A DNA stretch of 64,000 nucleotides, taken from assembly GCA_963748625.1 (NCBI GenBank), contig CAVVJT010000007.1, forward strand, positions 800,001 to 864,000. The letters run 5' to 3'. Source of the DNA: an uncultured Chloroflexia bacterium (lineage in GTDB: Bacteria; Chloroflexota; Limnocylindria; Limnocylindrales; CSP1-4). The translations under genes and the position numbers were made by a program. Below, one piece after another: positions 1 through 64,000 of this stretch. A model generated the notes under the pieces. It did not search any database and was not told the origin of the DNA. It saw only the letters and a program-made list of their open reading frames with translations. Numbering within the stretch: the first letter of the stretch is position 1; each line of letters starts with the position of its first letter.

Positions 1-1084
1 CGAATGACGTCGTCTGCCAGCTGTGGCCCACGGACGAGCCGCCGACATCGATCCCCTCGACGGTGACCTCGAACACACGGTCGCCACCGGCGAGTCCAAG
101 CGAGCCCACGTTGACCTCGAACACGATCGCCGGATCGCCGTAGCCCCCATTCCGCGAGACGACGGTCGCCGCGACGGCCGCGCCGTCCATCGTCACGCGC
201 ACCGTTGCGGCCTCGAACCCGGCGCCCTGGCGGCTGAGCGAGAACCGCGGGTAGATCTGGGTGTACGGCACGAACCCCTTGGGCGGCCACGAGATCCAGG
301 TGGGGGCGTCGGCGGGCCGGGCCCAGGTCGCGGTGTCGAGCACGTAGAGCGCGTCGGCCTGCGTGGTGGACCCGGTGCCGAGCACCGTCTGGGGCGGGTA
401 CAGGATCCAGCGCCGGTGGCCGACGGCCGTGTTGCCCGATCCGAAGTCGTACATGTAGGCGTCGATCGCGGATGGCCCGATGCAGCCGAGGCAGAGGTTG
501 GAGTGCGACGCGCCGTCGTAGCCGTCCTGCGTGTAGCAGTCCATCCCGGACGTCGGCCCATGCGTCAGCGTGTTGTTGGCGTCCATGATCAGCGCCGCGG
601 CCTGGTCGATGCTGTTGCGGGAGGAGGCCATCGACACGCCGGGCAGGCCGGTCATGCTGCGGAAGTAGTTGACCATGCCGGTGACGGCGGCGATGTAGCC
701 GGCGCTGACCGTCCCGCGCTTGCAGGTCGAGACGCTGCCCGTCCACCCCTGCGCGGCACCGCGATTTGCGAGGTACAGCTCGTTGTAGGCGGTCGTGACC
801 GCCGCGCGACTGGACGTGTCGATCGCGTCCGTCACGGCTTCGGTGGCCTGGACGCGGGTCGACCCTTGCGGACCGGAGGCGGCGTGGGGTGTGGCGTCGA
901 GGACGGGTGCTGCACCAAGCCGTCCGGTGGGGCGCTCGTCCCCTGCCGGCGACGGCGCAGGATCACCCGAGTCCGGCTCGGCCGCCCGGACAGCTGTGGA
1001 TCCCGCGGGCAGCGACCCGAACACCAGGGCCGCAACGAGCAGGACCCTCCAGCCAGACGAGCATCGCGACATCCACATGGTCAT
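1..1084 (-). CDS. Secreted CAP/SCP-domain protein, 3' end runs off the window
   Basis: My own translation (absent from the ORF track): signal-like N-terminus, then VNYFRSMTGLPGV...AALIMDANNTLTHGP...SNLCLG...GHRRWILYP, typical bacterial CAP motifs; GGAGGGG RBS upstream. Confidence 0.75.
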   Translation of the reverse strand, partial: MTMWMSRCSSGWRVLLVAALVFGSLPAGSTAVRAAEPDSGDPAPSPAGDERPTGRLGAAPVLDATPHAASGPQGSTRVQATEAVTDAIDTSSRAAVTTAYNELYLANRGAAQGWTGSVSTCKRGTVSAGYIAAVTGMVNYFRSMTGLPGVSMASSRNSIDQAAALIMDANNTLTHGPTSGMDCYTQDGYDGASHSNLCLGCIGPSAIDAYMYDFGSGNTAVGHRRWILYPPQTVLGTGSTTQADALYVLDTATWARPADAPTWISWPPKGFVPYTQIYPRFSLSRQGAGFEAATVRVTMDGAAVAATVVSRNGGYGDPAIVFEVNVGSLGLAGGDRVFEVTVEGIDVGGSSVGHSWQTTSF

Positions 1085-1317
1085 CCCCTCCCGGTCGATC
1101 GGTGGGTCCAGCCTGCGCCGCGTCATGGCCCCGGAGCATCGCCTGGTGGTACCCGGGCGCGTGGCCGGTGGTACCGCCCGGCGGCATCGCCAGAGCTCGG
1201 CGCAAGGTGGCCGCTGGATGGCCGACGCGCGCGTGGCCTGTCAGTTCCGCCTTCGGGACCGATGCCTCTCGCCAGGCAAGCAGCTCAAGGTCAGCATCCT
1301 TGGCAAGCCACGGAGGA

Positions 1318-1881
1318 ATGCCGATGTCGCGCTACCTGCAATGGTCACGCAGGGAACACCCCTCCCCCACAAGGCTCGCGGTCGTCTTCATGCTCGGCCC
1401 CGTCTTCCTCGGCCTGCTCCCGGCCCTCGTCGCCGGGGCCGGCGCACGCCTTGACAGGACGCTTGGACGACAACCGATCCGGGCAGGCGCGGCCGCGCGG
1501 ATCATTGGAGGGCTGCTGGCAGTCGGCGGGTTCACGCTCGGCATCTGGTCGGTCCAGGCGCAGCTGGATCGGGGCCGTGGAACGCCGCTGCCGATGCTGC
1601 CGACCCAGGAGCTGCTGACCGACGGGCCATTCCGGTACTGTCGCAACCCGATGACGCTGGGCGCCATCCTGGCCTACCTGGGCATCGCGGTTGCCGCACG
1701 GACCACGGCCGGCGTCGCCTTCGTCCTCGCGTTCGGCGCCTGCCTGCTGGCCTACCTCAAGCGCCTCGAGGAACCGGAGCTTGCCGAGCGGTTCGGTGAC
1801 TCGTACCTGCGCTACAAGCGGGCCACGCCGTTCATCCTCCCCCGGCTCACCAGGATGCGAGCCAGCGCCTCCGTTCCCTGA
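1318..1881 (+). CDS. Isoprenylcysteine carboxyl methyltransferase/PEMT family membrane protein
   Basis: GRGTPLP...LLTDGPFRYCRNPM...EEPELAERFGDSYLRYKRATPF motif; GGAGG RBS. Confidence 0.85.
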   Translation: MPMSRYLQWSRREHPSPTRLAVVFMLGPVFLGLLPALVAGAGARLDRTLGRQPIRAGAAARIIGGLLAVGGFTLGIWSVQAQLDRGRGTPLPMLPTQELLTDGPFRYCRNPMTLGAILAYLGIAVAARTTAGVAFVLAFGACLLAYLKRLEEPELAERFGDSYLRYKRATPFILPRLTRMRASASVP

Positions 1882-2832
1882 TCACTCGAGCAGGTAGCGG
1901 TCCACCACGTTCAGAAGCGGCTCGTCGGCCGCGAATCGCCTGACCTGGGCACCCGCGAGCTCGAAGACCCGGCGCGTGGAGCCGGGGCCGTCGCCCGCGA
2001 CGTGCGGGCTGACCAGGACATTGGGCAGCGACCAGAGCTGATGGCCGTCCGGCAGCGGTTCGGGATCGGTCACGTCGAGCGCTGCGCGGAGTCGGCCGCT
2101 CTCGAGCTCCCTCACGAGGGCGGGCGTGTCCACCGTCCGGCCACGGCCCGCGTTGACGAGGAGCGCCCCGTCCGGGAGCAGCCCGAGGCGCCGGGCGTCG
2201 AAGCAGCTAGCCGTCTGCGGCGTCAACGGCAGCAGGTTCACGAGGATCGCCGCCCCGGCCAGGGTGGCATCGAGCTCGGCCATGCCCCGCGTGCCGTCCC
2301 GCGGCGTCCGCGTCACGCCGACGATGTCCACGCCAAATGGACGGAGCCGGTCGGCCACGGCCCCACCGATCGATCCGAACCCGACGATCACGACCCGCTT
2401 GCCGGCCACCTCGTCGCCCTCGAACTGGGTCCACGTTCCCTGGGCCTGTGCGTCGCGCGCCTGCAGGACGCCACGTTGCATCGCGAGGATGGCGCCGACC
2501 ACCCATTCCGCGAGGGGCACGTCGTAGACGCCGCGCGCATTGCAGACGGTGATCTCCGGTGGCACCCGGCCCTCGAGCCAGTCAACGCCCGCGGTCAGGG
2601 TCTGGATGACCTGCAGCCGTCCGGGCGTGCGAAGCGCCTCGAACAGCGGGTCCCGCATGCGCCCCATCGGGATGACGAGGTCCGCGAGAGCGAGGTCGGG
2701 CATCGGTCCGTCCTCGAGGGGCACCGGCACGAGGTCGATGCTCGCGGGGATGTCGCCCATGAACTCTCGCTCTGGGACGTCCGGCACATACACGACCAGC
2801 CGGTCGCCTTGGGTTTGCGGCGTGGCATTCAT
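1882..2832 (-). CDS. D-isomer-specific 2-hydroxyacid dehydrogenase
   Basis: VIVGFGSIG Rossmann motif, LVNAGRG, ALDVTDPEPLP, SPHVAG. Confidence 0.9.
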   Translation of the reverse strand: MNATPQTQGDRLVVYVPDVPEREFMGDIPASIDLVPVPLEDGPMPDLALADLVIPMGRMRDPLFEALRTPGRLQVIQTLTAGVDWLEGRVPPEITVCNARGVYDVPLAEWVVGAILAMQRGVLQARDAQAQGTWTQFEGDEVAGKRVVIVGFGSIGGAVADRLRPFGVDIVGVTRTPRDGTRGMAELDATLAGAAILVNLLPLTPQTASCFDARRLGLLPDGALLVNAGRGRTVDTPALVRELESGRLRAALDVTDPEPLPDGHQLWSLPNVLVSPHVAGDGPGSTRRVFELAGAQVRRFAADEPLLNVVDRYLLE

Positions 2833-2883
2833 GATCGCGAGTCTAGGGGTCCGGTTTCGTCATGTCCTGTGCCCAGCCGGCCA

Positions 2884-2925
2884 CGTCGGGGTGCAATCCG
2901 TCGGGGTGCACGCCGTCGGGGTGCA
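2884..2925. repeat. Intergenic tandem repeat CGTCGGGGTGCA x3 (15 bp period)
   Basis: Read directly from the sequence. Confidence 0.8.
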
Positions 2926-2998
2926 TCCCCCAAAATGGGCTGCGGCCCTCCCCGGGCGCGGAGGGGTATCCGCGGGGCATTGGCGGTCCGCGGCCCGG

Positions 2999-5067
2999 CT
3001 AGGGGGCGACCAGCCCGACGTCAACCCGATCGTGCTTCATGGGCAGATCGGCGTCCACCGGGTCGTCCAGCTCGCGGGCATAGCGGTGGCCGGCGTAGAC
3101 CGCGGCCGCGATGATGGCCGGGGCCTCGCAGTCGCCGATGCGAGCCAGCGTGAACGGGAGCGTCCCGGCAGCACCCTGCTCGGTGGCCAGCAGCGCCTGG
3201 TAGAGCGAGTCCTCGGGCACGCGCTGGCCCACGACCACCAGCGATGTCCGCGGGCAGCACCTGCTCGCGGCCGGAGTACTCGCACGCCAGGGTGGCCTCG
3301 CTGCCGTCGAAGGCCGTGATCCGGTGCGCGGTGACGATCTCCACCCCGAGCGTCACCAGGTGCGTGCGGATGCGCCAGCGCTCGGCCGTCATGCCGGCCC
3401 AGTAGGCCACGCTGTCGACGTGGCGTGACGAGCGTCACCGGCTGGCCTGACGCGATGATGCGCTCGGCGATCACGCTGCCCATGTAGTAGCCATCGCCGT
3501 CGAACAGCACCGTACGGCCCGTGGGCAGGCGCCCGTCCATGATGTCGTCGGGGGTCAGGACCTCGACGCCCGGCACGGCGACCGGGACGTACGTGTGGCC
3601 GTCGTGGACATCCGTCCGCCAGCGAGCGCCGGTGGCGATGGCGACGTGCTCGGCCCCGAAGGCGAGCACGTCATCGACCGTCACCTCGCTCTGGCGGTAG
3701 ACCTCGACGTTGGGCATCTTCGCCAGCTGCAGCTCGCGGTGGTCGCGCACGCGGATGTACTCGCTCATGCCCGGCAGCGCGGCCTCACGTGTCACGCGCC
3801 CGCCAAGCGTGCGGCTGGCCTCCGCCAGCGTCACCGCGTACCCGCGCGCCCCCAGCGCTCGGGCGGCCTCGAGCCCAGCCGGCCCCGCGCCCACCACGAG
3901 GACGCGGCTGTCCGAGCCCTTGCGCGCGATCCGCTCCGGGTGCCACTCCTTGCGCCACTCCTCGCCCATCGTCGGGTTCTGGGTGCAGCGGAGCGGCACG
4001 GCCAGGCTGTCGCCGGAGTAGCAGACGTTGCAGCCGATGCACTCGCGGATGTCGTCGAACCGGCCTTCCTCGATCTTCCGCGGCAGGAAGGGATCCGCGA
4101 TTGAGGGGCGGGCCGCCCCGATGAAGTCCGTGATCCCACGACGCACCTGGCTGACCATCGTGTCCGGCGACGTGAAGCGCCCCACCGTCACCACGGGCTT
4201 CGTGGTCACCGACTTCACCCAGGACATGTACGGCTCGAGGGCCGCCTCCTTCACGAAGCGCGACACGCCCATCTCGTACGAGTAGTCGGCGATGTTGATG
4301 TCCCACAGGTCGGGCATCTCGGCCATCAGGGCCAGCATCTCGCGGCGCTCACCCCAGACCGGGACGCCGTCCTCGCCGATCGTCTCATCGGCCGAGAAGC
4401 GCACGGCCACGGCACATCGATCGCCGACGGCCTCCTTGGTCTCCTCGATCAGTTCGCGGACCAGCCGCGTCCGGTTCTCCAGCGACCCGCCGTACTCGTC
4501 GGTGCGCGTGTTCGTGCGCGGGTCCAGGAAGTTCGCCAGGAGGTAGTCGTGCGTGGCATAGACGTAGACGATGTCGAAGCCGGCCTCGCGGGCGCGCAGG
4601 GCCGCATTCCGATGCCAGCGCCGCAGGTCGCGGATGTCCCGCCTGTCCATGGCGCGGGTCTGGAACGGGTGGCCGACCCCGTTGGGGTAGCCCGCGACAT
4701 CCATCGGGGTCAGGCGGGTGCTGAGATTGGCCGTGCGCACGCCGCCGAACCACAGCTCCGCCCCGGCGAGCGCGCCGTGCTCGTGCACGAGGTCCGTCAT
4801 CAGGGCGTGCGCGCGAACGTCGCCGGCGTCCCACAGCGACGCCGAGACGTAGTGCAGGTCGTCCGACGCCGGGTGGATCGAGGTGTACTCCGTGCAGACC
4901 ACGCCCCAGCCGCCCTCGGCCTTCACGCCGCGCATGGCCGCCAGCGTGCGAGGACGCTGCCAGCCCATGCCGGTGCAGTGGGGCACCTGGTAGAACCGGT
5001 TCGGGGCCGTGACCGGCCCGATCGTCACGGGCTCGAACAGGATGTCGTAGCGCGGATCGCGGGGCAT
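2999..5067 (-). CDS. Trimethylamine/dimethylamine/histamine dehydrogenase family Fe-S flavoprotein (frameshifts near 3420 and 3240)
   Basis: MPRDPRYDILFEP...NRFYQVPHC (cysteinyl-FMN Cys), CIGCNVC...CTQN 4Fe-4S motif, VVGAGPAG; C-terminus continues in ORFs 3021..3410 and 2999..3238 (IGDCEAP..IAAAVYAGH). Confidence 0.85.
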
Positions 5068-5324
5068 CGTCGGTCTCCCGGCACGGAAGGGGCAGGCCCG
5101 ATCGTGACGTGCGGACCGCGGGATCGCAAGGCAGCGGCCCGCAGGCGGCAACGAGCGCCGCGGCGACGGGTGGGAATCCGCCTGGCCTACGCCGGTGCGG
5201 GTCAACGGCGATCGAACCGCCATACGCCCGCCACGTGGGGACTATGCGAGGCCGGGAGCCCGACACTCCCGCCAGGGTCCATCAGGTGGGAGCAAGAGCA
5301 AGTCTGATCCCCGACGCCCGCGAC

Positions 5325-6050
5325 ATGTTCCGACCGGATCCCCAAGGTGGAGCTGCACTGTCATGTCGAGGGGACGGTGCGGTGCCACGACCGTCGTCGA
5401 CCTGGCCCGCAAGGCCGGACGGACCCTGCCGGTCGACGAACCGGCCCAGCTGTATCGCTATGACTCGCTCGACTCCTTCCTCGACATCTTCTGCTCCGGA
5501 CCCGCGACGATTGGGCAAGGGTGGCGTACGAGTCGCTCGTGGACGCATCGGCCCACGGGCTGCGGTACCGCGAGATGTTCTTCACCCCGGCCCGCCACCT
5601 TGCCGACGGCCAGGACCTTGCGGAGATCATCGCGGGACTCACGGAGGGCATCGAGGCCGCCGAGGCCGAGACCGGCGTCCGCTGCCTCCTGATCGCGGTG
5701 GACAAGGCCTACGGGCCCGCCGCCGCCATGGAGCTCGTCGAGGCGCTGCTGGCGCTGCGTCGCGCAGGTCGGGCCGAGCGCGTGATCGGCGTCGGCGCGG
5801 ACTCCACCGAGCTGGGCGTGGACATGCGGCCATTCGCCCCGGCGTTCCACGCGGCAGCAGCGGCGGGGGTCATCGCGAACCGCTATCGCTCCCTGGCCGA
5901 GCACCCGCTGCCGGCGATGCTCGACGCCGGGCTGCTCATCACGATCAACACCGACGACCCCGCGATGCAGGACCTCGACCTCGGCCTCGAGTACCGCCGC
6001 GTCGCCGATGCCCACGGTCTGACTACTGGTGACATGGCCTGGCCGACGGG
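5325..6050 (+). pseudogene. add: Adenosine deaminase remnant (frameshifts plus internal deletion)
   Basis: PKVELHCHVEG, YREMFFTP and ITINTDDP are present; the central HAGE/HG segment is missing between AAAAAG and VIANRY. Confidence 0.7.
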
Positions 6051-6057
6051 TGCGGGG

Positions 6058-6816
6058 TCACTCGCAGGTTCGGGGTTCGGCCACGATCGTGACCGTCACC
6101 TCGTCGGCCGGAACTGGACCGCTGAATGTCAGGACGAGCACCCGATTGAAGGGGACCAGGTCGCCACAGCCCGGCAGCACCTCGAGGGTCATCGTCCGGC
6201 CGTCGGGGGCGATCGTGAGGCGGCGATCGGTGTCGCTGAGCAGCCCGTACCAGGTCAGCACGATGGTCGCAGGATCGGCAGGGTCGTTCGAGACCTGCGG
6301 GGACGGGTCGGACGGATCCTCGGCCGGCTGGCCGCTTCGTGCGTCGACCAGGGTGCCGGACGCATCGACAACCTCGATCGTCGACAGGGCGCGGCCCCCG
6401 AACCCGACCAGGTCGACGCTCATGCTGACCGGAGATGGGCTCGTGGCGGACGGCGAGGCCTGCGGAGTCCCGGTCGGCGAGGCCTGCGGAGTCCCGGTAG
6501 GGACCGTGGTCGGCGACGGGGCCTGGACCGGCGGCACGACGACCGGCCGCTGGTCGAACAGGCCGCCAGCGGATGCCAGGGCCAGCGTCGCGATGAGCAG
6601 CAGCCCGAGCGCGACGATGACCGGCAGCGCGCGCATCCCGAACCCGAGCCCGCCCGGCGACCCCATCGGATCGCGCCGCAGGGCTGCAAGGGGGTCGCGT
6701 CGCCGGGGGTGCGCGTGGGCGTGCAGGAGCGCGGCGGCGATGGACGTTTCCGGTGCGCCGGTCGGCCCATCCCCCATCCAGTCGGAGATTCGACGATCGA
6801 GGTCGTTGGCGTTCAT
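6058..6816 (-). CDS. Membrane-anchored protein coupled to the ECF sigma factor (putative anti-sigma)
   Basis: Start overlaps the sigma stop (ATGA); short N-domain, one TM helix, P/T/S linker. Confidence 0.65.
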   Translation of the reverse strand: MNANDLDRRISDWMGDGPTGAPETSIAAALLHAHAHPRRRDPLAALRRDPMGSPGGLGFGMRALPVIVALGLLLIATLALASAGGLFDQRPVVVPPVQAPSPTTVPTGTPQASPTGTPQASPSATSPSPVSMSVDLVGFGGRALSTIEVVDASGTLVDARSGQPAEDPSDPSPQVSNDPADPATIVLTWYGLLSDTDRRLTIAPDGRTMTLEVLPGCGDLVPFNRVLVLTFSGPVPADEVTVTIVAEPRTCE

Positions 6817-7385
6817 GCCGTCCGCTCCTTGAGGCTCCCGGTTCGATCGTCGGCCTCGAGGGCGGCTCGAAGCGCACGGGACGCGTTGTGGACTCGGGAG
6901 CCGGCCGTGCCGATCGGGATGCCGAGGACGTCGCCGATTTCCGCGAGCGACAAGCCGGCGTAGTACTCGAGAACGAGGACGGCCCGCTGGTCCGGCGTGA
7001 GCCGCCGGAACCCGCGCTCCAGCTGGTCGCGGTCGGCAACCCGGTCGAAGTCGTCGGACCCCTGCGGGGCGACGGTGTCGGCATCGTTGGGGAGGAGGTG
7101 GACGACCGGCTCGCCACGGCGTTCGTGGCGCGCCTGAGCGACGGTCGCACGGACGATCAACCGGTAGCTCCACGCCTCGAACCTGTCCGGATCGCGGAGC
7201 TTGGGGAGCTCGTTCCAGATCGTGGCCAGCGTCTGCTGGAGGGCGTCCTCGGCGTGGCCGTGGTCACGCAGGACGCGGTAGGCGATCGCAAACAGCCGGC
7301 CGGCCGACAGCCGGACCAGGGCCTCGAACGCCTCTTGATCGCCGTCGGCGGCTCGCTTCACGAGATCCCGCTGCAGGTTCGCCAT
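6813..7385 (-). CDS. ECF (sigma-70 family) RNA polymerase sigma factor
   Basis: AEDALQQT...FEAWSYR region 2; LTPDQRAVLVLEYYAGLSLAEIGDVLGIPIGTAGSR region 4. Confidence 0.9.
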   Translation of the reverse strand: MANLQRDLVKRAADGDQEAFEALVRLSAGRLFAIAYRVLRDHGHAEDALQQTLATIWNELPKLRDPDRFEAWSYRLIVRATVAQARHERRGEPVVHLLPNDADTVAPQGSDDFDRVADRDQLERGFRRLTPDQRAVLVLEYYAGLSLAEIGDVLGIPIGTAGSRVHNASRALRAALEADDRTGSLKERTA

Positions 7386-7520
7386 CGCAACCAGTCCTGA
7401 GGTTCGGCCCTGTCTGGGCCTCTCAGGAAGTATGGGGAGCCGCCGCAGCGATCTCTTCACTCTTCGCGACGCGCGGGGAGCCTCCGAAGTCCTGGGCCCG
7501 GCGACAGACCCTCGCCCCTG

Positions 7521-7742
7521 TCAGGAGCCTGTCGGCCCGTGCCCGCGCGGCGTCATCTTTGACCACGCGCCCCAGATGATCCCGATCCCGAGGGCGACCA
7601 CCGCCAGCGGCCAGATCTTGTCCCAGTCCAGCTCTGCCAGCTGGAGGCCGAACGTGTTCACCAGCAGGTAGTAGATCCCCACCCCGAGGATCAGCAGCCC
7701 GATGAGGATCGCCCCCAGGTCGATGCGACGCAGCCTGTCCAC
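7521..7742 (-). CDS. Small two-TM membrane protein (LiaI/LiaF-like)
   Basis: GAILIGLLILGVGIYYLL...WPLAVVALGIGII; GGGAGAGGG RBS before GTG. Confidence 0.65.
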   Translation of the reverse strand: MDRLRRIDLGAILIGLLILGVGIYYLLVNTFGLQLAELDWDKIWPLAVVALGIGIIWGAWSKMTPRGHGPTGS

Positions 7743-7894
7743 TGTCCCTCTCCCGAGGCCGGGACGCACGGCCCTGCAGCATGACGCGGGGGCGCCCGAT
7801 AGCCTCGCCCCCTCAGGGCGTCGTGGGGCCGCCCACCAGCGTGAGCGCCGCGAGCGTGCCGGCTGGGGCCCGGCCACCACGCTGCGAGGCGAGC

Positions 7895-8410
7895 GAGACC
7901 GTCGGCGACGTCGTGCAGATGCGCAACGCCGAGTGGACGTATCGGACCGAGAGCAGCTCCGACCCGCGCCTCGCCGGCACGCAGGAGGTCGTCATCAACG
8001 TCGACCAGCGGCAGAGCGACATGAGCGCCCAGGTCTGGGGCACGAGCGTCCTCTCCAACCAGGACGGGAGCTGGGTGGGCGACTGGACGGGTGGCATCGC
8101 CTCTGGAGGCAATGTGCACCACGTCCACCAGACGGCGGAGGGGACAGGCGGGTACGCCGGGCTCGTCGCCCACTTCAGCGGATGGTTCGTGGAGGCCGGC
8201 GAGGGGTTCACGCCCGACATCCAGATCGTCAACGCCGGGTGGATCAGTCGGCCGACGGCAGCGCGGTGCCGCCTGCACCCGGCCCGGGGACGACACCGGC
8301 CAACTGGACGCCGGTCGTCGGCATCGCGACGACGAAGGACACCGCATACGACGGCACCGGCTCCTGGCTCTGGGATGTCCAGCAGTCGGACCCGCGCCTC
8401 AGCGGCGGGA
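7895..8410 (+). pseudogene. Headless fragment of a secreted beta-rich protein (SDPRL.G repeat)
   Basis: Coding-like SSDPRLAGT...GSWVGDWTG...EGTGGYAGL, frameshifted into QQSDPRLSG; no start or signal peptide visible. Confidence 0.4.
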
Positions 8411-8551
8411 TGGAAAGTAGCGGAGAGAGGACAGACCCAGGTGCACGCCGGACCGCGGAACGAAAAAGAGACGGAGGAGAAAGGACGGGTGACCGAGCCA
8501 GTTCAGCGAGATGCGGCGATTGTCCAGTCGGGCTACGACGCCGACGCGCGA

Positions 8552-9265
8552 TCACGCACGCCCCGCCCACCACCGTGAGCACCGCGAGCGTGCCGGCTGG
8601 GGCCCGGCCACCACCCTGCGAGGCGAGCGTGACCGGGTCGTCGGTGACCACCACGTACTTGCCGGGCAGGAGATCCCACTGCGAGACGTCGCCGAGCCCG
8701 CCGGTGGTGAACGTCAGGTAGGTGTCGCCCCGAGCGATGGCGTCGACCTCGGCGTCGGTGAGCGGACCGGGCTCCTGGCCACCGTGGGCGTCGATCTCCT
8801 CCTGGGTGGCATAGGCCCGCCCGATGAATGAGACGTCCGCGGCGGACGCGTCGATCAGCAGGTAGACCGGCCCCGAGCTCACCGTGGACGGGTCCAGTAT
8901 GAGCGCGCCGCCCGCCATCGAGACGTGCACCCGGGGAGTGGCGGCCGGGATCAGCGTCTCCGGCGGGAGGACGGGCAGCGCGAGCGCGCCGACCGAGCCG
9001 ACACGGTGACACCAGCCAGGGCGACCGCCACCAGGGCGAGCCGCCCGGCACGCCTGCGCCGGCGGACGATGGCCCACGCCACCCCGAGCAGCAGGAGGGC
9101 CAGCAGGGCCAGGGGAATGACCACGACCGCGATGTAGAGCTTCGCATCGCCGGCCATGTGGTGGCGCCGTCGACTGAGCGCCAGGACAAGGATGGTGGCG
9201 ATGGTCCAGAGTGCGGCGGCCAGGACGACGACGCCGATCGCCGCGATCACGAACGGCCACGACAC
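8552..9265 (-). CDS. Hypothetical membrane protein, three TM plus extracytoplasmic domain (frameshift near 9000; ends uncertain)
   Basis: Hydrophobic part of ORF 8951..9364 joins the coding-like part of ORF 8244..9800. Confidence 0.45.
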
Positions 9266-9500
9266 CTGGAACCTTCGAGACGCCCGTCGAGCCAGTTGAA
9301 TCGGCTGGGTCCTGCATCGCGCCTCCTCGATGGTGAGGCTGGCGCTCGGTCGGCCGTCCGGCAAGAGCCGGACGTGCTGAACATGTTGCGATTTCCCCGG
9401 GCCCGCGGCCTACCACCGCTCGGCGCTGTAGGCTCTCGCGGATCGCTGGTCGTCGGGCGCGCCGGCGACATCGTCTCGCACCGCACCCTGGGAGTCGCGC

Positions 9501-9863
9501 ATGAAGGTCGGCTACGTCGTGCTCTACGTGAACGACGCGGAGGCCTGCCGCAGATTCTGGGTCGAGCAAGTCGGCATGGTCGAGAAGCGGCGCACCGAGG
9601 CGGGCGCCTTCACGATCGTGCAGGTCGGGTTCGCCGACCAGACGTTCGCGTTCGAGCTGGTGCCGCTCGAGCTGATGAAGGACAACCCCGACGGACTCGA
9701 CCTTGCGACGCCGTCGATCGCCTTCCACGTCGACGACCTCGAGGCTGCGCGCGCAACCCTTGTCGGACGCGGGGTGCAGGCGACCGAGGTGGGCGAGCAC
9801 CAGGGGATGCGGAACTTCGCGTTCCCGGACCCGGAGGGCCGCTGGTTCGCGGTGACGCTGTGA
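9501..9863 (+). CDS. VOC/glyoxalase family protein
   Basis: VVLYVND...FW...G; IAFHVDDL; FAFPDPEG. Confidence 0.85.
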   Translation: MKVGYVVLYVNDAEACRRFWVEQVGMVEKRRTEAGAFTIVQVGFADQTFAFELVPLELMKDNPDGLDLATPSIAFHVDDLEAARATLVGRGVQATEVGEHQGMRNFAFPDPEGRWFAVTL

Positions 9864-10229
9864 TGAACGCCGGGACCGGATCGACCGGCCACCGGATCTT
9901 CACCATGACCCTGGCCTCGGTCTACCCGCTGTACCTCGCGAAGGTCGAGAGGAAAGGCAGGACCAAGGACGAGCTCGACGCGGTGATCCGCTGGCTCACC
10001 GGGTACGACCAGGCCGAGATGGACCAGCACGTCGCTGCCGGCACGACCTTCGAGGGCTTCTTCGCCGGGGCGCGGCTCAATCCCAATGTGGGTCTGATCA
10101 CGGGCTCCGTCTGCGGGGTGCGCGTCGAGGCGATCGAGGACCCGCTCGATGCAGCAGATCCGGTGGCTCGACAAGCTGGTCGACGAGCTCGCGAAGGGTC
10201 GAGCGCTGGAGAAGGTGCTGCGCAGCTGA
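9863..10229 (+). CDS. DUF2200 family protein (frameshift near 10147)
   Basis: [20 protein letters not shown]...WLTGY...[17 protein letters not shown] / [17 protein letters not shown]. Confidence 0.8.
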
Positions 10230-10274
10230 CGTCGCCTGCGGTGGGTGCCCGGGCAACGTCGGCCGGCCTGGACG

Positions 10275-11141
10275 CTACGGCGCGCTGATCACCGCGAGCT
10301 CGACAGCCTCGCACTGCTCGTAGCCTGCGGGCCGCAGGCCAACCGGCAATCTGTCGACCTCCACGACGCCGCCGGACGCCGCGATCCGCTGCCCGAACGC
10401 CACGTCCCCGATCCCGGCCAGCTGGACGCCATCCTCGGTGACCACTGAGCCGGGCGGCGCGACCAGCGGGAACTCAGCCACGGTCACGCAGCCCTGCGGC
10501 GAGATCCCCAAGCACCCCGGAGACGTTGGCCTCCATGGATGCGCCGCCGGCGGCACGCGAGACCAAGAGGGTCGCGGGCGGCGACCCTTGCGAGGACCCG
10601 GGCGGCGAGGCGGCGACCGGCGTCGGGTCCGGAGGCGGGTCGGAGGGCCCGGAGGCGTCGGGCCCGGAGGCGTCGGGCTGTCGATGGCGGCGCCCGGGTC
10701 GATCCCGGGGGCCGACCCGAGGCCGAGTGTCGCCCGGGTCCCGTCCCAGCTGACGGGAACCCTGACTGCGTCGGGGCCATCGGGGGTCATCGCCGTGATC
10801 ACCACGTCGATTGCCTGGCCGCCCCATTCATCCGGCCCCCACGCGACGCGGACGTCCCGCCAGGGGCGACCGCCGTGGGCGGCGAGGAGCGCCGCGATGT
10901 CGTCCGTCGGATCCACCACAGGGTCCGTCATGGCGGCGATCGCCTGGGCATCGTTCCGCTGCACCGCCCCAATGAACGACGCGACCAGGGCCTCTCGCTC
11001 GGCCTGGCCCCGAGGAGCCGGCGATGCGCCGGGGAGCATCGAGCAGCCCGCGACCGCCACGACGAGCGCGGCCAACGCGAGGAGCGCAGCCAAGGAGGAG
11101 CGCGACGAGCCGCGTTGGCCCCGGCCCGACCTCATGCTCAT
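10275..11141 (-). CDS. Hypothetical lipoprotein (possible internal frameshifts)
   Basis: Lipobox-like VAVAGC after a hydrophobic stretch; start overlaps the upstream stop. Confidence 0.55.
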   Translation of the reverse strand: MSMRSGRGQRGSSRSSLAALLALAALVVAVAGCSMLPGASPAPRGQAEREALVASFIGAVQRNDAQAIAAMTDPVVDPTDDIAALLAAHGGRPWRDVRVAWGPDEWGGQAIDVVITAMTPDGPDAVRVPVSWDGTRATLGLGSAPGIDPGAAIDSPTPPGPTPPGPPTRLRTRRRSPPRRPGPRKGRRPRPSWSRVPPAAHPWRPTSPGCLGISPQGCVTVAEFPLVAPPGSVVTEDGVQLAGIGDVAFGQRIAASGGVVEVDRLPVGLRPAGYEQCEAVELAVISAP

Positions 11142-11521
11142 GTGTCGCCCCGGCGGAGGCGCTCGAGCTCGCGCCGCAGACGCTTGCTCGGGCGGCCCTC
11201 GCCTCTGACGGCCATGATCCCCGGCCGGACCTCGACGGGCACCACGGGCGGGCTGTGGTCCACGTAGCAGGTCGCGGCGACGGCGGCGCCGACACGCGAC
11301 TCGATCGGCCGTACGACCTCGACGACGCGCTCGCGATCCGCGATGCGGGCCTCCACCCGATCGCCCGCGCGGACCTTCGTCGACGGCTTCGCCTGCAGCC
11401 CGTTGACCCGGACATGGCCGGCCTCGCACAGCCCGGTCGCGGCAGGGCGGGTCTTCGCGAGGCGCACCGCCGTCAGCCAGCGATCGATACGCGTCTCACC
11501 GGCAGCGTGGGGATCGGTCAC
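11138..11521 (-). CDS. hslR: S4 RNA-binding protein, Hsp15-like
   Basis: RIDRWLTAVRLAKTR...GHVRVNG..AKPS; GRPSKRLRR. Confidence 0.85.
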   Translation of the reverse strand: MTDPHAAGETRIDRWLTAVRLAKTRPAATGLCEAGHVRVNGLQAKPSTKVRAGDRVEARIADRERVVEVVRPIESRVGAAVAATCYVDHSPPVVPVEVRPGIMAVRGEGRPSKRLRRELERLRRGDT

Positions 11522-14500
11522 GCGTCCTGCTCAGCCTTTGCGGCCCCCGCCGGCGTGGATCGACCCGCTGGCAGGGGTGGGGCGCTGGCCGCCGCTCCCT
11601 CCAGCCCGTATCCGCCCGTGGTCTCGGGGACGAGGCCAAGACGCACCGCGATCGCTGCGATCTCCGCGCGGCCGTTCGCTCCGAACTTCGACTTGATGTT
11701 CGACACGTGCACGCTGGCCGTCTTCTCGCTGATGAACAGGTCGGTGGCGATCTCCCGGTTCGTGCGCCCGGTCGTGAGCCGCTCGAGGACGTCCTGCTCG
11801 CGCCGTGTCAGCCGGAATGGGACTGCACGGCCGGCAGGCGCAACGGCCGAGGTTCGCTCGGACGCCACAGGCCGGGCCTTGAAGTCGAGCCGGGACCGCG
11901 CGGCCAGCCGTTCGATCTCCCGCTGGAGGGGCACGGCTCCCAGGTCGGACGCGATCCGGTGCGCCTCCTCCGCAGCGGCCTGCGCGGCGTGCCGAGACCC
12001 GCGTGCGAGCAGGATTGCCTCGGCCTGGCGGAATCGGCTGTAGGCAGCCTCGTGGGGATGCTGGAGCTGTTCAGCCGCGGCCGCCGCGACGGCCCACGCG
12101 GCAGCGCTCGGGCGACCCTCGAGCCGGCTCAGCTCGGCCTTGCCCAGTGCCGCGTCGAGGGCCAGGTGTGGGTCGCCTCCACCACGCAATGCGCGTACGA
12201 GCTGCGCGTGACGATCGAGCCGTTCGGCGAACTCGCGTCCGATCGCGAGCGCCTGGTCCAACCCAGCCGCATCGCCGAGTGGACGAGCCACCTCGGCGAG
12301 GTCTGCCGCAGCCCGGATCGCCAGGCGATGGCACACGCGCATGTGGACGTCGCGCTCCGGCTCGGCCGAGCGCGCCAGGCTCTCCCTCACGGAGTCGATG
12401 GCTTCGGACGGCTGCCCGCGCGCGATCGACAGCAGGGCGATGCTGGAGTACAGGTCGGTCCATCCATAGGCGGTTGCGGTGAATGCCTTGCACATCAGCA
12501 GCACGATCTCGAGGTGTTCGGCGGCCGAGTCCAAGCGGCCGCGTCCCAGGTCGAGAAGCGCCTGGGCGCCGTGCGCCAGGACGCCGTGCGATCCCACAGG
12601 ATCGCGCTCGAGGGCGCCCGAGATCCAGTCGTCCGCCTCCGGCCAGCGCCCGAGGAGGAAGGCCGAAACACCCCTGATCGCTCGCAGAGCGCCCCCGTAT
12701 CCCTCCGCTCCCCACCGGCCGCTCTCGGCGATCCCCTCCTCGGCCACGTGACAGGCCTCATCCAGGTCTCCCGCCCAGTGGAGTGCCAGCGCGAGCTCGA
12801 TGGAGATCTCAGCCGCCCCGGTGACATCCCCCACGGAGCGCGCCAGGCCCAGCGCCTCGCGCAGGGTGCGAACTCCCGAGTCCGCTTCGCCAACCGCCGC
12901 GGCGTTGCGCCCGATGCAGCCCAGTGCGCGAATCTCCGCTGCGGCCGAGCCAGCCGCCCGGGCGGTTGACAGGGCCTCCTGGGCGATGCGGTTCGACTCA
13001 CTGAAATGGCACTTCAGCCCAAGCGCCTGGGCCAGGACGCCCAGTACCTGGGCGCGCGCGACCGACGGAGGGTCGACCGGCAGAAGGTCCAGCGCTCGAA
13101 GCGCCACCGGCTGTGCCGCGTCGGGATTGCCTGAGCCGAGGTGATAGACGGCGAGCCGTTCGAGCAGGGCCCCGGTGCGCAACTGGTCCGGCTCGACGAA
13201 GGGCTCGGCGCCGAGCGCTGCCTGCACCAGCTCGATTGCGGGGCGATACGCCCCGGACAGGGCGGCTGCCTCGGCGGTACGCATCGTCAGCTCATGGCGC
13301 GTCAGCCCTCCGACGGGCTCGGTGGAGGTGGGCCACAGGCTCAAGGCGAGGTGGTAGTGCGCAAATGCATTGCCGAAGGCGAACATCCGCTCCGCCGCCC
13401 AACCGGCGCGCAACAAGGCCGGCAGCGCCTGGCGCGCGTCGCGTGCCTCGTACCAGTGATGCGCCAGCTCGGAGGCCACCGCCGCATCGACGTCGGAACC
13501 GGCATGCACCGTTTCGACTGCCGCGGCCACCGCCGCATGGAGCGCCAGTCGCTCACCTGGCAGCAGCTCGTCGTAGACCGCTTCGCGAACGAGGCCGTGG
13601 CGGAACTGCATGACCTCATCGTCGCCAGCCAGCAGCAGGTAGCGATCGATTGCTTCTCGCAGTGCCCCGGCCATCTCGGCTGGCTCCATCCGGGTGACGA
13701 TCGCCAGGACGTCGTGCCTCGCGGATTGGCCGGCCACGGCGACCACGCGCAGGATGTGTCGCGAGGCGGTCGACAGGCCGCCGATTCGCGCCAGCAGGGT
13801 CTCCCGGAGGGTAAGCCCCAGGCGCTGCTCTCCCCGTGCTCTCTCCGCTGCTCCACGGCGAGCAGCTCCTCGGTGAAGAACGCGTTGCCTCCGCCGCGCT
13901 CGTGGAGGCGGGTGACGAGGGCTCGGTCTGGGGGACTGCCGAGGATCCCCGCGAGCTGGTCATGGACCTCGCTCGGCGTGAACGGGACGAGCTCGATGCG
14001 CTCCACCTGTCCAGTGCGGCCCAGCTCGGCGAGCAGGGTGAGGAACGGATGGCGCTCATTGAGCTCGTCGGTGCGATAGGTGCCGATCAGCACCACGCGA
14101 CCGTGCGTGAGGTTCCGCACCAGGAACCGCAGCATGTCGCGGGTCGATCGATCCGACCAGTGCAGGTCCTCCAGCACGATCACGGTGACCGCGTCCGCGG
14201 CGATGCGCTCGATCAGGCCGAGCACCTGGAGGTAGAGGGTGGACTGGGTGGAGGACGTGAATGTGTCGGAAACGGCCTCGCCGTCGCTGCCGGTCTCGAG
14301 GTCGGGGATCAGCTGCTGGACGGCAGATCGGGCGGGCCCGACGATGCGGTTGAACTCCTCGGAAGGCAGGGCCTTCAACCATGGACGCAGCGCAGCGACG
14401 AGTGGGTCATACGGTCGCGCACCGTCTCCGAGATCAACACAAGCACCCCCGAGGAAGCGGAGTCCGGCGGCCTCAGCACCCGCTCGAAGCTCCGCAAGCA

Positions 14501-14642
14501 GACGGGTCTTGCCGACGCCGGCCTCGCCCCCGACGATGACCGTGCCGACAACCCCCGACCTGGCACCTTCCAGCACGGCCTGCAGCCGTCGGAGCTCCTC
14601 GCCGCGTCCGACGAACACGGGGCTCGCGATGCGTGCGGTCAT
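11518..14642 (-). CDS. MalT-like AAA ATPase-LuxR transcriptional regulator (frameshift near 13820-13850)
   Basis: FVGRGEEL, GEAGVGKT Walker A, LEDLHWSD, GGNAFF; C-terminal LTRREQDVL...TNREIA..LFISEKTASVHVSNI. Confidence 0.85.
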
Positions 14643-14797
14643 CGGGCGATTATCGCGGTCCTCGGCGAGTGAAATCCCCGCCATCATGGGCCGGCCTAGG
14701 CACCCCTCGGCGGAGAAATCCGAGGGATCGCCCCATTGCGGCCGGTTGCCACGGGGGTCTACCCTCCGCGCAACCCGCGAGCGAACGGAGGAGCAGG

Positions 14798-15046
14798 ATG
14801 GATGCATCAAGCGCCCCGGAACCGGACGTTCTCATGGACCTTGTCGGGCAGGCCTGTTCGACGTTGACCCCGCTCATCGCATCCCGGATGCGCCAGCTGA
14901 GCACCGGCCAGGTCCTGGAGGTCATCTCCGACGACCCGACGGCGCGAAGCGGCCTGGCTTCGTGGTCGAGGTTGACTGGCAATCCCATCGTGGCCATTGT
15001 CGAAGACGGGCCGGGGCGGACACGCTACTACCTGCGTCGGAAGTAG
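14798..15046 (+). CDS. TusA/SirA family sulfur carrier
   Basis: DLVGQAC...L.TGQVLEVISDDP. Confidence 0.8.
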   Translation: MDASSAPEPDVLMDLVGQACSTLTPLIASRMRQLSTGQVLEVISDDPTARSGLASWSRLTGNPIVAIVEDGPGRTRYYLRRK

Positions 15047-15064
15047 TCCTGGAGGAGCAGACAG

Positions 15065-15424
15065 ATGCCGCGGTTCATGGCGCAAGCCACACACGGGCGC
15101 GAGGACCCGGAGCGAGCGACGCTGCCGTTCATCGTCGCGAATGTCGCCGCATCGGCGGATCAGGAGACCATCGTGCTGCTCACGATCGATGGCGTGTGGC
15201 TGGCGACGCAGGGTTACGCGGATGACATCCACCACGAGGGCATGCAGCCGCTCCGCGAGGTCATTGCGTCGCTGCTGGACAGCGGCGGGCAGATCTGGGC
15301 GTGCGGCGCCTGCACCAAGCCGCGGGGCATCACCGACGAGCACCTGATCGCCGGCGCGCGGATCATCTCCGCGGCGGACGTCGTTGCCGAGCTCGCGGAC
15401 GGGACCCCGCTCTACACCTGCTGA
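15065..15424 (+). CDS. DsrE family protein
   Basis: THGREDPERATLPF..., LTIDGV, IWACGACTKPRG. Confidence 0.85.
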   Translation: MPRFMAQATHGREDPERATLPFIVANVAASADQETIVLLTIDGVWLATQGYADDIHHEGMQPLREVIASLLDSGGQIWACGACTKPRGITDEHLIAGARIISAADVVAELADGTPLYTC

Positions 15425-15558
15425 CGCGTCGACCAGGAAATGAGGCAAACCGGGCTCGTCGCCTAAGGACTGGGCCGATGCGGTCGGACCACGCTTAGGC
15501 CCACCCTTCTCCGTGACTCGCGGGACAGATGCCCCGCCACCAGCAGAGGAGAAGGGGA

Positions 15559-16518
15559 ATGACTCGACACAGCTCGGCCCAGGCCGGCGGGGCACGCCTG
15601 CGAGGACTGCGGGCATCGGCGTCCACGGTCGGCGCGGTCCTCCTCGTGGCAGCCAGCGTGGTCCCGGCCATGGCTGACGGGCCGACCGAGTACTCCGCCT
15701 GGGGCGCGCCCACGGCCGTGGCCGAGGCGAACACGGCCGCCCACGACGGCTGCCCGATCGAATCACCGAACGGCAGGAAGCTGTACGTCGCCTCGACGCG
15801 AGCAGGCGGATTCGGGAAGAACGACATCTGGGTCGCCGAGCGCCCGAACAAGCGCTCGGCATGGGGGCCGATGACGAACCTCGGCTCCGCGATCAACACC
15901 GGGGACCAGGAGTTCTGCCCAACCCCGCTTCGCGGAGGCCGGCTGCTGTTCGTCTCGGATCGCGCGGCCTGTGGCGCGACTCCGGGGATGACGCCACCCG
16001 TCGGCGACATGTACATCACCCGGCAGCGCCGGGGCGGAACGTGGACGACGCCACGGAACCTCGGCTGCGTCTCCGACGGAACCGGACCCAACTTCTCGGG
16101 TGGTGAGTTCGGGCCGTCGCTGGTCGCCATCCGGGGTGTGAGATACCTGTACTTCTCGAGCACCGGAACGAGCGGGAACCACGACATCTACCGAAGCCGC
16201 CAGGGCCGCGACGGAACGTTCGGGACGCCAGAGGCCGTGGCGGAGCTCAACAGCACCGCCGTGGACCAGATGCCGAACGTCAGCCGTGACGGGACCGAGA
16301 TCGTGTTCGCGTCGAGTCGGGGCGGGAACATGGACATCTGGACCGCGACACTCGACCGGTCAACCGGACGATGGTCGAGCCCGGTTCCGGTCGCGGCCGT
16401 CAACACCGCGGAGCCGGAGTCGCGTCCGTCGCTCTCGGGGGACGGCGTTCGCCTGTACTTCGGCCGTGGAGCGACCGCCGATGTCTACGTCAGCACCCGG
16501 ATCAAGCTGGACGACTGA
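15559..16518 (+). CDS. Secreted PD40/WD40-like beta-propeller protein
   Basis: Signal peptide; repeated P..S.DG..LYF.S.R.G..DI units. Confidence 0.8.
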   Translation: MTRHSSAQAGGARLRGLRASASTVGAVLLVAASVVPAMADGPTEYSAWGAPTAVAEANTAAHDGCPIESPNGRKLYVASTRAGGFGKNDIWVAERPNKRSAWGPMTNLGSAINTGDQEFCPTPLRGGRLLFVSDRAACGATPGMTPPVGDMYITRQRRGGTWTTPRNLGCVSDGTGPNFSGGEFGPSLVAIRGVRYLYFSSTGTSGNHDIYRSRQGRDGTFGTPEAVAELNSTAVDQMPNVSRDGTEIVFASSRGGNMDIWTATLDRSTGRWSSPVPVAAVNTAEPESRPSLSGDGVRLYFGRGATADVYVSTRIKLDD

Positions 16519-16673
16519 GAAGGCAAACCGGCACGGACCAGCTCCCTCACCGCTGCACGAAGGCCGCCGGATCCCAATCCGGTGGCCTTCCCATGTGGCT
16601 CAGGCGGGAGCCTGGTGGCGGCAGTCCAGTTCGCGCGCAGGCTGAGTTGCAGGCGGGGGGAGGACCGCGTCCA

Positions 16674-17327
16674 TCAGCGGTCGGGGTCGGAGGCCGTGCC
16701 CATCCCCTCTCGGGCGGCCAGCAGCGCCGCTTCCACGCGGCTGCGCACCTGCAGCTTGCCCAGGATGTTCGTCATGTAGTGCTTGATGGTCTTCTCGGCC
16801 AGGCCCAGCCGGTCGCCGATCTCCTGGTTGCCGAGGCCGGACGCCACCAGCTCCAGGACCTCGCGCTCCCGGACCGTGAGCTCGTCCAGGGGCGACGTCC
16901 GGGGCTTGGACATCTCGCGCAGGAGCCCCCAGGCCAGGGCGGGCGCAACGTACACCTGGCCGGCGTGGACCGAGCGGATGATGCCCGCCAGCTCCATCGC
17001 CCCGGCGCCCTTGAGGACATAGCCGGACGCCCCGGCCTTCATCGCCGCCAAGATGTCGTCCTCGTCCTCGGACACGGTCAGCATCACCACCCGCGTGGCC
17101 GGGCAGGCGACCGCGATGTCGCGGGCGGCGTTGAGACCCCCGCCCGGCATGGCGATATCCAGCAGGACCACGTCGGGGAGGTGCTCACGGGCGAGCCGCA
17201 GCGCCTCGGCTGCGTCACCGGCCTGCGCCACCACGTCAAGGTCGTCCGTGGCACCCAGCGATGCCACAACGCCGGCCCGGAACATCGGGTGATCGTCGGC
17301 CACCACCAGGCGGATCGTGTCGGTCAC
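16674..17327 (-). CDS. NarL/LuxR family response regulator
   Basis: VADDHPMFR, LLDIAMP, GYVLK, C-terminal LuxR HTH. Confidence 0.92.
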   Translation of the reverse strand: MTDTIRLVVADDHPMFRAGVVASLGATDDLDVVAQAGDAAEALRLAREHLPDVVLLDIAMPGGGLNAARDIAVACPATRVVMLTVSEDEDDILAAMKAGASGYVLKGAGAMELAGIIRSVHAGQVYVAPALAWGLLREMSKPRTSPLDELTVREREVLELVASGLGNQEIGDRLGLAEKTIKHYMTNILGKLQVRSRVEAALLAAREGMGTASDPDR

Positions 17328-18796
17328 GCGTCACCTCCATCGGCCGGCACCAATGGCGCGCGGGCCCGGGTCAACGGCCACCGGACCCTGGTCTCCGTCC
17401 CGCTGCCCGGCTGGGACAGGATCTCGAAGTCGCCCCCGAGCAGCTCCGCCTGCTCCCGCATCCCGGCCAGGCCCAGACCCGCCTCGCCCGCGAGCGTCGC
17501 GACATCGAAGCCGGGGCCGCCGTCCTTGACCGTCAGATGGAGGAATTGTCCGTCCGCCTCGAGGTGCAGCCGGACCGCGGCGCCGTGGCCGTGGCGGAAC
17601 GCGTTCGACAGCAACTCCTGCGTCGCGCGGAACAGCGCGATCTTCGTGGACAGCCCGACCTGCTCCGGTACGCTCGCGATCGTCACGGCCACTGCCATCC
17701 CGGTCTGCCGCCTATGGTCGGACACCGCGCGCTCGACGACCTCCCGCACCGGGAGCGGCGCCAGCTCCGGCATGCGGAGGCCGGCCGCGATCGCGCGCAT
17801 GTCACGCAGTGCATCGCGCAGCGCAGTCTCGACCTCGTCCAGCTCCGCCGGCGGCACCGTGCCGCCTGGCTCCGACGTGGTCGCCCTGAGGGCATCGAAC
17901 CGGATCAGGGCCAGGGACATGGTCTGGCCCGGCCCGTCGTGCAGGTCGGCGCTGATCCGGCGCAGGGCCCGCTCGTTCAGCGTCATCGTCCGGTCAGCTG
18001 CCGCACGGACCTTGTCGGACAGGGCAGAGTTCTCCGCAAGGAGTCCTGAGAGCTCCACGACCTGCCGCTCCAGGGCGGACTCCTGTCGGCCGATCTGGTC
18101 GCTGCCCTGCTTCACGATGCCGTACAGGAGCAGCAGCGAGACGCCGATGACCGCCGCCACGAGGCCCCAGGAGAGGAGCCTGGCATCGCGGACCTCGCGG
18201 TCGATCGCGTCGGGCAGCTGGTAGAACTCGACAACAGACGTGATGGCATCCGAGCCGCCCATCCGGACAGGCACGTACATCTCGAGCAGGCGGGACCAGT
18301 ACTTCCTCTCGACCCCGTTCTCGGTGGCCGAGAGGTCGCTGAGGTCCGCGGCAACCTCTCCCCGAAATGCCTCGGCAAGCTCGCCCTGGACGGGGTACGT
18401 GCGCCCGACGTTCTCGTCGATCGACCCGTAGACGATCGTGCCGTCCTGCGACCAGAGCCGCAGCGAGACGACCAGCTCGCCGAGGGAGCCATCCGTGAGG
18501 AGATCGTCGATGGCGTTCCGGCTCTCGTCCGAGAGAACGCCGTCCTCGCCCAAGTCCTGCACGAGGGGCTCGAGGAAGCTCTCGACGTACAGCGCGGTGA
18601 CCGCGGCCGTGCGGTCCACGATGCTCCGTTCGAGCGTGTTGCCGATCCAGACGCCGACCACCGCGCCGGCGACAAGAAGGATGACGAGGTTCGCGGCCAG
18701 GAACCGGCCCGCGAGGGAGAGCCGGGGCTTCCGGCGTCCGGATTCGGTCTGTGCGATGGGGGCGGAGGGGTTCCTGGAGGATGCGGTCGGGGTCAT
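17324..18796 (-). CDS. Sensor histidine kinase (HisKA_3)
   Basis: Two TM helices, ISADLHDGPGQ, QELLSNAFRH, DGGPGF, GLGLAGMRE. Confidence 0.9.
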   Translation of the reverse strand: MTPTASSRNPSAPIAQTESGRRKPRLSLAGRFLAANLVILLVAGAVVGVWIGNTLERSIVDRTAAVTALYVESFLEPLVQDLGEDGVLSDESRNAIDDLLTDGSLGELVVSLRLWSQDGTIVYGSIDENVGRTYPVQGELAEAFRGEVAADLSDLSATENGVERKYWSRLLEMYVPVRMGGSDAITSVVEFYQLPDAIDREVRDARLLSWGLVAAVIGVSLLLLYGIVKQGSDQIGRQESALERQVVELSGLLAENSALSDKVRAAADRTMTLNERALRRISADLHDGPGQTMSLALIRFDALRATTSEPGGTVPPAELDEVETALRDALRDMRAIAAGLRMPELAPLPVREVVERAVSDHRRQTGMAVAVTIASVPEQVGLSTKIALFRATQELLSNAFRHGHGAAVRLHLEADGQFLHLTVKDGGPGFDVATLAGEAGLGLAGMREQAELLGGDFEILSQPGSGTETRVRWPLTRARAPLVPADGGDA

Positions 18797-19004
18797 CGCC
18801 GGTCATCGTACGCGGGCGCGATCGGAGCGGGACACGGGCACGGGTCTGACGCGCCATCGGACCAAGGTCCGAAACCGTTCGCGACCACGGCCCGTTCCCG
18901 GATCGGCGCCGCGGCCCGAGGCTGTGCACCAGATCACCGGACACGGCAACACGGGGCAGAAGACCCCGACCGGTCCGGCTCACCAGCCAGCCAGGGAGCC
19001 ACCA

Positions 19005-19421
19005 ATGTCCCGCTTCACCACCCGCCGCATCGGCCGCCTCGCCGCCACGAGCGGCATCGCATCCGCGATCCTCATCGGCGCGCTCGCCGCCCCGGCCGCA
19101 ACCCTCGCCAAGGGCGGCGACGGCGTGCGCGCCACCGGCACCTGCACGATCAACAGCACCTCGAAGATCAAGGCCAAGCTCGACAACGGCCGCATCGAGG
19201 TGGAGTTCGAGGTGGACCAGAACCGCAACAACCGGCTCTGGACTGTCCGCCTCTACGACGACGGCATCCGCGTCTACACCGGCCTCCACCGCACCGTCGC
19301 CCCGAGCGGTTCGTTCTCCGTCAGCCGCCGGATCACCAACCGGGCCGGCACGGACACGATCGTCGCCCGCGCCGTCAACGCCTCGACCGGCGAGGTCTGC
19401 CGCGCGACGGTCAACTTCTAG
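19005..19421 (+). CDS. Small secreted protein divergent from the two-component pair
   Basis: Signal peptide; two Cys; IEVEFEVD motif; strong GC3 codon bias; GGGAG RBS. Confidence 0.75.
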   Translation: MSRFTTRRIGRLAATSGIASAILIGALAAPAATLAKGGDGVRATGTCTINSTSKIKAKLDNGRIEVEFEVDQNRNNRLWTVRLYDDGIRVYTGLHRTVAPSGSFSVSRRITNRAGTDTIVARAVNASTGEVCRATVNF

Positions 19422-19721
19422 CGCCTTCCAGCCCCCCGTTCACCGCGCGGGCGGTGGGCCCAAGGTCCACCGCCCGTTTCCGTGTGTCCGCCCGGGCTCG
19501 GTGCGACCGCCGGGCGACCGGGGGACCGACCGGGGGACCGACCGGCTGCCGGTGGCGCTCGTCGTCGTCACCGGGACCGGGCACAACACTCGCAATCAGA
19601 ACCCCAGCGGAGCCCGGCTTGGTCGCCCGTGCGTCAGGCGCGACCGGGCACCACGTCGATGCCGGAGAGCACAAGTTCATACCCGGAGTACAACCCTGCG
19701 TTCACCCCGCGCAGGGGCCGG

Positions 19722-20525
19722 TCAGTCTGGCTCGGGCGCCGCGGGCACGGGGACTTCGCGAGCGATGCGATCGAGGACTGTCTCGTCCTTCCACAGCGGC
19801 ACGCACTCCGGCCGGTCGCGCATGATCGCCACCCGGTCGACGTAGTCCCAGGCCGGATCGACCGCGCCGTACATCGAGACCTTGAACCCACGCCACGCGT
19901 CGCGCTGCACCACGTCGCCCGGGGTGGGCGTCTGCACGCCTCCGGAATCCCAGCCGCTCTCGGGCTCGACACCGCCCCCCGCGTTCCTCGTGAAGTGCTC
20001 GATCACGACGATGGGGTCCTGCGTCGCACTCCGGTACACCTGCTTCCAGCGGACCCACCGCTGGTACCCCTGGACGGGACCGCCGCCCATCTGCGCGCGG
20101 AGCTCCTCACGTTCCTCGTCGGCGATCTCGAGCTTGACGTCTCCCGCGGAGGCGACACACGCCTCGATGGTTGGGCCCTGCGCCTCCGCCGACGGCTGCG
20201 CCACGCTGCTCCCGCCGGGCGGCGCCTCAACGGGGGAGGCCGCGGCGCCCCCGGTCTGGCTACCGCCGGGCTGCACACCACCCGGCTGGACGCCACCTGG
20301 CTGGGCCGGTACAGCCGGGACGTTCTCGGTTGGTGTGGGCGGTGGTCGCAAGTTCGACAGGACGAGGGCGGAGAGAAGGAGTGCGACGACCACCACGCCC
20401 TTGAAGACCCATCGCGAGAAGCGAACCGCGAACGAGCGCGGCATGAACGACTGGACACGTCGATCGGCAGCGTCGCTGTCGGCTTGCGACTGCTCCTCGT
20501 TCGTCATCGATCGGGCCCCTCGCAC
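19722..20525 (-). CDS. Hypothetical single-TM protein
   Basis: One TM, QPGG repeats, globular C-terminus; start uncertain. Confidence 0.55.
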   Translation of the reverse strand: MRGARSMTNEEQSQADSDAADRRVQSFMPRSFAVRFSRWVFKGVVVVALLLSALVLSNLRPPPTPTENVPAVPAQPGGVQPGGVQPGGSQTGGAAASPVEAPPGGSSVAQPSAEAQGPTIEACVASAGDVKLEIADEEREELRAQMGGGPVQGYQRWVRWKQVYRSATQDPIVVIEHFTRNAGGGVEPESGWDSGGVQTPTPGDVVQRDAWRGFKVSMYGAVDPAWDYVDRVAIMRDRPECVPLWKDETVLDRIAREVPVPAAPEPD

Positions 20526-20964
20526 CGAAGGCCATCCTGGGCATCACGTCCCGGGCCGCCCACGCGCGGCATCCCGTCCATCGCTCGCCTCCGTCTCCTC
20601 GCGGCGTCCGTGCGTGTCGGGGTCGCCGACGGCCGAGCCAGGCGCCGCCGGTCGCCCGTGGCGGTCGGTCAGCGCGTGGGAAGCGGGGTCGAGTCGCGAG
20701 CCCGGCTCCGAGTCTCAAGGCGCGGCCGTCCGGTGCGGAAGTGCTGATCGGCCGGATTGTCGCCCGATCGAACTGCCGTAGGAGGAGGCGGAACCCCGTG
20801 TTGACCGCCTCGACCGGGCGTTCGACAGACCGCGGGCGTGGACCCCGATCGCCTGGGCCACGACGTCGGACGGTTCGACGCAGATGACCGCTGTCCCGGG
20901 CCTCGTGTCCCGATTCTCTCGCCGCAGGCGACCCAGCGCCAGTGGGACGACGTAGGATTTCGCC

Positions 20965-21678
20965 ATGTCGGCGTTCGTCATCGTTCACGGAGCTTGGGGC
21001 TCGCCAGCCGAGATGGAGCCGGTGGTTGCGCCGTTGGAATCGGCCGGCCACATCGCGATCACCGTCGACCTGCCCTGCGTCGATGCTGGGGCAACCTTGG
21101 AGCAGTACGCCGCTGCCGTGCGGGCCGTCCTCCCCGATGACCCGGCCGACGTCGTGCTGGTCGGTCACTCGTTCGGAGGCTTCACCGTTTCGACCATCGC
21201 CGCGGAACACGTTGGCATGTCGGTGGTGTACGTCGCGGCCTGGGTTCCGCAGCCGGGCGTATCGGTGATCGACCTCTTCCTGGGGCGCGATCCATTCGCG
21301 AACGGTGACCAGGATGCAGGAATCGCAGCCTTCGGCGGATTGGTCGCCAGTGCCGGCGCTGGTCTGTGTGCCCTGGACATCGACCAGCTGGTCGCCACGG
21401 TCGATCCGTCCAGGCAGGACGCGACCCGCTTGTATCTCGAGCAGACACAGCGTCCGCAGGGCATCGCCGCCCTGCGCGAGAAGTGGAGCGGCGATCTGCC
21501 GACCTCCGGCCGCCGCACCTACGTCGTGACCACCGCCGACACGCTGGTGCCGCCGGAGGCCCAACGGGCGATGGCCGCATCCGTAGGCGCTGATGTCGTT
21601 GAGATCGACACGGGTCACTCGCCCTTCGGCGAGCAGCCCACCCGCCTTGCCGAGCTGTTGGTCGCCGCCAGCCGCTGA
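20965..21678 (+). CDS. Alpha/beta hydrolase (Abhydrolase_6)
   Basis: VIVHGAW, LVGHSFGG, IDTGHSPF. Confidence 0.88.
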   Translation: MSAFVIVHGAWGSPAEMEPVVAPLESAGHIAITVDLPCVDAGATLEQYAAAVRAVLPDDPADVVLVGHSFGGFTVSTIAAEHVGMSVVYVAAWVPQPGVSVIDLFLGRDPFANGDQDAGIAAFGGLVASAGAGLCALDIDQLVATVDPSRQDATRLYLEQTQRPQGIAALREKWSGDLPTSGRRTYVVTTADTLVPPEAQRAMAASVGADVVEIDTGHSPFGEQPTRLAELLVAASR

Positions 21679-21754
21679 TCGTGCATTCCCCGCAAGCAGA
21701 CGGAGGATCCTGCAACGTGACCTCTCTCGCCCGCGCTCGCTCGCGGAATCAAGC

Positions 21755-22750
21755 ATGAAACTCGGCGCGCTGAACGAGGACATCGTCATCACGAGGTCCG
21801 GCTACACGTTGCCCTCGACGCTCTCGCTTCCGGCCAGCGATGGCGCCGCACCGTGCGTCGTGTTCTTCGCCGGGAGCGGGCCCACCGACCGCGACTGGAC
21901 ATCACCGCTGCTGCCGGGCAAGAACGGCAGCGGCGCGCAACTCGCGCTCGCGCTGCAGGCGCGGGGCGTCGGATCGATCCGCTTCGACAAGGTGGGCTCC
22001 GGCGTGAACATGCCGAGGAGCATGGCGCCCGCGGATCTGAAGATGCTCGATGTGCTGTCGCTCGCCCACTACGTCGACGAGGCTGTCGCCGCGTTCGACG
22101 AGCTCGCGAATCGTGACCGGTGCGGCACGATCTTCTTCCTCGGCCACAGCGAGGGATCGATCCACGCCTCGTCCGCGGCAATCGCGAAGCAGGCCGACCC
22201 TCGCTTCGGCGGCCTCATCAGCCTGTCCGGGCCCTCGCGATCGCTCCTCGACACGGCGATCGAACAGATCCGTGCGATGCGCATCAAGGTGGGGGCGGAC
22301 GCGGCCGTCGTGGACAGCGCGCTCGCGGACTTCCGCGCAGCCATGCTGAGCCCGGACGCACCGGCGCCCGACCTGTCCGCGATCCCCGAGGCCGCGGGCC
22401 TGTGGCAGGCGACCCATGCGCGAGGACAACAGGAGGTCGCGCGCGAGCTGATCCTCGCGGAGCCACTCGCGGCGCTGCACGCCTATCGCGGTCGCGCCCT
22501 CGTGGTCTCGGCTGCCAACGATGCCCAGGTACCCGGGTCCGATGCGGACAGGATCTTCGCGGCCCTGGGGAGCGACGTGACGAACAGGACGCGGGTGACG
22601 ATCGCCAACGCCAACCACGTCTACAAGTCGGAGACGCGGGCGCCGTCAGCGATCAGCCAGGGCGAGATCCTCGCTGGCTACGCGGACGACGACCACGCGC
22701 TTGCCGATGGTCTCGTCGACGCGATCGTGGGCTTCGTCACGGCGACGTAG
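21755..22750 (+). CDS. Alpha/beta hydrolase
   Basis: GSGPTDRD, RFDKVGSG, LGHSEG, D.QV, ANHV; start uncertain. Confidence 0.8.
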   Translation: MKLGALNEDIVITRSGYTLPSTLSLPASDGAAPCVVFFAGSGPTDRDWTSPLLPGKNGSGAQLALALQARGVGSIRFDKVGSGVNMPRSMAPADLKMLDVLSLAHYVDEAVAAFDELANRDRCGTIFFLGHSEGSIHASSAAIAKQADPRFGGLISLSGPSRSLLDTAIEQIRAMRIKVGADAAVVDSALADFRAAMLSPDAPAPDLSAIPEAAGLWQATHARGQQEVARELILAEPLAALHAYRGRALVVSAANDAQVPGSDADRIFAALGSDVTNRTRVTIANANHVYKSETRAPSAISQGEILAGYADDDHALADGLVDAIVGFVTAT

Positions 22751-22778
22751 TCGCGCGCCATCGGGTGGTGGAGGGATC

Positions 22779-22824
22779 TGGTCGGGGCGAGGGGGATCGA
22801 CCCGACGGAACCTACCTCATCGAC
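22779..22824 (-). repeat. att-like copy of the tRNA-Pro 3' end (distal boundary of the hotspot)
   Basis: TGGTCGGGGCGAG matches 36701-36713, followed by GAACCTACCTCATCGAC shared with the 35879 copy. Confidence 0.85.
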
Positions 22825-22931
22825 GCGCTGTGACCGTTCCTGGATCGTCGGCGGGTCCCCTCCAATGCACGGCGCGGGCTGCGGCGTCGGCGGAGAGGCC
22901 CGCGCGATGACCCTGGCCTCGATGCTGCGAG

Positions 22932-22988
22932 TCAGGCCTTCGGCTTCGTGGTCTTCGGCTTCTTCGGGGTCTTTGCCTTCTTGTCCAC
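22932..22988 (-). CDS. 18-aa Lys-rich micropeptide MDKKAKTPKKPKTTKPKA
   Basis: GAGAGGAG RBS before GTG; all Lys codons are AAG. Confidence 0.5.
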   Translation of the reverse strand: MDKKAKTPKKPKTTKPKA

Positions 22989-23122
22989 TCTGGCATCTCC
23001 TCTCAAACGCACCACGTTCGTCGCGGCATGAACGGCGATAGTCGCCGACCTGCATCTTGCGCCCACCCTGCCAATCCCGCCCAGCACCGGCGACCAATCG
23101 TCCGCTCGCCAGCCCGCGTGCG

Positions 23123-23470
23123 TCAACCTCGGCCGAGGACCACGTCGATGCCGGCCAGGACGAGCTCGAGGCTCGAGGCGGACAGGCGCCCGGTGCGCTC
23201 CGTCAAGGCGGCCCTGTCCAGGGTCACGATCTGGGACACGTTCGCGACCGACGGCTTCGTCAGGCCGGTAGCGCGGGCGGGCAGCAGCACGCTGCTCGGC
23301 GCGTCGGCCCACCGCGTGTTGCTGGTGAGGGCCACACAGACAACGGTCCGTAGGTTGCTCGCGTTGAAAGCGTCGCCCTGGACGACGACGACGGGGCGGC
23401 GGAAGCCAGGCTCGGAGCCCGCGGGGTCGGCGAGGTCCGCCAACCAGACCTCTCCCCGGGCGATTACCAC
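23123..23470 (-). CDS. mazF: PemK/MazF family toxin
   Basis: RGEVWLADL..P.GSEPGFRRPVVVVQ.D.FN...SVANVSQIVTLD. Confidence 0.9.
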   Translation of the reverse strand: MVIARGEVWLADLADPAGSEPGFRRPVVVVQGDAFNASNLRTVVCVALTSNTRWADAPSSVLLPARATGLTKPSVANVSQIVTLDRAALTERTGRLSASSLELVLAGIDVVLGRG

Positions 23471-23640
23471 TCCGTCGACTCGAGCGTGCGCCGCGCGGAC
23501 CGGGCGGCGAAGTCAGCCGCATCCGGCTGGCCCACGTCCGCGATGACCGCGTCGAGGCCCACCGTCACCTCGTCGGGCGCGTGACGCGCGAGGTACTCGC
23601 GGAGAGCGGCGCTGTAGACCTCGGACCGCGAGCGGCGAGA
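23464..23640 (-). pseudogene. 5'-truncated RHH antitoxin of the MazF module
   Basis: SRSEVYSAALREYLARH...LESTEW* overlapping the mazF start; N-terminal beta-strand and start codon not found. Confidence 0.6.
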
Positions 23641-23690
23641 GCGCTTCCCGGCATGGTGGCTGCCGGTGCACGTCTGGTGCGACGCGGGAC

Positions 23691-24104
23691 TCAGCCCGCT
23701 GCCTCGAGCTCCGCGAGGAACGCAGCGGGCCGGCGCACGGGGATCCGGTCCGCGAGGTCGGTCATGTGGGTGTCGCCGGACACGATGACCGCGCGTGCCG
23801 CGGTGGCGAGCGCGACCAGGTAATCGTCGTTGGGATCGCCAGACCGTATGGGCGGCGGGCCGGGCGGATCGAGCACGAGCTCCGCCGTCCTGCCGAGCAG
23901 GGTGACGAGCGCGTCGACATCGGCCGGGGGCACCAGGCGGGCGAGCTTCGGATAGCCGAGGGCTCGCCGCAGCTCGGCGAGGAGCAACGGCGAGACGACG
24001 AGCTCGAAGGCACCGTTGCGCCACGCCACGAGCAGCCGCCCGGGGGCGCCATGGGGGGAGAGGACAGCCGAGATCAGGACGTTGACGTCAAGGACGGCGC
24101 GCAC
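23691..24104 (-). CDS. PIN-domain (VapC-like) toxin
   Basis: RAVLDVNVLISA...E...DPNDDY...IVSGD.H. Confidence 0.88.
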   Translation of the reverse strand: MRAVLDVNVLISAVLSPHGAPGRLLVAWRNGAFELVVSPLLLAELRRALGYPKLARLVPPADVDALVTLLGRTAELVLDPPGPPPIRSGDPNDDYLVALATAARAVIVSGDTHMTDLADRIPVRRPAAFLAELEAAG

Positions 24105-24115
24105 GACAGCGCAGA

Positions 24116-24337
24116 TCAGGTGCGGGTAGCGTGCTGCGCCTCGAGTGCGAGGGCCATCGCCTCGTCCTCGGACAGGTCGTTGGCTGCCCACAGGCGGTCC
24201 AGGAGATCCAGGCCGAGGTCCCGGCGGAGCGCCTCCTCGATCACGTCGCTGTCGCCCTTGCCGAGTCGTGCGGCACGGATCTTCACCGCACGCAGCACCT
24301 CGGGATCGATCGTAAGGGTCGTCCGCACCTTCGTCAT
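24116..24337 (-). CDS. RHH/CopG antitoxin
   Basis: VRTTLTIDPEVLRAVK...SDVIEEALR, directly upstream of the PIN gene. Confidence 0.8.
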   Translation of the reverse strand: MTKVRTTLTIDPEVLRAVKIRAARLGKGDSDVIEEALRRDLGLDLLDRLWAANDLSEDEAMALALEAQHATRT

Positions 24338-24340
24338 GAG

Positions 24341-24362
24341 CGCATCATCGCATCTTGATGCG
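24341..24362. promoter_or_regulatory. Probable RHH operator
   Basis: CGCATC-TT-GATGCG palindrome plus an extra CGCATC half-site just upstream of the antitoxin start. Confidence 0.5.
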
Positions 24363-24564
24363 TTGGTGAGCAAGAGCCCGACACACCTCGGCCCGAACCC
24401 CGACGGAACCGACCTCATCGGAATCGACCGGGTACCCCAGTGCGAGCGCCATCCCCAGGCTAGCCGAGCTACAGCGCGGTGAGGATCGCGAGCACTGACG
24501 GCACGATGAAGATGGCCACGAACGCGGCCGTCAGGAGGGGCTCGCCAACGCGGCGGATCATCCA

Positions 24565-24576
24565 CGGGGCGAGAGG
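24565..24576 (-). repeat. att core copy CGGGGCGAGAGG
   Basis: 12/12 match to 36705-36716. Confidence 0.6.
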
Positions 24577-24664
24577 CTTTGCGCCGAGACCAAGTACCAA
24601 CACGTGATCACGGCGTGGAACACACCGTGCGGGCGCCCGTGGCCGGTCCGGCCACCCGGCCTTG

Positions 24665-26437
24665 TCACCAGGGCCCTGAATCGAGCAACCTCATGAAGTT
24701 GCGCTTGCGTGCGTGGGCCGCCCGAACGCCCGCAAGGTACACCGGAAACACGTCACCGGATCCGGTTCTGTCCATCAGGTCCCGGATGTGTCCCAGCAGC
24801 TCGACCGCCGCCGCGTAGCCGTCGTTGGTCATCGTCTGCAGGAGGGCCTCCACCTCGCCCTGGTGGATGGGGATCGCGTCCGCAGGGTGGTCGATCTCCC
24901 GCCGTCGTGCCAGTTCCCGCCAGGCGGGCTCCGAACACCCCAGCGTCACGGCCTCCCGCCACGCGCTGTCCACGTCGCCCTCGAGCAGGAGCATCCGCAC
25001 GAGGGCGGTGCCATCCGCGGGGAGGTCCCAACGGTTCGCGGGTGGCCGGGCGTCCCGCTGCGCCTCGACAATGGACGCGCGAGCGGCGTCGAGGGCACGC
25101 GTCCGCCAGGCCGGCCACGCACCGGCGCGGCTCGCGTGGGCCCTGAGCGCGGCGAAGCCCTCGACGGTCGGCCGGACCTCGAACGGCGCCCAGGCGAGGG
25201 CGATCGCGTCGTCGTGGCGCCCCCGCTCGTGGTACCGGTCGGCCAGGAACTCGCGCAGGCGAGCGTCCGGCGGGTCCGGGAAGGCGCGGGTCCCCTGCTC
25301 GGCCCAGTCCAGCGCCTCCTCGTCCCGGCCGGCGTCCATGCACACCCGGGCGATGTCGAGGTACGCGTACGGGCTCGAGAGGTCGCGGGCCTTGACCGCG
25401 AGCAGCTCGTCGACGTCGCCGGTCGCCCGGGCGAGCGACTCCATGATCGAGGTGATCCGGAAGCGCCGGCCCTCGAATGACTGGCCGCCGCCGGATGCCG
25501 GACCCAGCGCCGGCACCCCGGCCCACACAGCCTCGGCCCGGCGCCGGTACTCCGCGAGGCCCGCCTCGCCGAGGACACCGGCATACACCTGCGCGGCGCC
25601 TGCGAACACGTCCCACCGGCCGTCGAGCTCCCAGGCGAAGAGGCGGCCGGCAAGCACGATCGGGTCCGGGCGTGCCACCTCGCACGCGGCCAGGTGCAGG
25701 TCCCCCACGCGCCCGAGGATGCCGCCCATCCCGCCGTCCGAGTCGTCGACGTGGTCCAGCGCGGCTTCGACACGCCGGAGGGCGTGCTCGGCGAGGTCGA
25801 TCACGGCGTCGGCCTGCCCGGCGCGCAGCAGGTCGTCGAGAAGGTCGATGGCATCGTGGATCCCCGACACGTAGCCGTACACGTCCGCGTAGCGGAGGTG
25901 GCGCGGGAGGCGGACCGCCTGGTCGATCGCCCGGCCGACCAGCGCGGCACCGGCGCCATCCGCCTCGGCCGCCGCCACGAGCAGCAGGAGGCGCTCGCGG
26001 AGCAGGTCGTCCCGCTCGGCCTGCGCGAGGACCAGGTCAACGAGGGCGTCGCGGTCCATCGCCGCGAGGTGGCTCCGGATGTCCTCGGTCGTGATCCTCG
26101 GCGGCCGGGCCCTCGCGCGGGCACGTGATCGGGAACCCGGGCCCTGGAGGCCCCTCGCCTGGCCAAGCCACGCGAGGCCGAGGGCGACCAGGTGCTTGCA
26201 GAAGGCGCCGGTCTCGCCCATCGGGCAGTCGCAGGTCCCGGTCAGGCCGTCGCTCCCGGCCGCGAGGACCACCCCGTAGTCGCGTGTGCCCTCGACGATC
26301 CCGGTGATGGCGGCGCCCTCCTCGGCGAGATCGGCCACGCGGCCCTCGTCCGCGTACTCGCGCCCGCGGACGAACGTGCGATCGCCGGCATGAAGGCGCA
26401 GGGCCTTGGGCGTGACGAGCTCCCGGAGGCTGCTCAT
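24665..26437 (-). CDS. SWIM zinc-finger protein with helical C-terminal domain
   Basis: GTCDCP.....FCKHLVA SWIM motif. Confidence 0.85.
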   Translation of the reverse strand: MSSLRELVTPKALRLHAGDRTFVRGREYADEGRVADLAEEGAAITGIVEGTRDYGVVLAAGSDGLTGTCDCPMGETGAFCKHLVALGLAWLGQARGLQGPGSRSRARARARPPRITTEDIRSHLAAMDRDALVDLVLAQAERDDLLRERLLLLVAAAEADGAGAALVGRAIDQAVRLPRHLRYADVYGYVSGIHDAIDLLDDLLRAGQADAVIDLAEHALRRVEAALDHVDDSDGGMGGILGRVGDLHLAACEVARPDPIVLAGRLFAWELDGRWDVFAGAAQVYAGVLGEAGLAEYRRRAEAVWAGVPALGPASGGGQSFEGRRFRITSIMESLARATGDVDELLAVKARDLSSPYAYLDIARVCMDAGRDEEALDWAEQGTRAFPDPPDARLREFLADRYHERGRHDDAIALAWAPFEVRPTVEGFAALRAHASRAGAWPAWRTRALDAARASIVEAQRDARPPANRWDLPADGTALVRMLLLEGDVDSAWREAVTLGCSEPAWRELARRREIDHPADAIPIHQGEVEALLQTMTNDGYAAAVELLGHIRDLMDRTGSGDVFPVYLAGVRAAHARKRNFMRLLDSGPW

Positions 26438-26486
26438 GACGGGGAGGCCATGAGCCCTTGGAGCCGGATGGCCGCCAGCGACCCGA

Positions 26487-27383
26487 TCACGGTTGCCAGA
26501 TCCGGGTGGACGGGTCCCAGCGCAGACCCATCATGCCCGCGAGCACGGGCTCGAGGAATGCGATGAGCGCCGCGTGTGCCTCTCGCGTCGTCGGAGGGTC
26601 GAGCGCCATCTCCTTCCGCAGTGCCACGTACGGGCGGGCCCATGCCTCGGGTGGCTCCGTGAGCGCCGGCGGCCAGGCATGCGAGGCCCGACGCGCGAAG
26701 GTGGCCGTCGCGGCGTCGATGAGCGCATCGCTCGAGAACGCGTGGCGTTGCGCGAACCAGACCATGTCGGCGAGGTCCTTCGCCCGGGTGTTCTCGGTGT
26801 CGCGCGGGAGGGTGTAGGCGTGCAGCTTCTCCGCAAACTGCTGGGCGACCGGGTAGACCGGGAACCAGGCACGCTCGAACCCGAGGCGCTCGACGAGCGG
26901 GTCGCTCGGGTGGCGCTCGAGCGCGCCGGCCACCGCGTCCCGGGAGCTGATGTCCAGCTTGAAGCGCACGAGCTCGGCGCCGGCGACCCGGGCGACGACG
27001 ACGAACCGGAGGCCGCCGCCGGGCGGCCCGGGCAGGAGGCGCGGCGGGCCCGCCAGCTCATACGTGAAGGGGTCGTCGATGACGTGGCCGACGGCGGCCG
27101 CGATCATCCCGGCTGCCGTGTCGATGCCGGCGTCGATCCGCAGGTCCACGTCCTCGGTGAAGCGGGCCTCGCCCGGGTGCCGCAGCTGGTTCGCGTACCC
27201 GCCCTTGAGGACCCACGTCCCCCACGGTGTCGTCGCGAGCAGGCGCACGAGGAACCGGTCGATCGCGACCGTGAGGTGGACCCGCCGCACCGGCTCATCG
27301 CCCGCAGCGTCTCGGGCGACGTTGCGCATCCGCGCGAGGAGCGCCTGCCTCATGCCGAGCTCGGTGAGGCGCGGATCGGTCAC
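26487..27383 (-). CDS. abiEii: AbiEii/AbiGii nucleotidyltransferase toxin (type IV TA)
   Basis: WVLKGG, RFTEDVD, AEKLHAY, R.KDL.D; GTGA overlap with the antitoxin. Confidence 0.88.
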   Translation of the reverse strand: MTDPRLTELGMRQALLARMRNVARDAAGDEPVRRVHLTVAIDRFLVRLLATTPWGTWVLKGGYANQLRHPGEARFTEDVDLRIDAGIDTAAGMIAAAVGHVIDDPFTYELAGPPRLLPGPPGGGLRFVVVARVAGAELVRFKLDISSRDAVAGALERHPSDPLVERLGFERAWFPVYPVAQQFAEKLHAYTLPRDTENTRAKDLADMVWFAQRHAFSSDALIDAATATFARRASHAWPPALTEPPEAWARPYVALRKEMALDPPTTREAHAALIAFLEPVLAGMMGLRWDPSTRIWQP

Positions 27384-27928
27384 GGGCGCGCGGTCGTGAA
27401 CGGGTACAGGCGCCGCAGCCGCGCGATGTCGTCGGCCGTGAGCAGGGCGCGCTCGTGTCCCTCCGCGAACGCGGCCAGCAGCTGGTCCGGGTCGGTACCG
27501 CCCTTCGCGCAGTCGGCGAGCGTCCGGGCGAACGACGTCACCCATACGCCGTCGCGCAGCACGCGCTCGGCAGGGCCGATGGCCGAACGGTGGATCGTGT
27601 AGCCGGGGCGCGGCTTGAGGCCCGAGCCAGGCGGGACGGTGATGTGGACCGTGCGCGGCAGGACATCGCTGACGCCGTAGAGCTCGAGGGCCGTGTCGTG
27701 GCTGAACGTGGCGGACGGCGCCTGGACCGAGAACGCGTAGAAGCCGTCGAGGTGGCTCGCGGGTGTCCCGGCTAGGCGGTAGACGCCGTGGGCGACCCGC
27801 TCGACGAGCCCGCGCCGGGCGCGGTCCACGAGGGCCCGCCGGCTGATCCCGGCGGCGGCGGCCTGCGCGGTGCTGAAGTAGCCGTGCTGGGCGGCGGCAA
27901 GGTGGAGTAGATCACTCTCTGCCATCAC
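27380..27928 (-). CDS. abiEi: AbiEi family antitoxin
   Basis: QHGYFSTAQA..AG...LVERVAHGVYRL, SHDTAL, VTSFARTLAD. Confidence 0.88.
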   Translation of the reverse strand: MMAESDLLHLAAAQHGYFSTAQAAAAGISRRALVDRARRGLVERVAHGVYRLAGTPASHLDGFYAFSVQAPSATFSHDTALELYGVSDVLPRTVHITVPPGSGLKPRPGYTIHRSAIGPAERVLRDGVWVTSFARTLADCAKGGTDPDQLLAAFAEGHERALLTADDIARLRRLYPFTTARP

Positions 27929-27931
27929 CGA

Positions 27932-27960
27932 ATGTTACGCACCACGTAACAATTGGTCAA
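27932..27960 (-). promoter_or_regulatory. Sigma-70 promoter (probably leaderless) with overlapping inverted-repeat operator for abiE
   Basis: TTGACC-17 nt-TAACAT a few nt before GTG/ATG; TGTTACG-cacca-CGTAACA inverted repeat at 27933-27951. Confidence 0.7.
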
Positions 27961-28015
27961 GCTCTTCGCATTGACTACTTCACCCGTCATCCCTGACCGG
28001 CTCGACGTGACCGTT

Positions 28016-28473
<458 letters not shown>

Positions 28474-28504
28474 GGCATGGCCGATGATCCCGCCCACTGC
28501 CCGG

Positions 28505-28537
28505 CAACAAAGAGCCGGACCGCGGTGGTCCGGCTCT
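28505..28537 (-). terminator. Intrinsic terminator downstream of the att copy
   Basis: AGAGCCGGACC-accgc-GGTCCGGCTCT followed by TTGTT on the minus strand. Confidence 0.75.
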
Positions 28538-28548
28538 GGTGTGGAGAC

Positions 28549-28564
28549 TGGTCGGGGCGAGAGG
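28549..28564 (-). repeat. att-like copy of the tRNA-Pro 3' end
   Basis: TGGTCGGGGCGAGAGG, 16/16 match to 36701-36716. Confidence 0.9.
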
Positions 28565-28659
28565 GATAGCCCCTCCCTAACTCAGCGATCGCTCAGCTTC
28601 CTGATGGTCAACGCCACGCCGCGGCAGCCGCCGGTGCCCCTCGAGCTGGTCCGCAGCGC

Positions 28660-28905
28660 ATGACGCGACGGTCGTCCCGCTCCGCCGAGCGCGCCACCGA
28701 CCGCGAGGTCGGGGTGGTCGCGGCCGTCCTGGTCGCCGGGTCGGAGAAGGCCGCCGCCCACCGCCTCGGCCTGTCGCCCTCGACGGTGAAGCACCACCTG
28801 GCGAATGCGCGGTCCAAGGTGGGGGCGACGACGACGGCGCAGCTGGTGTGGATCCTCGCTCCTCGGTTGCCCGAGCCGGAGGGCATGGCCCAAACGGACG
28901 AATGA
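28660..28905 (+). CDS. Small stand-alone LuxR/sigma4-type HTH protein (full-length copy 1)
   Basis: TDREVGVVAAV..AGSEKAAAHRLGLSPSTVKHHLANARSKVG. Confidence 0.8.
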   Translation: MTRRSSRSAERATDREVGVVAAVLVAGSEKAAAHRLGLSPSTVKHHLANARSKVGATTTAQLVWILAPRLPEPEGMAQTDE

Positions 28906-29066
28906 CGGCAGCTCGAGGCGCGGTCGCGCTATCGGGACCGCGCGAACCAGTCGTAGATCGACGCGGGGCCGTTGTAGACGCCGCCAGCCCGAGTCCGCTG
29001 ACGGGTGACTTCTCGAGACCGGCGGCAAGAGTCGCTCAACTGTTGGTGACCCGTGTACAGGGTCCG

Positions 29067-29094
29067 TTGACGCTCAGACTCGCAAGAGTACAAT
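29067..29094 (+). promoter_or_regulatory. Putative sigma-70 promoter of cargo gene 1
   Basis: TTGACG-16 nt-TACAAT. Confidence 0.55.
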
Positions 29095-29237
29095 GACCTG
29101 TATTCAACGGTCCATTTGGACCGTTCGCTGTCTCGAGCCCCGAGCGAGGTGCGAGGGCGATGCGTCGACTCCTGATTTCGCCCGTCGTCATGGCCTAGGC
29201 CCCCGCGAGAGGACCGCGAGAGAAAGGGTCAGTGCTC

Positions 29238-30017
29238 ATGGAGAAGGCAATCCGGTTCAGGATTTTGGGATCCCTCGCCGTTGCGGCGGCGCTGGCGCTC
29301 CCAACTGGACCGGCGATGGCTGCCGAGTCCAGCACGGCGCAGGCGTACACGTGCACCGGTGGCGACATCCCGTCAGGCAACTACCGCAGCATCACGGTCA
29401 CGGGCCCCTGCTCCGTACCGGCCGATGCCGTGATCAGCGTAGTCGGGAACGTGAACGTCAGGGCCGGTGCCCAACTAGACGCGCAAAGCGCGCCCTCGGC
29501 GATCACCGTCGGACGCAACGTCACCGCGGCTGCGGGCTCGCTGCTCGGCCTGGGCTGCCAGCCGCCCTCGCTCACCGGAAACTCGGCACATGAGTGTGCC
29601 GTCGATCCGGAAGGACACTCCACCATCATCGTCAACGGAAACGTCACGGCAACCGACGCCGCTGCCGTTCTGTTGAACGGGATTACGGTCGAGGGGAACG
29701 TCACCCTGATCGGGGGAGGCTCGGCGATCCCCTGGTCGATCAAGAACAACACGATCGACCGCAACCTCACGGTGGGGGGGCAGACGACCGATTGGCTCGG
29801 CGTGCTCTTCAACACGATCGGTGGGAACGCGACGTTGATCGGCGTGAAGGTGACCGACGTTCACCCGGGCGCACCCGGCGTCTACATCGTTCGCAACACG
29901 ATCGGGCGGAACCTCATCTGCTTGGGATTGACCCCGGGAGTATCCGGAGGTTTCGTCCCCGGCAGCGTCAACGTCGTCGGCCGTCACGCGATCGGTCAGT
30001 GCGCATCCCTGGTCTGA
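29238..30017 (+). CDS. Secreted beta-solenoid-like hypothetical protein
   Basis: Signal peptide; recurring V.GNV / I.RNL turns; several Cys. Confidence 0.75.
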   Translation: MEKAIRFRILGSLAVAAALALPTGPAMAAESSTAQAYTCTGGDIPSGNYRSITVTGPCSVPADAVISVVGNVNVRAGAQLDAQSAPSAITVGRNVTAAAGSLLGLGCQPPSLTGNSAHECAVDPEGHSTIIVNGNVTATDAAAVLLNGITVEGNVTLIGGGSAIPWSIKNNTIDRNLTVGGQTTDWLGVLFNTIGGNATLIGVKVTDVHPGAPGVYIVRNTIGRNLICLGLTPGVSGGFVPGSVNVVGRHAIGQCASLV

Positions 30018-30106
30018 CCTCGTTGGTCTGACCTCGTTCGGGCCATGTCCGTCCGCCATCCTCTGGGCCCCCAGCGTGTGGCGGACGGCGCCCGGCCCCC
30101 AACCGG

Positions 30107-30234
30107 CCTCGACCGTGAAGCACCACCTGGCGAACGCGCGGTCCAAGGTGGGCGCGGAGACGACGGCGCAGCCGGTGTGGATCCTGGCGCCGCGGCTGCC
30201 CGAGCCCGAGGGTGTGGCCGAAGCGGACGAGTAG
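30107..30234 (+). pseudogene. 5'-truncated HTH copy 2
   Basis: STVKHHLANARSKVGAETTAQPVWILAPRLPEPEGVAEADE*. Confidence 0.85.
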
Positions 30235-30501
30235 CAGCCTCCTTGACGCAGTCGTTGGGCTCCTGGTTTGGACCTCCACTATCGGACGTGGGCGGTGGTG
30301 ACTCCGCCGCCGGGAGTTCCGCCTCAGCGCGAGACGCGTCGCTGGCCACGCAGGCCGGTCGTGGCTCCGACCCACGGCCCCCGAGTACTTCGCCTATGGC
30401 GATCTTCGCTTGGGATTACGCGTCCACTTGGTCGACCTGGTTGCCGCAATGGGTCAATTGCACAGCTGACGCGATGGGACGATAGTTGGCGCCCGGCCTG
30501 C

Positions 30502-31002
30502 ATGGTCATTGGAAGGAGCGTCCCGACAGTGTTCAAGATCAGCCAGGGCATGGAGATCGAGCGGCCCGCGGCGGTCGTGTGGCCGTACCTCGCCGCTCTC
30601 GAGCAGGTGCCCCTATGGGAGCACGGCATCCTGGACGTCAAGCAGATCGACCAGGGACCCCTCTTCGTCGGGATGCGGTTCACGGCCGGGCGGGTCTACG
30701 CAGGCAAGGCCACGCACCTCGATGGCGACGTTCGGATCGTCGAGGAAGGGCACTTCCTGACCGCGGCCCTCCGGGGTGGTCCTCACGTCGAGTCGATCGT
30801 GACCTATACGGTTGACCCTGTCGGGGAGGAGCGGTGCCGGGTCACCTACAGCGCGACGGGCCGCATGCGGTTCCCGCTGAATCTGCTGGACCCGATCTTC
30901 CCCGCGGTCGGTCGCGCAGAGACTCGCAAGAACCTCGCCCGGTTGCGCCGCCGGATCCTGGCCGGCGTCCCGGCGACCTCGAACACGCCGACGCCCGACT
31001 AG
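30502..31002 (+). CDS. SRPBCC/polyketide cyclase family protein
   Basis: EIERPAAVVWPYL.....P.W; C-terminal helix NLARLR. Confidence 0.75.
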   Translation: MVIGRSVPTVFKISQGMEIERPAAVVWPYLAALEQVPLWEHGILDVKQIDQGPLFVGMRFTAGRVYAGKATHLDGDVRIVEEGHFLTAALRGGPHVESIVTYTVDPVGEERCRVTYSATGRMRFPLNLLDPIFPAVGRAETRKNLARLRRRILAGVPATSNTPTPD

Positions 31003-31006
31003 GGGA

Positions 31007-31177
31007 CGCCGGGTCGGAGAAGGCCGCGGCCCACCGCCTGGGCTTGTCGCACTCGACCGTGAAGCACCACCTGCGAATGCGCGGTCCAAGGTGGGCGCAG
31101 CCACGACGGCGCAACTGGTGTGGATCCTCGCCCCGCGCCTGCCCGAGCCCGAGGGCGTGGTCCAGACGGACGACTAA
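31007..31177 (+). pseudogene. 5'-truncated HTH copy 3 (1-bp deletion)
   Basis: AGSEKAAAHRLGLSHSTVKHHL/..NARSKVGAATTAQLVWILAPRLPEPEGVVQTDD*. Confidence 0.85.
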
Positions 31178-31394
31178 CGAGCGTCCGCCGGGTATCGTCA
31201 GCCCATGGCTCGATGACCGTCGTGTGCCATCGCACGGTGCTGTCGGGCGCGTGCGCCGAGCGATGCACAGCCACGTCAAGAGCGGCAGAAACGACCGCAG
31301 ATCGAGTCGCGCCCCGGAGATGCGCCCGCGACGCTCGCGGCTTACGCTGCCTTTGTGCTGTGTGGCACTGGGGTGCGGAGGGAGGCAAGGACAG

Positions 31395-32372
31395 ATGTTT
31401 CGGACGCGTCTCACGGAACTCGTCGGATGCACACTGCCCATCCAGCAGGCTCCGATGGGCACGGTCTCCTCGCCGCGGCTCGCGGTCGCCGTCGCCGAGG
31501 CCGGCGGCATCGGCTCGATCAACACCCTCGCGATGTCGCGGGAGACCCTTCGGCGACGCCTGGACGAGATGCGTGAGCAGACCGATGGTGTGCTCGCGGT
31601 CAGCTTCCTCACCAACGACATTGATATCGACGCCGTCGCGGATGGCGCAGCGCGCGCGCGAATCATCGACTTCTTCTGGAGCGATCCTCGGCCTGATCTC
31701 GTCGACATCGCCCACCGGGGTGGAGCGCTGGTCAACTGGCAGGTCGGATCGAGGGAGGAGGCGCTCGCGGCGGTTCGAGCCGGCGCCGACATCGTCTGCG
31801 TTCAGGGTGTCGAGGCCGGCGGGCACTGCCGCGGCGACAGCCCGCTGCTGCCGCTGCTCTGCGAAGTGCTGGACGCCGTCGATGTGCCCGTCCTTGCCGC
31901 GGGCGGTATCGCCGATGCCCGCGGCGTCGCTGCCGCTATCGCTGTGGGGGCATCGGGTGTGCGGATGGGCACTCAATTCATTGCCACGGAAGAATCAGCA
32001 GCGCATGCGGACTACAAGGCAGCGGTCGTCGCAGCGGGTGCCAACAGCACGCGGATCACCGACGCGTTCAACAACTGTCCGTTGTGTGCGTCGGCGCCGC
32101 GGGCGCGCGTCCTCGTCTCGGCGATCGACGCTGTGGAAGCGATCGACGTCGGCGTGGTCGGGACGATGCAGGGCGTCGACGGGGAGTTGCTACCCGTGCC
32201 GCGCCGCTCCTGGGTGCCGCCAACGGAAGACGTGAGCGGACACATCGATGCCATGGCCATGTATGCGGGCGAATCCGTCGTCCTCGTCAACGACATCGTG
32301 CCGGCCGCGCAGCTTGCGCGTTCGCTCGCCGAAGGCGCCGAGGGCCTGCTCAGGCAGGCGTGCCCGAGTTGA
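31395..32372 (+). CDS. Nitronate monooxygenase family flavoprotein
   Basis: PIQQAPMG, QGVEAGGH, VLAAGGIAD, GVRMGTQF.ATEES. Confidence 0.9.
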   Translation: MFRTRLTELVGCTLPIQQAPMGTVSSPRLAVAVAEAGGIGSINTLAMSRETLRRRLDEMREQTDGVLAVSFLTNDIDIDAVADGAARARIIDFFWSDPRPDLVDIAHRGGALVNWQVGSREEALAAVRAGADIVCVQGVEAGGHCRGDSPLLPLLCEVLDAVDVPVLAAGGIADARGVAAAIAVGASGVRMGTQFIATEESAAHADYKAAVVAAGANSTRITDAFNNCPLCASAPRARVLVSAIDAVEAIDVGVVGTMQGVDGELLPVPRRSWVPPTEDVSGHIDAMAMYAGESVVLVNDIVPAAQLARSLAEGAEGLLRQACPS

Positions 32373-32492
32373 CCTTCGGATCGCCGTCGGAAGTAGCGCC
32401 GACCGGCCGCTCCTTGTTCTCTCTCGGCTCCGCTTCTGCTCGAGATCGCCCCGACGGGGCCGCAGCGGTTGATCGGCGCCGGCGCAAGGACC

Positions 32493-32580
32493 TCACGTCG
32501 CCTCCCGGGCGAAACGCAACATCACAGCGGCGATCCACCCGTAGGCAAGCACGATGGCGACGCGTTGCAGCAGCCCCGCG
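32493..32580 (-). pseudogene. 3' fragment of a membrane protein gene (DUF998-like end)
   Basis: AGLLQRVAIVLAYGWIAAVMLRFAREAT* with no upstream body. Confidence 0.35.
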
Positions 32581-32682
32581 CGCCGTCGAACCGGGTGCAC
32601 GGCGGCGGATCCCCGGTTCCCGTCGTGCTAGCCCCTAGAGGAACCGTTGGCTCAGAGCCTGGACTGAGCCCCCGGCGCCGAG

Positions 32683-32708
32683 AGGGCATGGCCCAAACGG
32701 CCGAATAG
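32683..32708 (+). repeat. HTH copy 4, last codons only
   Basis: GAGGGCATGGCCCAAACGGCCGAATAG versus copy 1 GAGGGCATGGCCCAAACGGACGAATGA. Confidence 0.7.
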
Positions 32709-32870
32709 CCACTGCGGCCCGGCCCCCGCACGCTTGGGGGCATGACGGCGCGCTGGTCCGATCCACACCGGCTCCCGGGCCCCCCGGCCTGTTGCGACCC
32801 CGGGTACGCCCGCGCCGTCACCCCCGCGGGGGGGCGAGGAATGCGAGAGCGAGCTCCACCTCGCTCATCG

Positions 32871-33548
32871 GGTCGGCAGGCAACGGCAAGGGCGTCGTGC
32901 CCGAGGCCGTGATCGCCGCCTCGATCGCGCTCGATGCCCTGCTGCTGCGCGGCGACCTCGCCGAGCTTCGGGCCGCCGGGATCCGGTTCCGCTCCGGCAC
33001 CGAGAGCCGCGATCACCCGCGAGCTCCGGGCGATCCCGATCGATGCGCACCACCTCATCGACCACCACTACATCGCCGGGACGGCTCAAGCCCTCCTGCT
33101 GGCGGCCCTGGGCGGACGACCCGGCGGGCTTCCCGCAGGCCCGCTACCTCGCCGCCCTCGCACCAGCGCCGCCCGCTCCGGAGGAGACCGTGAACAGCTA
33201 CCCCGTGCCCAAGGTGCCCTCGGTCGCCACCGTGCCCGCGGGCACCTGGCTGTACGCGACGTCTGCGCTCGAACCCTCGCCCGACAACATCCGGTCGACC
33301 CGGGGCGCGACATGCCCTACCTCGGCCAGCCGGCGAGCACGGTCCGCATCGTCGAGTACGTCGATGCGAAGGGCGTCCACCAGGGTCGCGCGATGTTCGC
33401 GAAGGCGACCGAGGTCACCACCATCCGCCCGGCACCCGACCTCACGCCGTTCAGCCAGGCGCAGCTCGACGCTGCCGAGAAGCTCGCGGCCGCGGCGGTC
33501 AAGGCGGCCGCCGACCGCGCGGCCGCCGCGTACGGAGCGTGCACGTGA
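32871..33548 (+). pseudogene. Headless, frameshifted phage endolysin-like gene
   Basis: Coding-like segments over several frames (..LIDHHYIAG/LKPSCWRPW..) resembling an amidase C-terminal half; stop overlaps the holin-like start. Confidence 0.45.
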
Positions 33549-33736
33549 TGGATAGCCAGCCAGGCTCGATCTGGGGCCGCGAACCTGCGATGGTGCTCGC
33601 GCTTGTCCAGGCGGTCATCGCCCTGGTCGTCGCGTTCGGCCTCAGCCTCGCATCCGATCAGATCGGCGCGATCCTCGCCGTCACCGCGGTGATCCTCGGA
33701 CTCATCACGCGCAGCCGAGTGAGCCCGGCGTCGTGA
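33548..33736 (+). CDS. Small two-TM holin-like protein
   Basis: REPAMVLALVQAVIAL..AFGLSL..DQIGAI...R.RVSP, resembling actinophage holins. Confidence 0.65.
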   Translation: MDSQPGSIWGREPAMVLALVQAVIALVVAFGLSLASDQIGAILAVTAVILGLITRSRVSPAS

Positions 33737-33999
33737 GGGACGGGTACCTGCGCGGCTCGATCCCACGGACGCCGACGGCACGGCAGGTCGACGTCCTGGC
33801 CGCCTTCGTCGCCAGCGGCGGTTCCGTCGCGGATGCGGCCGCGCGGGTCGGCGTCCGGCCCAGCACCGCGAAGCGCCACCTCGCCGATCTGCGGGCCCGG
33901 TCGGGCCTCACGACCGAGCAACTGATCTACCGGGGGCGGGCGGAGGGGTGGCTGGTGGTCGCGAGCCTGGAACCAACGCTGGCCTTCGATCACCAGTGA
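33733..33999 (+). CDS. Second small stand-alone LuxR-type HTH protein
   Basis: PTARQVDVLAAF...SVADAAARVGVRPSTAKRHLADLR; GTGA overlap. Confidence 0.75.
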   Translation: MRDGYLRGSIPRTPTARQVDVLAAFVASGGSVADAAARVGVRPSTAKRHLADLRARSGLTTEQLIYRGRAEGWLVVASLEPTLAFDHQ

Positions 34000-34060
34000 C
34001 GGCTCCTGCAGTCGTGATGCGCCGGGTCTGCTGTCGGCACCCTACGCCGGGCGCGGCCTG

Positions 34061-34510
34061 TCAGCCGCCGACGGGAGCCGGTTCGGGACGGCCGAACAGG
34101 CCGAGCTGCATCAGCAGACCCAGCTGATCCGGGACGCCCCAGTGCTCGACGATCCGTCCGTCCCGCAAGCGCACCTGGTCGAAGACCGTGATCTCCGCTC
34201 GCCGGCCGGTGGCTGACCGGCCGAAGATGCTGCCGGTGTTGAGGCCGCGGCCGGTCGCGCGAATCCAGACCTGGTCACCCTGGGCGACGAGGTCGTCGAT
34301 GGTCAGCTCGAAGTCGCTGAACCACTCATGCAGCGTACGGATGGTCTCCTTCGTCCCCTCGGCCCCGCCCTTGAGGCCCCGCTGGTGCTCGATCGAGTCG
34401 GACGCCACGAGCTCGTCGCAGACGTCGGCATTGCCGCGGGTGAAGCCTTCGTCGAAGAGGCGACGGACCGCCGCGACGTTCCGCTCGATGGTCTCCTGGT
34501 CGACGCTCAT
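34061..34510 (-). CDS. SnoaL-like ester cyclase
   Basis: NVAAVRRLFDE, DLVAQGDQV, DGRIVEHWG..D.LGL. Confidence 0.88.
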   Translation of the reverse strand: MSVDQETIERNVAAVRRLFDEGFTRGNADVCDELVASDSIEHQRGLKGGAEGTKETIRTLHEWFSDFELTIDDLVAQGDQVWIRATGRGLNTGSIFGRSATGRRAEITVFDQVRLRDGRIVEHWGVPDQLGLLMQLGLFGRPEPAPVGG

Positions 34511-34575
34511 GGGACGCTCCTCCTGACGGCTCAATAGAGTTATGCTCTAATGACATAGTGTTGTACTCTATCGAG

Positions 34576-35217
34576 ATGCGAGACGTCAAGAGCCCCGCCG
34601 GCAGCCTGCGGGCCGAGCAGGCAGCGGTCACGACGCGCCGGATCCTTGATGCGGCGCGCCGGCGGTTCGGCGATGCCGGCTATGCGGCCACGACGCTCCG
34701 CGAGATCGCGTCCGAGGCCGGCGTTGCGGTCCAGACGGTCTACGCGGTCTTCGGGTCGAAGGCCAACATCCTGCGCGCCCTGCGCGAGTCGGTCGTGACC
34801 GATCCGGCGGCGTCTGAGGCGTTCGCCGCCGCCCTCGCGGCCCAGGACCTTGACGAGGCCCTGGGCTCGTTCGCGCGGTCGATCCGTCTGCGCTGGGAGG
34901 CAGGACATGATGTCGTGATGATCAACATGAAGGCGGCGGCGGCGAATCCAGACATCCGTGCCGAGGTCGCGGCTGCGGAGGCGGCGCGGGGCGGCGGAAT
35001 CGCGCGCCTGTCGCAGCGCCTCAGCGAGCTCGATCGCGGGCTCGATCCTCGACGCGTCGAGGCGCTCCTCGATGCCCTGACGCTCACGGCGGTGTACGAG
35101 CAGCTCGTGGCGAACCACGGCTGGTCCTCGGACGACTACGAGTCCTGGCTCGCGGGTGCCCTCCGCAGGGACGTCCGGGCCTCGACGCAGGCCATCGACC
35201 AGGGGGTCCCGCGATGA
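34576..35217 (+). CDS. TetR/AcrR family regulator
   Basis: ILDAARRRF...GYAATTLREIA.EAGVAVQTVY..FGSK; TAGAG-ttatg-CTCTA inverted repeat in the divergent intergenic gap. Confidence 0.9.
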   Translation: MRDVKSPAGSLRAEQAAVTTRRILDAARRRFGDAGYAATTLREIASEAGVAVQTVYAVFGSKANILRALRESVVTDPAASEAFAAALAAQDLDEALGSFARSIRLRWEAGHDVVMINMKAAAANPDIRAEVAAAEAARGGGIARLSQRLSELDRGLDPRRVEALLDALTLTAVYEQLVANHGWSSDDYESWLAGALRRDVRASTQAIDQGVPR

Positions 35218-35780
35218 CCACCACGCAGCCGCCCTCGGCATCGGGCGAGTCGCCTCCGACCGAACCGCGCCCGATCCGCCAGCCGTCCCCGCCGACCGGA
35301 ACGCTTCGCGCACTCCTGGGGCTGCCCGTCCACCTCTACCACGCGCATCTCGGTGGCCTCCTGGGCCACCGGTTCCTGCTGCTCGTCCACACGGGCCGCA
35401 AGTCGGGGCTGCCCCGCGAGACGGTCCTCGAGGTCGTGCGATACAACCCGGCCACCCGGGAGTCCGTCGTTGCCGCTGGCTGGGGCCGGAGGACCGGATG
35501 GCTCCACAACGTCGAGGCCGGGCTGGCCCACGAGGTTCGGACCGGCCGGCAGCGTTTCACGCCAGCCTGGCGCATCCTCCCGCCAGACGAGGCAGAACGG
35601 ATCTTCGCCGACTACGAGCGCCGCAACCGGCTCATCGCACCGATCATTCGGGCGGTATTGAGCCGTCTCCTGGGCTGGCGCTACGACGGCACGTCCGCCG
35701 CCCGTCGGCGGGCAGTCGAACAGCTCTCGCTCGTGGGCTTCCGACCGCAGCCCGATAGGGAACCTGCTCCCCAGGCCTAG
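35214..35780 (+). CDS. Deazaflavin (F420)-dependent nitroreductase family protein
   Basis: LLLVHTGRKSG.PR.T.L, W.HNV.A. Confidence 0.85.
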   Translation: MTTTQPPSASGESPPTEPRPIRQPSPPTGTLRALLGLPVHLYHAHLGGLLGHRFLLLVHTGRKSGLPRETVLEVVRYNPATRESVVAAGWGRRTGWLHNVEAGLAHEVRTGRQRFTPAWRILPPDEAERIFADYERRNRLIAPIIRAVLSRLLGWRYDGTSAARRRAVEQLSLVGFRPQPDREPAPQA

Positions 35781-35878
35781 CACCCGAGGGTCCCGCCCGG
35801 CGCCGGACCGACCCGATCGCCGCAGAGTTGGGACGCGGCCTTCGGGGCTGGGGACCAGCCAATCTCGATTGGTCAGCC

Positions 35879-35924
35879 TGGTCGGGGCGAGAGGGCTTGA
35901 CCCCGCAGAACCTACCTCATCGAC
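35879..35924 (-). repeat. att-like copy of the tRNA-Pro 3' end
   Basis: 16/16 core match plus GAACCTACCTCATCGAC shared with the 22779 copy. Confidence 0.9.
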
Positions 35925-35930
35925 TTGGGC

Positions 35931-36272
35931 TCAGCCGGAGGCGAGGAGTTCGTCCACCTCGCGACGCAGGTCCCCGAGCCGGGTGCCGACCATATCCCAC
36001 ACCAGCATGTCGTCGACGCCGGCGTAGCCGTGGATCAGGATGTTGCGGAACGCGATGATGCGCCGATGGTCGCTGATCCGGCCGGCGGTCTCCGGGTCGA
36101 CCTTCGCCAGCTGGCCGAGCGCCTCGCCGATGACCTCGAACTGGCGCTCGACCGCGGACCGCACCATCGCATCGGCGGCGTACGTGTCGTAGTCCAGGCC
36201 GGTGGTGAAGTCCGCGATCAGCGCGGCGGCCTGCCGCATGTCATAGAGGTAGGCCTTTGCCTCACGCGGCAT
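35931..36272 (-). CDS. HEPN (DUF86/HepT-like) RNase toxin
   Basis: AVERQFEVIGEA, RNILIH (Rx4H) followed by GY. Confidence 0.9.
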   Translation of the reverse strand: MPREAKAYLYDMRQAAALIADFTTGLDYDTYAADAMVRSAVERQFEVIGEALGQLAKVDPETAGRISDHRRIIAFRNILIHGYAGVDDMLVWDMVGTRLGDLRREVDELLASG

Positions 36273-36570
36273 AGAGCAGCGTCCTTGTCCGCTCGATATC
36301 GGCCTTGATGTACGGGTTGCGGACGGCCGAGGAGGCCACGAGGTCAACCTGGCGGCCGAAGAGAGCCTCAAGCGCTTCGCGGAGGCCAAAGTAGGCGTCC
36401 GCGTACCCGCCCACCGGCAGCGCCTCGAACTCGACGAGCAGATCGACGTCGCTCCGTTCGGGATCGAAGTCCTCTCGGGCGGCCGACCCGAACACGAACA
36501 AGCTGTGCACGCGGTACCGTCGGCACAGATCCTCGAGTGCGGCACGGTGGTCGTCGATAAACGGGCTCAT
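36262..36570 (-). CDS. Minimal nucleotidyltransferase (MNT) antitoxin
   Basis: [20 protein letters not shown] (GSx10DxD-type motif). Confidence 0.9.
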
Positions 36571-36651
36571 GTCGGTGGCTCCTCGCTCGAAGAGTACCCG
36601 AGGCCGGATCCCACGACGACGGCTGGCGATGCGCGGCAGCGAGACACGAAG

Positions 36652-36678
36652 GAGCCCTCCTCGCCACGAGAAGGGCTC
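36652..36678 (-). terminator. Hairpin downstream of the tRNA
   Basis: GAGCCCTcCTCG / CGAGaAGGGCTC inverted repeat. Confidence 0.5.
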
Positions 36679-36700
36679 TGGACCGGATGACAGCTGGATC

Positions 36701-36777
<77 letters not shown>

Positions 36778-36866
36778 ACCGAAAGTGCCCGCTGAGGGGC
36801 CGGGGAATGATAGCGCATGCTGCCTCGACCATCGAGCGGGCGGCCGGATGGCACCAACCTTGGCGC

Positions 36867-36936
36867 CCGGACGCGACCCGCCTAGGCCCCGGACGCGACC
36901 CGCCTGGTCCCCGGGCGCGACCCGCCTAGGCCCCGG
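36867..36936. repeat. About 22 bp tandem repeat x3 (CCGGACGCGACCCGCCTAGGCC)
   Basis: Read directly from the sequence. Confidence 0.75.
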
Positions 36937-36947
36937 GCACCGGCACC

Positions 36948-37829
36948 CTACTGGGCCTCAGGTGCGACACAGGTCCAGCGCATCGTGAGCTCGAAGGTCG
37001 GCGGCCAGGGGTCGTTCGGGATCTCGAGGTTGACGTAGGTCAGTCCGGAGCCGCCATACGGGTCTGCGAAGCGGGTGCCCTGGATGCGCGCGCTGCCCGA
37101 CAGGCCCGTCTCGGTGAGCTCCATCACCCGGTAGTCATAGACCCCCAGGAATGAGAGCGGAGGCTCGGCGAGGGTGGCCCCGTCCGGCGCGGTGTACTCC
37201 AGGTAGGGGGCGGGCCGCTCCGGGACGTTCGGGGGCTCGAACGAGGGCCGGGGCTGGTCAGGCTGTGATGCGAGCGCGGGTGCTGGGGCGGCCCAGGTGT
37301 AGGTCTCGCCCGTTGCCACGTTCCGCAGGTCGAGCATCGGCACGCCATTGGCCCGCGGGTTGACGACTGCCACCGAGTCGGGGTCGCCGACGACCGGACG
37401 ACAGCTGACCGGCACGTCCACAGTCGAGCTGAGGGGCGGGCCAAACGCCAGCCGGACCGTGCCGCCGTAGGTGGGCGAACCACTTCCGGCAGCGACGGTT
37501 GCGGCGCCCACGGAGTAGGCGACCCAGCCCGCGACGAAGACCAGGCTCCAGCGCCACGGCGAAGGGCGGCCCCCCGAGTTCGGCGATTCGTCGGGACGGC
37601 GGCGGGCGGAGTAGACAAGGATGACGAGCGCGCCCGCGAGGGTCAGCACAGCCCCGATGCCCATGGACCAGCCGGGGGCCGGGCGCCCCAGGAACGGGTC
37701 GGCGAGACCCGCCAGCTGGTAGCGCATGTCGATCGTGGCCTGGTGGAAGGCGAACGCGCCAATGCCGAGGGCCACGAGCACGATCAGGACGTCTGCCCCG
37801 CTGACCCGGAGTCCGCGGTCCGCCATCAC
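36948..37829 (-). CDS. Hypothetical three-TM membrane protein
   Basis: Three hydrophobic segments then a soluble domain. Confidence 0.65.
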
Positions 37830-37994
37830 CCCAATCCTCGATCCGTGGGTCGCCGATGCCTGCGCAGAATGCGCGCCAGGAGCACACGGCGACAGGGCCG
37901 GACGGATCGCCTCGCGTCACTCGATCGCCGCAAATCACTCGATCGCCTCGACCCCTTGACGCAATTCCGACCTATTCGCTAGGATATGCGCCAT

Positions 37995-38103
37995 CCGAAG
38001 GGGAGTACCCCTCCAAGCGCGTCGGCGTCAATACGATCCACTGGTTGTGGATCCGCCGTCGCCAGCCGGCCGAACTGTGCCGGCTGGGGAAGACCATCGG
38101 GCT
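37995..38103 (+). ncRNA. yybP-ykoY (Mn2+) riboswitch
   Basis: AAGGGGAGTA...CGTCAATAC...two hairpins...AAGACC pattern directly upstream of a TerC gene; TTGACG-18-TAGGAT promoter at 37956-37985. Confidence 0.85.
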
Positions 38104-38135
38104 GTAGTTCGCACAGCCTGGAGGTCCGCGTCAAC

Positions 38136-39110
38136 TTGTCACCTGATCTCATCGCCCTGGTCGTGCTGGGTGCCGTCATCGTCGGCATGCTCGCGCTCGA
38201 CCTGTTCGTCTTCCACCGCAAGGCCCACGAGGTCTCGTTGCGTGAGGCCGCTGCCTGGAGCGTGGTCTGGATCACCCTCGGCCTGGCCTTCGGCGGGTTC
38301 GTCTGGCTGACCCGCGGGTCCACGGCGGGCGGCGAGTACCTCGCCGGCTACGTCATCGAGAAGTCGCTCTCGATGGACAACGTGTTCCTGTTCGCGATGC
38401 TGTTCACGTACTTCGCGGTCCCCTCGGTCTACCAGCACCGCGTGCTGTTCTGGGGCGTCGTTGGCGCGATCGTGTTCCGGGCGATCTTCATCCTCGCCGG
38501 GGCCGCGCTGCTGGAGTCGTTCCACTTCCTGATCTACGGGTTCGGCATCCTGCTGCTCCTGACGGGCATCAAGATGTGGCGCTCGACGGGCCACTCGGTG
38601 CACCCTGAGAAGAACCTCGTCCTGCGCCTGGTCCGGCGCGTGATCCCGATCACGCCCGACTACCACGGCCAGAGCTTCTTCGTCCGCCACAAGGGCGCGC
38701 TGATGGCGACCCCGCTGTTCGCGGTCCTGGTGGTGGTCGAGACGACAGACATCATGTTCGCGATCGACTCGATCCCCGCGATCTTCGCGATCACGACGGA
38801 CCCGTTCATCGTGCTCTCGTCGAACCTGTTCGCGATCCTGGGCCTGCGGGCGCTGTACTTCCTGCTGGCCGGGATGATCGGCCGGTTCGTGTACCTCAAG
38901 CAGGGCCTGGCGGCGCTGCTGGTGTTCGCCGGCGCCAAGATCCTGGTCGCCGACATCTACAAGATGCCGGTTGCAGTGTCGCTGGGCGTGATCATCGCGA
39001 TCCTGGCCGTGTCCATCGGCGCCTCGCTCTGGGCGACCCGTCGCTCCGGCGGCGGTGACGCGGCGTCCCCCATCGCGCCGCATGCCGAGGGTGCGGAGGG
39101 CGCCGCATGA
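38136..39110 (+). CDS. TerC/Alx family Mn exporter
   Basis: YVIEKSLSMDNVF, QHRVLFWG, VETTDIMFAIDSIPA, SNLFAILGLRALYF. Confidence 0.92.
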   Translation: MSPDLIALVVLGAVIVGMLALDLFVFHRKAHEVSLREAAAWSVVWITLGLAFGGFVWLTRGSTAGGEYLAGYVIEKSLSMDNVFLFAMLFTYFAVPSVYQHRVLFWGVVGAIVFRAIFILAGAALLESFHFLIYGFGILLLLTGIKMWRSTGHSVHPEKNLVLRLVRRVIPITPDYHGQSFFVRHKGALMATPLFAVLVVVETTDIMFAIDSIPAIFAITTDPFIVLSSNLFAILGLRALYFLLAGMIGRFVYLKQGLAALLVFAGAKILVADIYKMPVAVSLGVIIAILAVSIGASLWATRRSGGGDAASPIAPHAEGAEGAA

Positions 39111-39211
39111 GCGGAAGCCCGATGAGCCCGGCCGCACGCGTGAACCGCGTCCTCCTGGTCCTGATCACCGCCGTCGTCGTCGTGTCGATGACGCTCGGTT
39201 CCGTCCTCTGA
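39107..39211 (+). CDS. 34-aa single-TM peptide coupled to TerC
   Basis: ATGA overlap; MSGSPMSPAARVNRVLLVLITAVVVVSMTLGSVL. Confidence 0.5.
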   Translation: MSGSPMSPAARVNRVLLVLITAVVVVSMTLGSVL

Positions 39212-39252
39212 CCTCCCCCACTCCACCAACCAGCTTCGAAAGGAGCAGACCG

Positions 39253-39792
39253 ATGACCTCCAACATGGCCCTCCGCTGCCCCAAGTGCGCAGGCGAGATG
39301 GCCTCGTACGAACGCAGCGGCATCCACGTGGAGCAGTGCCGCGAGTGCCGCGGGATCTTCCTCGACCGCGGCGAGCTCGAGCGCCTCGTCGATGCCGAGG
39401 GCGGCGCCTGGGTCGGGCCCCAGCCCGGCGTGCCGGCCGGAGCGCGGCATGCTGCGCCCATGCCGGTGCCGCCGGCGGGCTACCCGATGCCGCATGCGGG
39501 CTATCCGGGACCACAGGCGGGCTATCCGGGACCACAGGCGGGCTATCCGGGACCACAGGCGGGCTATCCGGGACCACAGGCGGGCTATCCGGGACCACAG
39601 GCGGGGTATCCGGGACCACAGGCGGGGTATCCGGGACCACAGGCGGGGTATCCGCCGCAGCCCCGCTCGGACTGGGACTCCGACGACGACGACCGTGACG
39701 ATCGCCGGGGGTTCGATCCTCGTAGCTCGTCCGGGCGACCGTCAAAGAAGCGGTCACTCTTCAGCGACCTGCTCGAGGGTCTCGGCGACTGA
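39253..39792 (+). CDS. zf-TFIIB zinc-ribbon protein with (AGYPGPQ)7 tract
   Basis: CPKC...CRECRGIFLDRGELE; KKRSLFSDLL end; AAGGAG RBS. Confidence 0.85.
   Translation: MTSNMALRCPKCAGEMASYERSGIHVEQCRECRGIFLDRGELERLVDAEGGAWVGPQPGVPAGARHAAPMPVPPAGYPMPHAGYPGPQAGYPGPQAGYPGPQAGYPGPQAGYPGPQAGYPGPQAGYPGPQAGYPPQPRSDWDSDDDDRDDRRGFDPRSSSGRPSKKRSLFSDLLEGLGD
39496..39654 (+). repeat. 21 bp coding tandem repeat x7 plus a partial unit
   Basis: GCGGG(C/G)TATCCGGGACCACAG. Confidence 0.95.
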
Positions 39793-39929
39793 GGGCCGCC
39801 GTCCGCGGACGGCCCCTGTACCAGAGGGGCGGCGCCTCCCGCCCGGTCCTGACCCTGACGGGCGCACCGGGGGCCGGCACCGCCCCTCCCATTTCTTCTC
39901 GGATCCACCTCCCGCTCGGAGCACCTGCC

Positions 39930-41147
39930 ATGCTGAATGACAGCCTTCGCCTTGGGCGCCTCCGGGGCATCTCCATCGGGGTGCACTGGAGCGTGGTCTT
40001 CATCGGCGGGCTCCTCGCGTGGGGCCTCGCGACCCGCATCCTTCCCGGCGCGGCACCTGGTCAGCCGTCGGCCGCCTACTGGACCTCCGGCATCCTCGTC
40101 GCGGTCATGTTCTTCGCATCCCTCCTCGCGCACGAGCTCGCCCACGCGTACTTCGCCGTTCGGGCCGGCGTCCGCGTCGAGGGCATCACCCTGTGGCTCC
40201 TCGGGGGCGTGGCCAAGCTCGACGGGAATGCCCCGACGCCGGGGCACGATCTCCGGATCGCCGCCTCCGGGCCGCTCGTGAGCGGTGCGCTCGGCGTGGC
40301 GTTCGCCGGCGTGGCCGTGGGGCTCGCGGCCGGCGGAGCGGCGCCGCTCATCGCCGAGGCCGCCGCGTGGCTCGCGCGCGTCAACCTGGTGCTCGCGGTC
40401 TTCAACCTGCTGCCCGGCGCCCCGCTCGACGGGGGCCGCATCGTGCGGGCGGTCGCGTGGCGCCTCGGCCGGGACCGGCTCCGGGCCTCGCTCCTCGCGA
40501 CTCGGCTGGGTCGGCTGCTCGGCTTCGGCCTGGTTGCCTTCGGCATGGTCGAGCTCATCGTGGGGGCAGATCTCGGCGGGATCTGGACGATCGTGATCGG
40601 CCTGTTCCTGACCGGAGCGGCGGCCGCGGAGCGCGATCACGAGGTGACCCGGAACGCGCTCGACGGGCTCCTCGTGCGCGACGTCATTGGGCCGCCGCCC
40701 GTCCGCGTCCCGGCCGGGTTCACCGTGGACCTGTTCGCCGACTCCGTCCTGGCGGGAAAGGGCCAGACCGCCGCCCTCGCCGTCGAGGCGGGTGGCGAGG
40801 TGCTTGGCGTCGCCGGCCTTGCCGAGGCCTCTGCCCTGCGAGGCGCGCGGCGGCGCGAAGCGCGCGTCCGGGACATCACGGTGCCGCTGTCCTCGGTGCC
40901 GGTGGTGGACCGCGACGAGCCGCTCCTCCCGGCGCTCGAGCGAGCGGCGGGCGCGGCGGCTTCGGGCGCGGCCGCTTCGAGCGCGGCCCGGCGCGAGCCC
41001 GCCGGGAACTACCTCCTTGTGATGGCCGAGGGCGAGGTCGTCGCGCTGGTGTCACCTGCCGACGTTGCCCGGACCGTGGCTGCTCGTGGTGCGTCATTGA
41101 CGGCTGCAGCGACCGGGACGCCGGCGGAGAGGACCGCGGGCCGGTAG
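39930..41147 (+). CDS. Site-2 (M50) metalloprotease with CBS-like C-terminus
   Basis: HELAH, FNLLPGAPLDGGR. Confidence 0.9.
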   Translation: MLNDSLRLGRLRGISIGVHWSVVFIGGLLAWGLATRILPGAAPGQPSAAYWTSGILVAVMFFASLLAHELAHAYFAVRAGVRVEGITLWLLGGVAKLDGNAPTPGHDLRIAASGPLVSGALGVAFAGVAVGLAAGGAAPLIAEAAAWLARVNLVLAVFNLLPGAPLDGGRIVRAVAWRLGRDRLRASLLATRLGRLLGFGLVAFGMVELIVGADLGGIWTIVIGLFLTGAAAAERDHEVTRNALDGLLVRDVIGPPPVRVPAGFTVDLFADSVLAGKGQTAALAVEAGGEVLGVAGLAEASALRGARRREARVRDITVPLSSVPVVDRDEPLLPALERAAGAAASGAAASSAARREPAGNYLLVMAEGEVVALVSPADVARTVAARGASLTAAATGTPAERTAGR

Positions 41148-41357
41148 CCCAGGGCTCACCGGGAGGTGGAGCGCGGCGCGTTCCCGCCACTCCTCTCCGA
41201 CCACTCCTCTCCGGCCACAACGACCCGCTGGTCCCCCGGCGGGTCGTGGCACCTCACCTGCTGAAGGCGTCGATCTGGGACCGGCAGTACGATCCGACCC
41301 GTTCGGCACAGAGACCGGCAGCCGCCGCTCGCCGACACCAGGGGATAGCCCTCCGCC

Positions 41358-42253
41358 ATGTCCGACCTTCACGGCCGCCGTTCGCGGCTCGCCGGCGTCG
41401 CCGCACTCGCGATCGCGAGCTCCCTGGCGCTGGGCGCCTGCAATGGCGAGATCGAGCTGCCGTCATTCGAGCTGCCGTCGTTCGAGCTTCCGTCCATCGG
41501 GCTGCCGTCGTTCGAGCTTCCGTCGGAGAAGCCGACCAAGCCGCCGAAGCCCACGAAGCCGCCGAAGCCGACGTCGGCCCCGACCGAGGAGCCCACGCCG
41601 GAGCCCACCCCCGAGCCGACGCCGGAGCCCACCCCCGAGCCGACGCCGGAGGCCACCCCCGAGCCGACGCCGGAGCCCACCCCCGAGCCGACGCCGGAGC
41701 CCACCCCGAGCCGACGCCGACTGCCAACCCGACGCCCGTCGTGACGCCGTCTCCAAAACCGGAAGCCACCGCCTCGCCCAGTCCGTCGCCCAGTCCGAGC
41801 CCGTCGCCGAGCACGACCTCAGAGCCCACGCAGAGCCCGGAGCCGACCGCTGAACCCAGCCCCGAGCCGAGTCCATCGCCGACCGGCCCGTATGGCCCCG
41901 GCGCCGGCGTCGATCTCCCGCCGCAGATGCTGTTCCTCCTGGGCGTGGTCGGTGTGGGCCTGCTCATCCTGCTGTGGCTGCGGCTGCGCGCAGGCCCGAC
42001 TCCACCGCCTGACGGCGGCCAGGAAGGCACCGGTGATCCGCCCGCTGGCGCTCCGGGCGACGGGCCGACGGCACCGCCCCCGCCACCGGTTCCGCCCGTG
42101 CCCCCGGCGACCGTGCAGGTGTTCCCGGTGCCGCCGCCTCAGGACGATGCGCCCACGACCGCGATCGAGCCCGTCGGCGAGCCCGTCGGCAATCCCGCCG
42201 ACCCCGATGATCTCGGGTCGCTGGTCGATCGCCGCGACAACGCGGACCGCTGA
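41358..42253 (+). CDS. Pro/Thr/Glu-rich lipoprotein with internal TM (frameshift near 41708)
   Basis: LALGAC lipobox, ELPSF and PEPT repeats, [20 protein letters not shown]. Confidence 0.6.
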
Positions 42254-42322
42254 CCGCTGACCGCCCTCGAATCGAAAGACCCGCCGGTCGCCCGGCGGGC
42301 CTCCGTTCCCCCCTGCTGAGGA

Positions 42323-44470
<2,148 letters not shown>

Positions 44471-44730
44471 GGGTCTCCTGCCGGGCTGCTGAAGGGGCGA
44501 GGGTGAATGATTGCGGGGTTGGTGTCAGAAGGCATCCAGGTAGCGGTTGAGTTCCCTTCCGGTGACCTGGGCGCGGTCATCGTCCAACTCCGGCCGCTTG
44601 GCCGCGACGTAGTTGGACAGGACGTGGTCGCCGAGCTCCAGGTCGTCCAGGGCCGGACCCGGGCCCGCAGGACGCGCACCCAGCTGATGCCCGGAGTGGC
44701 ATCAGTGGCAGGGGCGTCCGCCCCGACGGA

Positions 44731-45150
44731 GATCGCTGCCGGGAGGATCGCTGCCGGGAGGATCGCTGCCGGGAGCTCGCGGAGCGTGGGCACGCGGGAA
44801 GCCTACGCGAACTGGTCGGCGGCTCGCGGTCGCGTGGCGCGGTCGCCGGGTGCGGTCGCCGGGTGCGGTCGCCGGGTGCGGCCGCGTGGCGCGCCAGCCG
44901 CCCAGCGGGCCTTGTGTGCAGGGAAGCGCGCAGTCGTCCCGCTGGCCGGGCCGCGCAGGGTGATTCGGCGCTGAACAGGTCTCTGTCGCCCGCTGGACGG
45001 GACGAGTGTGCGGAATCATGCACGTACGGCCCGCTGGCCGGGAGCTGGCCCGGGCTGGCCGGGAGTTGGCCCGGGCTGGCCGGGAGTTGGGGCCAGGGCA
45101 GGCCGGGATCTGTACGGCCCGCTGGCCGGGAGCTGGCCGGGAGTTGGGGC
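44731..45150. repeat. Intergenic cluster of short tandem repeats
   Basis: GATCGCTGCCGGGAG x3 (44731-44775), GCGGTCGCCGGGT x3 (about 44838-44882), GCTGGCC(C)GGGAG units (about 45020-45150). Confidence 0.8.
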
Positions 45151-45180
45151 CCTGGCCAGGGTCCGGACGATGCGGGCGCT

Positions 45181-46680
45181 TCAGGCCCTCCGGGCCGCCA
45201 CCAGGTCCTCGAGCACCCGCCCGAACTCCCGCTGCACGTCAACGTAGCGGTCCGTCCGCATGACCAGCGCGACCTGCCCGTCGGCGGTGACCCGGGCCCA
45301 GACCCGGCGACGCGGCATCCAGAACGTGATGAGCAGGCCCGTGATCAGCAGACCGAACGCCGTCCACACGATCCCCTGCCCCGGATCGCGTTTGGCAATG
45401 AGCAGCGTGAACTCGCCGAAATCGCGCAATTCGATCGAGAAGTCCGTCCCGCCGGGCTGGGCGGTGTCGCCGCGGACGAGCACCACGGGCTCCAGGCCCT
45501 CGACCGCCGGCGATCCGTCCGGGTTCACCTCGCCCGACGCCCGGAACGGCAGGACCAGGAGGACGCCCACCCCGTCGGCGTCGCGCTGGAGCAGGAGCTG
45601 CAGGACCACGTCGCGGCCGGGCACCGCGAACTCGGCGAACGGGGAGCCGGCCGCCTGGTCGGTCATCGGGATCGGGCCGGTCCAGAGGGGATCGCCGCCT
45701 GCGTCGCGGATCACCAGCACCGGCGCCGGCCCGAAGCCGTTCTGGTGGAACGTGTAGCCGCCGGCCGCGAGCGGGTCGTTGACGCGGATCAGCTTGCGGG
45801 CCAGCAGCGCGCCATCCTGGTAGACCTCGAGGTCCGTGGTGAAGTCGGTCGGCCTGCCCGTGTCGAACCCGGGAGCCTCGAAGCCCAGGTTGCGCACCAG
45901 CAGCAGGCCCGGCGTCCCGATCGCCTGGACGGTCATCGTCTCGCCCTCTGCCACCACGAGGCCCTGCTCGTCCCCGAACCGCGAGGTCACCGCCGCCGCG
46001 ACCAGGAACAGGATCAGGCCCAGGTGGGAGATCAGGGTGGCGAGCTTGGTCCAGCGGTTGCGGTCGCCGTAGACGTAGGTCGTGCCGTCGTGGGTCGTGC
46101 CGTCGTGGGTCGCGCCGTCGTCGGTCGTGACGCCGTCGGTCGTCTCCTTCCGGACGACGAACCGGTGCCGCCGGAGCACCTCGGCCAGCGCGTCGGCCGA
46201 CACCCCTGCCATGAGCGCCCGATCCGGCAGCGTGGGGTCGAAGAAGGGGTCGGGCTGGACCACGCGGATCTCCGCGGACGAGCGCCACAGGCGCGGGGTC
46301 CGGTCGATGGTGCAGGCAATGATCGAGAGGATCAGCACCACCACGCCGATGCTGAACCAGACCGACGTGAAGACCTGGAAGAGCTGCAGCCGCTCCAGGA
46401 GCGAGACGATGTCCGGCCCGAGCGTCGGCTCGTACAAGGCCCGGAGCTTGTCCATCTCGTTCGCGTAGTCCGTCGCCGAGCGGAACGCGAACCCCGGCAG
46501 CTGCTTGAGGATCATGCCCACGACCGCGAGCAGGGCCAGGGCGATGATCTGGAGGACCGCGAAGTCCACGGAGGTCAGCAGACCCCAGATCGCATCGGCG
46601 ATGCGCGCGAGCGGATTGGGGGTGGGACGTGCGGGACGCGCCGCGCGACCCGCGGCCACCATGGTGCGGTCGTCGGTCAC
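45181..46680 (-). CDS. resB: Cytochrome c biogenesis protein ResB/Ccs1
   Basis: LTSVDFA...G.ILKQ, VFTSVWF, IIACT..R, SHLGLI, IRVNDPL, RDPG.GIVW. Confidence 0.88.
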   Translation of the reverse strand: MTDDRTMVAAGRAARPARPTPNPLARIADAIWGLLTSVDFAVLQIIALALLAVVGMILKQLPGFAFRSATDYANEMDKLRALYEPTLGPDIVSLLERLQLFQVFTSVWFSIGVVVLILSIIACTIDRTPRLWRSSAEIRVVQPDPFFDPTLPDRALMAGVSADALAEVLRRHRFVVRKETTDGVTTDDGATHDGTTHDGTTYVYGDRNRWTKLATLISHLGLILFLVAAAVTSRFGDEQGLVVAEGETMTVQAIGTPGLLLVRNLGFEAPGFDTGRPTDFTTDLEVYQDGALLARKLIRVNDPLAAGGYTFHQNGFGPAPVLVIRDAGGDPLWTGPIPMTDQAAGSPFAEFAVPGRDVVLQLLLQRDADGVGVLLVLPFRASGEVNPDGSPAVEGLEPVVLVRGDTAQPGGTDFSIELRDFGEFTLLIAKRDPGQGIVWTAFGLLITGLLITFWMPRRRVWARVTADGQVALVMRTDRYVDVQREFGRVLEDLVAARRA

Positions 46681-46689
46681 CGGCGGATG

Positions 46690-47985
46690 CTACACCGGCT
46701 CGTCCGAACCCCCGGTGCCCCGGCCTGCGGGCAGCGCGCCACCCACATGGAAGGGCATCGACTCACCGCGTGCGTCCGCCCCCCGCGGCGCGCCGGACAC
46801 CCGGTCACGCCCGCCGCGCTTCGAGCGGTACATCGCCTCGTCCGCCTGCTCCAGCAGCCCGTTCACGGCCACACCGTCGTGCGGATACGACACGATGCCT
46901 ACCGAGACGGTCGTCGGCACGGGCGCGCCATCCAGCACCAGGGAAGCCTCGGCGATGCCCTGCCGGATCTGCTCGGCCACCACCCAGCCGCCGGTCGGGT
47001 CGGTCTCGGGCAGAAGCACCACGAACTCGTCGCCACCGAACCGGGCGCCGGTGTCGATCTTGCGGATACGGGACCGGATCACCTCCCCGGCGGTCCGGAG
47101 GGCCGCGTCTCCCGCCCGATGGCCGTGCCGGTCGTTGATGCCCTTGAGGTCGTCGAGATCGATCATCAGCACGCAGAAGGCCCGTCCGGTCCGCTCGCTC
47201 CGGCCCAGCTCGCGCTCGAGCGCCGCGAACACCGACCGCCGCGTGCGCAGCCCGGTGAGGTCGTCCTCGGTGGCCCGCCGGATGACCTCGTGGCGTGCGC
47301 GCCGGTGCTCCGCGGCCAGCGCCATGCCGACGTAGCCCACGAGGAACACGACAGCGAGGTTGACCGCGACCAGCGCGACCGCGAGGGGTGTCAGCGGGTT
47401 GGGTCCGCCGATGGCGACGGCTGCCAGGTACGCGATTCCTGCGGACGCGGCGACGACGACGGTGGTCCGCTCCGACACCACGACCGACGCACCGGCGACA
47501 AGCATCGCGAACACCGCCGTGAAGGGGCTCAGCGCACCGCCCGTCATGCCGACCAGGAGGCCGGCGAACAGCAGCCCCAGCACCCCCTCCGACGTGAGGA
47601 CGAGCGGATCGGGCCGACCGCCGGGCAGCAGCTCATGGACGATGAAGACGTAGACGCTGGCGATGGCGAGGAGGACGACGATCAGTGCCGCGCGATCGGC
47701 CCACAGGTTGGTGGCCGCCACGACCGCGGCGACGACGAACAGGAAGAGCCATGTGCCGACGCGCAGGACCCGGTCGAGCGCGGCGGGCCGCAGGTCACCC
47801 TCGGTGATGGAGTCCGTGCCGGCCCTCGCGTCGGCGTTGGCCTCGGCCCTGGCGTCGGCCTGTGCCGTCAGCGGGTGCGCACGATCGTGCAGGCGATGGC
47901 CCACGGGCGGCGCGAACGTGGCGAAGACGGCAAGCGCGCCGAGCAGCACGACAAGCCCCACCGCCAGGACGTTCTGCAGTTCCAC
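46690..47985 (-). CDS. Membrane-bound diguanylate cyclase
   Basis: Multiple TM helices; D.LTGL, DLDDLKGINDRHGH, RFGGDEF; start uncertain. Confidence 0.88.
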   Translation of the reverse strand: MELQNVLAVGLVVLLGALAVFATFAPPVGHRLHDRAHPLTAQADARAEANADARAGTDSITEGDLRPAALDRVLRVGTWLFLFVVAAVVAATNLWADRAALIVVLLAIASVYVFIVHELLPGGRPDPLVLTSEGVLGLLFAGLLVGMTGGALSPFTAVFAMLVAGASVVVSERTTVVVAASAGIAYLAAVAIGGPNPLTPLAVALVAVNLAVVFLVGYVGMALAAEHRRARHEVIRRATEDDLTGLRTRRSVFAALERELGRSERTGRAFCVLMIDLDDLKGINDRHGHRAGDAALRTAGEVIRSRIRKIDTGARFGGDEFVVLLPETDPTGGWVVAEQIRQGIAEASLVLDGAPVPTTVSVGIVSYPHDGVAVNGLLEQADEAMYRSKRGGRDRVSGAPRGADARGESMPFHVGGALPAGRGTGGSDEPV

Positions 47986-48158
47986 CTGATCGAGACCCCC
48001 GGGTGCGGACACGCCTCTCCCGTGACGCGTCCTGAGCGGATCGTACGACGCCGGGCGCTCCGGGTCACGCACCGCTGCGACATGGTGGTGTACGGAGGCG
48101 CCAACCCGTGCCGGGCGGACGCTCAGCGAGGGGCCGGCTGGCCCGGGGCCGCAGGCGC

Positions 48159-48632
48159 CTAGCGCGTCCCCCACTGGTAGGACTGCTTCATGAGCCGCAG
48201 GTAGACGAAGGTCTCCGTCTCGCGGACGCCCGGAATCTTGCGCAGCTTCTCCGAGAGGAACTGGAGGAGCGCCTCGTTGTCCTCCGCGACTGCCTCCACC
48301 AGGATGTCGTAGGCGCCCGCCGTCACGACGACGTAGTCAGTCTCGGGGAAGGCGGCGAGCGCCTCGGCGACCTCGATCAGGCGGCTGGCCTCACAGCGGA
48401 TCCCGATCATCGCCCACTGCTGGAAGCCGAGCTTGAGCGGGTCGGTGACGCCGACGACCTGGAGGATCCCCCGCTCGATCAGGCGGTTGGTGCGGGCACG
48501 AACGGCTGCCTCGGAGACGCCCAGGTCCGCGGCGATCTGCGTGAAGGGGCGGCGGCCGTCCTCCTGGAGGTGCTCGATGATCCGCTTGTCGAGCTCCGAG
48601 ATGTCGTACATCCGGTTCCGGCGGTCAGTCAT
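48159..48632 (-). CDS. Lrp/AsnC regulator
   Basis: LDKRII..LQEDGR.PF..IA..LGVSEAAVR.R. Confidence 0.92.
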   Translation of the reverse strand: MTDRRNRMYDISELDKRIIEHLQEDGRRPFTQIAADLGVSEAAVRARTNRLIERGILQVVGVTDPLKLGFQQWAMIGIRCEASRLIEVAEALAAFPETDYVVVTAGAYDILVEAVAEDNEALLQFLSEKLRKIPGVRETETFVYLRLMKQSYQWGTR

Positions 48633-48848
48633 CGCCGCGCGCTCCGGCGCGGGGCGATCGGCGAGAGCGCGCACGTGATGACGCGGGGGGCGCGCAGGTC
48701 GACGGGACGCATCATGGCGTCTCCGGCGTGGGGCGCCGCGGGTTGGAGGAGTTGGCGCCGGGCCGGGATGCTACCACTGCGGGACGGCCGCTGCGACGAG
48801 GAAACCCAACGGGCGGGACACGCGAAAGCCGGGGTGGTGCTCGACTGC

Positions 48849-49786
48849 TCAGCCCCGGTCGAGCAGCTCCAGGACCGGGGCGAGGGCCGCGACCGAGGCC
48901 TCGGTGATCGGATCCACCACCAGCTGCACATGCCCGATGCCCTGCCGGGCGTAGGCGCGCAGCTCCTCGGCCAGGTGCTCCGCCGAGCCCGTCGAGCGGC
49001 GCAACCGACATCTTCTCGGACGTGTCGCCCATCACCCGGCCCGTGCCGCCCGGCATCCGCACCAGCACCGCGACCGTGCGCTCCACCATCGACGGATCGC
49101 GGCCCGCATCGAGGCAGGCGCCGTCCACGACGTCGCGCAGGGCGCCGACCCCGGCCGGCGCAGTTGCCCGTGTCGGCGTACCACGCGTTCCACGCCGCCA
49201 CGTACGGAATCGTCGCGCGCAGCATGCGCGGCCCCGACGACCCGATGAGGATCGGCGGGCCGCCCGGCCGCGCCGGCCGCGGCAGGAGCTCGGCGTCACG
49301 GGCGGTGAAGAACTCGCCCTCGAAGTCGATCGTGCCATGGGCGAGGAGCTCGTGCACGATCGTGAACGCCTCCTCGAAACGCGAGATCCGGTGATCGAAC
49401 GGGGCACCGAGGGCCGCGAACTCCACCGGGTTCCAGCCCGCCCCGAGACCCAGGACGAGGCGCCCGCCGGAGATCTCGTCCACGGTGGCGGCCTGCTTGG
49501 CCAGCATGAACGGACTGTGGAACGCGGTGGCCGCCACCAGCGGACCCAGCGTCACGCGCTCCGTCGCCTCGGCGAGGCCGGCCAGGGTCGTCCAGGCCTC
49601 CCACGGACCGCGGGTCTCCCCGGCGTCGTACCGGTAGAGCAGGTGGTCGCCGAACCAGACGGAGTCGAAGCCCGCCTGCTCGGCGGTGCGGGCGATCGCG
49701 CGGAGCTCGGGCCAGCGGACCTCGCGCTCCACCTCGGGCAGCTGGATGCCGACGCCAAGGGGCCGGCCGGGTCGTCTCGGGATCAT
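48849..49786 (-). CDS. LLM-class flavin-dependent oxidoreductase (frameshifts near 49165 and 48990)
   Basis: AEQAGFDSVWFGDH, ATVDEISGGRLVLGLGAGW. Confidence 0.85.
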
Positions 49787-49852
49787 GCCCCCGACGGTAG
49801 CACCGGCGGGCGGGCGTCCGATGCGCCGCTGATGCGGCGTACGATGCGACCG

Positions 49853-51095
49853 ATGGCCACCCGCGATATCGGGCTCCTGTTCGCCGCACGCACCGTGCGC
49901 ATGTTCGGCTACGGCCTCCTTGCCGTGGTGCTCGTCCTGTACCTGGCGGCCGTCGGCTACGACGGGGCGCAGATCGGCCTCCTCCTGGCCCTCACGTTGC
50001 TCGGCGATGCGGCGATGTCGCTGTGGCTCACCACGCACGCGGACCGCATCGGCAGGCGACGCGTCCTCGCGCTCGGCGCGGTCCTGATGCTCGTGGCCGG
50101 CGGCTCGCCTTCGCCGCGACACCCGATCTTCGCCGTGCTCCTGGTCGCAGCCACCGTCGGCGTCATCAGCCCCAGCGGCAACGAGGTCGGCCCGTTCCTC
50201 GCGGTGGAGCAGGCGTCGCTGAGCCAGCTCGTCCCGGACCGCCGCCGCACGCATCTCTTCACCCGGTACCAGCTCGCGGGCTCCCTGGCCACCGCGGCCG
50301 GCACGCTGGCGGCCGGAGCGCTGGTCGGGATCGCGTCCGCGCCAGCCGGAGCACGACGGGCCCGGCGGACGTGTACCGCGGGGTGATCGTGGGCTATGCG
50401 CTGGTGGGCGCCGTCCTCGCCGTCCTGTTCTGGCGCCTGTCGCCGGCCATCGAAGTCGCCCGCACCCGGAGGCGGCCGACCAGACCGTCCGCGCGCGCCT
50501 GGGCCTCCATCGAAGCCAGCGGGTCGTGCCGAGCCTCTCCGCGCTGTTCGCCCTCGACGCCTTCGCCGGCGGCTTCGTCATGCAGGGCTTCATCGCGTAC
50601 TGGCTCGCGGACAGGTTCGGGGCCGACCCGTCGTGATCGGCGGGATCCTGTTCGGCGGCCAACGTGCTGGCCGCAGTCTCGGCGCTCGCCGCGGCCCCCC
50701 TGGCGGCACGGTTCGGCCTGGTCAACACGATGGTCTTCACCCACCTGCCGTCGAACGTGCTGCTCTGCCTCGTGCCGTTCATGCCCACGCTGGAGCTCGC
50801 CGTCCTCGTCCTGCTCGCCCGCTTCGCCATCAGCCAGATGGACGTGCCGACACGCCAGTCCTACACGATGGCGATCGTGGACCCCGACGAGCGATCGGCG
50901 GCGGCAGGGATCACGGGCATCGCCCGCAGTCTCGGCGTGGCAGCCTCACCCCTGGTCGCCGCGCCGCTCGTGGTGTCCTCGGCCGTGCCCGGTCTGCCGT
51001 TCGTGATCTCCGGCGCGCTCAAGGTGGTGTACGACCTGCTGCTGTGGCGCCGCTTCCGCGCGGTGCGCCCGCCCGAGGAACGCGTGGGCTCCTGA
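49853..51095 (+). CDS. MFS transporter (several frameshifts)
   Basis: ADRIGRRR, SPSGNEVGPF, LDAFAGGF, NTMVFTHLPSN, SQMDVPTRQSY across frames. Confidence 0.85.
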
Positions 51096-51134
51096 CGAGA
51101 GCCGGTGGAGCCGACCGGAGGAACTGGGCCGGGC

Positions 51135-52766
51135 CTACGGGGTGACGATCCCGTTCCCGGTGATCAGCGACAGGATCACGTCGATGTCGGCTGAGCCCGT
51201 GACGCCCGTGTACTTCGCCTTGACCGTTCCTTGGCCGTCCACCACGAACACCCACGGCTGCTCGGTGGCCGGCCAGACCTCGTCGCCCATGCCCCAGGGC
51301 AGGGTCCAGCGGTTGAGCGGCGGATCCTCGAGGCTCCCCGACAGGACGGGCTCGTCGGTGATCACCTGGTACTCGAACGGCTCGAGGTGCGCGAAGGTCA
51401 CATCCGGCCAGCGGTCGAGCAGGTAGCGGACCATGGTGATCGCACGACCGCAGGCGGGCGAGGTGCGGAACCGGTTGGAGTCGATCACGAGCACGTACGG
51501 CCGGCCCGCCTTGCGCGCGTCCGCGATGGACGTGGCGTACAGGCGCTCGTCGATCTGGGCGTCCACGACCGTGGTGATCTGCTTGAGGTCACCGCCGACG
51601 TCGGCGCTGGTGGGCGTGTCCACGTCGGGCGCCGGCTCGCCGATCCGTGCGGTGATGCCGGGGTCGAGCGCGACGATCGGGGTGTGTCCGGTCCGCCCGT
51701 CGGCCGTGGTGACGACGAGCTGCCAGCTGCCCGCCGACGGGATGGGCACGTAGCCCACGAACGAGGTGACGCGCTCCCCTTTCGGGAGGATGGCGGTCGC
51801 CGGGACCGGCGGACCGGTGGATGCATCCCCCAGACCGGTGACCTGGAACGTGACCGGGACCGAGCCATCGAGCAGCCCGCCCTTCCCGTCACCGATGTCC
51901 ACGATGACCGGCGTGGAGTCCTCGGCCCAGATCGAGGTGGACACGACGGTGAGGCGCAGGACGTCCGCAGCGGGGGCCGCCGTCGCGCCGGCGGTGGACG
52001 CCGTGGGGGCGGGCGTGGGTGCTCGGGTGGGCACCGGCGTGGCGGTCGCGCCGGGCGCAGGGGTGGGCGTGGCGGGCGGCTCGGTGGGCGGCGGCGTCTC
52101 CGCGAGGAGCTGCTTCATGATGGCCGTGATCGGCTCCGCCTGCGTGCCGAAGGGGAACGTCGCGCGGAGCCGGCCCTGGGCGTCGACGAGAAACAGGTCG
52201 GCCGTGTGCGCCATCGCGTAGCCGCCGTCGGACTCCTGGTCGATGCGGGCGTACTTGACGCCCCAGCCCGCCGTGTTGCGGCTGATCTCGTCGGGCGTGC
52301 CCGACAGGCCGTAGTAGGCATCCGGCAGGTAGCGCATGTAGTTGGCCATCGCCGCAACGTCGTCCCGCTCCGGGTCCACGGACACGAACACCACGCGCGG
52401 GCCAGGCCCGACCTCGGCGAGGACCTGGTTCACGTTGCCCACGGTGGTCGGGCAGACGTCGGGGCAGTGCGTGTAGCCGAAGAAGAGGAGGACCGGGCGG
52501 CCGGCGAGGTCGGCCAGGCGGAAGGGCTGGCCATCCTGGTCGGTGAGCTCCAGGGGGGGTGCGGGTTTCGCCTCCGCGAAGGCGAACGCCGAGGCGCCGG
52601 GCGCCGCACTCGCTGCGGTACTCCCGCTATTGCCTCCGACCAGCGCAAGGAGGGCGACGGCGACCAGGCCGAACACGACCATGGCGATGCCGCCCGCAAT
52701 CACGGCTCGCTTGTCGAGCGGCTGCATGTCGGGCGTGGGCGGCGAGGATGAGACGGGTCCGGTCAT
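51135..52766 (-). CDS. SCO family protein fused to a second thioredoxin-like domain
   Basis: FFGYTHCPDVCP, VSVDPERD, MAHT; P/T linker; C-terminal PW.FVVD..G. Confidence 0.85.
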   Translation of the reverse strand: MTGPVSSSPPTPDMQPLDKRAVIAGGIAMVVFGLVAVALLALVGGNSGSTAASAAPGASAFAFAEAKPAPPLELTDQDGQPFRLADLAGRPVLLFFGYTHCPDVCPTTVGNVNQVLAEVGPGPRVVFVSVDPERDDVAAMANYMRYLPDAYYGLSGTPDEISRNTAGWGVKYARIDQESDGGYAMAHTADLFLVDAQGRLRATFPFGTQAEPITAIMKQLLAETPPPTEPPATPTPAPGATATPVPTRAPTPAPTASTAGATAAPAADVLRLTVVSTSIWAEDSTPVIVDIGDGKGGLLDGSVPVTFQVTGLGDASTGPPVPATAILPKGERVTSFVGYVPIPSAGSWQLVVTTADGRTGHTPIVALDPGITARIGEPAPDVDTPTSADVGGDLKQITTVVDAQIDERLYATSIADARKAGRPYVLVIDSNRFRTSPACGRAITMVRYLLDRWPDVTFAHLEPFEYQVITDEPVLSGSLEDPPLNRWTLPWGMGDEVWPATEQPWVFVVDGQGTVKAKYTGVTGSADIDVILSLITGNGIVTP

Positions 52767-52778
52767 CGGGTGCGGGTC

Positions 52779-53234
52779 CTAGTTGTCGCGGATCTCGGCG
52801 CTGAGGACGATGCTGCCGCTGCCCCGGGTCGCGATGGTGAGATCCACCCTGCCGCCCGCAGTCAGGTCCTGCTTGAGGTCCATGAGCATCACGTGCAGGC
52901 CGCCGGGCGCGAACGTGACGGTCCCGCCGGCCGGAACCGGCACGGATGCGACCTCCTGCATCCCCATCATCCCCGAGGAGTCCTCGACGGTCTCGTGCAG
53001 GCCCGCCGACCCGGCAACCGAGGACGTGACACCCGTGAGAGCGTCCTCCACGGTCTGGCCGTTGGTGACGTCGAAGTAGGCGGCGGTCATGCCGCCGGAC
53101 CCGGCGGACCGCACCCAGACGTTCCTGAAGGTCATGGGCCCGCCGGCCGCGCTGGGAGCTGTGGAGCCGCCGCAGGCGGCGACCATCACGCCCAGCCACA
53201 GGGCCATGAGCACGGCCGCGGTTCGCTTGAGCAT
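52779..53234 (-). CDS. Copper chaperone PCu(A)C
   Basis: VAAC lipobox; WVR, TAAYF, LHET, M.M, PGGLHVMLM. Confidence 0.92.
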   Translation of the reverse strand: MLKRTAAVLMALWLGVMVAACGGSTAPSAAGGPMTFRNVWVRSAGSGGMTAAYFDVTNGQTVEDALTGVTSSVAGSAGLHETVEDSSGMMGMQEVASVPVPAGGTVTFAPGGLHVMLMDLKQDLTAGGRVDLTIATRGSGSIVLSAEIRDN

Positions 53235-53424
53235 CCGATCTGCCTCCGGAGGACGCACGGGTCGCGGGTCGGCTTGCGACCCGGATCCGCGCCGGTTGAC
53301 GTGAGCGCAGTCTCGCAGGCCGGTCGGGCTGGCCGACCGGCGTAACGTCCCGAAGGTACCGGGCCGTCCGGCATCGTGCTGGCGAGCGCACCCGACCGCC
53401 GACTGGAGCGGCCAGAATGGCGGC

Positions 53425-54255
53425 ATGCGGCACGGGATCATCCTCACCACCGGCAACCCGCGGGAGGCAGCTGGGCTCGCCGCCGCCGCGGAGGCGGCGG
53501 GCTGGGACGGCGTGTTCACCTACGACGCCATCGCCATCGGCGACGAGGACGTCTACGACCCCTGGATCACGCTCGCCGCGATGGCGACGCAGACTGATCG
53601 GGTGCAGCTGGGCGCCTACGTCTTCGCGCCCGCGCGCCGGCGGCCGTGGAAGCTGGCCAAGGAGGCGGTGACGCTGGACGTGCTTTCCGGGGGCCGGCTG
53701 GTGCTGCCGGTCGGGCTTGGGGCGCTCGACGACGCGGGGTTCGGCAACGTGGGCGAGCCCGTGGAGGCCCGGATCCGCGCGCAGCGGCTTGACGAGACCC
53801 TGGCGATCCTCGATGGGCTGCAGTCCGGCGTCCCGTTCGCGTTCGAGGGCGAGCACTACCGCTTCGGGCCGATGACGCTGCTGCCGCGCCCGGTGCAGCG
53901 GCCCAGGATCCCGGTCTGGGTGGTGGGAGCCTGGCCGCATGAGCGCTCGATGCGGCGAGCGCTGCGCTGGGACGGGCTCGCGGTCCAGGCGACCGGTCCA
54001 GACGGTGCGCCGGCGGGGCCGGGCGTGCTCGAGGAGATCACGGCGTGGGTCCGGCGCGAACGTCCAGGGGCGGCGGTCGGCGGGTCGTTCGACATCATCG
54101 TGGATGGGGTCACGCCGGCGGACGACGCAGTTGCGGCGCGGGCGATCACGGCGGCCCACGAGGCCGCGGGCGCCACGTGGTGGCTCGAGGCGGACTGGGC
54201 GACCCGCTCGGTGGATGCGTTGCGGGCCCGGATCGCGGCCGGCCCGGCCCGGTAG
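53425..54255 (+). CDS. LLM-class flavin-dependent oxidoreductase
   Basis: AEAAGWDGVF, DPW.TLAAMA, TLDVLSGGRL.L.VGLG. Confidence 0.9.
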   Translation: MRHGIILTTGNPREAAGLAAAAEAAGWDGVFTYDAIAIGDEDVYDPWITLAAMATQTDRVQLGAYVFAPARRRPWKLAKEAVTLDVLSGGRLVLPVGLGALDDAGFGNVGEPVEARIRAQRLDETLAILDGLQSGVPFAFEGEHYRFGPMTLLPRPVQRPRIPVWVVGAWPHERSMRRALRWDGLAVQATGPDGAPAGPGVLEEITAWVRRERPGAAVGGSFDIIVDGVTPADDAVAARAITAAHEAAGATWWLEADWATRSVDALRARIAAGPAR

Positions 54256-54335
54256 GGACATGGCGGGGTAGTCCCCCTCCAGGGGGGTCCCACCGGCCCA
54301 TTGCCGCGTGACGGCAAGGGCGTACGGTATCCGTC

Positions 54336-55337
54336 ATGGGGGCCAACCGATCCGGACGTGCACTCCGCCTGCTCCTCGCGCTGGTGGTCGCCGTGCTCGC
54401 GCCCATGGCGGGCGAGGCCGGCGCGACCGCGCAGGCTGGAATCTCGGCGCCCTGCGCCGTGGGCGACACGCTGACCCGATACCGCGAGCCGGCGGACTGG
54501 TATCGCAGCGTGCTCGATACGAGGCTGCGGCTGCGTCGCTCCTACGCGCCATCGGACCTTGTGCCCGTCCTCCGGGTCGGGGTCCGCGGCGGCGGCACCT
54601 TGCGGCGGTTGGCGATCACGGACCTTGGCGCCATGTACCGGGCGGCCAAGCGGGCGGGCGCGCCCTTCGAGGCCACCTCCGCGTACCGCTCGTACGCCAC
54701 GCAGACGGCCGTGTTCTGGTCGTGGGTGCGCAAGAGCAGCCTCCGCCAGGCCCTGCTGACCTCGGCGCGTCCGGGCCACTCGGAGCACCAGCTGGGAACC
54801 GCCCTGGATCTGAAGACGCCCGGTGGCAGCGAACCCTGGTTCCACCGTGACTGGGGGAGCACGGCCGCGGGCGCGTGGCTGCGCCGGAACAGCTGGCGGT
54901 ACGGCTTCGTGCTCAGCTATCCCAAGGCGGACAGCCCGAGGAGCACCTGCTACGCCTACGAGCCGTGGCACTTCCGCTACGTGGGTCGCAGGATCGCGGC
55001 CGAGATCCACGCCTCGGGATTGGCGCCCAGGGACTGGCTCTGGAAGCATGGCGGGACGACCAGCTGGACCGGCGGTCTGCCCCACGCCACGCCGGCACCG
55101 ACGGCGACGCCCGAGCCCACCGCTTCGCCGGAGCCGACCACCACGCCCGAGCCGACGACGGGGCCGACGCCGGAACCCACTGCGACGCCGAAACCCACGC
55201 CCGAGCCGACGACGGGGCCGACGCCGGACCCCACTGCGACGCCGAAACCCACGCCCGAGCCGACGCCTGAACCGACACCGGAGATCACCCCGACGCCCGG
55301 GCCGACCACCAGTCCAACGCCCGAGGCCACGCCCTGA
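54336..55337 (+). CDS. M15B D,D-carboxypeptidase (VanY-like) with P/T tail
   Basis: SAYRS...[24 protein letters not shown]. Confidence 0.92.
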
Positions 55338-55370
55338 CCTGCCACGCGGGGGCCCGGCGCAGGGCCCCAG

Positions 55371-55856
55371 CTACGACTTGGAGAAGCGACCCGTCGCCCG
55401 CCCCTGGCGAATCCAGATCGCCATGGCGACGAGGAACCGCAGGATCAGCGAGATGCCGTAGAGCGTGCACCAGATGCACACGGCCTTGATCACGAACACC
55501 TGCAGCGCCAGGAAGTAGATCTCGAAGATCACGCCCACGAGCGACAGCCCGTAGTGGACGTCGAGCAGGGCAGGCTTGTCGGTCTTGACCCAGGCGAGCG
55601 CGAGCACCAGGAGGATCGTCGACAGGATCACGCCATACACGGCGACCGGGAACGGCCCGATCCATGCGTACTCGGAGGCCGCCACTGTCTCGCAGCCGTG
55701 GAGCGGGCCGCAGTACGGCACGCCGCCCCCGAGCTCCACGGTGGAGAGGTAGAGGGCGATCGCCAGGCCGATCACGTCGAGGACGACGAGGATCCAGCCG
55801 GGATGGATGCCGCGGATGCGCGGCGTGGGGGACGTCTTGGCGGTGTCGGAAGTCAT
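55371..55856 (-). CDS. Vitamin K epoxide reductase (VKOR) family protein
   Basis: C.....C..V..S.YA, CIWC active site, four TM helices. Confidence 0.9.
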   Translation of the reverse strand: MTSDTAKTSPTPRIRGIHPGWILVVLDVIGLAIALYLSTVELGGGVPYCGPLHGCETVAASEYAWIGPFPVAVYGVILSTILLVLALAWVKTDKPALLDVHYGLSLVGVIFEIYFLALQVFVIKAVCIWCTLYGISLILRFLVAMAIWIRQGRATGRFSKS

Positions 55857-56076
55857 GACCCGCCCAGCATAATCGGTTCGCGCCGGATACCCCGCGGACC
55901 CGGTCGGCCCATCACGGCACGGCCATTGGCCCCCTGTTCGACAGGCGCATGGGCCACCCGGTGCGCCCGATGGCCCATGCGCGCCCGCGCGAATGGCGCG
56001 AACCTTGGCAGCACACATCCGCCTTCCGCGTCCCAGCCTGCCCGCCACAGCTCCGGCGGGCCCATCGAGGAACCCG

Positions 56077-58812
56077 ATGACGGCACATCTCCCGGCGTCC
56101 AGCCCCACCAGCGACGTGCTGGCCGATGCCCGCAATCCGCTCAACGCGATCTTCCATCCGCGCTCGATCGCCGTAGTCGGCGCCACCGAGAAGGAGGGTT
56201 CGGTCGGCAGGACGATCCTCTGGAACCTGCTCTCCTCGCCCTTCGGCGGGACCGTCTACCCGGTCAACCCCACCAGGCCCGCCATCCTGGGCGTCAAGGC
56301 CTACTCGTCCATCAGCGCCATCCCGGATCCCGTGGACCTCGCGGTCATCGTGACGCCGGCCAAGACCGCCCCCGGCCTCGTCGAGGAGTGCGGCCAGGCC
56401 GGGATCAAGGGCGTGATCATCATCAGCGCGGGCTTCAAGGAGGTCGGCGCCGAGGGCGCGGAACTGGAGCGTCAGGTCCTGGAGCAGGCACGCAAGTACG
56501 GCATCCGCGTCGTCGGCCCCAACTGCCTGGGCATCATGAACCCGGTCGGGCGCCTGAACGCGACGTTCGCCGCCGGCATCGCCAACCCCGGCCGTGTCGG
56601 CTTCATCAGCCAGTCGGGCGCGCTGCTCACCGCGATCCTGGACTGGGCGGCCCTGGAGAACGTCGGCTTCAGCTCCATCGTGTCGCTGGGCTCCATGCTG
56701 GACGTGGGCTGGGGCGACGTCATCGAGTACCTGGGCGACGACCCGAACACGGACTCGATCGTCATCTACATGGAGACCATCGGCGACGCGCGGGCATTCC
56801 TGTCCGCCGCGCGCGAGGTGGCGCTCACCAAGCCGATCATCATCATCAAGCCCGGCCGGACCGTCCAGGCGGCCAAGGCTGCGGCCAGCCACACGGGCTC
56901 CCTGACGGGCTCGGACGACGTCCTCGATGCCGCCTTCCGGCGCGCGGGCGTCCTGCGGGTGGACTCGATCAGCGAGCTGTTCCAGATCTCCGAGATCCTG
57001 GCCAAGCAGCCGAGGCCTCGCGGCCGGAAGCTCTCGATCGTGACCAACGCAGGCGGACCGGGCGTCATCGCGACCGACGCGCTCATCGGCGGCGGCGGCG
57101 AGCTGACCGACATCAGCCCCGAGACGATGGAGGCGCTCAACGCCGTCCTGCCCGCGGTCTGGAGCCACAACAACCCGATCGACATCATCGGCGACGCCCC
57201 GCCGGATCGCTACGCCAAGGCCCTCGAGGTCGCGGCGGCAGACCCGGAGGCTGACGGCCTCCTGGTGGTCCTCACGCCGCAGGCGATGACGGACCCGACG
57301 GCCACCGCGCGGGCCCTGGTGAAGTACGCCAGCATCGAGGGCAAGCCGGTCCTGGCCTCCTGGATGGGCGGCCTCGACGTGGAGGAGGGCGCAAAGATCC
57401 TGCGCGAGGCGGGCATCCCGACCTTCCCCTACCCGGATCGCGCCTGCGTGCTGTTCAACTACCTCTGGAAGTACGACGAGCGCCTCCGCTCGCTGTACGA
57501 GACCCCGCGCCTCCCCGTGGCCACCGATCGCGGCGAGTTCCGCGAGGAAGTGGACCGCATCATCGAGGAGGTCACCGCTGAAGGCCGGACGCTGCTCACC
57601 GAGTACGAGTCCAAGAAGGTCCTGGCGGCCTACGGCATCCCGATCACGGACACCGAGATCGCCGTGACGCCCGATGCGGCCGTCGAGGCGGCCGAGCAGA
57701 TCGGCTACCCCGTGGTCGTGAAGCTGCTCTCGCGGACGATCACGCACAAGACCGACGTGGGCGGCGTGGCGCTCAACCTCAAGTCCGCGGACGCCGTCCG
57801 CGATGCCTTCGAGAAGATCCAGGTCGCGGTCAGCGAGCGCGTCGGCGCCGAGCACTTCGAGGGCGTCACCGTCCAGCCGATGATCAACTGGACCGGCTAC
57901 GAGCTGATCGTCGGGTCCAGCGTGGACCCGCAGTTCGGCCCCGTCCTCCTGTTCGGCATGGGTGGCCAGCTGGTGGAGGTGTTCCGCGACCGGGCGCTGG
58001 CCCTGCCCCCGCTCAACACGTCGCTGGCGCTGCACCTCATCGACGAGACCCGGATCTCAGAGGCGCTGCGGGGCGTTCGCGGGCGCAAGCCCGTGGACCG
58101 CGAGGTGATGGCGTCGCTCCTTGTCCGCTTCAGCGAGCTCGTGGCGGAGCAGCCGCGCATCGCCGAGATCGACATCAACCCGCTGCTGGCCTCCCCGGAG
58201 CGGGTGATCGCGCTCGACGCCCGCGTGGTGCTCCACCCGGCCGAGATCGCGGACAAGGACCTGCCGAAGCTCGCGATCCGCCCGTACCCGTACCAGTACG
58301 AGCTCCGCACGCAGACCGAGGACGGCAGGCCGATCTGCATCCGGCCGATCCGGCCCGAGGACGAGCCTGCGGTCATCGCCTTCCACAAGGGCCTCTCGGA
58401 GGAGACGGTCGTCGCCCGCTACGGCGTCAACCGGCCGCTCGAGGAGCGCATCGACCACTCACGCATGACCCGCATCTGCTTCGCCGACTATGACCGCCAG
58501 TTCGCGCTGGTCGTCGAGAACGGCTGCGACGACGGTGCGCGTGGCGAGATCATCGGGATGTCGCGGCAGGTCCGCATGCACGCCTCGGACGATCGCCACC
58601 TGACCATGGTGGTCGCCGACGGCTGGCAGCGGCAAGGGATCGGCGCCAAGCTCGTCCAGGCCCAGGAGGCCGTGGCCAGGGGCGAGGGCGTCGCCAACCT
58701 CATCTCGGAGCTCGCGCCCGAGAATGTCGGGATGCGGGAGCTGCTCGAGAGCGAGGGCTTCGCGATCGAGGAGCAGGAGGGACACCTGCGGGCGAGGCTC
58801 GCGATCTCCTGA
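56077..58812 (+). CDS. Acetate-CoA ligase (ADP-forming)-GNAT fusion (Pat/YfiQ-like)
   Basis: [59 protein letters not shown]. Confidence 0.92.
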
Positions 58813-58876
58813 GGAACGCCCCTCCCGCAGATCATCGCAACTCCTGGCCCCGGGCCTCGCCGAGCAGGCGGTGCCC

Positions 58877-58960
58877 GGGGCTTGTTCATGGGCGGGGTTT
58901 GTTCATGAGCGGGGCTTCGTCGTGGGCGGGGCTTGTTCGCGCCCGGGGGCTTCTTCGTGG
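58877..58960. repeat. About 18 bp degenerate tandem repeat x5 (GGGGCTTGTTCATGGGC)
   Basis: Read directly from the sequence. Confidence 0.7.
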
Positions 58961-59187
58961 CGCGGCGCCCGAACCCCGCGGCCAGCCGCCCAGCGGGCCC
59001 TGCGAGCAGGATTCCGCGCAACCCGCCCGCCGGGCGGCACGATCGGGCTCCGGAACGCCCGAAACGCCCGAAACGCCGGGAATCTGCCGCTGTGCGGGCA
59101 GGCTGCGCAATACCTCGCACGTGCGGCCCGCCGCACGGGAGGGCAGCCTCTCCGATACGCCGCGCCAGCGCTCGTGGTCCGGCGTCG

Positions 59188-59298
59188 CCCCCACCCATGG
59201 GGCGATACCGCCGCTCGCCCTCGTACATCAACCCCCGAAGCGACGAACGGGGCGTCGATCCCTGCGTGCATGGGCCCCTGACGCCCCCGTGGTGGGGA
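59188..59298. repeat. About 110 bp element with terminal inverted repeats, copy 1
   Basis: CCACCCATGGGGCG...CGCCCCCGTGGTGGGG; collinear with 61012-61124. Confidence 0.7.
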
Positions 59299-59493
59299 TC
59301 GGCGGGTTGCAGGTGGCCCAAGGCGGGCCCGGCGCCGGGCCGACCAGGAGCGCCTGACTGGACGACCAGGGGTGCCGGACCCGCCGCGACGCTTGTGTCA
59401 CCCAATCTCATGACTCAACAGCATTCCGGATCGGCCACAATCGGACCTGCCGCCGGAACCCGGGACATACGGGCGGCACCTTCGGATTGCCTG

Positions 59494-60930
59494 ATGCCTG
59501 ATCACCGTCCGCCGCTTCGTCCGCGGGCCGTCGCCGTTGCGACGGCCCTCCTCCTGCTTGCCCTGCTCGGACCGGTCGCGGCGGTGCGCCCGCTGGGGGT
59601 TGTGGCAGCGGACCCGGGTGTGGATCCGTCAGCGTCGGCATCGGTAGAGCCGTCCGCTTCGGTCGCGCCGTCCGCTTCGGTCGCGCCGTCCGCAGCGGCT
59701 GAGGCGTCGACGCCGGTCGAGCCCGCCGCCGCGGCGTCGGAATCGGCTTCGGCATCAGCGGCGCCGTCGGTGTCGGTCGAGCCGTCGGCATCGGCATCGG
59801 CATCGGTTGCGCCCACCGCGTCACCCTCGGCATCGGCGTCGGCGGAGCCAACCGCAACCCCGACCATCTCGCCCAGCCCGACGGCGAGCCCCACACCCCG
59901 GCCGACCCCGACCGCGCCCCCGTCGGACAGCCTCCGCCTCACACGCCTCAAGGTGATCCGCGGTTCGATCACCCCCAAGTCGATCGTCGCCACGCAGACC
60001 GGCCTGTTCTTCGCCCAGAACATGATGTACCGGCACACGATGACCGTGTACAACCGCAGGGGCGACCTGGTGAAGACCATCTCCGACCGGGTGACGCTGG
60101 CCAACTTCGGCTTCCCGGCATGGCCATATCCCGTGAACGGCGCGCCCGTCGAGGCCGCTGTTGCGCCGGACGGCAGGCACATGTACGTGAGCCAGTACTC
60201 GATGTACGGGCGCGGGTTCCCGCACCCCGGCTGGGACACGGGCTGGGTTGACGACGTGATCGACCGCTCGTTCGTCTACGAGATCAGCACCTCGACCTTG
60301 CGCAAGACCAGGGTCTTCCGTGTCGGCCCGGTCCCCAAGGCCGTGGCCGTCAGCCCGGATGGCCGCTGGCTGCTGGCCGGCAACTGGACCAACCGCGACG
60401 TGTCCGTGGTCGACCTGCGGAAGGGTCGCGAGGTGAAGCGCATCGTGGTGGGCGGCAACCCCCGGGGCATCGCCTTCACCGCCGACGGCGCAACCGTGTA
60501 CCTCTCGGCCGAGTCGGGCCAGCGGATCCTCCGCTACAGCTTCCGGACCGGGTCGCTCACCACCCTCATCCCCCTGCTGCCCGGCGAGCCCCGCCACCTG
60601 GTGATCGATCGCAGCGGACGCTACCTCTACGCGTCGCTCAACAAGGGCGGCGGAGTGGTCAAGATCGACATCGCGCAGCGCAGGGTTGTGGACCGGACGA
60701 ACACGGGCAGCAACCCGCGCACGATCGTGCTAGCCCCCGACGGCCGCAGCCTGTACGTCGTCAACTACGAGAGCCAGACGGTGACCAAGGTCCGCACCAG
60801 GGACATGCTGGTCATCCAGCGGCTCAAGACGGCGGGCGTGCACCCCGTGGGCATCGACTACGACATCAAGTCACGGACGATCTGGGTGTCGTGCTACCGG
60901 GGCACGATCGAGCGGTTCGCCGATCGCTGA
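59494..60930 (+). CDS. Secreted YncE/YVTN beta-propeller with S/A/P-rich linker
   Basis: VGPVPKAVAVSPDG, VGGNPRGIAF, TGSNPRTI..APDG repeats. Confidence 0.85.
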   Translation: MPDHRPPLRPRAVAVATALLLLALLGPVAAVRPLGVVAADPGVDPSASASVEPSASVAPSASVAPSAAAEASTPVEPAAAASESASASAAPSVSVEPSASASASVAPTASPSASASAEPTATPTISPSPTASPTPRPTPTAPPSDSLRLTRLKVIRGSITPKSIVATQTGLFFAQNMMYRHTMTVYNRRGDLVKTISDRVTLANFGFPAWPYPVNGAPVEAAVAPDGRHMYVSQYSMYGRGFPHPGWDTGWVDDVIDRSFVYEISTSTLRKTRVFRVGPVPKAVAVSPDGRWLLAGNWTNRDVSVVDLRKGREVKRIVVGGNPRGIAFTADGATVYLSAESGQRILRYSFRTGSLTTLIPLLPGEPRHLVIDRSGRYLYASLNKGGGVVKIDIAQRRVVDRTNTGSNPRTIVLAPDGRSLYVVNYESQTVTKVRTRDMLVIQRLKTAGVHPVGIDYDIKSRTIWVSCYRGTIERFADR

Positions 60931-61011
60931 CGGGCTCCCCGTTCGCTGCTCCCCGTTCGCTGCGCCCCCGCCGGCCGCCCCCGTCGCCGCGGCGCCCGCT
61001 GGCCGGCTCCG

Positions 61012-61124
61012 TCCTCCACCCATGGGGCGAATCCGCCGCTCGCCGTCGTAGGTCGATCGCTGGATCGACAAACGGGGAGTCGATCTCCTCGTGCGTGCGC
61101 CGTTGGCGCCCCCATGGCGGGGGA
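61012..61124. repeat. About 110 bp element with terminal inverted repeats, copy 2
   Basis: CCACCCATGGGGCG...CGCCCCCATGGCGGGG. Confidence 0.7.
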
Positions 61125-61192
61125 ACGCCGGGTGGCAGGCGGCCTAACGCTGGTGCCGGGCACGGCGGGCGTGGACGGTCACGCCTTGAAGG

Positions 61193-61459
61193 TCACGCGC
61201 TGAAGGTCACGCGCCAGGCGTTCGCAGCTGCCGGATCCCGCCAGCGCTCGCGCAGGATGGCGGCGAGAGCACGGACGGGCTGCGGCGTGTCACGGGCGGT
61301 GTACGCCTCGTCGAGCAGCTCGGCCTGGTCCTCGTCAAGCTCGCCCTCGAACCAGCCCTCGCCCTCCGCGAACTCGAGGCCCAGCCAGTCGAGTGCGGAC
61401 TCCGCCTCGTCGATGTCGGGGAAGGTCATGACGGTCTCTGGGGTCCGGGTGTCGCTCAT
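61193..61459 (-). CDS. Small acidic hypothetical protein
   Basis: 88-aa ORF, AGGA RBS, GC3-biased codons. Confidence 0.6.
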   Translation of the reverse strand: MSDTRTPETVMTFPDIDEAESALDWLGLEFAEGEGWFEGELDEDQAELLDEAYTARDTPQPVRALAAILRERWRDPAAANAWRVTFSA

Positions 61460-61480
61460 CGGTGCATCCTACCGGCGCGC

Positions 61481-64000
61481 TCAGGAACGGACCGGATCGC
61501 CATCGACCAGGCCGAGCTGCTGGGCGACGAGTGCGGCCTCCAGGCGCCCGTCCACGCCCAGCTTGCCGAGGATCGCGGACACGTGGACGCTCGCCGTCTT
61601 GGGCGAGATGAAGAGCCGCTCGCCGATCTCGCGGTTCGTGAGGCCTCCAGCCACCAGGCGCAGGACCTCGACCTCGCGCTCGGTGAGGCCGAGTGGGGCG
61701 ACGGACTGGCCGGCCGTCGTGACCCCGTCGCCGGCGACTGCGCCCGCAGCGGGGTCGGCCGGATCACGGTCCACGGCGAGCCGGGCGCGCCGCGCGAGGA
61801 GGCGGAGGTCCGCCTCCAGCGCAACGTGGCCCCCGGCAGCGGCAAGACCCACACCCTCGCGGACCAGGGCCGTGGCCTCCGCGCGACCGCCGGGGGCGAG
61901 GACGAGCGCCTCGGCCAGCCGGAGACACGCATAGGCCCGCGCGGCTGGACGGCGTGGAGTGCATCGCGCCTCCTCCTCGAGGGCCTCCCGCCAGCCGGCG
62001 ACGGCAGCCTCGCCCGTCGGGTCATCGGCGCGGGCGAGCTCGGCCGCCGCGAGTGCGAGATGGACGGCCTGGGCGCGGCGCAGCTCCTCGTGCGCGTGCA
62101 GGAAGCGCATCATGCGGACGAGGCGGGCACGGTCACCGCCACCCGGGTCAACCCCAGCCGATCCGCCGGACCCACCCGTCGTGCGGGCAAGTCCCGCCGC
62201 CTCGGCCACGGCCTGTGCCCCGAGATGCAGCAGCGGACCCACGCTGGCGCCGAGGACCACCAGCGGAACACCCGCACCGTCGCGCTGCGCCGACGATGCC
62301 TGGCGGGCTCCGGCGTCGGACAGCGAGCGCAGCGTGGCCAGGGCATGGGCGGTCCCGCCACGCCGCAGGGCCAGGCCGACCTCCGCGACCGACAGCCAGC
62401 CGAGCGCATCGAGGCCCCGTGCCGGACCGGCGAGCTGGACAGCGCTCCGAAGCGCCGTCTCGGCGTCGGCTACGCGACCCTGCTCGAGGGCCACCAGTGC
62501 GGAGGCGACGTGCAGGGCGACATGACCGGGGCCCACGGGACCGATCGCCATCCCGGCCTCGACCTGCGCCGCCGCCTCCCCGACGCGGCCGAGCGGCACG
62601 AGGCACCGGGCGGCGTCTGCGGCGAGCAGCGCCCCGTAGGTGCGCCCGAGCCCTGACGCGCGGCAGAGGTCCACGCCCGCAAGCGCGGTCGCAGCGGCCT
62701 CGTCGAGAAGGCCCGCCATCTCCAGTGCGCGCGACAGGTGGTCGGCGGCCAGGGCGCGCCCCCGGACCTCGCCGATGCCTGCCGCTGCGGCCGCCCCGAG
62801 CCGGATCAGCCCGAGCGCGTCCTCCACCCGGCCCGCGTACATCAGGCTCCAGCCCAGCACCCCGCCCGCGAGCGCCTGCTCCTCGCGGGCACCGGCAGCT
62901 CCGGCGACCTCGAGCGCGCTGATCGCCGTGGTGCGCGACCGGCGCACGTCGCCGGTGTAGAGGTAGAGGCCGGCGAGATGGGCAAGCACGCTGGCTCGCG
63001 CCCGGCCGGCGCCGGCGTCCACGATCCCGGCCGCCCGTTCGGCCTCGGCCAGGGCGCCGGCCGTGTCACCGGATTCCCACATGGACCGCCGCAGCCGTTC
63101 CAGGGCGGTCACGACGCGCGGGTCCCCGGACTCCAGCCCCAGCTCGGCGACCACCCCGCGCTCCAGGTCGATCGCGTGGGCGTGATCGCCGGCCATCGCT
63201 GCGGCGCCTGACGCCGCCTGCGCAAGGTCCACCCGGTCGAACGCCGAGAGGTCATCCGCTGCGGGCACGGCCGGCCACAGGGCGAGCGCCCGGTCGAAGT
63301 GCTCCTGGGCGGTCTCGAACCCGAAGACCTCCCGTGCTGCCAGCCCAGCGCCGATGTGCGCCTGGAGGGCCCGGCCCGGCTCACCGGCCGCGTCCCAGTG
63401 ATAGGCGAGCTCCGCCTGGTCGGCGGGCCACGCCCGGCCCGACGTCAGGGCAAGGGCGAACGCCTCGTGCAGCCGGGCGCGCTCGCCGGGCAGCAGCTCC
63501 GCGGCCACCGCCTCGCGCACGAGATCGTGGCGGAACGCGTATCCGTCCCGACCGGACGTGCGGGCGGGAACCAGGAGGCCCTCGGCGATCGCGGCTCGGA
63601 TCCCCGCGTGCACCTGGGGCGCCGCGAGACCGGTCGCATCCACGAGGAGCTGGTCATCCACCATGCGTCCGGCCGCAGACGCAAGGCGCAGCACGTCGTG
63701 GGCCTCCCGGGGCAGGCCGGCGATCCGAGAGGCGACCAGGTCCCGCAGCCGGGGCGAGGCCGAGGAGGACCAGGCACCCCCGGCCTCGATCCAGGCGAGC
63801 AGTTCGGAGGCGAACAGCGGGTTGCCCCCGGCCCGCTGCTGGATCCGCGCGACGAGATCGGGGTCTGGCGCCCGGCCGAGGAGTGCGGCCACCTGGGCGC
63901 TGGTTGCCCCGAGCCCGAACAGGGCGAGCTCAAGGCGCTCCACGCGGGTGCTCCGGTCGAGGCCGGCCGACGAAGGCTGCCGCCACCTCCGGCAGGCCGC
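61481..64000 (-). CDS. MalT-like AAA ATPase-LuxR regulator, 5' end outside the window
   Basis: GGNPLF, FRHDLVREA, GLTEREVEVL..VAGGLTNREI...LFISPKTASVHVS. Confidence 0.88.
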   Translation of the reverse strand, partial: AACRRWRQPSSAGLDRSTRVERLELALFGLGATSAQVAALLGRAPDPDLVARIQQRAGGNPLFASELLAWIEAGGAWSSSASPRLRDLVASRIAGLPREAHDVLRLASAAGRMVDDQLLVDATGLAAPQVHAGIRAAIAEGLLVPARTSGRDGYAFRHDLVREAVAAELLPGERARLHEAFALALTSGRAWPADQAELAYHWDAAGEPGRALQAHIGAGLAAREVFGFETAQEHFDRALALWPAVPAADDLSAFDRVDLAQAASGAAAMAGDHAHAIDLERGVVAELGLESGDPRVVTALERLRRSMWESGDTAGALAEAERAAGIVDAGAGRARASVLAHLAGLYLYTGDVRRSRTTAISALEVAGAAGAREEQALAGGVLGWSLMYAGRVEDALGLIRLGAAAAAGIGEVRGRALAADHLSRALEMAGLLDEAAATALAGVDLCRASGLGRTYGALLAADAARCLVPLGRVGEAAAQVEAGMAIGPVGPGHVALHVASALVALEQGRVADAETALRSAVQLAGPARGLDALGWLSVAEVGLALRRGGTAHALATLRSLSDAGARQASSAQRDGAGVPLVVLGASVGPLLHLGAQAVAEAAGLARTTGGSGGSAGVDPGGGDRARLVRMMRFLHAHEELRRAQAVHLALAAAELARADDPTGEAAVAGWREALEEEARCTPRRPAARAYACLRLAEALVLAPGGRAEATALVREGVGLAAAGGHVALEADLRLLARRARLAVDRDPADPAAGAVAGDGVTTAGQSVAPLGLTEREVEVLRLVAGGLTNREIGERLFISPKTASVHVSAILGKLGVDGRLEAALVAQQLGLVDGDPVRS

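Follow-up and report, generated by a model that had tools for sequence, protein, structure and literature searches.

The design in which a mobile element carries its attachment (att) site inside one of its own genes is known from phage Mx8, from SSV-type archaeal integrases and from the repressor of mycobacteriophage BPs. The integrase of Mx8 is said to have been described originally by Tojo in 1996 and by Magrini in 1999. According to the part of PMC6070905 that deals with it, the attP of this phage lies in the integrase coding sequence, and the prophage copy of the gene gains a new 3′ end and with it an altered C-terminus (IntP and IntX). In BPs, as far as the relevant passages of PMC4557955 describe it, integration removes 33 C-terminal residues of the repressor, which is the basis of integration-dependent immunity, and the lost tail is a degradation tag. 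The 'suicidal' archaeal integrases of the SSV1 type, in the portion of PMC8371274 that covers them, have their target within their own gene, which is fragmented by integration. A further group to be considered here is that of the large serine integrases, represented by those of phiC31, Bxb1, A118/LI and SPbeta. In the model members of this group the att site lies beside the int gene and not inside it, and the targets are usually protein genes.

We analyzed a stretch of 64,000 nucleotides from the genome of an uncultured Chloroflexia bacterium (G000:C7:800001-864000, about 71% G+C; hereafter the window), in which positions 28549-28662 are very probably the attL of a decayed temperate phage that was integrated at a tRNA-Pro(CGG) gene by a large serine recombinase (LSR), with attP situated within the 3′ end of the LSR gene itself. 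Free phages, integrated prophages and scars all display this anatomy; from it we infer the position of the crossover and the order of events. In these phages attP falls within the last ~40 LSR codons, where the codons for ...G-Y-G-R-G-E-R coincide with the antisense of the final 16 nt of tRNA-Pro. Because attP sits inside the end of the gene, insertion into tRNA-Pro would split the LSR gene. Recombination would turn the phage's 16-nt copy into the new 3′ end of the tRNA; the LSR gene would then read into the tRNA, whose T-loop would provide ATT TGA (...GRGERI*, an asterisk denoting a stop); and the other end of the prophage would receive the old tRNA end and the phage half-site, together with the terminal 27-33 codons of the LSR gene and the gene that follows it. 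The gene so displaced would usually be a small LuxR-type helix-turn-helix (HTH) gene heading the packaging and structural genes. With repeated insertion at the restored tRNA and decay of the older prophages, scars composed of core, orphan tail and HTH would therefore stack up downstream.

Each of the described systems shares part of this arrangement. As in Mx8, the attP core is inside the integrase ORF and a new C-terminus is acquired upon integration; unlike Mx8 Int, which is a tyrosine recombinase, the enzyme here is a large serine recombinase, and the overlap is limited to the last ~37 codons, which double as the tRNA 3′ end. The lost tail (27-33 codons here) is similar in size to that of BPs and of clusters G, I, N and P, so far as the passages available on those phages go; in the same passages it is the repressor that is split, and by a tyrosine integrase, whereas here the integrase itself is split and the downstream HTH gene stays whole. 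The SSV-type enzymes, again in the portion of the account that covers them, are tyrosine recombinases whose N and C halves are separated so that the gene is inactivated; here, in contrast, only the residues after 482 of ~510 are exchanged, and residues 13-453, which match phage integrase families, stay intact. The preliminary description of this locus had cited Mx8 and SSV, and in this respect it needs correction, since the enzyme is not a tyrosine integrase like these but a large serine recombinase with a Resolvase domain. Like the integrases of phiC31, Bxb1, A118/LI and SPbeta, the enzyme is phage-borne, has ~500 aa with an N-terminal resolvase domain, and is associated with short palindromic att sites without arm sites; unlike the model large serine integrases, its attP is inside the gene and its target is a tRNA. 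The Prochlorococcus tycheposon islands, in the part of their description that we draw upon, resemble this locus in that repeated partial tRNA 3′ ends mark successive insertion joints downstream of a tRNA, and differ from it in that we deal here with tailed phages that have complete genomes, with Chloroflexota hosts of 3-5 Mb and with tRNA-Pro(CGG). A literature search that covered few subscription journals returned no serine integrase whose gene contains attP at its 3′ end and whose target is a tRNA gene. The locus would extend the design known from Mx8, SSV and the BPs repressor to tRNA-targeting large serine integrases, with one 16-nt stretch that must encode part of the integrase and also form the 3′ end of a tRNA.

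The tRNA-Pro(CGG) gene is the single tRNA gene that ARAGORN calls in the window (Table 1), and downstream of it lie further copies of TGGTCGGGGCGAGAGG in the same orientation as the tRNA's own core. Searched as a 15-mer with at most one mismatch, the core occurs six times in the 4.6-Mb genome, and four of these occurrences fall within this 14-kb stretch; the clustering near tRNA-Pro is not a product of chance. The outermost recognizable scar is 87% identical to scar 1 over 47 nt, and a 12-nt piece of the core is also present at 24409-24420 on the plus strand. None of the window's scars was called a tRNA fragment by Rfam at E values up to 10, and when the flanks outside the outermost scars of six relatives were examined, no ancestral flank was located in the genome studied here. 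All translations quoted in the preliminary description are exact (28550, GRGERDSPSLTQRSLSFLMVNATPRQPPVPLELVRSA*; 22780, GRGEGDRPDGTYLIDAL*; 24565, RGERLCAETKYQHVITAWNTP; 35880, GRGERA*PRRTYLID; 24399, PDGTDLI; 36702, GRGERI*). Its remark that they share one plus-strand frame holds for the register relative to the repeat, which is common to them, and fails for the absolute frames, which differ. Since identical DNA necessarily gives identical translations, the common GRGER alone proves nothing.

Table 1. Coordinates of the tRNA-Pro gene, core copies, scars and neighboring genes in the window.
Feature	Position	Strand	Evidence
tRNA-Pro(CGG), putative live attachment target	36701-36777	-	ARAGORN; Rfam tRNA 63.3 bits
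Core in the tRNA (last 16 nt of the tRNA, antisense), TGGTCGGGGCGAGAGG	36701-36716	+	GRGERI* from 36702
Scar 1: ~15 last serine recombinase codons (P arm), core 35879-35894, diverged tRNA-like P′ arm	35829-35925	+	
Core copy, exact	35879-35894	+	Sequence match
Scar 2 core, exact; read as the displaced old tRNA-Pro 3′ end	28549-28564	+	Sequence match
Scar 2, phage-side (P′) arm; read as the orphaned last 32 serine recombinase codons (DSPSLTQ...ELVRSA*)	28565-28662	+	
Hairpin in the host-side (B) arm of scar 2	28511-28537	-	11-bp stem, 5-nt loop, then UUGUUG
Outermost recognizable scar: 1-mismatch core (22779-22794) and tRNA-like P′ arm	22779-22830	+	
Degenerate partial core, 16/17 nt, then P′-arm-like sequence; weak scar	24565-24581	+	blastn E 0.07
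P′-arm fragment CCCGACGGAACCGACCTCATCG without core; resembles the arm 22795-22830	24398-24425	+	
81-aa GerE/LuxR-type HTH gene	28660-28905	+	Pfam GerE 4.9e-7
Second HTH copy, fragment, residues 41-81	30109-30231	+	tblastn 88% identity, E 8e-21
Third HTH copy, frameshifted, residues 26-81	31008-31174	+	tblastn, two pieces, E 3e-21
Fourth HTH copy, distant, 47% identity	33775-33930	+	tblastn E 1.7e-8
HepT-like toxin gene and candidate upstream MNT partner	35931-36732	-	HepT-like Pfam 1.7e-19; MNT putative
HepT-like gene	35931-36545	-	Pfam
MazF gene	23123-23470		Pfam
SWIM/DUF6880 protein gene	24665-26437		Pfam
AbiEii and AbiEi genes	26487-27928		Pfam

At scar 2, homology to 16 other copies starts exactly at the core and breaks at the core's left edge, and we therefore read position 28549 as an attL junction. 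The stop of the frame from 28550 overlaps the ATG of the HTH gene (ATGA), as had been described. The tail family to which this P′ arm belongs is found joined to a 444-codon recombinase frame in one genome of the survey (G061; E 4e-6, 73% over 26 aa); at another locus (L248) it adjoins a recombinase frame of 360 codons. In the phage contig L264 the HTH encoded next to the recombinase is 41% identical (E 4e-17) to the product of the window's HTH gene. Of the additional HTH copies, the fragment at 30109-30231 probably stems from an older scar that has lost its core, and all three (at 30109, 31008 and 33775) suggest further junctions whose cores are gone. In scar 1 the P′ arm supplies a stop right after the core (GRGERA*), and 35829-35927 matches residues 503-532 of a G085-type recombinase (tblastn, E 0.002). 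Neither a Phage_integrase nor a Resolvase domain was detected in the window, and tblastn recovered no LSR gene or sizeable fragment there, just this ~30-residue end piece; the scar reading therefore rests on ~100 nt of homology together with the HTH gene. A search of the same genome with the LSR protein gave a sole match, at C8:27389-28792. On the host side of scar 2, the hairpin folds with -26.4 kcal/mol (z -3.4) and lies 12 nt beyond the displaced tRNA end. It is not among the calls of a consensus terminator scan; its flank family also adjoins cores in four relatives (G019, G016, G073 and G015). It resembles the terminator of the tRNA gene, and we read it as the original one of tRNA-Pro.

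The free form of such elements came from a scan of IMG/VR for the 16-mer, which returned one high-G+C contig carrying a 514-codon ORF that runs across the core in the GRGER frame. Relatives of this enzyme, 73-100% identical to the first LSR found, are encoded by ten IMG/VR contigs. In seven of the ten, an LSR ORF of ~510 aa passes through the core in this same frame and extends 27-33 codons beyond it; two others end as GRGERI* in tRNA-Pro and one ends as GRGERT*. The 42,230- and 41,063-nt records among the seven attP forms have direct terminal repeats and one core each, and therefore represent complete free phage genomes. The proposal that attP lies inside the 3′ end of the recombinase gene is thus borne out in relatives (not in the window), the ORF crossing the core in all seven attP-form contigs; in particular, the integrase overlaps the att site in the two records with direct terminal repeats. 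In all seven the next gene has its start codon at a distance of -1 to +5 nt relative to the stop of the LSR, and this gene encodes a LuxR-type HTH protein of 70-86 aa in five and a non-HTH product in two. The first phage record (26 kb) is siphovirus-like with all its genes on one strand: RusA and others precede the LSR, and a 70-aa HTH, holin, large terminase, portal, major head and tape measure genes follow it. Its LSR matches Pfam Resolvase at 36.8 bits (cut-off 23.3; E 5e-9, residues 20-160), and the PHROGs integrase family phrog_95 at 1.9e-37 (residues 13-453); with Pfam Recombinase it scores 19.8 bits, just short of the cut-off of 21.1, and the ORF has a GC3 of 0.86. Among the seven phage LSRs both R21-E22-S23-T24..Q27 and G476-Y-G-R-G-E-R482, whose codons double as the tRNA end, are invariant. 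A phmmer search of PDB with the recombinase gave no match, and an AlphaFold2 model from the 7-sequence alignment, at a mean pLDDT of 46.9, was too poor for judging domains or tail disorder. By its domain matches the enzyme is a large serine recombinase, with a resolvase domain and not Phage_integrase.

The attP sites of these phages have a common geometry. In all seven the best 12-nt inverted repeat brackets the core, with 9-11 of 12 positions matching and the arms 30-38 nt apart, and core nt 15 and 16 flank the symmetry centre. Identity among ~100 scars from 13 genomes ends exactly at nt 16. As judged from sequence symmetry, attP is an imperfect palindrome of ~55 bp centered on the last two G of the core. 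The end of identity at nt 16 and the symmetry would together fit a site for a serine integrase in which GG is the central dinucleotide, from which we infer the position of the crossover.

The integrated form is exemplified by a 48-kb prophage in the relative G052. Its LSR (phrog_95, 5.4e-43), with 534 codons in frame, reads into tRNA-Pro and terminates there as ...SASAGYGRGERI*, the final ATT TGA being supplied by the tRNA T-loop. A second core lies 47.9 kb away and is followed by a tail, GRGERARTSGIRQIRGCRVSMGGRRVPLALVRSA* (29 codons), and by a 126-aa HTH gene with an overlapping ATG that matches a phrog annotated as 'late transcriptional activator' (E 4e-5) and is unrelated in sequence to the HTH gene of the window. 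Terminase, portal, head protease/MCP, tape measure, SbcC-like and ParB-like genes come after it. The half-sites of the two ends co-vary, ATCTGCCGG pairing with CCGGCAGAT. Collinearity of this prophage with the phage G086 was considered and rejected: it is confined to the recombinase gene, and the two are different phages with the same type of integrase. The far end of this prophage, with its core, 29-codon tail and HTH gene, is what had been predicted for the other end of such elements.

At a wider scale, the phage LSR as query found matches in 50 of the 70 genus genomes; numerous matches are genes, either full-length or truncated, that end at a core. We compiled 62 LSR locus rows (12 from the genus search and 50 from genome contigs, with at least 4 places in both sets). 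A frame of at least 250 codons enters the core in 43 of the 62 rows; a core without a long frame is present in 6, and 13 have no core within the sequence stretch examined. The GRGER register is used by 38 frames, and 13 of the 38 run into a whole tRNA-Pro; the 13 GRGER(I*) rows correspond to 12 distinct places, one being cut by a contig end. Nine frames belong to a second enzyme subfamily, which uses a VGARG... register and reads on through the whole antisense tRNA. Recombinases ending in GRGERI* beside tRNA-Pro, which the preliminary description had proposed to look for, thus exist in 13 of 62 locus rows and two of ten viral contigs, and these same cases, together with the G052 prophage, agree with its proposal that integration swaps a longer tail for GRGERI*. 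The exact 16-mer occurs in 60 of the 70 genus genomes, with up to 26 copies per genome, and the reversed 16-mer, taken as a control, in none of the 70. Extra core copies lie downstream of tRNA-Pro in the relatives too, where arrays of 12-16 cores extend over 50-70 kb in a single orientation.

These arrays invite another explanation, namely that the scars are joints of small cassettes moved singly by a recombinase acting in trans, in an integron- or CIME-like manner. The cassettes between cores are indeed short (0.8 kb with HepT/MNT in the window, and 157-1300 nt in the relatives G016, G059 and G063), left- and right-flank families turn up in differing combinations from genome to genome, arrays of 12-15 cores over 50-70 kb contain few intact recombinase genes, and the cargo consists chiefly of toxin-antitoxin, defense and regulator genes. 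In the window, the HepT-like gene and its candidate MNT partner take up the 0.8 kb from the tRNA to the nearest scar, and SRPBCC, NMO, SnoaL and TetR genes also lie between the scars; these are not phage-like, which speaks against the reading as decayed phages. However, many of the left flanks are 3′ ends of LSR genes at every stage of truncation, as decay in place predicts; complete phages and one complete prophage with the same sites exist; and neither a circular cassette nor a cassette-only attP form was seen. We consider cassette movement unlikely as the origin of the scars, although it and phage decay are not mutually exclusive. An earlier version of this idea, an integron-like cassette array devoid of an integrase, was dropped once the viral contig showed a serine recombinase ORF across the core. 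Integrons are not matched in other respects either, as there is no tyrosine recombinase near the arrays in 16 genomes and the joints consist of tRNA 3′ ends and serine-recombinase half-sites.

For decayed tails we counted substitutions per codon position in 17 of 30 loci, namely those whose match reached 85 nt or more; the remaining 13 were dropped. The counts for first, second and third positions are 12/13/18 and 10/16/17 in the tails; the adjoining HTH gene, in the same test on 17 copies, gives 11/16/52, a third-position excess. Frame-breaking indels occur in three of the 17 tails. In four closely related intact phages, on the other hand, the tail gives 3/7/14, a small signal of 24 substitutions in a region that overlaps the DNA half-site, which is itself constrained, and the LSR body 12/12/41; across all seven phages the tail counts are 18/22/26. 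By these counts, thin as they are and confounded by the half-site, the tail is probably translated in the phage. The conservation of tails at the codon level, on which the earlier proposal had depended, is accordingly modest in intact phages and absent from decayed copies such as that of the window.

These data also weigh on the view that the host still uses the frame ending at 28662, which begins at 28484 (or at GTG 28541), as a small gene or upstream ORF whose translation is coupled to that of the HTH gene. No stop interrupts the frame after the ATG at 28484, its own stop overlaps the HTH start (ATGA), and the ...SA* stop on the start codon is kept in 13 of the 17 family copies. Against this, the tail lacks the third-position excess that is strong in the adjoining HTH gene, three of the 17 copies have frame-breaking indels, and the upstream part passes through the hairpin; furthermore, the sequence 5′ of the core differs in every genome, so there is no common N-terminus or start. 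We regard a live gene at this place as very unlikely; the tail in the window is a dead remnant, not a gene.

Least probable of all, and in our judgment hardly credible, is that the repeats are attL/attR remnants of tyrosine-integrase islands with a T-loop crossover and a merely coincidental serine recombinase: T-loop-type tyrosine integrases reportedly (Williams, in 2002) leave a 16-17-nt identity block to the tRNA 3′ end, as seen here, but no Phage_integrase domain was found on or near the arrays in 16 genomes including the window's own, a serine recombinase ORF enters the core at all ten viral loci and in 43 of the 62 locus rows, and the symmetry centre lies where the identity block ends, which is the place that the central dinucleotide of a serine integrase should occupy. 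Our initial reading had been of this kind, with scars of a tyrosine integrase that had since been lost, and was abandoned when the arrays of this genome and 15 relatives proved to have no Phage_integrase nearby.

Returning to the serine-recombinase phages, the overlap between attP and the LSR gene could be more than accidental. Tentatively, and as a possibility that we ourselves regard as doubtful, it may constitute a wiring device, in line with the built-in switch of the preliminary description, in which integration would both swap the tail and disconnect the late genes. The circular phage would then express an LSR with a tail of 27-33 residues, stop-start coupled to a small HTH or sigma-like activator that heads the late genes. 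Replacement of this tail by a single isoleucine could alter the stability or directionality of the integrase (compare IntX of Mx8 and the repressor tag of BPs), integration would sever the activator and the late genes from the early/integrase transcript, and the late genes could fire only once excision rejoins the ends. If this were true, the system would be the first integration-dependent switch based on a serine integrase, and it would illustrate how codons can serve at the same time as the 3′ end of a tRNA.

The locus offers a testable case of integration-dependent gene rewiring, and its compact, self-contained site, with ~50 natural variants on record, is of interest for serine-integrase engineering. 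The att match links uncultured IMG/VR phages, complete genomes included, to uncultured Chloroflexota (Limnocylindrales-like) hosts. Successive integration and decay would also explain the hypervariable island at tRNA-Pro, with its up to 26 scars per genome, which gathers toxin-antitoxin and defense genes.

A few observations concern the surroundings of the scars. In a comparison with sequencing runs, none contained one fifth of the words of 27500-29000, the best share being 0.17. The ORF at 21593-22750, considered as an integrase on account of its position and size (it ends 28 nt before the scar at 22779), encodes an alpha/beta hydrolase instead. At lower coordinates than the hairpin of scar 2, the stretch at 28020-28474 is AT-only in the sequence as assembled.

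Scars, each comprising the core (the last 16 nt of tRNA-Pro) and a phage-side arm probably left by a decayed phage, form arrays downstream of tRNA-Pro throughout the genus, with 8–16 cores per array spread over 34–70 kb (examples in the table below); the maximum count of exact cores, up to 26, is reached in G051, a fragmented MAG. Genus-wide, the distance from a core in these arrays to the end of its contig is often about 105–125 nt, which argues that the core repeats break short-read assemblies.

Cargo modules and example scar arrays (window positions for the cargo; genome, contig and positions for the arrays)
Feature	Coordinates	Location
MazF	23123-23470	between scars
AbiEii/AbiEi	26487-27928	between scars
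HepT-like	35931-36545	between scars
Scar array	G063:C5:1147444-1217499	
Scar array	G016:C7:9017-61964	
Scar array	G059:C1:3954467-3988700	

The cargo of the window's own array includes three toxin–antitoxin or abortive-infection modules, and that of relatives' arrays includes RHH-MazF, Fic, a DUF4143 ATPase, STAND/LuxR regulators and an M78 peptidase. Immediately outside the outermost recognisable scar, at 22779, lies an alpha/beta hydrolase gene (22000-22767) that is 92% identical to a gene carried within the arrays of G016, the closest relative, and 82% identical to one of G067, another genome of the genus. On this account, the array of our genome may reach to the left beyond 22779.

The same core is also crossed, in a different register, by the genes of a second serine recombinase subfamily (relatives L197, L199, L238, L241 and others; G016:C6:370273-371760). 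In the integrated state of this subfamily, the reading frame runs antisense through the whole tRNA-Pro gene and meets a stop only after it.

To the left of the scar at 28549, with 75 nt between them, is a 455-nt stretch (28020-28474) in which all but 3 bases are A or T, within a genome of 71% G+C. The stretch opens with about 70 A and is the sole A/T-only run of at least 30 nt in the whole 4.6-Mb assembly; it probably arose at a join as an artefact of the assembly or the reads. Within the recombinase tail that follows the core of this scar, a 27-nt block (cttcctgatggtcaacgccacgccgcg, 28601-28627) is near-invariant among 9 copies of the family and is positioned past the expected recombinase half-site; its near-invariance may simply reflect recent common descent.

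Between tRNA-Pro and the TerC gene, the window carries a 293-aa ORF (36948-37829) with no Pfam match; it is missing in G016, where the tRNA directly adjoins TerC. Another tRNA gene, syntenic in relatives, is followed after about 490 nt by a gene for a tyrosine integrase (G000:C7:871368-872442), 7–8 kb past the end of the window. This is an integration site separate from tRNA-Pro, with an enzyme of another type, and the same pairing of tRNA and tyrosine integrase is present in two further genomes of the genus, G005 and G009.

Follow-up and report, generated by a model that had tools for sequence, protein, structure and literature searches.

In the window, the whole stretch of 64,000 nucleotides analysed here, the repeated pieces of a small helix-turn-helix gene (HTH1) most likely mark small mobile elements stacked beside a tRNA gene, each with a different passenger gene. 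Judged from sequence comparison, the array is probably what is left of elements that accumulated in tandem at the 3' end of tRNA-Pro(cgg) and then decayed. Tandem accretion with decay is a known way in which genomic islands grow. The evidence is a comparison of assemblies, most of them metagenome-derived.

One Full HTH1 Gene and Three Clipped Copies

A whole-genome search, a repeat finder and alignment located a single full HTH1 gene, at 28660–28905 on the + strand. It encodes an 81-aa LuxR/GerE-type protein (Pfam GerE, E 4.9e-7, 29.7 bits for a cut-off of 23.5; phrog_3282, E 1.1e-7). The three diverged copies listed with it in the preliminary description were found again by the same three approaches. 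Copy 2 (30104–30234, all three approaches) was clipped at gene nucleotide ~116–119. It was 87% identical to copy 1 over 30104–30230 (gene nt 116–242), and its translation lacked the first helix of the HTH motif. Copy 3 (31004–31177, all three approaches) was clipped at nt ~72, started 1 nt past the stop of the second cargo gene, and was 88% identical to copy 1 over 31004–31173 (gene nt 72–242). One base was missing after CACCT near 31060, so that this copy is frameshifted besides being clipped; the preliminary description did not mention this loss. The last piece (32677–32708, repeat finder and genome search) was a stub of seven codons plus the stop, fused to a conserved pre-lysis block. Its 26–30 nt matched at 32677–32706 with 93% identity (gene nt 216–244, genome-wide E 1.5e-4). 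The coordinates bear out that all copies lie on the + strand, share the stop position and differ in their starts, and the same four differing stop codons were read in frame (TGA 28903–28905, TAG 30232–30234, TAA 31175–31177, TAG 32706–32708). Elsewhere in the 4.6-Mb genome, the search gave only one weak 73% match, on contig C3. The DNA after each copy in the window was unrelated.

The excess of third-position differences pointed out earlier is real, with 6/2/9, 9/7/18 and 7/9/17 differences by codon position, counts that are partly inflated by the frameshifted stretch. Between copies, dS was 0.4–0.5 and dN/dS 0.13–0.24. This shows that the copies diverged under purifying selection, as working genes in separate elements. 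Copy 2 shared 95%, 93% and 92% identity with copies from three other genomes but only 87% with copy 1. The divergence, the dN/dS values and the closer matches elsewhere uphold the earlier view that the copies are alleles of different related elements and not local duplicates.

Cargo Genes and Lysis Module

Cargo 1 (29232–30017, + strand) encodes a protein of 261 aa; its signal-like N-terminus and internal repeats are visible only in the translation and the DNA repeats, and a Pfam search placed it in no family. Two other genomes had DNA homologues of the gene at 78–79% identity, not near any HTH1, and the match to the one in genome G025 began at 29064. A promoter-like site, TTGACG-16-TACAAT (29067–29094, + strand), preceded the gene; it is a consensus match only (10 of 12 positions; one such match found versus 0.3 expected). 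The SRPBCC gene, the nitronate monooxygenase and the lysis remnant recognised earlier after the other copies were confirmed. Cargo 2 (30529–31002, + strand), whose start codon we chose from the sequence, belongs to the SRPBCC/Polyketide_cyc2 family (Pfam E 1.3e-13 on the longer ORF 30268–30999) and had a 78% DNA homologue on contig C3 of genome G024, away from HTH1. Cargo 3 (31395–32372, + strand) is a nitronate monooxygenase family protein (Pfam NMO, E 1.9e-48; phrog_17890) with no DNA match among the 150 matches listed from 69 sister genomes.

After the stub, the lysis module was broken, with about 0.5 kb gone compared with locus L051. The conserved block (32709–32873, + strand) comprises a spacer of 33 nt followed by the beginning of a small gene (MTARWSDP...), which opens the lysis module in relatives and is truncated here. 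It is followed on the same strand by an endolysin remnant lacking its 5' part (32874–33545), 94% and 86% identical to the endolysin regions of L037 and L051, respectively. The endolysin of relatives is an Amidase_2; the remnant ORF gave no match in the Pfam search. Next come a holin-like 65-aa membrane protein (33539–33736, + strand; phrog_9752 holin, E 1.9e-10) and HTH2 (33733–33999, + strand), an 88-aa HTH1 paralogue with 47% identity to HTH1 residues 13–64, which ends the module. HTH2 lay a few kilobases downstream of HTH1 in at least nine loci.

A tRNA-Pro Core Delimits the Elements

The sharp, recurring, site-specific boundary is a 16-nt core of tRNA-Pro(cgg), situated 95 nt upstream of HTH1. 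The tRNA gene itself (36701–36777, − strand; tRNA search and core comparison) is the integration target, and its 3' end is the core. Four core copies were present in the window and none elsewhere in the genome. The outermost, TGGTCGGGGCGAG(A/G)GG, an att-type repeat found as a repeat family, lies at 22779–22794 (+ strand); the ~30 nt after it are similar to the sequence that follows the core at 35879 (87% over 47 nt). Core comparison placed the left end of the array-bearing element at 28549–28564 and its right end at 35879–35894 (both + strand), and many relatives start to match the window at 28544–28549. Between the left core and HTH1, the "tail" (28565–28659, + strand) combines a diverged tRNA-Pro-like sequence with a C-terminal coding remnant of a serine recombinase, recognised by the GRGERDSP motif in ORF 28484–28663. 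In relatives, tblastn matched residues 472–497 of the integrase directly upstream of HTH1. The right arm (35829–35878, + strand) corresponds to the last ~17 codons of a serine recombinase gene (..WDAAFGAGDQPISIGQPG..), in a frame read by eye against the L037 recombinase. It was 89% identical to positions 70–5 of L043 and belonged to the same left-flank class as L043:20 and L076:6780. A HepT/MNT toxin–antitoxin pair (35934–36570, − strand; Pfam HepT-like, E 1.7e-19; NTP_transf_2, E 1.8e-13) forms its own 0.8-kb core-to-core unit, bounded by the cores at 35879 and 36701. No serine recombinase of the family borne by the relatives' elements was found in this genome.

In relatives, the 16-nt core is the attachment site of serine-recombinase elements, and a phrog_95 serine integrase (E 3.8e-36) overlapped or abutted tRNA-Pro(cgg) in six of the 12 recombinase loci scanned. 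Recurring arm classes were found to the left of the core (at least three recombinase-type 3' ends, a ~93-nt HNH-adjacent arm and a hairpin class) and to the right (the tRNA body, two HTH1 tails and at least three others). The HNH-adjacent arm was kept beside a core in six places, over 51–108 nt, in some of them with the element body lost. Several integrative-element families of this genus have in common a 16-nt attachment core identical to the tRNA 3' end. One of them, which we call E2, is organised as core, ~95-nt tail, HTH1, variable cargo, small gene, amidase endolysin, holin and HTH2; some E2 loci add an HNH gene, a small terminase and a large serine recombinase whose frame enters the core. 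Internally deleted derivatives are reduced to core, tail, HTH1, one or two cargo genes and a 50–108-nt right arm. Locus L037 carried a tandem pair of E2-type elements, and L095 an empty arrangement with the lysis block directly after a full HTH1.

HTH1 Arrays in Sister Genomes

The pattern extends across the genus: HTH1 copies were present in 31 of 36 sister genomes, often as same-strand arrays. Genes in the loci were called by a crude GC3 rule, and the counts overstate independent events because the genomes are related. Among 74 copies, 40 were clipped at the 5' end only and three at the 3' end only. The left ends of the fragments, located by nhmmer to an accuracy of a few bases, were spread across nt 7–148. 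In the window and 46 loci, 60 copies had an intact 3' end, and the 600 nt after them fell into 51 unrelated clusters, of which the largest had three members. The slot after the HTH1 stop is highly variable, as had been proposed, and the constant downstream gene that the preliminary description had set against its own proposal was not found in the homologues.

The state of the downstream copy went with the presence of the core. Among 41 consecutive same-strand pairs at most 8 kb apart, the core was kept between the copies in six, and the downstream copy then started at nt 1 (five pairs) or nt 7 (one pair). Without the core, the downstream HTH1 was clipped in 32 of 35 pairs, and the other three were cut inside the tail. 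Core loss was associated with clipping of the next HTH1 (Fisher p 4e-4, among kin that are not independent). One array, L043, held both an intact junction (cargo, arm, core, tail and full HTH1) and a clipped one. The same HTH1 allele with the same cargo was full in one and clipped in the other of L055 and L037 (92.8% over 694 nt), and likewise at L036:12185 and L073:3955. Ahead of three fragments stood the stub, the spacer and the first 15–50 nt of the small lysis gene, joined to HTH1 at nt 67–76; at one of these three junctions, a CCGGGT microhomology was read by eye.

We propose that elements and mini-elements would insert successively at the core, and that small deletions across a junction would then remove the arm, the core, the tail and the 5' part of the next HTH1. 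Such a deletion would fuse the neighbours and leave the clipped HTH1 attached to its own downstream cargo. In the window, three junctions may have decayed in this way, with the lysis module broken as well. The 3' ends would look fixed because any deletion reaching into the cargo or its promoter would not be retained, and because elements cease to be homologous at the stop codon, where the cargo starts. Decayed junctions, a broken lysis module and a genome lacking the cognate recombinase would together make the array immobile, a fossil. The tandem-accretion model gives no account of the placement of the first cargo between HTH1 and the short stub. The attL and attR products of serine recombinases are normally no substrates for further integration, so that repeated stacking at one core would need a regenerated target.

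Alternative Origins of the Array

An unlikely but serious alternative is sequential displacement by homology-facilitated illegitimate recombination of linear DNA from related elements. The incoming left end would pair with the resident HTH1 or tail, and the right end would join illegitimately further inside the resident HTH1. A new HTH1–cargo module would then stand in front, and the old HTH1 3' part and its cargo would be left behind downstream, orphaned. The model has been proposed for Rhs tips and Vibrio T6SS effector–immunity arrays (PMC5361080), and, as far as that account describes them, these and the CdiA-CT orphans share with our array a full head gene followed by 5'-clipped conserved pieces, each tied to its own variable module. 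A further common point is that the pieces resemble full modules in other strains, which argues for transfer and not duplication. The full copy at the head, the clipped copies after it, each linked to its own downstream cargo, and the clipping points inside HTH1, near any anchor, agree with displacement. Moreover, the relatives closest to copy 1 over nt 1–118 (94%, 92% and 91%) were closer to copy 2 over nt 119–245 (92%, 90% and 88% versus 89%, 85% and 82% to copy 1), as expected if copy 1 is a mosaic. This signal, however, amounts to just 3–7 bases per segment, and the 3' part of copy 1 is simply a more divergent allele compared with most relatives. Displacement leaves unexplained why an att core between copies predicts an intact next copy and why intact arm–core–tail junctions exist within arrays; the upstream core accounts for the boundaries more fully than a one-sided homologous anchor does. 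Unlike the published arrays, the one described here follows no toxin or immunity logic, and its conserved gene is an 81-aa regulator ending a phage-like element.

Recombination between repeats could also free a circle of clipped HTH1, cargo and stub, which would enter another array by homologous recombination within HTH1, in the manner of IS26 translocatable units. Such Campbell-type re-insertion predicts a full copy first and clipped ones afterwards, and L075 contained two units of stub, spacer, small-gene start and HTH1 from nt 67–76. At L044:7022 and L055:8065, the same cargo followed fragments starting only 5 nt apart, with different DNA upstream; the movement of ready-made clipped modules fits this pattern at least as well as two independent deletions. 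Circles as the general explanation are nevertheless very doubtful. The available homology (100–180 nt, 82–93% identical between alleles) makes a poor substrate for homologous recombination, most clipped units were seen once only, and the link between core loss and clipping is not predicted.

A dedicated cassette system, the strong and integron-like (attI/attC) form of the initial idea, appears highly improbable. Here a ~22-nt motif around the HTH1 stop (CATGGCCCAAWCGGCC.A.TAG, containing a GGCC-N5-GGCC palindrome) would be the site at which a recombinase inserts cargo circles. The motif is found at the HTH1 stop and again where the cargo region ends. It also opened the conserved block in the first 14 loci aligned, with unrelated DNA upstream; orphan motifs lay between cargo genes at L049:9033 and L053:11694, and the same 2.1-kb cargo ended at the motif in L045 and L053 with different DNA beyond. 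Yet the motif at HTH1 ends varies as coding sequence would, and at each of the three codon positions the gene is least conserved in its last 30 nt. The block-adjacent stubs represent one inherited allele type with ragged left edges. Many retain degenerate HTH1 sequence leftward (three have lengths of 61, 62 and 97 nt), in two the cut goes deeper than the motif, and the L049 orphan, followed by a block-like spacer, looks like a deletion remnant. HTH1 ends did not fold better than shuffled sequences (z −1.31 to +0.54), a promoter-like site of its own precedes cargo 1, and fragment left ends are scattered. The proposal that cassettes recombine at the HTH1 3' end itself is not supported, in view of its poor conservation, its lack of a fold signal and the ragged stubs; the sharp boundary is the upstream core.

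To the left of the element, a poly(A) run of 70 nt and, after it, ~385 nt made up almost wholly of A/T (28020–28474, GC scan) formed the only segment of the 4.6-Mb genome with GC below 0.2 and the only homopolymer of at least 25 nt; it is probably an assembly or base-calling artefact. It is scarcely credible that the array itself is a chimera of separate loci joined via repeats: this stretch, 186 nt left of HTH1, suggests local assembly trouble and the contamination estimate is 7.74%, but the stretch lies outside the array, the repeats (127–173 nt, 87–88% alike) are too short and too different to mislead an assembler, and like same-strand arrays exist in many genomes, including the single-contig assemblies G006 and G076.

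Comparison with Known Systems

ICEs, IMEs and CIMEs have been described as accumulating in tandem at the 3' end of their target gene and decaying there (review PMC5704250, citing Pavlovic et al. 2004). As far as the cited account describes them, these share with our array the direct repeats of the target gene's 3' end between stacked elements, the entry of newcomers at a resident att site and the decay of most elements, with integration genes lost and att ends kept. Compared with that account, the elements here differ in their enzyme family, a large serine recombinase whose own reading frame enters the tRNA complement, in units that can be very small (0.8–2.7 kb) and in their host, an uncultured Chloroflexota lineage. 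They also differ in an extra decay step, in which the att site is lost and the leading gene of the following unit is clipped, so that a row of gene stubs results.

Integron cassette arrays are similar in their single-gene units of unrelated function on one strand, with a short recurring separator. Unlike in integrons, the Pfam search found no IntI-type tyrosine recombinase nearby, the recurring sequence codes for protein, is poorly conserved at the DNA level and does not fold, at least one unit has its own promoter-like site, and the unit boundaries are ragged on one side. The backbone in the loci examined consisted of lysis, HNH and small-terminase genes; capsid or tail genes were not found there. 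The cargo genes resemble phage morons and accessory genes beside prophage ends as unrelated single genes between conserved regulator and lysis backbone genes, near an attachment site, at least one with its own promoter-like site. Unlike these, the units here form a stack of several, and stubs of the flanking regulator separate them.

HTH1 Copies in the Window

The full copy of HTH1, an 81-aa LuxR/GerE-type gene, occupied 246 nt at 28660–28905 on the + strand (stop TGA), the repeat finder, the alignment and the whole-genome search being in agreement. Its product matched the Pfam family GerE (PF00196) over residues 13–63, with an E-value of 4.9e-7 and a score of 29.7 bits for a cut-off of 23.5, and the HTH1 proteins of the relatives were likewise above this cut-off. 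Three pieces followed, all on the + strand and, like the full gene, each closed by an in-frame stop: copy 2 (30104–30230, gene nt 116–242, 87% identity, stop TAG), copy 3 (31004–31173, gene nt 72–242, 88% identity, stop TAA) and a stub made of the last ~30 nt (32677–32706, 93% identity, stop TAG). The nhmmer profile gave the order full HTH1, nt 119–245, nt 72–245 and stub. Copies 2 and 3 are both dead: the motif of copy 2 is without its first helix, and the loss of a single base near 31060 puts copy 3 out of frame. Elsewhere in the 4.6-Mb genome of the window (G000), the whole-genome search found a single further match, a weak one (73%) on another contig. A tblastn search of HTH1 against 50,697 phage records returned zero matches.

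The HTH1 copies differed pairwise by a dS of 0.4–0.5, with dN/dS values of 0.13–0.24, and copy 2 was closer to copies of three other genomes (95%, 93% and 92% identity) than to copy 1 (87%). These values indicate that the copies evolved apart as functional genes of separate lineages and came together later. The view that they are alleles from different related elements is thus upheld, and a local duplication of HTH1 is ruled out by the same comparison.

Between HTH1 and copy 2 lay the gene of a 261-aa protein (cargo 1), which matched no family and has a signal-like N-terminus; cargo 2, between copies 2 and 3, encodes an SRPBCC protein, and cargo 3, between copy 3 and the stub, a nitronate monooxygenase (NMO). 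Beyond the stub, a small gene began and was followed by what remains of an endolysin gene, by a holin gene (phrog_9752) and by HTH2, a regulator paralogous to HTH1. In a scan for consensus matches, cargo 1 was preceded by a promoter-like site and the other cargo genes by none, and the terminator scan found 1 for 1.8 expected. A 14-nt tandem duplication (GGTCTGACCTCGTT x2) overlapped the stop codon of cargo 1 at 30019–30046; the homologue in the sister genome G025 has related sequence there.

HTH1 and Its Downstream DNA in Relatives

Of the 36 sister genomes in the genus, 31 had HTH1 matches (up to 21 per genome), as against none of 24 genomes of the neighbouring family. The related public records were titled Candidatus Limnocylindrales or uncultured Chloroflexia. 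An nhmmer profile of nine full HTH1 genes, run on the 46 loci fetched, gave 74 matches with an E-value below 1e-6: 20 were intact at both ends, 40 were clipped at the 5' end only, 3 at the 3' end only and 11 at both, counts which overstate independent events, most genomes being mutually related metagenome bins. The copies clipped at the 5' end only started at nt 7–148; locus genes were called by a simple GC3 rule and fragment ends are approximate. As many as seven copies stood in a row on one strand, and copies on both strands were seen in 3 of the 27 sources.

The 600 nt located 3' of the 60 copies with an intact 3' end fell into 51 clusters. The preliminary description had proposed that the slot after the HTH1 stop receives variable DNA, and tabulation of the downstream gene across relatives bore this out. 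The first downstream genes were mostly of unknown function, the others encoding an ECF sigma factor, an alpha/beta hydrolase, a luciferase-like monooxygenase, GntR, HD-GerE or similar. At the DNA level, the first 20 loci contained nothing that matched the cargo of the window. Among the matches listed (150 of 177) from 69 sister genomes, cargo 1 was matched in three genomes at 67–79%, cargo 2 in one genome at 78% and cargo 3 in none. None of the cargo 1 and cargo 2 homologues lay near HTH1 or the tRNA-Pro repeat; one was beside tyrosine integrases and an IS110 fragment, another among ordinary-looking genes. Two modules with a full HTH1 in one genome recurred with a clipped HTH1 in a second genome.

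Organization of the HTH1 Element

At least nine loci shared one order. The 16-nt repeat of the tRNA-Pro 3' end (the core) came first, then the interval of ~95 nt that precedes HTH1 (the tail) and HTH1 itself. Variable DNA separated HTH1 from a short stub of the same gene, after which a 33-nt spacer led to a small gene, an Amidase_2 endolysin gene, a holin gene and HTH2, in some loci with an HNH gene following. Two such elements stood in tandem in locus L037, separated by a small terminase and a serine recombinase. In L095 the full HTH1 was followed directly by the spacer and the small gene, i.e., by no cargo. The HTH1 backbone at L055:1201–11752 and L037:7624–13981 comprised endolysin, holin, HNH nuclease, small terminase and serine recombinase genes. 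No capsid or tail gene was present in the few loci examined. Judging from gene content, the HTH1 elements may be defective or satellite-like, i.e., a phage satellite or defective prophage family of Limnocylindrales.

The tRNA-Pro Core and Element Ends

The tRNA-Pro(cgg) gene (36701–36777, − strand) was the only RNA gene found in the window by Rfam, at gathering thresholds, and ARAGORN. The 16 nt of its 3' end (TGGTCGGGGCGAGAGG, + strand) were repeated at 35879, 28549 and 22779. These four copies of the core, the tRNA 3' end itself included, were the only ones in G000. The core at 28549 lay 95 nt ahead of HTH1, and the interval was a diverged tRNA-like sequence also coding the C-terminal remnant of a recombinase. 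Directly to the left of the core at 35879, a second recombinase gene was represented by its final ~17 codons, an arm of ~50 nt. The cores, the tail and the recombinase arm argue for a single decayed element at 28549–35894 with both ends kept and the HTH1 array situated at its left end. Next to it, a HepT/MNT toxin-antitoxin pair stood alone between two cores (35879–36716) as its own 0.8-kb unit. Core-to-core units of 0.8–2.7 kb were common in relatives (for example in L047, L071, L072, L076 and L077), where up to four or five cores were present per locus. MazF, PIN and AbiE genes were situated further left in the window. The recombinase, relaxase-like protein, small terminase and HNH protein of relatives had no homologue in G000.

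The sequence on the left of the core fell into recurring classes: recombinase 3' ends of at least three types, an arm of ~93 nt following the HNH gene, and a hairpin class. To the right, it was the tRNA body, one of two HTH1 tails or one of at least three further classes. The HNH-adjacent arm was kept as 51–108 nt beside the core in six places, the element body being gone in some of them. In a single array, that of L043, one junction was clipped and another was intact, running from cargo through arm, core and tail to a full HTH1. A core lay between the two members in 6 of 41 consecutive same-strand HTH1 pairs, the downstream copy starting at nt 1 in five of them and at nt 7 in one. In the 35 pairs devoid of a core, the downstream copy was clipped in 32 and the cut fell inside the tail in 3. 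Ahead of three fragments stood the stub, the spacer and the opening bases of the small lysis gene.

Proposed Origin of the Array

We propose, from the arrangement of these sequences, that the array probably arose by tandem accretion at the tRNA-Pro core followed by junction deletions. Elements and mini-elements of the HTH1 family would stack at the core, and short deletions over a junction would remove the arm and core together with the tail and the 5' part of the HTH1 that follows. The cargo and its upstream region would be kept, which would explain the one-sided clipping. Random large deletions in tandem full-size elements were rejected: most end points would be expected in the 1.5-kb recombinase gene, and almost none were there. 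Short junctions between mini-elements remove this difficulty.

Sequential displacement by one-sided homologous recombination fits the shape of the array, and in a mosaic test of the head copy the trend agreed with it, with too few bases to count. However, it does not fit the link between the core and the clipping, and we regard it as rather unlikely. That small circles were re-inserted by homologous recombination is an improbable origin. A dedicated recombination site at the HTH1 stop was suggested by the first 14 loci, in which a conserved block (the spacer and the small gene opening the lysis module) began at the same 22 nt, at the HTH1 stop, with unrelated DNA upstream. The motif was kept at 26 of 29 distinct block-adjacent sites, many with degenerate HTH1 remaining to the left of it. 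Stub lengths of 61, 62 and 97 nt were seen in three cases, and two sites were cut deeper than the motif. The motif at these sites was of one allele type, in contrast to the varied ends of the HTH1 genes, and the last 30 nt of HTH1 were its least conserved part at every codon position. Folding of six HTH1 ends against shuffles showed no gain (z −1.31 to +0.54). The ragged stubs, the single inherited allele and the poor conservation of the HTH1 ends led us to demote a sharp site-specific boundary at the stop motif to a minor alternative, and a dedicated site there is very improbable. The idea of the preliminary description that the HTH1 3' end is the repeat unit of a cassette array, taken as a recombining unit, is not supported, given the poorly conserved end, the lack of a fold and the ragged stubs. 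The block-adjacent stub is better read as an old clipped copy which would have been inherited with the lysis block.

An assembly artefact is the least credible origin of the array, and the shares of the sampled words present in 20 sequencing runs from 11 studies (0.15–0.37) are uninformative on integrity, as on habitat. To the left of the array, at 28020–28474, a 70-nt poly(A) run preceded ~385 nt of almost pure A/T, unique in the 4.6 Mb of a genome with 71% GC. Faulty assembly or base calling probably produced this stretch, and it may mark a false join. Being a unique AT-only sequence 186 nt to the left of HTH1, it throws doubt on the join to DNA further left and leaves the array itself unaffected.

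Under accretion with junction deletions, the repeat becomes a readable history, in which a single tRNA-Pro gene serves as a much-used insertion site for several element families in a genus of uncultured Chloroflexota. Passenger genes would be kept while the delivering machinery is whittled away, and the HTH1 stubs would be markers with which past insertions can be counted and ordered. It is conceivable, if doubtful, that the small units (core, tail, HTH1, one cargo and a short arm) are working non-autonomous cassettes moved in trans at tRNA-Pro by co-resident serine recombinases. If true, this soil/sediment Chloroflexota genus would possess an integron-like gene-capture platform with a serine recombinase and a tRNA-derived site, each cassette carrying its own regulator, and the clipped arrays would be cassettes locked in by site loss. 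This work does not establish a new kind of recombination system.

Comparison with Known Systems

The accretion of ICEs, IMEs and CIMEs shares three features with the present arrays. Direct repeats of the 3' end of the target gene bound the units, intact relatives carry a recombinase with that target (here predicted from sequence), and decayed members keep both ends and no integration genes. An accretion-and-decay scheme has been described for integrative elements (PMC5704250); compared with that scheme, the arrays here would involve an extra decay step. Sequential displacement has been proposed for T6SS and Rhs arrays (PMC5361080). Shared with these are a full gene at the head and 5'-clipped pieces after it, each with its own variable module (40 against 3 clipped at the other end), and orphans matching the full modules of other strains (the two full/clipped cases). 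In contrast to the Rhs/T6SS effector-immunity systems, the toxin tip and the immunity gene are absent: the cargo of the window consists of SRPBCC, NMO and a secreted-looking protein without family, and that of relatives of a sigma factor, hydrolases, a monooxygenase and many unknowns.

Regarding integrons, none of the 75 ORFs scanned in the window matched Phage_integrase, hence no IntI-type tyrosine recombinase lies beside the array, and no attC-like folding palindrome was found at the six cassette ends folded. The same ORFs included no reverse-transcriptase family such as that of a diversity-generating retroelement, and a retroelement origin was rejected on this ground. The differences between HTH1 repeats affected all bases, mostly at third codon positions, and were not adenine-specific. 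The literature searched contained no description of such Limnocylindria elements; the search was limited, and one may exist in print.

Serine Recombinases at tRNA-Pro(cgg)

A phrog_95 serine integrase, absent from G000, overlapped or abutted tRNA-Pro(cgg) in 6 of the 12 loci scanned. At L085:9006–10497, and also in L079, L088 and L093, the frame of this large serine recombinase ran into the complement of the tRNA gene; the two abutted in L080 and L090. As read from these frames, the last ~25 residues of the recombinase would be encoded by the strand opposite the tRNA gene and would change on excision. The 3' end of a tRNA gene is an unusual target for large serine recombinases. The locus points to a serine recombinase targeting, and reading into, a tRNA 3' end, and may be of interest to those seeking new integrases.

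The genes for the serine recombinase and a Replic_Relax protein stood together as a conserved pair at 11 of the 17 loci with a recombinase (L078–L093). The pair resembles a family of its own, of integrative and perhaps mobilisable elements that use the same tRNA-Pro core. The serine recombinase and HTH1 were rejected as a single operon, HTH1 following the recombinase in 1 of the 17 loci and the junction between them being the att core. It follows that they would terminate two elements lying side by side, or would be adjacent in the circular form alone.

Two short tandem arrays were visible on the far side of the tRNA gene. Three 22-nt repeats were located at 36861–36936, just past the 5' side of tRNA-Pro. 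At least eight 21-nt repeats (GGCTATCCGGGACCACAGGCG-like) occupied 39442–39675, just upstream of a Peptidase_M50 gene, and one frame would code a repeat rich in proline, glycine and tyrosine.
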